Part shown: positions 1 through 21,226 of the stretch, piece by piece
How the letters are laid out: each line of letters opens with the position of its first letter
Numbering within the stretch: the first letter of the stretch is position 1
Made by a program: the position numbers and the translations under genes
The notes under the pieces: model-generated
What the model was told of the DNA's origin: nothing
The model's database searches: none
What the model saw: the letters and a program-made list of their open reading frames with translations, nothing else
Source of the DNA: Neophaeotheca triangularis
Taxonomy: Eukaryota
Reading direction: 5' to 3'
Assembly: GCA_054600435.1 (NCBI GenBank)
Contig: BAAIJX010000073.1
Coordinates: forward strand, 62,001-83,226
Length of the DNA stretch: 21,226 nucleotides

Positions 1-743
1 ATGTTAGGGCGAATAGCGTGGTGGCATGGTTCTGTGGACGCCACCGCTTTGCCAGTAAATAGCGCGGACGAGAGCAGGACGAGTTGCTTGAGGCCGGGCA
101 TTACGAGCTGTTCACAACGACGAGGAAGTGATTAAGTGCAACACCAGGCAAAGGCACGCGAACGAGGTGAAGTACAAATCGAATGTGTGGGGATGAAGTG
201 AGGGGAAAATGCGGATACCTCTCATAAGGTATGGGGTGTTGATACGCATATCGCGGAGATGCTTGGCATTCCGCAGTCAAAATATCGCCTTCCTAAGGTG
301 CCAGCCAAACAACGCGCAACGAAGCGGATGGCTCGAAGGAGTGACCCCAAGAGTAATACGATGCCCGGCATAATTCAAACTTGCCGCTTATGCCTGTCCT
401 TCGCCGATGGAGCATGTCTAGCCTCGCGATTTGGATACCAAAGGCGCTTAAGGTACAAGGTATCCGCCTCTTTAATACGTTAGCGATCCTTTTGTCGAGA
501 TGGTTGTGTGCTTCCATGGCCAAACTCTAAGCGCAACAGAGCGAACGTTGTAGCGAGCGAGACGGCTGCCGCTTGACAAGGAAGTGCGTGTAGCCGGATG
601 GTGCCAGCAAGCTGCGAAGGAAGTCCGGCTAAGTGAGTCAATCATCAAACCAGTGCAAAGCCTGCCTTGACCCCAACAGCCACGGATCGATGCGTATGCA
701 TGCTGCCTCGACTCTTTCATCTGTAGACCCCGGAGCCAAATTC

Positions 744-1769
744 TCAGGTCCCCGAAGCCCAATACTTCTCCAACGCTTCTTGACGCACCTCGTATGCCCA
801 ATGATGGCACGTCTGGTGCATGACGGGGCTGACCTCCACTGGATCTTCATCCTCACCGTCGTCCCACACACTCCTCACCCCGGCAAGCCTGTACCTCTTA
901 AGCAGCATCCTCCTCCACCTACCAGTAGGACCTACGCACTTCCTCCATCTCGAGATCTGCCTGTCGTCGTCCGCGCATCTCCTACCGCGAAAGAAGCGAA
1001 TATACCACTGAAACCAGCCTCTCACATCATGAGCGTGATCGATCCAACCCGCAGCTTCCCACTCTTCTATGCTCTGCCCGCAGCTCACTTTAAATTTGTT
1101 GACATCCGGATCGTACTCTGGTGACGTGACGAAGCGCTCAATGTTCAGACCCTTCAGCCATTCGGTGGGTAAGTCGCTCTCCCAGTCGCCGGAGACGGTA
1201 ATTCCTAGCTTCTTCGACCGCAGCGGCCTGTAGTATGCTCCTCCGAACGCTCCTTCGCGGAGCATTTCCTCTGGCGATTTGTTTGGGCGGAAGTCCTCGG
1301 CATCTTTGAAAACCCATTCGTTAGTGTCTGGGTCTCGTGTAGGTGGTTCGGCGTCGGGTTCCCATCGTGTCCAGTCTGCCACAATCTCGTCGACGTCCTT
1401 TATCGGGACTAAAGGCTCGGGATTCGAGATGTGCTTGCTGCCCAGCTCTTCTTCGGACTTGACGCCATTGCTGCTCTTTCCTGCTCTGCGACCAGCCGAT
1501 CGAGGCAGGCTGACGGCCTTGATGTCCGGGCCGTCATCGTTGTATCTTGGTCTCTCGGGTGCTGCGGCGATGCGCGCGCTTGTTCGTGAAGGCGTAGTGT
1601 CTTGTTGGAGTTTTCGCTTCTTCGAGGCCGGTGATGTGCCGTTCGTGCTGCTGCGTTTTGTGACTGATCGTGAAGCGGGAGGTGGTACGACCGACTGGAT
1701 GTCGAGCTGGGCGAGGAGCTTTTGGTTCTGCTTAATCTTGGCCTGCCGGCGCTCTTCGTAATCATTCAT
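744..1769 (-). CDS. Conserved hypothetical protein (~341 aa): basic low-complexity N-terminus plus a Trp/aromatic-rich C-terminal domain
   Basis: Long intronless ORF; first ATG is at 1769 (the track starts at an upstream TTG). N-terminal YEERRQAKIKQNQKLL and NLS-like SKKRK. C-terminal motifs FRPNKSPEEMLREGAFGG, YDPDVNKFKVSCGQSIEEW, GWFQWY, GRRCADDDRQISRW, QTCHHWA resemble a widespread uncharacterised family (recollection, not searched). Confidence 0.88.
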   Translation of the reverse strand: MNDYEERRQAKIKQNQKLLAQLDIQSVVPPPASRSVTKRSSTNGTSPASKKRKLQQDTTPSRTSARIAAAPERPRYNDDGPDIKAVSLPRSAGRRAGKSSNGVKSEEELGSKHISNPEPLVPIKDVDEIVADWTRWEPDAEPPTRDPDTNEWVFKDAEDFRPNKSPEEMLREGAFGGAYYRPLRSKKLGITVSGDWESDLPTEWLKGLNIERFVTSPEYDPDVNKFKVSCGQSIEEWEAAGWIDHAHDVRGWFQWYIRFFRGRRCADDDRQISRWRKCVGPTGRWRRMLLKRYRLAGVRSVWDDGEDEDPVEVSPVMHQTCHHWAYEVRQEALEKYWASGT

Positions 1770-2380
1770 CCTGGTGTCGAAAGCAACCAACGTAGGATTA
1801 TGTAGAGTAATGTAAGTCGCGCAAGGTACTCAACACGCGACTCGAATGACGTAGAACTAACCGCTCCTCACCTCCCGCGTCCACTACCCGCCATCGATCC
1901 ATCACTCAACCTACTTACCCTTTTTTTGACTGGTGGCATTCCGACACGTCGACAGACAAATCGAGTCTAGATCTCCATGGCCTGTTTCGAGCCTGTAGTC
2001 TTCAAAGTACCAGATGGCCTTACACAAGTCCCACGATCCGCACCTACACAAAGCGCAGTGCGTTCCGAAAGGCACACTATTTGTTAGAATACCTAGTTGG
2101 GACTCGTTGCATTCACCAAGGACGAAAGGTTTCACACCCTCTTAAGTTTTACCCAAATTATCTTCTAACAATTCAGCCTCGCGGCCGTAGAGCCGGTGTA
2201 CCATTGCGAAAGTAAGATATCGCTCTTCGATCCGAATCCCTACTCGAAGACGCCTGTGACTAGGTGACGGCTGAAGTCGCGACAGTATCGTCGCGCGAGG
2301 GTAGAGTTCTATGCTAGACAAAAGCTGGCTGTGGATAGGCGGTCTGCGTCCCCTCAGCAAGTCCATTCGTGGGTAATGCC

Positions 2381-2914
2381 ATGGTCTATGTACATCACGC
2401 TATAGTACCGCAGTCCCTCCACACTCTAACAGCGAACCTTGCCACGGCTTCACTTCTAGCCTCAAGTTCAACAAACTCCACGACGGCGCCCACCGCAACA
2501 TCTACGACGAGGTCAAAGCTGATATCGTCAGCACTTGCCAAGGAGATACCGGAAAGATTCTTTATCCTACCGAGCCCTTTTGGCTCTACACCGAGTGCGA
2601 GGAGAAATGGTCCTTCAAGGAGAATTGCCACCGGGATTGCGTGGAAATACGACCAGTTCGAACAGCGGGTTTGCCGTCGGACTGTGCACACTTGTGTGCA
2701 CCGCATGGAGAATTGCGACTCCTGGTTCGACTTACGGTACAAACCACATCGACTGGGCGATCGAGGTCCATGACGGCAATCCGGAGAAGGAGATCATTTT
2801 CGAGGCTTGCATGAAACCTTTCTAGACGGATCATGCTGGATGTAAGGAGGGTAGCGAGCAGACTCACGATGGGTTGTGGTTTAGATTGGCCCGAACGCGG
2901 GTATTTACGTCTAG
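2381..2914 (+). pseudogene. Decayed Cys-rich protein gene, probably glycan-binding protein Y3-like
   Basis: Joining frames gives CHGFTSSLKFNKLHDGAHRNIYDEVKADIVSTCQ...ENCHRDC /frameshift ~2641/ ...GLCTLVC...NHIDWAIEVHDGNPEKEIIFEACMKPF*(2823-2825)TDHAGCKEGSEQTHDGLWFRL /1-nt frameshift ~2889/ PNAGIYV*. The tail matches the GCxxGSEQxHxGxWxRxDPNxGxC pattern I recall from fungal Y3-like proteins. 5' end unresolved. Confidence 0.55.
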
Positions 2915-3277
2915 GGAGGTGGAGAACGTAGCGACTGCTGTCGACTTTGCTTGCTGGATGCTGCTAATAAGACGCTGCAAAGTGAGTGGAGAAAGAATTG
3001 CGATTGCCGAGGGTGCATTTATTACTGGGTATGAGGACGACTGCAGTCTTGATTTTGAGTGTATGCATAGGCATTCTACATACCCTACGACTATCGGATA
3101 CTGAGGAGCAAAGACTGCAGTGAATTGCTCGCGTAGAAATAGTGCAATGTGAGTAGCATTAGCATTCAATATGCTGCCATTCCCCTTTTGGCGTGCTTCC
3201 GGAGATGTTGTTTTTTGAGTATCAGGTGTTGCGCAAACTCGCACCACACGTCCCCCTTGCGGATTACCTACAACCTC

Positions 3278-5125
3278 TCAGCCATCACGGACGGCATTGA
3301 TGTCTGCTGTGGGGATATCAACGTAGCTGCCAAACTCGCCACCGGTATGAATGACATGCCTACCGACATTGAGAATGCTCGGTTGTCCTAGTTGCTGGAA
3401 CTCAGGCTGCTTCTGACTGTTCCAGCCTTGGACCAACAGCGTTAGTGCGTCGCCAGGCTCGTATCGGATGGCAGTGGGCCAGAATGGAATGTCTACAGGG
3501 ACCGGTTCCTTTCCGAGGAATTCGGGAAAGTCGTGAGGATACTGGTAGATGCCGTTGGTGCCTTGCTTCCGGTAGTTGCGCAAGGATACTCGAGCACGGC
3601 CGTGCGCACCAATGTAAGTATCGGAACCCAAAACCTCAATGGGGATGACCTCCGAAGTAGTACTGTTCGACTTCTGCAAATAGCAGAATAGATCCATGTC
3701 ATCGAAATCCGGAGTCGAAACGTATAGGCGCGCTGTGGCATATCCGACAAAGTTAGTGGTCTCATTGAACTTTAAGCGGAAGGAGACGGTTCCATTCGCT
3801 GTCGAATTGTATGTCGTCGAGGCGACAACTCGAGGCTGCTCTGGAGACATGATTGTGTCACCGTGGGAAGCGTCGAGAAAGTAACGATTGGTTGCTGCGC
3901 GCGGTAGAGGAAAGTCTTGCTCTGGATGGTCCACAATGGAGTCATGCCCGGGGTTCAGCACGGAGAGCCTTACACGAGCCGTGTCTTCCCAATCGTTGTC
4001 GACGTTGTTCAGGTACTTGTCGAAGAACTTGTTCAGGTCTGCAACGTGTTCGGGAGTGTAGTAATCATGCCACTCGTGTGTCAAATGAGTACGTAGCCAT
4101 TTCTTGTTCTACCTCAATCTCTCCCATCCCTGGAAAGTTCCCAAAGTATGCAGGGCATTGGTCCACGAGCCGACGACGTAGATTGGAAGATTATCGTCAA
4201 TGTTCTCGATCTTGGCAGCTTTGTCTTGCCAGTACCCGTTGATGGTCGGCTGGCGATTCACCATGTTGGCAATGTTCTCGATCTGGTTGGAGCCGTTACC
4301 GTAAAGAGAGGTAACCAATAGCTCCGTGAAGACCGAGTTTGGAATGCCGCCGCGGAAGACTAGGTCTTCGTAAAAATCCGACCATCCCTCCCAAGGAGCG
4401 ATTGCAGCTAAATGGGGAGGGCGTTCGGAAGCAATCCACCATTGGGCAACAGTCAGCCACGAGTTGCCGGTCATTCCGACCTTGCCGTTCGACCATGATT
4501 GCTGAGCAAGCCACTCGATCAGATCGTACCCATCACGCGCATCTTGTTGGCCAAACATGAGCAGGTCTCCCTCGCTATAAAAGACACCGCGAGGGTCCGG
4601 ATGAATGACAGCATAGCCTTGGTTCACCCAGTACGCAGGATTCGGGCCTTCGAATTTTTCCAAGCCGGACATCCAGTCGTATCGGACACCCATGCGATCT
4701 TCAGCCGCGTTCGGTCGCTGGAATATGTCATAATTGAAGAATCCACCTCTTTTGCCATACGGTGAATAGGCCACGATGGCGGGTATGTTCTCGGCGAAAG
4801 TGGCATTGGCGGGGCGATAGATGTCCGTGTAGATAGTCGTGCTGTCGCGGAGTTTGACTGGGACGTCTGATTCAAATAAAATGTCGCAAGGCAGCGCCGG
4901 GTATTCATCCGACACAGGCTTGGAGCCCGCAGGCAACACTTTCGAGGTGCGATTAAAGGGTGTAGCGTTGGCCTCCGGAAGTTCGTACGATGAGGTGTTC
5001 GTGAAGCTTACTGAAACTCCGTTTATTACGTCTAGCTCTATACTTGACGTCAAGGATGAGCTGTCGCCATTAATAGAAAAAGCGGCGACAGTGCTCGCTA
5101 GTTGAAGAAGCCGAGTTAAATACAT
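3278..5125 (-). pseudogene. Secreted CocE/NonD-family (peptidase S15-like) alpha/beta hydrolase with one in-frame premature stop
   Basis: ORFs 4109-5125 and 3278-4084 are in the same frame, separated only by TAG at 4111-4109 (GWERLR*NKKWLRTHLTHEWHDYY). Signal-peptide-like MYLTRLLQLASTVAA; family motifs LRDSTTIYTDIYRP, YSPYGK, GYAVIHPDPRG, DGYDLIEWLAQQSWSNGKVGMTGNSW (nucleophile Ser), PPHLAAIAPWEG; C-terminal domain with DDMDLF and HVIHTGG. 615 codons if read through. Confidence 0.9.
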
Positions 5126-5229
5126 GGTGTAGTGTGAAAATATAGTCGGAAAGCGATAACTTGTAATGATTGAAATTATCTAGGATCCTCGCTTAGCACG
5201 GTGTCGGAATGTTCCGAGCCGAGCCGACA

Positions 5230-5445
5230 ATCCTCGACTCCTAGGTAGTCTTTAACTCCTATTCTAGGGTAAAGCTCAAAATGTATTTATTAAGATTATA
5301 ATGTTATACTTGCTTAAAACTAATAGAGCCTACTATAATAATAGAAAGTCTTTTAGGTATATTTCTTTATTAGCTCCTTATTAAAGCTAGGGTCTAGATA
5401 AGAAATTCTAAAGCTTTAGGTCTTATAAGACATAATATAGATAAT
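5230..5445. mobile_element. AT-rich, heavily RIP-mutated TE relic, family unidentified
   Basis: Abrupt switch to very AT-rich, TpA-rich, CpA/TpG/CpG-poor sequence with no ORFs. Boundaries approximate. Confidence 0.6.
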
Positions 5446-5690
5446 TGTTATAGCTATAGCGCTAATAGGACAATGGTAGCTTAGCTATAGAAAGCTTAGG
5501 AGTACTAAGTAATTATATAGTAAAAAGTATATAAGATAGCTAATAGAGAAGTCTCCTCTCTACTATGAAATAGTTTCTATATTAAAGGAGTATTACTATT
5601 ATTACTATTATTATGTTCTATCCTTACTATACTATAATACTAACTATGTTATAGTCTTAGTCTTATAATTCTATTTAGTCTTAGAACCTT
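5446..5690 (+). mobile_element. Degenerate 5' LTR plus PBS fragment of the same family as the Gypsy element at 16985
   Basis: Starts TGTTATAG and aligns to 16985-17230. In the ungapped block 5561-5690 vs 17101-17230 I count 33 mismatches in 130 nt, 28 of them transitions. LTR part is 5446-5667, followed by ~23 nt homologous to the PBS/leader. Confidence 0.9.
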
Positions 5691-5885
5691 CTTCAACACA
5701 GTTCTCTACCTATTTTAAATCAAATTGCCGTAATTTGGTCGTGGCATTATAGTTAGATTAATAATGGTCTAGCTGCTAAAAAAACACTAACTATTAATTA
5801 GGAGAACCGAAAGATAACCGGTTTATAACCGCTATCTATAGACCGATACCCTACTAAGGTATAGCTAGACCCTAACCTACCCCTT

Positions 5886-6581
5886 TTACCACTTCATCTA
5901 GAGCTCCTTCAAGGCTATTAGTACACGCCCCTACTCGGATGTACGCGACAGGATCTTACGCATTGCTAAGAGTTCGGTTAGTCATATGTGCTATTTAGGA
6001 GGGACTATAAGTCACTCTAGACTTACGCAAATGTATTGCTATGTGCGGTAGCCGTCATTAGCTTCGTATTATTGGCCAGATAACGCTAAAGACTCTTACC
6101 GGAACACCCGGATTCCCCTAGGAAAGGTGAGTATGATTTCAATTATAAGTGCTCGAGTGCTCGTCTAATACTTACAAGCGCAGATCCAACACAGTTCTCC
6201 ATGCATGTTAGTTTGCCGAAAGAAACACAGCGGTGTGAGCAATCATACCCCCATACACTGCGAGGAGGTCAGCCTTAGTCGACGTGGTTGTAGCGAGTAC
6301 TGTAGTATCGTACCAGACGGTCACCGTTCGCAGCGTCTCGCTATAGGCCTGTCAGCTACATGCTCGGAAGCATCGATGAGGATGCCTCGTACCCCGTAGC
6401 AGGAGTCCACACATTCATCCATACTGCCAAACACGATCTGCTTGCAGCCAGCTTCTTTGCCGTTCTCGCACTCGGGCTGGTCGCGGGCGAACAAGCCACC
6501 TGCGTAATCGACGACCGGGCCCGCAGAGGCGACGAGCATCAGTGGCGCGAGTGCCAGGAGAGAGGAGGAGCAGAATCGCAT
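5886..6581 (-). CDS. Small secreted Cys-rich, defensin-like (CS-alpha-beta-type) prepropeptide, ~97 aa, encoded by 8 exons (7 micro-exons)
   Basis: Exons 6581-6393, 6340-6314, 6257-6249, 6196-6176, 6117-6100, 6038-6027, 5965-5960, 5897-5886 (alternative last exon 5906-5898). Introns of 52-62 nt with donors GTACGA, GTACGA, GTATGA, GTAAGT, GTAAGA, GTAAGT, GTAAGA and branch motifs CTGAC/CTAAC/CTCAC/CTAAT. Spliced product: MRFCSSSLLALAPLMLVASAGPVVDYAGGLFARDQPECENGKEAGCKQIVFGSMDECVDSCYG|RDAANGDRL|CMG|NCVGSAL|GNPGVP|QYIC|QC|MKW*. Intron 3 needs a rare GAG acceptor. Confidence 0.8.
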
Positions 6582-6650
6582 GGTGCAAAGTGAAGCTCGA
6601 AGAATTGCTCGGTTGCTGGCTTGGATGAGGTTGGAAGAGGGCTTTCGGAC

Positions 6651-6664
6651 GGGCTATATAGCCC
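6651..6664 (-). promoter_or_regulatory. Putative TATA box inside a perfect 14-bp palindrome
   Basis: GGGCTATATAGCCC is its own reverse complement; the TATATA core lies ~75 nt upstream of the ATG at 6581. Confidence 0.5.
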
Positions 6665-7686
6665 ATTCAACAACACACGCCGCAACTCTGCTGTCTGACG
6701 CAACGAGGAGATCGGTGATGGCAACAGACGACGCATGCCCGTCGCGTGCCGCAACCACTCGTCAGGTGTTGAAAGGATCCGCCGTGGCATTCTCTTGCTT
6801 GCATACCGATTCGCCCGCCTGCTCCACGTCCGAGGACATGTAGACATGTTGCTCCTGCTGGCACCGCAATTCTGGCCCACGAGCCATGGCCGCGGAAGGG
6901 CTCAAGGCAGGAGCAGTGCACGTCAGGACACCAGCGTCAACCGTTTGCTCCATCTTCGACACCGTGCGGGCAGCTTGGATGCAAGTGAAGTGCACATTAG
7001 GTTCGGACACGACCCCGGATACCTGGGGTACGCAGTCGGATATCGCCAGACCCGCGGCCCCACAAGACCTGCATCTGGCGCCCTTAGCGGCAGCGGAGCA
7101 GATGGCAGCATCGCAGGGCAGGGTTGCAGGGTGGTACAATGGCTGCTCCATATTTGGCTGTCGGATTACCCTTTTCTACGAAATTGAATGCATGAAAAAT
7201 CCGCACGTGTCTCCTCCCTACTACATAGTTAGAGCCACTTCCGTCAACCCGGCCGCTCCGGCTGCTCCGGACGAACCTAAAACCTGCAGCGTCGAGGCTG
7301 GCGAAGTACTATTGATCGTGATACCATGGTGCCATGTACAAGTGACACCGGTTTCTCCGCCCACTGGTGTGTCGCGGGCCTGCCGACCCTGCCTTGTTGC
7401 ATTGCTACTGAAGCTTGCCAAACACCATTCGCATCTCTCACAGGCTGCAGTAGTCGAGCTACCGCGTCGGCTCTGCTCACAGGGCTCGTGGCCGCATCAC
7501 GAAGGACAAGTCCGCAGCGAGCAGCTGGGCGGCGGCCGTTCAGTCAGCCACGGAAGAGCCGTTTCGCTGGCGGGGGGTATATCATTTAATAGTGCAGGGG
7601 ATGCAGCTTCTCTCGCCCTCGACCACCTGCCAGACTTTCCGCCTTTGCGCTCGACTTCTCAATCCTCCCCCACCCCTTTGGCAAAC

Positions 7687-8248
7687 ATGTTCAGCAAAAT
7701 CGCCATTTTGATGTGGCCGGCAGCACTGGCCTCCGCCACCATCACCGCGAACCAGACGTCAGTTCCTGGATGGGTTCCCATGCCGTACCCCGACGGTGTA
7801 TTCGACTCCGACACCGACGCCGATGCCAGGCAAGTCGAACGCGGCTGATGCCATAGCCGACACGACGGTATGAAGGGTGGCAGCGAATGCTAATCATCGG
7901 CGAAGACTCGCTCCCTCTTGGAAGGTGACGTACGGATACAACGAGTGCGGCAACTACGAGACATACAACGGCATCAGGGCGTTCTACGAGTCCGCGGGAT
8001 GCACCGCCTTTCCCAGGCAACCTCAATGGGTTTGCTGGGAGAACCCACGGAACCCAGACGACAAGGACGGTCTGCCGTACTGGAACATGCTCATGTACTT
8101 CACCGGCGACGAGTGTCCGGTTATCGGACATACCTTTCAGTGCGATACGGTCGGGAGATATTGCGCTTGCTTCACGGGGAGTCGACCGCTCAGCTACAAC
8201 GTTGTGGATGCCACCACCGGAGTTCGAAACTGCGACGCTCCGTTTTGA
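7687..8248 (+). CDS. Small secreted Cys-rich protein (161 aa, 8 Cys), effector-like, with one GC-AG intron
   Basis: Exon 1 7687-7829 with signal peptide MFSKIAILMWPAALASA; intron 7830-7905 (AG|GCAAGT...GCTAAT...AAG|, 76 nt); exon 2 7906-8248. Splicing removes the in-frame TGA at 7846 and joins DADAR-LAPSWKVTYGYNEC in frame. Confidence 0.8.
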
Positions 8249-8573
8249 GGAATGGGACGGCTTCGCGGCGTGTTCGCGTGGGGTTTGGTTTGAGTAGAGT
8301 TGGCAAGGTAGATTGAATGAGAGTGAAATTTGATGAAGTGATTTTTCCGACGGCGCGAAAATTTGAAAGTCTCAAGTTCGTGATCGTCGGTGCTGAGTTT
8401 GGAATGTGACATGCGCACTGAGATGCGTGATTTTTTTATTTTTTATTTTTTTGGTTCCATGTTAGGTTGGAAGTGATAGACACAATGGAATGCACAACAT
8501 GTTTGCTGCAAAACTCAACGATTCGTGAAGTATCTGCTTCGCCGCCAAAGACGTCCCGTTTGCCCTCAAATAG

Positions 8574-9242
8574 TTACAGGACCCTCCAATGCAAGGCGCT
8601 TGCGATCAACACGCCGACACATGTCCTCCAGAAGCTCACCGAACCCGCCAAAGACGGCGAGGCAGACCGAGCTTGTTGGATAAAGCGACCGTTCGAATCG
8701 AATGGGCCGTCTCTCGAAAGACTCCCTGAAGTCGACAGCGACATGCCATTGTCCCAACGACAGAAGGCGTCCGAAACCGGGTCCCCTTCCAGCGTCAGGC
8801 ACCAGAGCCAGTAGTTGATGTCGGCGGGAAAGAAGCGGCAGTATTGCGAGCAGTTGTCTGGAGCGAGATAGATGGGGAGGTCGGGGTACTCTACGCCGCC
8901 CAGCTGCATGTTTTGGCAGCAGGACGCCATGCGCGGATGAGCGCCCTTGAGGCCGCAGTAGCCGTCGTATTGCGCGCCATCGGGGTCGTCGTCTGGGCTC
9001 ACTGACATGTTGAGCCAGGGGATGTCGACGTAGTCGAGCCCGCTGTACTGGATGGGACAGTCGAACTGGGAGTCTGGGATGGAGGTGCCGTTGGCGATGT
9101 AGGCCGCGAACTCGTTGGTGCCGTTGGCCTGCGTTCCCGTGAACCCGCCTGCGACTGAGGAGGAGGATGCGTACGGGCCGGCCGAAACCGCGGCCGACGG
9201 AACGAAGTCGACTGAGGTGGAGATGGTGGCCGTGGTCGCCAT
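8574..9242 (-). CDS. Hypothetical Cys-rich protein (222 aa) with Ser/Thr/Ala-rich N-terminus and hydrophobic C-terminal tail
   Basis: Intronless ORF with GC3-rich codons, CAACATGG start context and an in-frame upstream TGA. Eight Cys in the central domain (including CC), several NxS/T sequons, C-terminus VSFWRTCVGVLIASALHWRVL. Confidence 0.78.
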   Translation of the reverse strand: MATTATISTSVDFVPSAAVSAGPYASSSSVAGGFTGTQANGTNEFAAYIANGTSIPDSQFDCPIQYSGLDYVDIPWLNMSVSPDDDPDGAQYDGYCGLKGAHPRMASCCQNMQLGGVEYPDLPIYLAPDNCSQYCRFFPADINYWLWCLTLEGDPVSDAFCRWDNGMSLSTSGSLSRDGPFDSNGRFIQQARSASPSLAGSVSFWRTCVGVLIASALHWRVL

Positions 9243-9890
9243 GTTGCGTTGCGTCGTTCACAGGTCGCCGCTTGTCTTGCGCCAGATATGGAGAGGATTC
9301 GGCGTGGGTACTGAGGTGCACACTGCTGCGGTGAAGAATGGACGGTGTGAGCTCTGGCCGTCATGGGGTTCGGAGGGACGCCGGACGCTTCTGCGGAGGC
9401 CAGCTGCTCGGCTTCATGTTGCTTGCCCAGCCCCATGTTGCTTCCCGTCCAATCCCTTGATGCCGTTGCTTCGCTGCCAGTCTTTTTCCGAGGAGAGCCA
9501 TAGACGGGTCACGGGTGCCGGCACCACTCGGCGAGCAATTAAATCCAAAGTCTCCGCACGTCAGCGCTCGCACATGACGAGAGACTCGTGCGACACGTCA
9601 CATCACGAATGGAAGGCAGTAAAAAAGGATGTTGTCCAACAAAGCACCCTCTAATCATGTTCTATGTTTGCATCTTCCGCGGCGCCGCCCGGCCTCTCCG
9701 GCAACCTAAAATGGAAATCCGGGGATGCACCCCGCAGGCCAAGCATCCTCCCCGAAGAAGAGTTTAAGAAGAGGCTCAAGCTTGAAGCTTTATTTTCTCT
9801 TGGTACCTTGGCCAGCTTCTCTCCTCACATTCAGAAAACCTCGGCAACAACAACAACACCTGTTGCCCACTCTCCACTCCAGCGAGCGAT

Positions 9891-9912
9891 GTAACCCAAC
9901 GTAACCCAACGT
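9891..9912. repeat. Short tandem repeat (GTAACCCAAC)x2.2
   Basis: gtaacccaac gtaacccaac gt, read directly. Confidence 0.8.
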
Positions 9913-10672
9913 CCCGACAGGCGTCAGGCACAGGCAGGTCACGAGGCACATGGCCGATTCCTAGCGTGCGTCGGCAGCTTCTTCCCTACCGCCAGGCCTT
10001 TCGCCGTAGGCAATTGCCTACTATGGCAGCAACTGGCAGCGACGGACAGCGACGGGCAGCAATTGGCGACCTGAACCCTTCCGTCCATGCCACGAACCCC
10101 TGGGTATCGCGCAACTAGGTCCATCTCCTCATCGCTGGAACTGTAACGGCGGCAGCAAGCTTCCTCCCCCTCTCATTCAAGCGCGGCCGTCTCGATGAAG
10201 CCCGTGTCGAGTGTTCCACATGCAACGGAGGCGCATGAGCAGTGGTCAATGACTCTGGTAGGTGTACGTTCGGCACGCATACCGCCTTCCAAGACGAGCA
10301 TTCCGATTACTAGCAGGATGGTTCCACGGAGTCCACACAGGCTGCTGACCACTTGGTTGGCCATACCACAAGCCCACGCGGGCGCTAGCAAGACGGCCTT
10401 TGCAAAGTACGAAGCATGAGATGCTGCTGTTACATTGAGCATTCGGCGCCGGAAGCCCCGTGGAGACGCCAGCACTGAGCAGAGCATGGAGCTGCGCAAC
10501 GACGGTCAGTCCGGGAGGACTGGGGACAGAAGTTGACACTCACATGGACGTGGCAGAGTCTACAAAAGAGCACTGTCCGCTCACCTTTGCCATCGACACT
10601 TCCACTTCCTCCTTGTACAGCACAAGCTCCTCTCAGTTCTTATCTCTTCAGCCTTCTATCCCTCGATCCAAG

Positions 10673-11415
10673 ATGGGCAGCATTATCAACGCCATCAGCG
10701 TGCTGGGGACTGCTATCTCCGCATACGGTTTCGTCTCAGACTTCATCCCGGAGAGGCGCACGCAAGGCGCGACGGTGGAAATCCGCACGAGTCAAGGCAC
10801 GAACACCGCGACCGGTGCTGGAAATGCCCAAGACACCGGGGGCAGGATCAAACGAGTGTGGTACGTGACGGCGACGCTTCTCTTTCAAACCAACATGGCT
10901 TCGTTACTACAGATTGTCTGATGCCATGGCAGGGGCTACGACGCGGGGAACGCCCTCTTGGGCTTCAGCGACGGCGGCAACATTGGAGCGGGGAACAAGC
11001 GCACGTTCCAGATCGACCAAGGCAACAACCAGCAGGCGCTGTACATCAACGTTGTCGCGGACAACGATGCCATCTGCATCCCCGTCATTGGCGTCACCCA
11101 GCCGGGAGACGGGTTGTCGTATGGATGGATCGGCGACGTTTTCCAAGGCTGCGGCTTACCCTCTTACTTTGGCAACGTTGACGTCGACGGCAACGGTTAC
11201 ATGCCCCGGTGCGGATGGGTTGGTACGTTGTTTTGCCACGTCTTGCTTTGCGGCGATTGGAGAAATGCACTCACTCACACGATTCGCGGGCAGACGCCAG
11301 CCACGACAAGACGGACGCTGGCTCGTTCAAGTAGTACCTCCCGGCGTTTAGCAAACGCGATGGGGAGAACTACAGCAGGGACCCGAACTTTTACTGCAAC
11401 CCTCGCCCGGTAAGT
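10673..11415 (+). pseudogene. Uncharacterised fungal Cys-containing protein gene with a premature stop and 3' truncation by the TE block
   Basis: Exons 10673-10860, 10933-11222, 11294-11409; introns GTACGT...CTGAT...CAG and GTACGT...CTCAC...CAG, then an orphan GTAAGT donor at 11410. Product MGSIINAISVLG...RVWGYDAGNALLG...DNDAICIPVIGVTQPGDGLSYGWIGDVFQGCG...PRCGWVDASHDKTDAGSFK*YLPAFSKRDGENYSRDPNFYCNPRP with TAG at 11332-11334. Confidence 0.78.
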
Positions 11416-11424
11416 TTGCACGCG

Positions 11425-12360
11425 TACACCCTACTACCCTGCTCGGTGGTAGAACTGACTTATACCGGCAAAAAACGGTCCGTTTTACTAGCAAATTTAA
11501 ATTAGTGTTTTAGTGGTAGAACCGGGAATTTCGATATTTTAAGGTAAGGAATCGATTCCTAAGGGCTTAAATACCCTAGAAAACATATTAAAACATTAGA
11601 TTTACTTAAGTCTCTTAATAGGGTAGGGTAAAGGCCCTAGACCTTAGGATATAACCCTAATTTCTAAAAAGGGTAATTTTGTAAAATCTAAAGTTATAAT
11701 CTTCTTCTTTAGGGTCTATATAGCTACTTTATAACTTAAAAGTATAGGAATACCTAGTATAGTAATTAAATAATAGGGCTTTTAGATTAGAGTTAGAGAT
11801 ATTAAGGAACTTAGGCCTTATAAAATATAGGAGGGGTTTATACTTAATAGGAACTTTACTCTAGCCTTTTTTAGGGTTTAGGAATTCCTATACTAAGCCT
11901 ATATAAGTATTAAAGGATGTACTAAGGTTATTAAAGAATTAAATCTAGTTTAAAGTAAAGAATCTTAGGGATAACTAAAGTATTATAGGATTAATGTCTA
12001 GTATATATATGTAATAGTATTCTTAGGGTTTATATAGATCTTTAGCGATTAATAGAGTATATTAAAAGTCTCTTTATAGTAGTAGAGGCCCTTAGTAGTA
12101 CTAGTAAGACTAAATTAGAATAAGGTCTCTCTTACTAGTAAAGTACTTTAGGGACTATCTCTAGACTAGCGCTATTATATTAGACTACTACTACATTATA
12201 ATAGTATTTAAAAGGTCTTTAGGCTCCTAAGTAACTTAGCTTAAAGCTCTAGTAGTTTATTATAAGTTAAAGGGAAGTTAAGATATATAATAAATAAGGT
12301 AAAGTAGAAATAATAGGGAGTAATATATTATTATAAAGCAAATAAGATTAGGATATATAT
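11425..12360. mobile_element. Old AT-rich RIP-degraded TE relic, family unidentified
   Basis: Strong TpA excess, nearly no CpA/TpG/CpG in the core, no ORFs; begins ~15 nt into the third intron of the adjacent gene. Confidence 0.7.
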
Positions 12361-12660
12361 TGTCGAGCGGCGAGAGCACTCGAGAAGCCAGGAGACCAGT
12401 TTTACTTAGGGAGGTATTATTCATAATAGTTATAAACAATGTAGTAGGATTAGGAATCGGGTATAGTCGAGAATTAGGGATTATTCGTAATAGTTACGAA
12501 CAATGCGTTAGGGGTTAGAGATCAGTTAGGTTAGTCATAGTATATAGAGGCTAATTTAAGTAGTCGCAATTCATTCTATATATGTCTATCTAGGTAGGTG
12601 TCTAAGATGTAAGTACTAGTGTAGAGGGGAGGTATAGGTATATAAAGGGGGTAATAATAA
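12361..12660 (+). mobile_element. LTR-like fragment with an internal imperfect direct repeat
   Basis: Sharp compositional edge starting TGTCGAGC; direct repeat attattcataatagttataaacaatg (~12416) / attattcgtaatagttacgaacaatg (~12480); TATA-like TATATAGAG at 12541. Right boundary not determined. Confidence 0.4.
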
Positions 12661-12682
12661 AGCAAAAATACCGTAAAACCAG

Positions 12683-12927
12683 TATGCCCATAAATGTAGT
12701 ATAGGAGTCACTATAATATCCCTCTCTAGCTAGAAAGTCTCGTCACTCTATAGTAGCTATGCTACCCTCAAACTACTATCGAGTTCTCCTTAACCTACAT
12801 TTCCTCTATAAGCTCCTCCTATCCTACTAGTACTACTCCCCTCTTTCCTTTATCCTATAGTAGTAGAGTAGAACTAGAACTTTCCGAATAGTGTCGTGGT
12901 AACTCCTATACTACATTTATAGGCGTA
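12683..12927. repeat. 37-bp inverted repeat pair enclosing ~245 bp (MITE-like)
   Basis: 12683-12719 vs reverse complement of 12891-12927: 29/37 identical with a 19-nt exact core ATAAATGTAGTATAGGAGT; all 8 mismatches are transitions. Confidence 0.75.
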
Positions 12928-13043
12928 TATTACGATCCTATAAGGTAGTCTTATAGGTAGAGCTTATAGCGGAAGAGGAGAGATGTCGAAGAAGGCTGGT
13001 AAGGGTGTTTCCTTTATCGTAAGGATTTTAAAGATATGTGAAG

Positions 13044-13384
13044 TGTCGCTATAGACCTTTTAGTAAGATTATAACATGAGTTGAACACAAATCTCTACCT
13101 AGGAAATATCACTAGCTAAATACAAAAGAGATTCGTGTTAATCATCCTAATTAGTAGTGCTTAGTCCTATTGAGTGTCGCTAAGCAAGGAGCTACTTAGT
13201 ACTCGAGACTAATTAGTAGTGATCAGTTCAACTAAGCATTACTAAGCAAGAGGCTACTTAGTTCTTAGCATGCTTAGTTCTTAGCAAGCTCTATATACTT
13301 AGTCTCGGAGTCCTACTGTTAGCGCTTTTAGTCTTTATCTAATGATCTCTTCCTTCATGTCCTAGTTATGTGTTGTCTATAACA
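13044..13384 (-). repeat. 3' LTR of the minus-strand chromovirus
   Basis: Begins TGTTATAGAC right after the PPT, contains TATATAGAG (~13297) and short CTTAGTTCTTAGCA repeats; candidate end ...TATAGCGACA at 13044. No second LTR in the window to confirm its length. Confidence 0.6.
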
Positions 13385-13485
13385 CTATCCCTCTTCCAGC
13401 TTAGCGTCGTCTCGATGCTAATGTTATAAGTCTCGTAGCTCGCCCTACTTCTTCCTCCTTAGTTAAATCATGGTTTCCTCTTAGC

Positions 13486-14100
13486 ATGCCTAATAACTAG
13501 CCTGGCCATAGTACTATCCATCGTTGTGAATTAGCAACTTTTGTCGAAACTCATGGAAAGGATATAGTAAAGCTATATAGAACATGCTCTAAGCATAAAC
13601 ATATGTGTTAGGTCTATATTTAGTCAGGAAAGTGTAGCGAATGTCTTCGTTAGGGTTAGAGGTATAACCTCTAGGTTTCGTCATCAGAATAGGATAGGTT
13701 AAAGTAGGAGCAGACGAAACTCTAGTCATCTATTAAGGAAGCGTTCGAGGCATAACTCTCTACTCGCGTAGTAGAAGAAGAGGCTCGACGGGCTAAAAAC
13801 GCTACCTACGAGGCTTTATCTTCTACCTTTACTAAGGAATAGCGCTTACGTCGGCAACTCGATCTTCTAGAGAAACGAGAAGCAGAAGTAATAGCTATAG
13901 AGGAGGCTAGTATTAAGGCGGAAGAAGAGAAGGAGAAGGAGGGTAAGAACGCAATACTCCCTCTCGAGGATTTAGATCCTAGTCTGGGGATTATTCTTTC
14001 TCCTTCTATATAGAATGCGTTAGACAGCGGTTTTGATCTCTCGGCTAACTTCTAGAATTTTAGTACTAGCGATATTATTATAGGGCCTTCTAGTAGTTAA
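13486..14100 (+). pseudogene. Antisense extra ORF of the chromovirus: RIP-mutated Zn(II)2Cys6-like cluster, coiled coil and acidic tail (~204 codons)
   Basis: One frame from ATG 13486 to TAA 14100 with no frameshift, interrupted only by TAG/TAA. Codons at 13576 (TAT), 13585 (TGC), 13606 (TGT), 13633 (TGT), 13642 (TGT), 13663 (TAT) give C-x2-C-x6-C-x8-C-x2-C-x6-C if the two TAT were TGT. Followed by KE*RLRRQLDLLEKREAEVIAIEEASIKAEEEKEKE. Confidence 0.75.
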
Positions 14101-16984
14101 GTAGGTTGTCCTTAGGTTCCTAAGTGTTCTCGCTTATAGGATACCCTTTCCATTTTACGAGGTAGTTCTAACTATCTTTGTCTGAATCTTTTCAACCTCG
14201 TACTCGGTTTCTTCTTCTAGTAGATCATAGTAGAAGGTGTCTTAGATTAGTGTTTCGGTATCTACTAGTTCTAATAAGGATACATAGAATACTAGATAGA
14301 CTTTAGCGTCTCTTGGGAGTTAGAGGAGGTAGTTGACTTTTCCTCTTTATTCTTTAACTAGAAACGGTCTAACCTTGACATAGTCTAGTTTTCGTGTTCG
14401 TCTCCTTATCTTTAGGTTTTTCGTAAGTAAATACACCTTATCCCCCTTCTTAAGTTAAGGTGCCATTTTGGAGTCTTTATGTCTTTACGATTCGAGTCGC
14501 TACTATGACTATGTGATCTTGTCTTTCATCTGTTTATATACTTCCTATAGCTACGAAGACGTTTATAGGGCTCTTTCTACGAGCGGTCCTAGTTTTAGCT
14601 CTATAAAGGTATTCGGATCTTTTCTAAAGTTCGTGTAGAACGGAGTTATACCTGTCGTTTCTAAGGCATTGTTATTGAGTACGAGCTATACTATAGGTAA
14701 GAGTGCTACCTAATTATCCTGAGCATAATTGACGTAATGTTATAAGTACGTTTCGAGGGATTAGTTCGAGCGTTCTGTTTGTCTGTCGGTTTCTAGGTGA
14801 AATGCCATTAATAGCTTATATTTCACTCCGATTGCTAAAATTAAGGTCTTCTAGTAGTTAGATGTGAAGAGCTTATCTCTATCTATAATTAGAACTGTTA
14901 GAATGCTGTGGTATCGTACTAGTCTATTAAGAACAAGGTATCCGAGCTCTTCTATAGTGATTATCTCATTATAGGGAACGAAATGCGAATACTTCGTGAG
15001 TCTATCGACCATAACTAGAATTGAATCGTAGTCCTTACTTATTAACGGGTCCTTAGATCTTAGTAACTTAATGATAAAATCTATTATAACCTCGTTCTAT
15101 AGTAGATCTAGTAGCTCCTAGAATTGTAGGTTTCTATATTTAGCATGTCTCGAAGCTTTGTTTTATTAGTAGTTCGTACATTTCTTGATGTACTCTAAGA
15201 CCTTCTATCTCATTCTAGGGAACACGAAGTTACGTCTAATGTGTTCCACTATTCTAGCGATTCCTAGATATCTATTAGTAGGTCTATTATAGTAGTCCTA
15301 GATATACTAGTATTCTTTTTCATTTAGAACCCTGAACTTCCTATATTCGACAGGGAATTCTTTGATGTCATCCCTAAGTACTCGTAGTACTAAGTTAAAT
15401 TCCTAAGGGTTAGCGCTTAGGCTTCTATCCTTATTAACTTTCAGTATATAGTGTTACTATAGAAGGTGTCCTTCTATGTAGTCGCTTCTTCTACTTAGCG
15501 TGTCAGTATGCCTATTGTCCTTCCTAGGAGTATAGACTATGTCGAACTTGTATTGTCCGAGTAGCTCTAACTATCTACATTGTCGGCATAACAGTTCCTT
15601 AGTAGTTGTGAAATATTGTAGGTTCTTATGATCCGAGTAAATAGTCAGTCTAGTTACTCCTTCACAGTACACTCTCTAGTATCGTAATGCTATAACGATT
15701 ATGAGTAGTTCTTTATCGTAGATCTCGTAGTTTTGTTCTACTAGTGACATCTTCCTTAAGAAGTAAGCGATAGGGTATCGTTTGCTTTTAACCTCTTATG
15801 TAAGGTAAGCTCCTATTACTCTATCGGATGTATCGGTTTCGATTTAGATAGGTCTCTTAGGGTTAAACATCCTTAGCGTAAGGGTAGTTGTACATGACTC
15901 CTTAAGCTTATCGAAGGATTATTGTTAAATCTTTCCCTATATGAATGGTGTGTCCTTCTTTATAAGGTTAGTTAGAGGCATAGCGAGCCTTAAGTAATCC
16001 TACATGAATTTCCGATTGTAGTTAGCTAATCCAAGGAATGCTTAGATGTCTTTAACTGACTTGGGTGTCGGCCATTCCTTAATCGATTAGGTTTTCTTCG
16101 GGTCTATTCGGATCCTAGTAGTGCTAATTATAAAGCCTAGAAAGTCGACTTCCTTCTTATAGAACTCGTATTTCTCTAGTACTGTTCTGAAGTCTACTTT
16201 ATCGAGTCGTTCGAATACTATGTGTACGTCCTTAGTATACTATTCTCGTGATCCTTTCGTGAAGACTAGTATATCGTCGATATAGGCGATAATAGTGATA
16301 TCAAGTAGGTCTCGTAGGATGTTATTAACGAGTTGTTAACAGGTTGCTAGGGCATTCGTAAGTCCTATAGGCATAACCTAGAATTCGTAAAGTCCGTAGC
16401 GTATTCGAAAAGCTGTTTTCTACTCTTCCCCCCTTACCATTCTAACTAAGTAGAATGCATCTCGAAGATCGATTTTGGTGAACTAGTATGAACTAGTGAG
16501 TCGATCTCTTATCTCGTCGATGTTAGGTAGTAGATAACGGTTTTTAGTGGTAATCGCATTAAGTCGTCTGAAATCAATAACCATTCGTAGTTTTCCTCCT
16601 TTCTTCGGAATGAAAAACGGTAGTGAAGCGGCTAATAAAGTGGAGGGTCGAATCTATCCCTTCTTCATTTTTTTATCTAGCTATCGTCGTTACTCTTCGA
16701 GCTCTTTTTCGGATAGCGCGTAAAGTGGCCCCTATAGTATCTTTATACCGGGCTAAATGTCGATTCGGTAGTCCTATAGTTAATGTCTAGGTAGAGTGGC
16801 TACTCCTTCCTCTTCCTAGAAAAGGCGCTTCTATTTCCTGAATTCTCTAGGGATATCTAAAGGTACGTGACTTCCTTCCTCAACTCTTACCTATTAGTCC
16901 GTTTAGGCTAGTTCAGTACCTATAGAGTCCGATCTAATTCGTATTAGTATCATAGTCGATTGGCGATACGTTTTATTGATCTAC
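14045..16984 (-). pseudogene. pol: pol remnant (RT, RNase H, integrase, chromodomain) of the chromovirus
   Basis: RT IIAYIDDILVF (YIDD 16284-16273); RNase H ETDTSD (~15840); integrase ETDRQTER (~14790); chromodomain EYEVEKI / YLVKWKGYPISENT*EPKDNL (~14205-14100). Many TAG/TAA stops. Confidence 0.92.
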
Positions 16985-17207
16985 TATCACGACCGCGGCG
17001 CTAGCAGGACATCGGCGGCCTAAGCTACGGAGCAGCTCGGGAGTGCCAAGCGCACACACTACGAGAGTATATGAGATGGCTAACAGTGAAGTCTCCTGTC
17101 TGCCATCGAATAGTTTCTATATCAAAGGACTGTTACCGTTATTACCATTATTACGTTCCGCCCTCGCTATACCGTGATCCCGACCGAGTTATAGTCTCGG
17201 TCTTACA
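16985..17207 (+). repeat. 5' LTR (223 bp)
   Basis: Starts TATCACG (TG in the homologous copy at 5446, so probably TGTCACG originally) and ends GGTCTTACA; left boundary fixed by alignment to the 5446 copy; TATA-like TATATGAG at 17068. Confidence 0.82.
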
Positions 17208-17210
17208 ATT

Positions 17211-17219
17211 CTATTCGAT
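17211..17219 (+). promoter_or_regulatory. Self-priming-type primer binding site
   Basis: CTATTCGAT, 3 nt after the LTR end, is the exact reverse complement of ATCGAATAG at 17105-17113 inside the LTR; there is no TGG-type tRNA PBS. Confidence 0.65.
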
Positions 17220-17256
17220 CACAGAACCTTTTCAGGTTAAGATTCGCTTAGACATC

Positions 17257-18411
17257 ATGGTACTATCGCGCTCGCTACGCCCTCGGGTTGACGACGCTGA
17301 CCTAGCGGACTCCCCTAACACTATGACCGGAGTCAACACCCCGTAAGAACAAGAAGAGGCAGCGACGGACCAATACACGGTCCTTACTGCCGCTATCGCG
17401 GAACTCCGACAACAATTGGCAGAGCGTATAGCGCCTGTTCAGCGAGCCACTAATGGAGCGACGGTCCCCCGCGACGAGTCCGAAAGAGGACATATCGAAC
17501 CGGAGGACCCGGCAGACATTGCCCCTGCCCTAGTAGTACGCAAGTGGACGGTAGACGAAGATCTACCCGCCGGCATAATAATGAAGGAGCGAAAGTCTCA
17601 CATCGATATCGAGAAAGCTTTTCGCTCGGCCGAACCAGCGGTTTATAGGAGTCACCCTAACCTCCTAAAAGCATAGACGTTCATCTAGCAATGTGAGCGT
17701 GTGTTTAAGACGTACCCTTATGTTTACTTTTATTAGTACGAGCGTGTCTAGTACGCCGCGGGCCGCCTATGCGGCCGCGTCGGCTAGAACTAGGAGAGCA
17801 AAGAATCACGACTCGAACGCGAAGAGATGAAATGGCCTATGTTTAAAGAATGGCTACTAGATCAGATCCTCGACCCCGAAAACCGCGCCATGAACATGGC
17901 GTTTCGAGGCTTCCGACACGTGTAGGGACCGACCTAATCTATTCACGACTACCTCTCGCACGTTGAAGACTCTCTCCGCGAGGCCGACGTCGCCCCGCTG
18001 CCGGAGTATACGCTCCTAACCCTTATCAAGACAGGTTTGCGGGAGAATCTCAAGGCTAAGCTGAATGCCTAGCTGACAGTGCCGGATAACCGCCACGACC
18101 TCGTCGCGCTTTGTACGCGCCTCGACGATGCGAGCCGTAGCGGCCGGGACACTAGAGGCGAGACAGCGGACAAGCCACGCAAGACCGACTTAAGAGGTTC
18201 CGGCTATAGGAAAAGAGAACAAAACCAGAGTATAAGCGATAACAACTCCAAACTGCGCCGCTAGCGTACCGATAGAACACTAGCGACTAGTGTGAACCGC
18301 ATAGGTACGATTAACGGTGGCGAACGAAACAAAGCCCTCGAAGAAAACCTCTGTTTCAAGTGCGGCAGTAAAGGCCACTGGCAAGAAAATTGCTGAAAGG
18401 GAAAAGCTTAG
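17257..18411 (+). pseudogene. gag: gag remnant
   Basis: One frame from ATG 17257 with several TAA/TAG/TGA stops; WPMFKEWLLDQILDPENR capsid-like segment; zinc knuckle CFKCGSKGHWQENC (~18352-18393). Confidence 0.9.
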
Positions 18412-18450
18412 CCCTAGGTCATTCAATTGTTAGCCTTAAAGGCTTAGGGC
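18399..18450 (+). promoter_or_regulatory. Putative -1 programmed ribosomal frameshift signal
   Basis: G GGA AAA (18399-18405) in X XXY YYZ phase of gag; 5-nt spacer; stem GCCCTAGG (18411-18418) pairing with CTTAGGGC (18443-18450); pol is in the -1 frame. Confidence 0.75.
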
Positions 18451-21106
18451 GATAAGTAGGCGCTACGCTGACGGAGCGCCTATGGGCTGTCGTAAAGATA
18501 TGCGATCGAACCTGCGACGGGCTACGTTTCGAGGCCCGCGGGCTTATCGACACGGGAGCGCATTACAATGTCATCTCGGAAGACATCGCGGTCCGGTATA
18601 ACCTGCCGATAAAGGGCGACCGGATTCGTAGGCTACGAGCCTTCGGCGACGTCGAAGCCCCGATAGTAGGCCGATGTCGACTCTATACTGAAGTCGCTAA
18701 TTTAGACGGTATGGTTCAGACTATTCTGCAAATGTTCGAAGTAGTGAACTAGAAGGATTACGAAATGATTCTTGGAATGCCTTAGATCCGATCCGTAAAA
18801 GCACAGCTTGATTTCGCGTCGCCGCTAGTGTAGTGGCGCTATAGCGGCGTGTATAACAAAGAAGAAGTTGAAATCATCGAGGCCGAAGAACTAGCCTAAG
18901 ATATTGACGGTGGAGCACCTATCCTCGCCGTCAGCGCAGAAGACCTACGCGGGGCCCCGGCGGAGCTATAGGTGCCTAAGTGGTTAGCGGAGTACGCCGA
19001 GGTGTTTAAATCGGAGAAGGCGAAAGAGTTACCTCCGCATATGCTTCATGACCACTATGTCGAACTGGTCGAGGGAAAACAACCTCCTAGTAGACTAATC
19101 TACCCATGTTCCGAGCCGGAGCTCGAGGAAATGTAGTCGTAGATTAATAACCTGCTCGCGACGGACCGCATCGAGCCTAGTACTAGCCCTGCCAGCGCAC
19201 CGTTACTGTTCGTTAAGAAGAAAAACGGCAAACTCTACATGTGCGTCGATTACCGAGGCTTGAACGAAATCACTATTAAGAACAAGCATCCTTTACCGCT
19301 TATTGGTGAACTCTTAGATAGGGTCCGCGGATCAACGTGGTTTTCGAAAATCGACCTAGTCGAAGCATACTACCGTTTACGCATCGCCTAGGGCGACGAG
19401 TGGAAGACGGCGTTCCGCTATTAGTACGGCCATTTCCAATACAAGGTCATGCCTTTTAGACTCGCTAACGTACCGGCGTCGTTTCAGGCCTTTATCAATA
19501 AGGTACTTATAGAGCTAGTTAACCACTACTACGTGGTATACATGGATGACGTTCTCATCTATTCCCGCACCGAAGTAGAACATCGCGAACACGTTCGAGC
19601 GGTCTACTATCGGCTCGCCGACGCCGAGCTGTATGCTAGTCTCGAGAAATGCGAATTCATGGTCCGAGAGATTAGATTCCTCGGTTTCGTCATTAACTCC
19701 ACTAGAGTAGCGATAGAGCCCCCATGGGTAGCCGCAGTCTAAGATTAGCTGATACTAAAGTCCTTAAAAGAACTCTAAGTGTTCCTAGGATTCGCGAATT
19801 TCTATCGTCGCTTTATCGAGGGATATACAAAGATCACCGCTCCCCTTACAGACCGCCTATAGCACAGCGGCGGTGAATGGTAGCCACTAAGTGAAGATGC
19901 CCAAAAATCCTTTGAAAGGTTAAAGCACAGCTTCATTTCAGCACTAGTGCTACGGCACTTTAACGCTACGCTAGAGACCCGCCTTGAGACCGATACATCA
20001 GGATACGCATTAGGAGGCATCCTCGCGTAGAAGCACTCGGACACGCTATAGTATCCGGTCGTATATTACTCTAAGAAGCTTAAAGGGCTAGAGTTACGAT
20101 ATCTAGTGCACGATCAGGAACTACTCGCCATCGTCGAGGCGACGCGCTAGTGGCGGCACTACATATTGTCGGCTAAGAGTAAAGTTCAGGTGCTTACAGA
20201 TCACAACAATCTAAAGTACTTCCTATCGACAAAGAAATTGTCGGGCCGCTAAGCGCGCGCTGCGGAAGAGCTGTCGCAATACGACATCGAGATTACATAC
20301 CGTGAAGGTAAATCAAACCCCGGAGCAGACGGGCTCTCGCGCCGTCCTAACATGGAGGCCGATAGAGAATTAAGTGGGGCGGAAATGCTACCTACATTGA
20401 CTAGGCTTTTCGCTCCCCTAGCGGGCCCCTATAAGGCCGCCGAAGTTCCGGCGAGTAGCCACACGATGGCCGCCGAAGATAGAGCAGAGATCCTGTCTAT
20501 GTCGCCGGGGTACGTAGCACCGGTAAACCACCGGGCGTTAGCCGCCTCGCTAGCGGGCTACACGGTGGCTGCCGGAGACACCGGTCCTCTAAACAATAAG
20601 CTTTAGAGTAATGATACTGTACACACTAAGCGAAAGCTCTAAGGGGGAGGTAAACCAAACCTGACTAGCTCCGTCGCTATAGTAGCGCCGACCTATCATG
20701 ACCCTATAGGTAAGTAGCTAGGTATACTCGCTATCACTAAGCTAGACATTAGAGAGCCTAACGTGGCGGTGGACCGAATCGACCTTAGAGCGGATGTGTT
20801 GCGCGTATAGTAGGGAGACCCCTTTGCTAAACGCATTCGTAAAGAGATCGACGAGGGACAGCACTATAGAGATGCTAACGGCGCCGCGCCTACGTGGTCG
20901 GTTAGTTTTATGGGACTTCTTAAGATTAATGGAAAGGTGTATATGCCGCCGGTAGAAAGCCTACAGGCCGCCGTGCTAAGCTACTGCCACGAGGACCTAT
21001 TAGTGGGACACCCGGGGGTAGGGAAGACTAAAGCCGTTTTCCACAAGGAGTTTTGGTGGTCTAAGTGGACTAAGGATGTCGAAGAGTATGTCCTTAGGTG
21101 TGACAA
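18399..21106 (+). pseudogene. pol: pol remnant (protease, RT, RNase H, integrase N-terminal zinc-binding domain), truncated
   Basis: LIDTGAHYNVIS (DTG 18549-18557), VVYMDDVLIYS (YMDD 19539-19550), LETDTSGYALGG, ADGLSRRP, and CHEDLLVGHPG...DVEEYVLRCDK ending at the telomere; motifs checked fall in one frame, with many nonsense codons. Confidence 0.95.
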
Positions 21107-21226
21107 AGGGTTAGGGTTAGGGTTAGGGTTAGGGTTAGGGTTAGGGTTAGGGTTAGGGTTAGGGTTAGGGTTAGGGTTAGGGTTAGGGTTAGGGTTAGGG
21201 TTAGGGTTAGGGTTAGGGTTAGGGTT
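21107..21226 (+). repeat. Telomeric repeat tract (TTAGGG)n
   Basis: AGGG + 19 perfect TTAGGG + TT to the window end, with the G-rich strand running 5'->3' toward the end. Confidence 0.98.

Follow-up and report, generated by a model that had tools for sequence, protein, structure and literature searches.

The minus strand of the window, as we call the whole stretch of 21,226 nt of Neophaeotheca triangularis DNA that was analysed, very probably carries a real, expressed and stand-alone Dothideomycete gene from whose transcript short introns are removed between symmetric micro-exons and which encodes a small secreted Cys-rich peptide. A transcript from upstream of the ATG at position 6581 is spliced, its 189-nt exon being joined to exons of 27, 9, 21, 18 and 12 nt between codons, as shown by an RNA contig. 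Two further introns (61 nt, and then 53 or 62 nt) would follow, setting off a 6-nt exon and a terminal exon of 9 or 12 nt. Because the exons are so small, each intron would have to be recognised on its own, by intron definition, and removal would probably proceed in order; around the 6-nt exon, one intron's acceptor would lie almost against the donor of the next.

The micro-exon chain and its RNA evidence

A preliminary description of this DNA had proposed a 189-nt exon followed by seven phase-0 micro-exons, and the same chain was rebuilt from the sequence of the minus strand, with exons of 27, 9, 21, 18, 12, 6 and then 9 or 12 nt after exon 1, and with seven introns that are all GT..AG and in phase 0 (Table 1); its first five junctions are present in RNA. 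For each of introns 1-5, a single GT..AG length in the range of 35-120 nt places the next exon before a GT, and there are two such lengths for intron 6 and 11 possible AG ends for intron 7. The unusual acceptor of intron 3 is GAG, its AG being the first one, 11 nt past the branch A.

Table 1. Features of the micro-exon gene, in positions of the window
Feature	Position	Strand	Evidence and remarks
TATA-like element (TATATA in a short palindrome)	6655..6660	-	74-79 nt upstream of ATG; putative promoter, read from sequence
Exon 1, 189 nt	6393..6581	-	ATG 6581; contig covers 6393..6553 with 0 differences
Exon 1 contents	6581..6522 (residues 1-20); FAR at 6483		signal-like N-terminus (residues 1-20), conserved stretch to FAR, first four Cys with CxxxC, then YG
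Intron 1, 52 nt	6341..6392	-	GTACGA .. CTGAC .. TAG; exactly these 52 nt missing from RNA contig
Exon 2, 27 nt	6314..6340	-	RNA contig piece, 0 differences
Intron 2, 56 nt	6258..6313	-	GTACGA .. CTGAC .. CAG; missing from RNA contig
Exon 3, 9 nt, one Cys	6249..6257	-	nine RNA contig letters between exons 2 and 4
Intron 3, 52 nt	6197..6248	-	GTATGA .. CTAAC .. GAG; missing from RNA contig
Exon 4, 21 nt, one Cys in G-x-C	6176..6196	-	RNA contig piece 6175..6202; donor also in NCBI model P0009
Intron 4, 58 nt	6118..6175	-	GTAAGT .. CTCAC .. TAG; RNA loose end goes straight into exon 5; same in P0009
Exon 5, 18 nt	6100..6117	-	in RNA contig loose end and P0009
Intron 5, 61 nt	6039..6099	-	GTAAGA .. 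CTAAT .. TAG; missing from RNA loose end; same in P0009
Exon 6, 12 nt, one Cys	6027..6038	-	in RNA contig loose end and P0009
Intron 6, 61 nt	5966..6026	-	GTAAGT .. CTAAC .. TAG; same in P0009; RNA support for acceptor is one letter
Exon 7, 6 nt, one Cys, completes terminal C-x-C	5960..5965	-	predicted; first letter alone in RNA; acceptor same in P0009
Intron 7, predicted	5907..5959 (53 nt)	-	GTAAGA .. CTAAT .. AAG; alternative 62 nt, to 5898, with TAG
Last exon, predicted	5906..5898 (9 nt) or 5897..5886 (12 nt)	-	two residues and TAG, or three residues and TAA

A CTRAY-like branch motif lies 10-20 nt before the end of each intron, in the form CTCAC in intron 4, and the distance from the branch A to the acceptor is 11 nt in introns 1, 2 and 3, all confirmed by RNA, and 10 nt in intron 4. 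From these distances we infer that the 53-nt form of intron 7 is preferred, since its acceptor also lies 11 nt past the branch A, like those of introns 1-3 and near that of intron 4, and since it bypasses an AG 3 nt past the branch, as intron 1 does. As read from the sequence, the frame closes within three codons whichever of the four nearest acceptors intron 7 uses.

The length of the chain was compared with that found in shuffled DNA. Among 2000 shuffles of 5886-6392 that preserved dinucleotides, 998 had a longest chain of 0, 979 of 1, 22 of 2 and a single one of 3, compared with 7 in the real sequence; among 100 shuffles of the entire strand of the window, 84 reached 1 and 16 reached 2. Elsewhere in the window, chains of 3 or more were absent from both strands. 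If about 40-45% of fungal introns are in phase 0, a pattern in which all introns are in phase 0 and exon lengths are multiples of three is unlikely to have arisen by chance.

The RNA evidence consists of one 271-nt consensus contig (>99% identical, depth 3.6) from a single metatranscriptome run, and no other RNA cover was found over 5600-6900, which is uninformative either way. The contig reads, in order, 6553..6393, a skip of 52 nt with GT..AG ends, 6340..6314, the nine letters of exon 3, and then exon 4. According to our decoding of exon 3, three unaligned contig letters are the first three of the exon, and the remaining six had been aligned to the end of intron 3, which resembles them. Of the 2 differences in the 28-letter piece that spans exons 3-4, this decoding accounts for one. 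The contig ends in a loose stretch of 52 letters, 30 of which were read as exon 5, exon 6 and then a C, and because this letter after exon 6 is C and not the G of the intron, the donor of intron 6 appears to be used. By arithmetic, the word share of 0.17 equals 131 of 771 31-letter words, lying within the colinear exon-1 part. Thus, of the splice junctions that had been put forward for checking by RNA, junctions 1-5 are shown and junction 6 is consistent with this one contig, which in the letters read ends before junction 7 and the stop codon and reaches neither end of the transcript.

These data bear directly on the suggestion that the chain is made of chance splice-like motifs beside RIP-mutated DNA, and that the true product is an 86-aa read-through ORF or nothing. 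RIP-mutated DNA is rich in TAG, CTAA and GTAAG, the 3' end of the gene adjoins a RIP-like block (5130-5880; TpA/ApT 1.6, (CpA+TpG)/(ApC+GpT) 0.43), and every database homologue is listed as a read-through ORF. However, the shuffle tests never approach 7, the spliced RNA contig contradicts such an origin, the homologues diverge fully just past the donor, and the read-through ORF leaves 5 Cys after FAR, which is an odd number. We consider this suggestion to be hardly credible.

Homologues and the NCBI gene model

Homologues were sought in protein collections, and 7 of 1.84 billion cluster representatives were found at E <= 0.001, whereas with a profile 8 of 866 candidates passed. When exon 1 was aligned over the eight homologues, 12 columns after the initial Met were invariant and an A-R-D-x-Q-P motif was kept family-wide, and the likeness ended right after C-Y-G-V. 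Because codon 64 is V (GTN) in 9/9 aligned sequences, the GT of the intron 1 donor is conserved. A tblastn search revealed no paralogues in the window. As candidate homologous DNA, a single locus passed out of 79 pattern-matching stretches (in a narrowed alignment), and it was rejected as a chance match; it matches just 22 residues around the searched pattern, in GC-rich DNA, and no start codon, signal-like stretch or C-Y-G motif was seen around the match.

The expectation that annotation would mishandle this gene was borne out, as all eight homologues are unspliced ORF calls (62-92 aa) and the one NCBI model, P0009 of Neophaeotheca triangularis, is a chimera. This 671-aa model is 100% identical over the 86-aa ORF and, as the product of an independent gene finder, agrees on introns 4-6 and on the exon 7 acceptor. 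In this model, intron 1 is kept unspliced, exons 2-3 are read wrongly, and a 939-nt intron links the gene to the adjacent S15 hydrolase.

If P0009, which joins both loci, were right in outline, the Cys-rich part would be the N-terminal domain of a 671-aa S15/CocE-NonD hydrolase fusion. This is very improbable, since in the RNA contig intron 1 is spliced out, exon 2 is in a frame other than that of the model, and there is no read-through of exon 3 plus intron 3. Moreover, P0009 passes over the strong intron 7 donor, GTAAGA, for a weak one, GTCGCG, and its 939-nt intron crosses RIP-degraded AT-rich DNA, whereas the confirmed introns are 52-61 nt long. The S15 ORF starts with an ATG of its own (5125) and a hydrophobic N-terminus, and the solved hydrolase relatives, of 560-587 residues, are without such an N-terminal domain; the ORF matches a CocE/NonD hydrolase structure from ORF residue 81, which corresponds to chain residue 37.

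The encoded peptide

The spliced product of the stand-alone gene is predicted to have 95-97 residues. The eight Cys described previously after FAR, with CxxxC, G-x-C and a terminal C-x-C, were all recovered, and the putative signal peptide and pro-region ending in FAR were read by eye, the N-terminus combining a hydrophobic core with an A-x-A site that precedes residue 21. Four of the Cys are encoded in exon 1 and one each in micro-exons 3, 4, 6 and 7, and the gaps across the eight Cys are 7, 10, 3, 11, 3, 14 and 1. The product is acidic, with a net charge of about -4.3 and a pI of 4.4. The predicted structure of exon 1 alone (pLDDT 57 overall) has a sole helix at residues 54-62, over CxxxC, of low confidence (pLDDT about 70), and the best scores against the Protein Atlas, 0.79 and 0.75, were under the useful level. 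Neither these scores nor Pfam, which returned 0 families, connect the gene by homology to a function.

The peptide would enter the ER by its N-terminal signal and be cut near residue 20, and its eight Cys would form four disulfides. Trimming at the A-R-D-x-Q-P motif is possible, and the result would be a secreted acidic peptide of about 7 kDa. Our best guess for its role would be that of an extracellular disulfide-knotted peptide acting against, or signalling to, other microbes.

The preliminary description had regarded the peptide as defensin-like, and a CS-alpha-beta defensin-like antimicrobial, of the type of fold in which two disulfides hold a helix against a beta-hairpin, is compatible with the gene model, although we regard this identity as possible but doubtful. 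The framework C..CX3C..C..CX1C is given, in the excerpted text of the source, as a prerequisite for the CS-alpha-beta fold (PMC5234102). Six of the eight Cys fit this framework and G-x-C is present; G-x-C and the terminal C-x-C enclose 14 residues with G-N-P-G at their centre, which would suit a beta-hairpin, and the low-confidence helix is predicted over CxxxC. The framework is, however, necessary and not sufficient, and an exon-1 profile against the PDB gave 12 rows at E 0.83-2.7 with no defensin among them; the 86-aa read-through ORF matched 0 Pfam families at E values up to 10. Antimicrobial defensins are mostly cationic, in contrast to the present acidic product. Furthermore, a pair of CxxxC motifs spaced by 11 residues would suit a helical hairpin equally well.

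Both this peptide and the fungal defensin-like peptides (fDLPs) have a signal peptide (signal-like here), a possible pro-region and a small Cys-rich mature part, but the peptide described here is acidic, has an extra Cys pair and longer loops, and showed no defensin sequence match in its exon-1 part, which was the part searched. Within the excerpted account of the fDLP genes, their introns concentrate towards the precursor's 3' part, as here, but they number 0-2, versus seven in the present gene (PMC4165938).

The spacing C-x7-C-x10-C-x3-C in exon 1 recalls the last four Cys of BPTI, and 10 of the 12 PDB rows are Kunitz-type; a Kunitz assignment was nevertheless rejected, as E values of 0.83-2.7 are at chance level. 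The remaining Cys follow the exon-1 segment here, whereas they precede it in Kunitz domains.

Comparison with schistosome MEGs and other micro-exons

The likeness to schistosome MEGs that had been pointed out holds for the symmetric micro-exon architecture, but it does not extend to the introns or to the share of the coding sequence that the micro-exons provide. In the excerpted text of one account, MEGs start with a longer exon that carries the signal peptide and continue with very short symmetric exons in multiples of three, the 10-20 short exons forming most of the CDS and the introns measuring 0.1-5 kb; these genes are described there as Schistosomatidae-specific, and exon-skipping isoforms are documented (bioRxiv 10.1101/2023.06.21.545858). 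As far as that account goes, a longer first exon with the signal (signal-like here), a small secreted product (predicted here) and poor automatic annotation are common to MEGs and the present gene. The internal exons are all within 36 nt and multiples of three (27, 9, 21, 18, 12 and 6 nt, exons 2-6 being present in RNA), as in MEGs. In contrast, micro-exons account for 105 of the 294 coding nt (36% with the 12-nt last exon, exon 1 contributing 189) instead of most of the CDS, and the introns are of 52-62 nt. There is no sequence relation between MEGs and this gene.

As proposed in the preliminary description, the symmetric micro-exons could serve, as in MEGs, to produce in-frame isoforms with varied Cys sets by exon skipping. 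All seven introns are in phase 0, all six internal exons are multiples of 3, and each of the four C-terminal Cys lies on its own micro-exon, but the loss of any one of exons 3, 4, 6 and 7 would leave an odd number of Cys; no exon skipping was seen in the RNA contig, which has exons 2-6 complete, although this is a weak argument since consensus contigs hide rare forms. We judge such a use of the micro-exons to be unlikely. It is also an improbable proposal that the gene founds a fungal MEG counterpart, a secreted-peptide family with 9 members found so far in Dothideomycete-like fungi, in which every C-terminal Cys would have a symmetric micro-exon of 6-21 nt to itself and skipping of exon pairs could switch the disulfide set. 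Such a family would have escaped notice so far, since ORF calling breaks off at the first donor and gene finders join the exons wrongly.

With this gene, a consecutive symmetric micro-exon array, so far tied to flatworm MEGs, is also present in a filamentous ascomycete lineage whose genes usually have few introns; exons of 9-27 nt are spliced from between introns of about 55 nt, and a 6-nt exon is predicted to follow. It provides a compact natural test case for intron-definition splicing with nearly touching splice sites. Small secreted Cys-rich peptides of like build are missed or mis-joined by annotation, and for this reason secretome, effector and antimicrobial-peptide screens may overlook this class of genes.

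Two origins of the introns were considered and rejected. An introner-like origin finds no counterpart in the window, as no intron match longer than 16 nt is present elsewhere in it and the fold z-scores, which range from -0.95 to +1.54, reveal no special stability; pairwise intron alignment scores were also low (7 or less). A tandem duplication of exon-intron units was rejected because the tandem repeats in the window are two 16-20 nt arrays and the introns share little beyond their splice motifs. A scan for bacterial-type promoters and terminators was uninformative for fungal DNA.

No fungal gene of like build was found in the open-access literature searched, and in the open-access papers that pair 'microexon' with fungal effectors the term is a read-mapper option. 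Other micro-exons are known in fungi, and the excerpted sources report 1,165 gene models with an internal exon no longer than 15 nt, in some cases of just 1-3 nt, in Coprinopsis cinerea (PMC12230235), and a 20-nt switch exon in Xlr2 of Trichoderma virens (PMC11121469). As in the present gene, the cases in these excerpts are very short internal exons that lie between short introns, are spliced and are often missed by gene models. The micro-exons of the basidiomycete C. cinerea and of Xlr2 are, as far as these excerpts go, single ones in ordinary genes, whereas six consecutive internal phase-0 micro-exons build here the C-terminal third of a small peptide, predicted to be secreted, in a Dothideomycete.

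Exon-intron structure and splicing of the micro-exon gene

The micro-exon gene lies on the minus strand. The preliminary description had proposed for it a longer first exon and seven tiny exons separated by phase-0 introns, and this chain was rebuilt exactly from the proposed exon lengths, with all seven introns located between codons. Within 35-120 nt, introns 1-5 each have a single fitting length and intron 6 has two candidate lengths; eleven AGs could serve as the end of intron 7. Donor sequences are GTACGA in introns 1 and 2, GTATGA in intron 3, GTAAGT in introns 4 and 6 and GTAAGA in introns 5 and 7, and a CTRAY-type branch motif (CTCAC in intron 4) sits 10-20 nt before the end of every intron. 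If phase 0 accounts for about 40-45% of fungal introns, seven phase-0 introns out of seven would have a chance probability well under 1%. An ORF finder run on the unspliced DNA returned only 86 amino acids from ATG 6581 (6581..6321, minus strand).

Coordinates of the micro-exon gene, its RNA contig, the NCBI model P0009 and the neighbouring hydrolase gene
Feature	Position or length	Strand	Remark
TATATA element	6660..6655	minus	74-79 nt upstream of ATG 6581
ATG	6581	minus	CACC-ATG context
Exon 1	6581..6393, 189 nt	minus	rebuilt from proposed exon lengths
Exons 2-7	27, 9, 21, 18, 12, 6 nt	minus	rebuilt from proposed exon lengths
Last exon, two versions	9 nt 5906..5898 or 12 nt 5897..5886	minus	
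Introns 1-7	52, 56, 52, 58, 61, 61, 53 or 62 nt	minus	all GT..AG
RNA contig, first piece	6553..6393	minus	exon 1
RNA contig, second piece	6340..6314	minus	exon 2
P0009, first segment	6581..6324	minus	intron 1 retained
P0009, second segment	6256..6176	minus	exon 3 out of frame, intron 3 read through, into exon 4
S15 / CocE-NonD family hydrolase gene (Peptidase_S15 + PepX_C)	3281-5125	minus	own ATG 5125
Hydrolase intron	4174..4073, 102 nt	minus	in-frame, contains stop

A chain was defined as intron-like segments (donor GTRNGH; 45-75 nt; CT[ACG]A[CT] branch 6-32 nt before the terminal AG) joined through stop-free exons of 3-30 nt in multiples of three. The real region forms a chain of 7. The longest chain in 2000 dinucleotide-preserving shuffles of 5886-6392 was 0, 1, 2 or 3 in 998, 979, 22 and 1 cases, respectively, and shuffling the complete minus strand 100 times gave a longest chain of 1 (84) or 2 (16). 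With a stricter branch motif, the two strands of the window together have 19 distinct intron-like donors, six of them inside the gene, and the relaxed motif revealed no second chain of at least 3 on either strand of the window.

The run search retrieved one RNA run, X1, a metatranscriptome labelled marine metagenome, with 0.17 of the sampled words. On 5600-6900 it yielded one contig of 271 nt (depth 3.6, 99+% identity class), which omits exactly 6392..6341 (intron 1) with minus-strand GT..AG borders. After 6314 the contig shows three unaligned letters, the start of exon 3, and then a 28-letter piece at 6202..6175. On the minus strand, the final six nucleotides of intron 3 (6197-6202) and of exon 3 (6249-6254) differ at one position, so that the aligner set the end of exon 3 on the end of intron 3 and produced a spurious non-canonical junction (GC..AC, 'skips 111'); therefore exactly 9 RNA letters lie between exons 2 and 4, as the proposed structure predicts. 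The 28-letter piece contains 2 differences, and the misplaced exon 3 accounts for one only. The contig tail is a 52-letter loose end, of which 30 letters were read; reverse-complemented, it gives the remainder of exon 5, the complete exon 6 and then C, and the other 22 letters would hold junction 7 and the stop. Because a retained intron 6 would show G at this point, the intron 6 donor is used, and one RNA letter agrees with its acceptor; three other downstream AG sites followed by C are formally possible, all without the normal branch distance. Junctions 1-5 are thus observed in RNA, i.e. five of the seven are proven, and introns 4-6 were also chosen by the independent gene finder behind P0009. 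Five exact removals with GT..AG borders rule out DNA or an assembly accident as the source of the contig. The X1 word share corresponds to 131 of 771 possible 31-letter words, which is the colinear exon-1 part of the contig, and hence X1 contains nothing more from the locus. These data confirm the micro-exon chain and indicate that the gene is real and mis-annotated.

In introns 1, 2 and 3, all confirmed by RNA, the AG used as acceptor lies 11 nt after the branch A, and in intron 4 it lies 10 nt after it; intron 1 bypasses an AG just 3 nt past the branch, and the acceptor of intron 3 is GAG. According to this branch-to-acceptor rule, intron 7 is expected to stop at the AAG at 5907, which would make it 53 nt long and leave a 9-nt last exon encoding two residues and the stop. 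The 62-nt alternative encodes three residues and the stop, and with either version the protein would terminate directly after the terminal C-x-C. As to origin, tandem-repeat and pairwise intron comparisons gave no sign of tandem duplication of exon-intron units, and the seven introns gave no sign of an introner-like origin.

Public annotation and the S15 hydrolase neighbour

A search for longer proteins retrieved P0009, an NCBI model of 671 aa ('hypothetical protein MBLNU230_g7712t1 [Neophaeotheca triangularis]') with 100% identity over the query and Peptidase_S15 and PepX_C domains. N. triangularis is a Dothideomycete, described in the literature as marine-derived and known from deep-sea sediment. 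P0009 matches the proposed structure exactly at exons 5 and 6 and at the exon 7 acceptor, reads through the intron 7 donor GTAAGA, and then uses a weak GTCGCG donor and a 939-nt AT-rich intron to reach 5010 within the hydrolase ORF, dropping about the first 38 hydrolase residues. Its first part is contradicted by the RNA contig. The N-terminus of the hydrolase ORF is hydrophobic, similarity to a solved CocE/NonD hydrolase runs from ORF residue 81 (chain residue 37), and the solved relatives have 560-587 residues without an additional N-terminal domain. The fusion of the two genes was rejected as an annotation artefact, since RNA contradicts the start of the model and the hydrolase has its own ATG.

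Predicted product, relatives and the defensin question

Splicing by coordinates gives a protein of 97 residues if the last exon has 12 nt and of 96 if it has 9 nt. At the N-terminus of the predicted protein, a short charged stretch precedes a hydrophobic core and A-x-A ahead of residue 21; a family-conserved segment ending in F-A-R comes next. As initially described, eight cysteines follow, in the final 64 residues (gaps 7, 10, 3, 11, 3, 14, 1; four in exon 1 and one each in micro-exons 3, 4, 6 and 7), with a CxxxC, a second CxxxC 11 residues on, G-x-C, a G-N-P-G centred in the last long gap, and the terminal C-x-C. This part has a pI of 4.4 and a net charge of about -4.3, and the predicted product is a small acidic 8-cysteine peptide, probably secreted.

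Homology searches and structure prediction covered the unspliced translation of the exon-1 part. Against 1.84 billion cluster representatives, phmmer found 7 proteins at E <= 0.001 (best 1.2e-15), a word-indexed protein search found one of four candidates and a profile search 8 of 866. All homologues have 62-92 aa, none is named and none has a Pfam domain; judged by this similarity, the gene has a handful of unannotated relatives. In the alignment of the nine sequences M1, A20, R33, D34, Q35, P36, C38, G41, C46, C57, C61, Y62, G63 and V64 are invariant, and after V64 similarity stops abruptly. V64 is the donor GTN read through, which places a GT at the same position in all nine loci with unrelated sequence beyond, as an intron would predict. 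None of the nine entries in protein collections is correctly spliced and the NCBI model is mis-joined, which bears out the earlier suggestion that such a gene is easily missed by ORF and gene finders.

The best conserved stretch of the family (consensus L-F-A-R-D-T-Q-P-x-C; 6483-6500, minus strand) lies just before the first cysteine and is more strongly conserved than most of the cysteine-rich part. Such conservation would not usually be expected of a simple pro-peptide, and the stretch may mark a site of processing or recognition.

The mature peptide had also been labelled defensin-like. A cysteine-stabilised alpha-beta (CS-alpha-beta) fold appears doubtful: its cystine framework, as outlined in PMC5234102, is present as a motif, and G-x-C, the turn and C-x-C would be compatible with a beta-hairpin, but the framework is necessary, not sufficient, and the peptide is acidic. 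No Pfam family matches the exon-1 part, and its profile gave chance-level rows only against the PDB, 10 of 12 being Kunitz-type and none a defensin. The twin CxxxC motifs would suit a helical hairpin just as well. Structure prediction of exon 1 alone was poor (pLDDT 57), its only element being a helix at residues 54-62 over CxxxC. PMC4165938 gives 0-2 introns for fungal defensin-like genes.

Comparison with schistosome micro-exon genes and genomic setting

The proposed likeness to schistosome micro-exon genes (MEGs) holds for the architecture: the longer first exon carries a putative signal, symmetric micro-exons follow in a row, the small product is probably secreted, and annotation handles the gene poorly. 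In contrast, the introns are 52-62 nt here and 0.1-5 kb in MEGs (bioRxiv 10.1101/2023.06.21.545858), micro-exons make up 36% of the coding sequence rather than most of it, and there is no sequence relation. Skipping isoforms were not seen in the single consensus RNA contig, where rare forms would not show; if any one cysteine-bearing micro-exon were skipped, the number of cysteines would be odd. Fungal micro-exons are on record but have received little study: two reports describe internal exons of <=15 nt, some of 1-3 nt, in 1,165 gene models of Coprinopsis cinerea (PMC12230235) and a 20-nt switch exon in Trichoderma virens Xlr2 (PMC11121469). No fungal gene made of a symmetric micro-exon run was found in the open-access literature searched.

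The 3' end of the micro-exon gene borders an AT-rich block (5130-5880; GC 0.32) with a RIP-type signature (TpA/ApT 1.6; (CpA+TpG)/(ApC+GpT) 0.43), and a second such block spans 11500-17000, the two together showing GC 0.32-0.37, TpA/ApT 1.6-1.65 and (CpA+TpG)/(ApC+GpT) 0.43-0.46. These blocks, together with short introns whose branch sites are of the CTAAC type, fit a Pezizomycotina genome. Divergent from the micro-exon gene, with a common upstream region of roughly 300 nt, lies a 334-codon open frame (6844-7848, plus strand) with no Pfam match. An open frame (20814-21224, plus strand) that continues past the window end encodes an integrase zinc-binding domain (Integrase_H2C2, E 6.4e-14), and the 4 kb around it (17001-21226) carry a partial RIP signature; this region is probably a degraded retrotransposon.

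Follow-up and report, generated by a model that had tools for sequence, protein, structure and literature searches.

A RIP-killed antisense gene in Neophaeotheca triangularis belongs to a conserved, element-encoded family of fungal chromoviruses

The 21,226-nucleotide stretch of Neophaeotheca triangularis DNA analyzed here (the window) contains a copy, killed by RIP, of what is a genuine third gene in one lineage of fungal chromoviruses. Located on the opposite strand between the pol stop and the polypurine tract (PPT), the gene is tail-to-tail with pol, which it abuts or overlaps by up to ~100 nt. It is under purifying selection as strong as that on pol. Its product probably carries a divergent zinc-cluster-like domain homologous to the fungal Zn2Cys6 family: the Cys spacing fits, fold searches place solved Zn2Cys6 domains first but with low scores, and the sequence case is weak. 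On balance, we lean slightly toward the view that this third gene encodes a zinc-cluster-type, element-encoded transcription regulator.

Results

A degraded chromovirus with an opposite-strand frame

An AT-rich block at ~11.4–17.0 kb of the window (GC 0.30–0.40, versus 0.52–0.60 around it) holds on its minus strand a degraded Ty3/Gypsy element with a chromodomain, as recognized from Pfam searches of the read-through frame and from the ORF map. With stops read through, pol occupied one frame from 16986 down to ~14230 and comprised RT, RNase H, an integrase zinc-binding domain, and a Tf2-type SH3 domain. The Pfam matches to RT, RNase H, and integrase fell within 14269–16611 on the minus strand, and the chromodomain was found in a frame neighboring the main pol read-through frame. 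The remnant has the domain succession of a chromovirus, in which RT, RNase H, and integrase are followed by a C-terminal chromodomain. It is 5'-truncated at ~16986 and lacks gag, PBS, and 5' LTR. A second Gypsy element, less mutated and on the plus strand, begins at this truncation point. The product of a flanking host gene shows 100% identity to a protein of Neophaeotheca triangularis, a Dothideomycete. The parts of the locus, in window coordinates, are:

14186..16986, minus strand: pol remnant, RIP-degraded (RT, RNase H, integrase H2C2, Tf2-type SH3), from Pfam on the read-through frame and the ORF map
14072..14185, minus strand: chromodomain at the pol C-terminus, overlapping the antisense ORF at its 3' end (Pfam Chromo, E 1.7e-08, 34.7 bits)
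13486..14100, plus strand: antisense accessory ORF, RIP-degraded, 204 codons plus stop with 13 internal TAG/TAA stops, from its translation, the match to homologue P0001, and a table of 39 homologues
13576..13665, plus strand: six-Cys cluster region, codons 31–60, with four Cys kept and Cys31 and Cys60 now Tyr (TAT), from family alignments
13681..13971, plus strand: stretch matching the family's long acidic helix (P0001 residues 66–142), with a 14-codon in-frame insertion, from pairwise alignment and the AF2 model
13972..14097, plus strand: acidic, aromatic C-terminal tail (family motif LSPSTWxAxEGxPxEFWE), from alignment
13388..13400, minus strand: PPT, GGAAGAGGGA, from the sequence and a junction shared with L001, L004, L009, and L012
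12928..13384, minus strand: 3' LTR, TGTTATA...CGTAATA, from the sequence, a direct repeat, and the anatomy of related LTRs

The ORF thus occupies the position of an accessory ORF, on the opposite strand between the end of pol and the PPT/3' LTR. The first-pass annotation had placed it between the chromodomain and the PPT with its 3' end over the pol tail, and this layout proved correct: the PPT lies at 13388–13400, and the last ~29 nt of the ORF overlap the chromodomain because the Chromo match covers 14072–14185. The window LTR starts with TGTTATA at 13384, reading downwards, in agreement with the PPT/TGTTACGA junction of intact relatives. A PPT-TAG/TGG-TGTTA junction is common to the four related loci named in the list, and the ends of the window LTR are RIP-changed forms of TGTTACG...CGTAACA. 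The LTR also contains RIP-changed heptamer repeats at 13147–13265 (a direct repeat) and the GTGTTCAAC motif at 13080–13088. Other genomic copies part from the window sequence below ~12930–12935, at loose contig ends.

The window copy is dead

The antisense frame (plus strand, frame 1) runs from an ATG at 13486 to a TAA at 14098–14100 and is interrupted by 12 TAG codons and one TAA, stops that the first-pass annotation had not counted. Translated with X at the stops, it matched one protein among 5.8e9, P0001 (E 9.8e-38), an intact 185-aa homologue collinear with the window frame over its full length. The alignment (45% identity, BLASTP E 1e-46) keeps to a single frame throughout with two in-frame indels, bearing out the earlier description of a ~204-codon opposite-strand frame without a frameshift. 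In Pfam, the window ORF with X at its stops had no Zn_clus match, its sole match being a sub-threshold one to DUF3247.

Two TAT codons, at 13576 and 13663, had been interpreted as RIP-changed TGT. These positions are Cys in 39/39 and 38/39 aligned homologues, respectively, and reading both as Cys gives C-x2-C-x6-C-x8-C-x2-C-x6-C. The stops at codons 58, 176, and 190 correspond to Gln in 37/39, Trp in 39/39, and Trp in 37/39 homologues, and both conserved tail Trp codons (176 and 190) are now TAG in the window copy. Each of these Tyr codons and stops lies one C-to-T or G-to-A step from the family residue.

Base composition and other genomic copies point in the same direction. TpA/ApT was 1.67 and (CpA+TpG)/(ApC+GpT) was 0.53 in the ORF, compared with 0.63–0.72 and 1.11–1.20 in flanking host DNA. 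Other copies were taken from the contigs of X1 and X2, two public runs of this organism, with at least 80% likeness to the window. These contigs comprised hundreds of diverged fragments, none of which spanned the whole ORF. Differences from the window were transitions at 198/207 places in X1 and 227/236 in X2, most being A/T in the window and G/C in the other copies. Among the places listed, other copies had G at 13664, turning TAT into TGT and Tyr60 into Cys; C at both 13657 and 13672 (TAG to CAG, stop to Gln); and G at 13601 (His to Arg) and 13666 (Asn to Asp). All of these shift the sequence toward the family consensus. The proposed TGT origin agrees with the homologues at both TAT codons and with another copy of the element at the second. 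Transitions, a high TpA/ApT, and a low (CpA+TpG)/(ApC+GpT), the marks of RIP, are all found in the window ORF. This copy is capable of none of the functions proposed below.

A large family of intact homologues

A word search with P0001 returned 163 proteins of 101–324 aa at E ≤ 0.01. With phmmer, 522 clusters (50% identity) were found at E ≤ 1e-3, 130 at E ≤ 1e-10, and 17 at E ≤ 1e-30. Long fused forms do not dominate, since 147 of the best 150 phmmer clusters were 47–245 aa long (the other three being 309, 388, and 514 aa), and a typical family protein has ~190 aa. Named members came from the Dothideomycetes (Aureobasidium, Elsinoe, Cercospora, Bathelium, Sporormia, and Friedmanniomyces) and the Lecanoromycetes (Lasallia pustulata). 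An Aureobasidium strain has an intact member that is annotated. In UniRef, members bear the name "Zn(2)-C6 fungal-type domain-containing protein".

The family consensus starts MPK..SST.RR..LA.FI...G..MV..C..C.K..RVCKVHVRSGKCSEC.RRGQRCDV.VT.SE..RL. After the Cys domain comes a long helix that includes the block RLRQQMDLLDRRA.EAIAVEE and is followed by the tail LSPSTW.A.EG.P.EFWE. Searches of P0001 and the family against Pfam gave no match to any family besides sub-threshold Zn_clus. In the ESM Atlas, the whole protein retrieved unannotated Ascomycota clusters only, and residues 22–72 retrieved nothing above 0.82.

Position and orientation are constant across related elements

Scanning metagenome contigs with the family alignment located 30 loci. 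At 22 loci the contig extended 300 bp or more past the ORF on its downstream side, and 21 of these had the pol C-terminus (integrase/chromodomain) on the opposite strand, at a distance from the end of the ORF match of −215 to +84 bp in the 21 loci and −103 to +84 in 20 of them. Four loci with shorter flanks had the same tail-to-tail arrangement with pol. The exception, L030, had no pol C-terminus across from the ORF and is the most distant member (39% identity). Because position and orientation are constant in 21/22 testable loci, the ORF is an element-borne gene rather than a chance frame, as the first-pass annotation had suggested in calling it element-encoded. The frame was uninterrupted and full-length in 18 of the 30 loci, a count that includes four nearly identical elements (L002–L005); one further frame was shortened, one ran off the contig end, and ten were broken.

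Two of the loci, L005 and L025, were complete chromoviruses by Pfam, with gag, protease, RT, RNase H, integrase, and Chromo, the CCHC zinc knuckle being found in L005 only. Seven contigs had identical ends, six at the contig termini and one inset, and on this basis they are circular assembly products joining the end of pol, the ORF, one LTR, and gag. Their sense-strand order was the reverse complement of the ORF ATG, 84–112 nt, PPT, LTR, a PBS-like site, and gag. Across 11 loci, the ORF ATG lay 84–112 nt from the LTR edge. The LTR anatomy in these relatives was TGTTACGA ... TATATAG ... GTGTTCAAC ... CA. We also considered whether short (1.0–1.4 kb) metagenome contigs were antisense transcripts and rejected this, as they had no poly(A) ends and no consistent termini.

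Purifying selection acts on the ORF itself

Neutral evolution, which the first-pass annotation had singled out for a dN/dS check, was not what we observed. Among 15 intact ORFs, the median dN/dS was 0.14 with a range of 0.07–0.23 (25 usable of 105 pairs, a usable pair having dS of 0.05–2.5). In the same elements, pol had a dN/dS of 0.10–0.18 (10 of 13 comparisons with finite dS), placing the ORF at the gag-pol-like level of conservation characteristic of an accessory ORF. Protein distances of the ORF and the pol C-terminus were correlated across nine loci (Spearman 0.675, a value reached by 22/2000 permutations), six further loci having been left out for stops or short frames. Mean protein distance was 0.36 for the ORF and 0.43 for the pol C-terminus. 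The ORF is at least as well conserved as the pol C-terminus and, if anything, better.

Could the frame be open for reasons unrelated to its own product? It might be a by-product of sense-strand constraint, such as a pol extension or cis-acting RNA, or a host fragment captured by one copy. In several relatives, a minus-strand frame of 150–225 codons does overlap the ORF and has a low dN/dS (0.15–0.35). This low value is expected because wobble positions are shared with the plus-strand ORF, and the plus-strand frame had the lowest dN/dS in 3/3 pairs computable for both frames. A control with three pairs having unsaturated dS gave the same picture: dN/dS was 0.08–0.10 in the ORF frame, 0.17–0.23 in the wobble-sharing antisense frame, and 1.1–3.7 in the remaining four frames. 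Moreover, synonymous sites of the ORF evolve freely (dS 0.46–2.5), the six Cys are invariant, position and orientation hardly vary across loci, and intact homologues number in the hundreds. We therefore regard a non-gene origin as very improbable, and rejected a captured host gene or chance frame on the strength of dN/dS, the 21/22 pol context, and Cys conservation.

Protein architecture points to a divergent zinc cluster

The first-pass annotation described the ORF as a GAL4-type Zn(II)2Cys6 factor. Of this reading, the Cys spacing and the ranking of predicted folds held, while Zn_clus membership, a profile match in the PDB, and paired CGG triplets in U3 did not. The family pattern conforms to the Zn(II)2Cys6 spacing C-x2-C-x6-C-x5-12-C-x2-C-x6-8-C, and all six Cys were present in 65/68 aligned members, down to 24% identity, so the claim that the spacing fits the binuclear cluster stands. 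At the sequence level, Pfam Zn_clus (PF00172) was missed: P0001 scored 13.2 bits (E 0.097) against a cut-off of 21 bits, which is how the HMM search that the annotation had proposed turned out. Of 40 members, 9 matched Zn_clus at E ≤ 1 with a best E of 0.011, and none was significant. The family profile recovered no Zn2Cys6 chain from the PDB by sequence, giving coiled-coil noise only (E ≥ 0.05).

The AF2 model of P0001 (mean pLDDT 79) predicts a helix at residues 9–23, short helices at 32–36 and 51–56 that start at each CxxC, a long helix at 66–142, and a short helix in the C-terminal tail. Block-mean pLDDT in the long helix was mostly 94–99, with two end blocks at 79 and 86. In a Foldseek search with this model, Zn2Cys6 DNA-binding domains filled 14 of the top 15 rows (Hap1, Leu3, Pho7, Gal4, Put3, and Ppr1; E 0.5–1.8), a specific ranking with low scores. 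VIA-align superposed it on Leu3 with an rmsd of 1.7 Å over 36 residues and on LAC9 with 1.7 Å over 33/33.

Charge follows the predicted domains. The N-terminal part up to the last Cys had a median net charge of +9 and was positive in 68/68 members, the helix had a median of −6, and the tail had a median of −6 with a median of five aromatic residues. In part, then, the architecture is established: a basic six-Cys N-terminal part, with a predicted fold that superposes on solved Zn2Cys6 domains, would be followed by an acidic helix of ~75 residues and an acidic tail rich in Trp/Phe. The long helix and the acidic, aromatic tail agree with the coiled-coil-like stretch and acidic/hydrophobic tail noted earlier, although the helix has a single clean hydrophobic stripe only, which suits the coiled-coil description less well.

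Details within the cluster depart from the canonical domain. In canonical Zn2Cys6 clusters, basic residues stand at +3/+4 or +4/+6, and Cys4 is usually preceded by Pro. The present family has basic residues at +2 and +5 between Cys2 and Cys3 and a Gly before Cys4; that is, unlike the canonical pattern, its basic residues are shifted and Pro is missing before Cys4. Fungal Zn(II)2Cys6 factors (Gal4, Hap1, Leu3, Put3, Ppr1, and Pho7) resemble it in how the six Cys are spaced, in the short helices predicted to begin at each CxxC, in the helix that follows the cluster, and in the acidic tail. In contrast to these factors, the present protein has ~190 aa, is encoded by a retrotransposon, falls below the Zn_clus cut-off, and has a presumed target in which CGG pairs are not enriched.

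The LTR as presumed target

Paired CGG triplets are the classic zinc-cluster binding site. Across the U3 regions of 10 related LTRs, paired CGG/CCG triplets with 0–15 nt spacing were not enriched, at 3–5 per class versus ~9 in shuffles. A target site in the LTR would therefore have to be non-canonical, and the displacement of basic residues in the cluster's first half would fit an altered DNA specificity. Each of the ten U3 regions had 4–7 copies of a heptamer, which was CTGAGCA or CTGATCA in one element group and CAGAGCA in another. CACGTG occurred in the U3 of 9/10 related LTRs. The TATATA box of related LTRs is palindromic. Separately, an ancestral Ty5 LTR has been modeled as regulated by bHLH and zinc-cluster host factors, according to the part of a 2025 preprint available to us; this is of interest beside the CACGTG in related U3s, but is a separate matter.

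Proposed function and its rivals

The regulator that we favor would be made from an antisense mRNA starting inside the 3' LTR, or within ~100 nt of its edge, and ending inside the chromodomain coding region. The protein would bind two zinc ions and DNA, and would pair through its helix. It would then act as an element-encoded transcription regulator, most likely on its own LTR, with the acidic tail recruiting the transcription machinery. A more specific version is a private circuit, in which an antisense-encoded dimeric zinc-cluster factor would read its own U3 heptamer arrays rather than CGG pairs and switch a bidirectional LTR promoter via the acidic tail. We offer this version tentatively, as a conceivable but doubtful extension.

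A real element gene need not encode a transcription factor. The zinc domain might instead bind element RNA/cDNA or a host protein and serve in packaging, nuclear import, integration targeting, or particle assembly, roles of the kind suspected for some plant accessory ORFs. The failure of Zn_clus membership at the sequence level and the lack of enrichment of canonical CGG pairs in U3 would both suit such a role, as would the best-conserved helix segment, RLRQQMDLLDRRAxEAIAVEE, which resembles a specific interaction surface more than a plain coiled coil. However, the best fold matches were all DNA-binding Zn2Cys6 domains followed by a helix (Hap1, Leu3, and Put3), and a basic domain combined with an acidic-aromatic tail is the layout of an activator. 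We consider a non-transcriptional role unlikely, if worth keeping in view.

Another reading is that the protein counters silencing or interferes with the host: by binding its own element or competing with host zinc-cluster factors, it might oppose RIP, RNA silencing, or heterochromatin instead of driving transcription directly. Plant VANDAL transposons offer a similar anti-silencing case in their VANC proteins. The genomes in which these elements live have RIP, which has hit the window copy heavily. Sense and antisense transcripts converging over a stretch longer than 600 nt would be expected to form double-stranded RNA, which makes it plausible that silencing is managed in some way. Yet the window copy was not protected from RIP, and the protein bears no likeness to known silencing suppressors. 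Anti-silencing as the function of the protein thus seems to us rather improbable.

Discussion

The presence of an antisense gene between pol and the 3' LTR has precedents, the closest of them in fungi. Boty, a Gypsy element of Botrytis and Sclerotinia, carries the antisense gene brtn at this place, as far as the consulted portions of the literature describe it (PMC7264820, PMC8365987, PMC4227169). By those partial descriptions, both systems involve a fungal Ty3/Gypsy element with a chromodomain and an extra opposite-strand gene between pol and the 3' LTR, making brtn the closest precedent by position and orientation, in a comparison of descriptions. The passages covered make no mention of a zinc-cluster domain in brtn. 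Boty comes from Leotiomycetes; those members of the present family that bear a name belong to Dothideomycetes, apart from one Lecanoromycete. The original description of brtn reportedly appeared in 2011 in Virology 417:248. It may be that brtn is the same device as the factor of the private circuit outlined above.

The plant Gypsy elements Grande1, RIRE2, Retand, and PvRetro13 are also described as having antisense ORFs in the interval from pol to the 3' LTR, in the excerpts available (PMC7264820). The first-pass annotation had rightly pointed to plant Gypsy elements as carriers of antisense extra ORFs, but missed the fungal precedent of Boty brtn that the same partly consulted literature contains (PMC7264820, PMC8365987). 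According to these excerpts, the plant ORFs resemble the present one in place, orientation, presence in most copies, and conservation like that of other element proteins, and differ in belonging to another kingdom and other element lineages and in having no assigned DNA-binding fold (PMC7264820). The predicted fold of the present ORF, in contrast, points to a zinc-cluster regulator.

The label "additional ORF with unknown function" appears in the legend to a figure of a 2010 fungal chromovirus survey, the part of that source seen here (PMC2864245). Our full-text literature search, which lay outside subscription papers and Repbase/Dfam records, found no paper linking a zinc-cluster ORF to a fungal Gypsy or LTR retrotransposon, and a zinc-cluster ORF goes unmentioned in the accessible portions of fungal TE surveys.

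A functional comparison may be drawn with complex retroviruses. HBZ, a dimerizing bZIP factor of HTLV-1, is an antisense-strand product that is driven by the 3' LTR and modulates sense transcription. It would be functionally comparable to the proposed regulator, although it comes from a complex human retrovirus and has no relation in sequence or fold. If the private circuit were true, these elements would stand among retrotransposons as the counterpart of complex retroviruses that have regulators of the Tax/HBZ type.

Taken together, the original observation on this locus is confirmed and its structural interpretation is largely borne out; its functional part may be regarded as a well-founded hypothesis. 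The value of the finding lies in the family to which it points and not in the window copy, a RIP-killed relic. Because database entries list such ORFs as "hypothetical" or "Zn(2)-C6 domain" host proteins, counts of fungal transcription factors are inflated. The usual view is that LTR retrotransposons rely entirely on the transcription factors of their hosts. In this case, a conserved and selected element-encoded protein with the predicted build of a DNA-binding activator is found across hundreds of element families, in Dothideomycetes and in at least one lichen fungus. If the regulator reading is true, these elements would have their own regulatory input, the fungal antisense accessory ORF would gain its first concrete, testable function, and the family would offer a natural DNA-binding module that is compact and comes with its matching promoter.

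Genomic context of the antisense ORF

The antisense ORF (13486-14100, plus strand) belongs to a 5'-truncated, RIP-degraded chromovirus with a second retroelement at its truncated end. Two features of this neighborhood were annotated as follows.

3278-5125, minus strand: host gene split into two exon-like ORFs and encoding an S15-family X-Pro dipeptidyl-peptidase / CocE-NonD hydrolase
17071-21226, plus strand: second Gypsy element, with gag region, RT, RNase H, and integrase zinc domain

The hydrolase gene was 100% identical to a Neophaeotheca triangularis protein over the part compared, and its next-best named relatives were mostly bacterial. Past the 3' LTR, positions 11400-12927 form the most AT-rich part of the window (GC 0.33), with a (CpA+TpG)/(ApC+GpT) ratio of 0.29, and presumably represent older RIPed repeat DNA. 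The second Gypsy element starts at the truncation point of the first and is far less mutated (GC 0.52). Its domains are ordered gag region, RT, RNase H, and integrase zinc domain, and the gag region contains a match to a CCHC-type zinc knuckle (CFKCGSKGHWQENC, at ~18350) that fell under the Pfam cut-off. A two-base repeat run, translated as GLGLGL..., closes the window at its end.

A contig skipping nearly all of the antisense ORF

In one of two public sequencing runs of the same organism (X1), a contig links position 13411 to 14072, thereby skipping 660 nt and nearly the entire antisense ORF. This junction is carried by a single contig with a short 38-nt flank. The contig may derive from a copy lacking the ORF or carrying a replacement in this segment.

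Reading frames associated with the antisense ORF

Most, but not all, relatives have an out-of-frame ATG 10-16 nt 5' of the antisense-ORF start, within the motif CGTCATGG... (L004, L005, L007, L009, L017, L018, L025, and other metagenome-contig loci). This ATG may begin a short upstream ORF; its counterpart in the window is:

13470-13472, plus strand: out-of-frame ATG ahead of the antisense-ORF start

In many relatives (L002, L003, L004, L005, L007, L008, L012, and L017), the antisense ORF is also overlapped by an open frame on the minus strand, 157-225 codons long. Since the two frames share wobble positions and dN/dS is higher for the minus-strand frame, this frame is most likely a by-product of the codon pattern of the antisense ORF.

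Complementarity between the LTR and a PBS-like site

The related elements compared were L004, L001, L009, L012, L007, L025, and L017. About 30 nt past the TATATAG of the LTR lies GTGTTCAA, and its exact reverse complement, TTGAACAC, occurs in a PBS-like site directly ahead of gag. In a second element clade both partners are altered jointly, with GTGCTCAA matched by TTGAGCAC. The window's own 3' LTR retains GTGTTCAAC unaltered (13080-13088, minus strand). The compensatory change of LTR motif and PBS-like site is consistent with reverse transcription being self-primed, as in Tf1.
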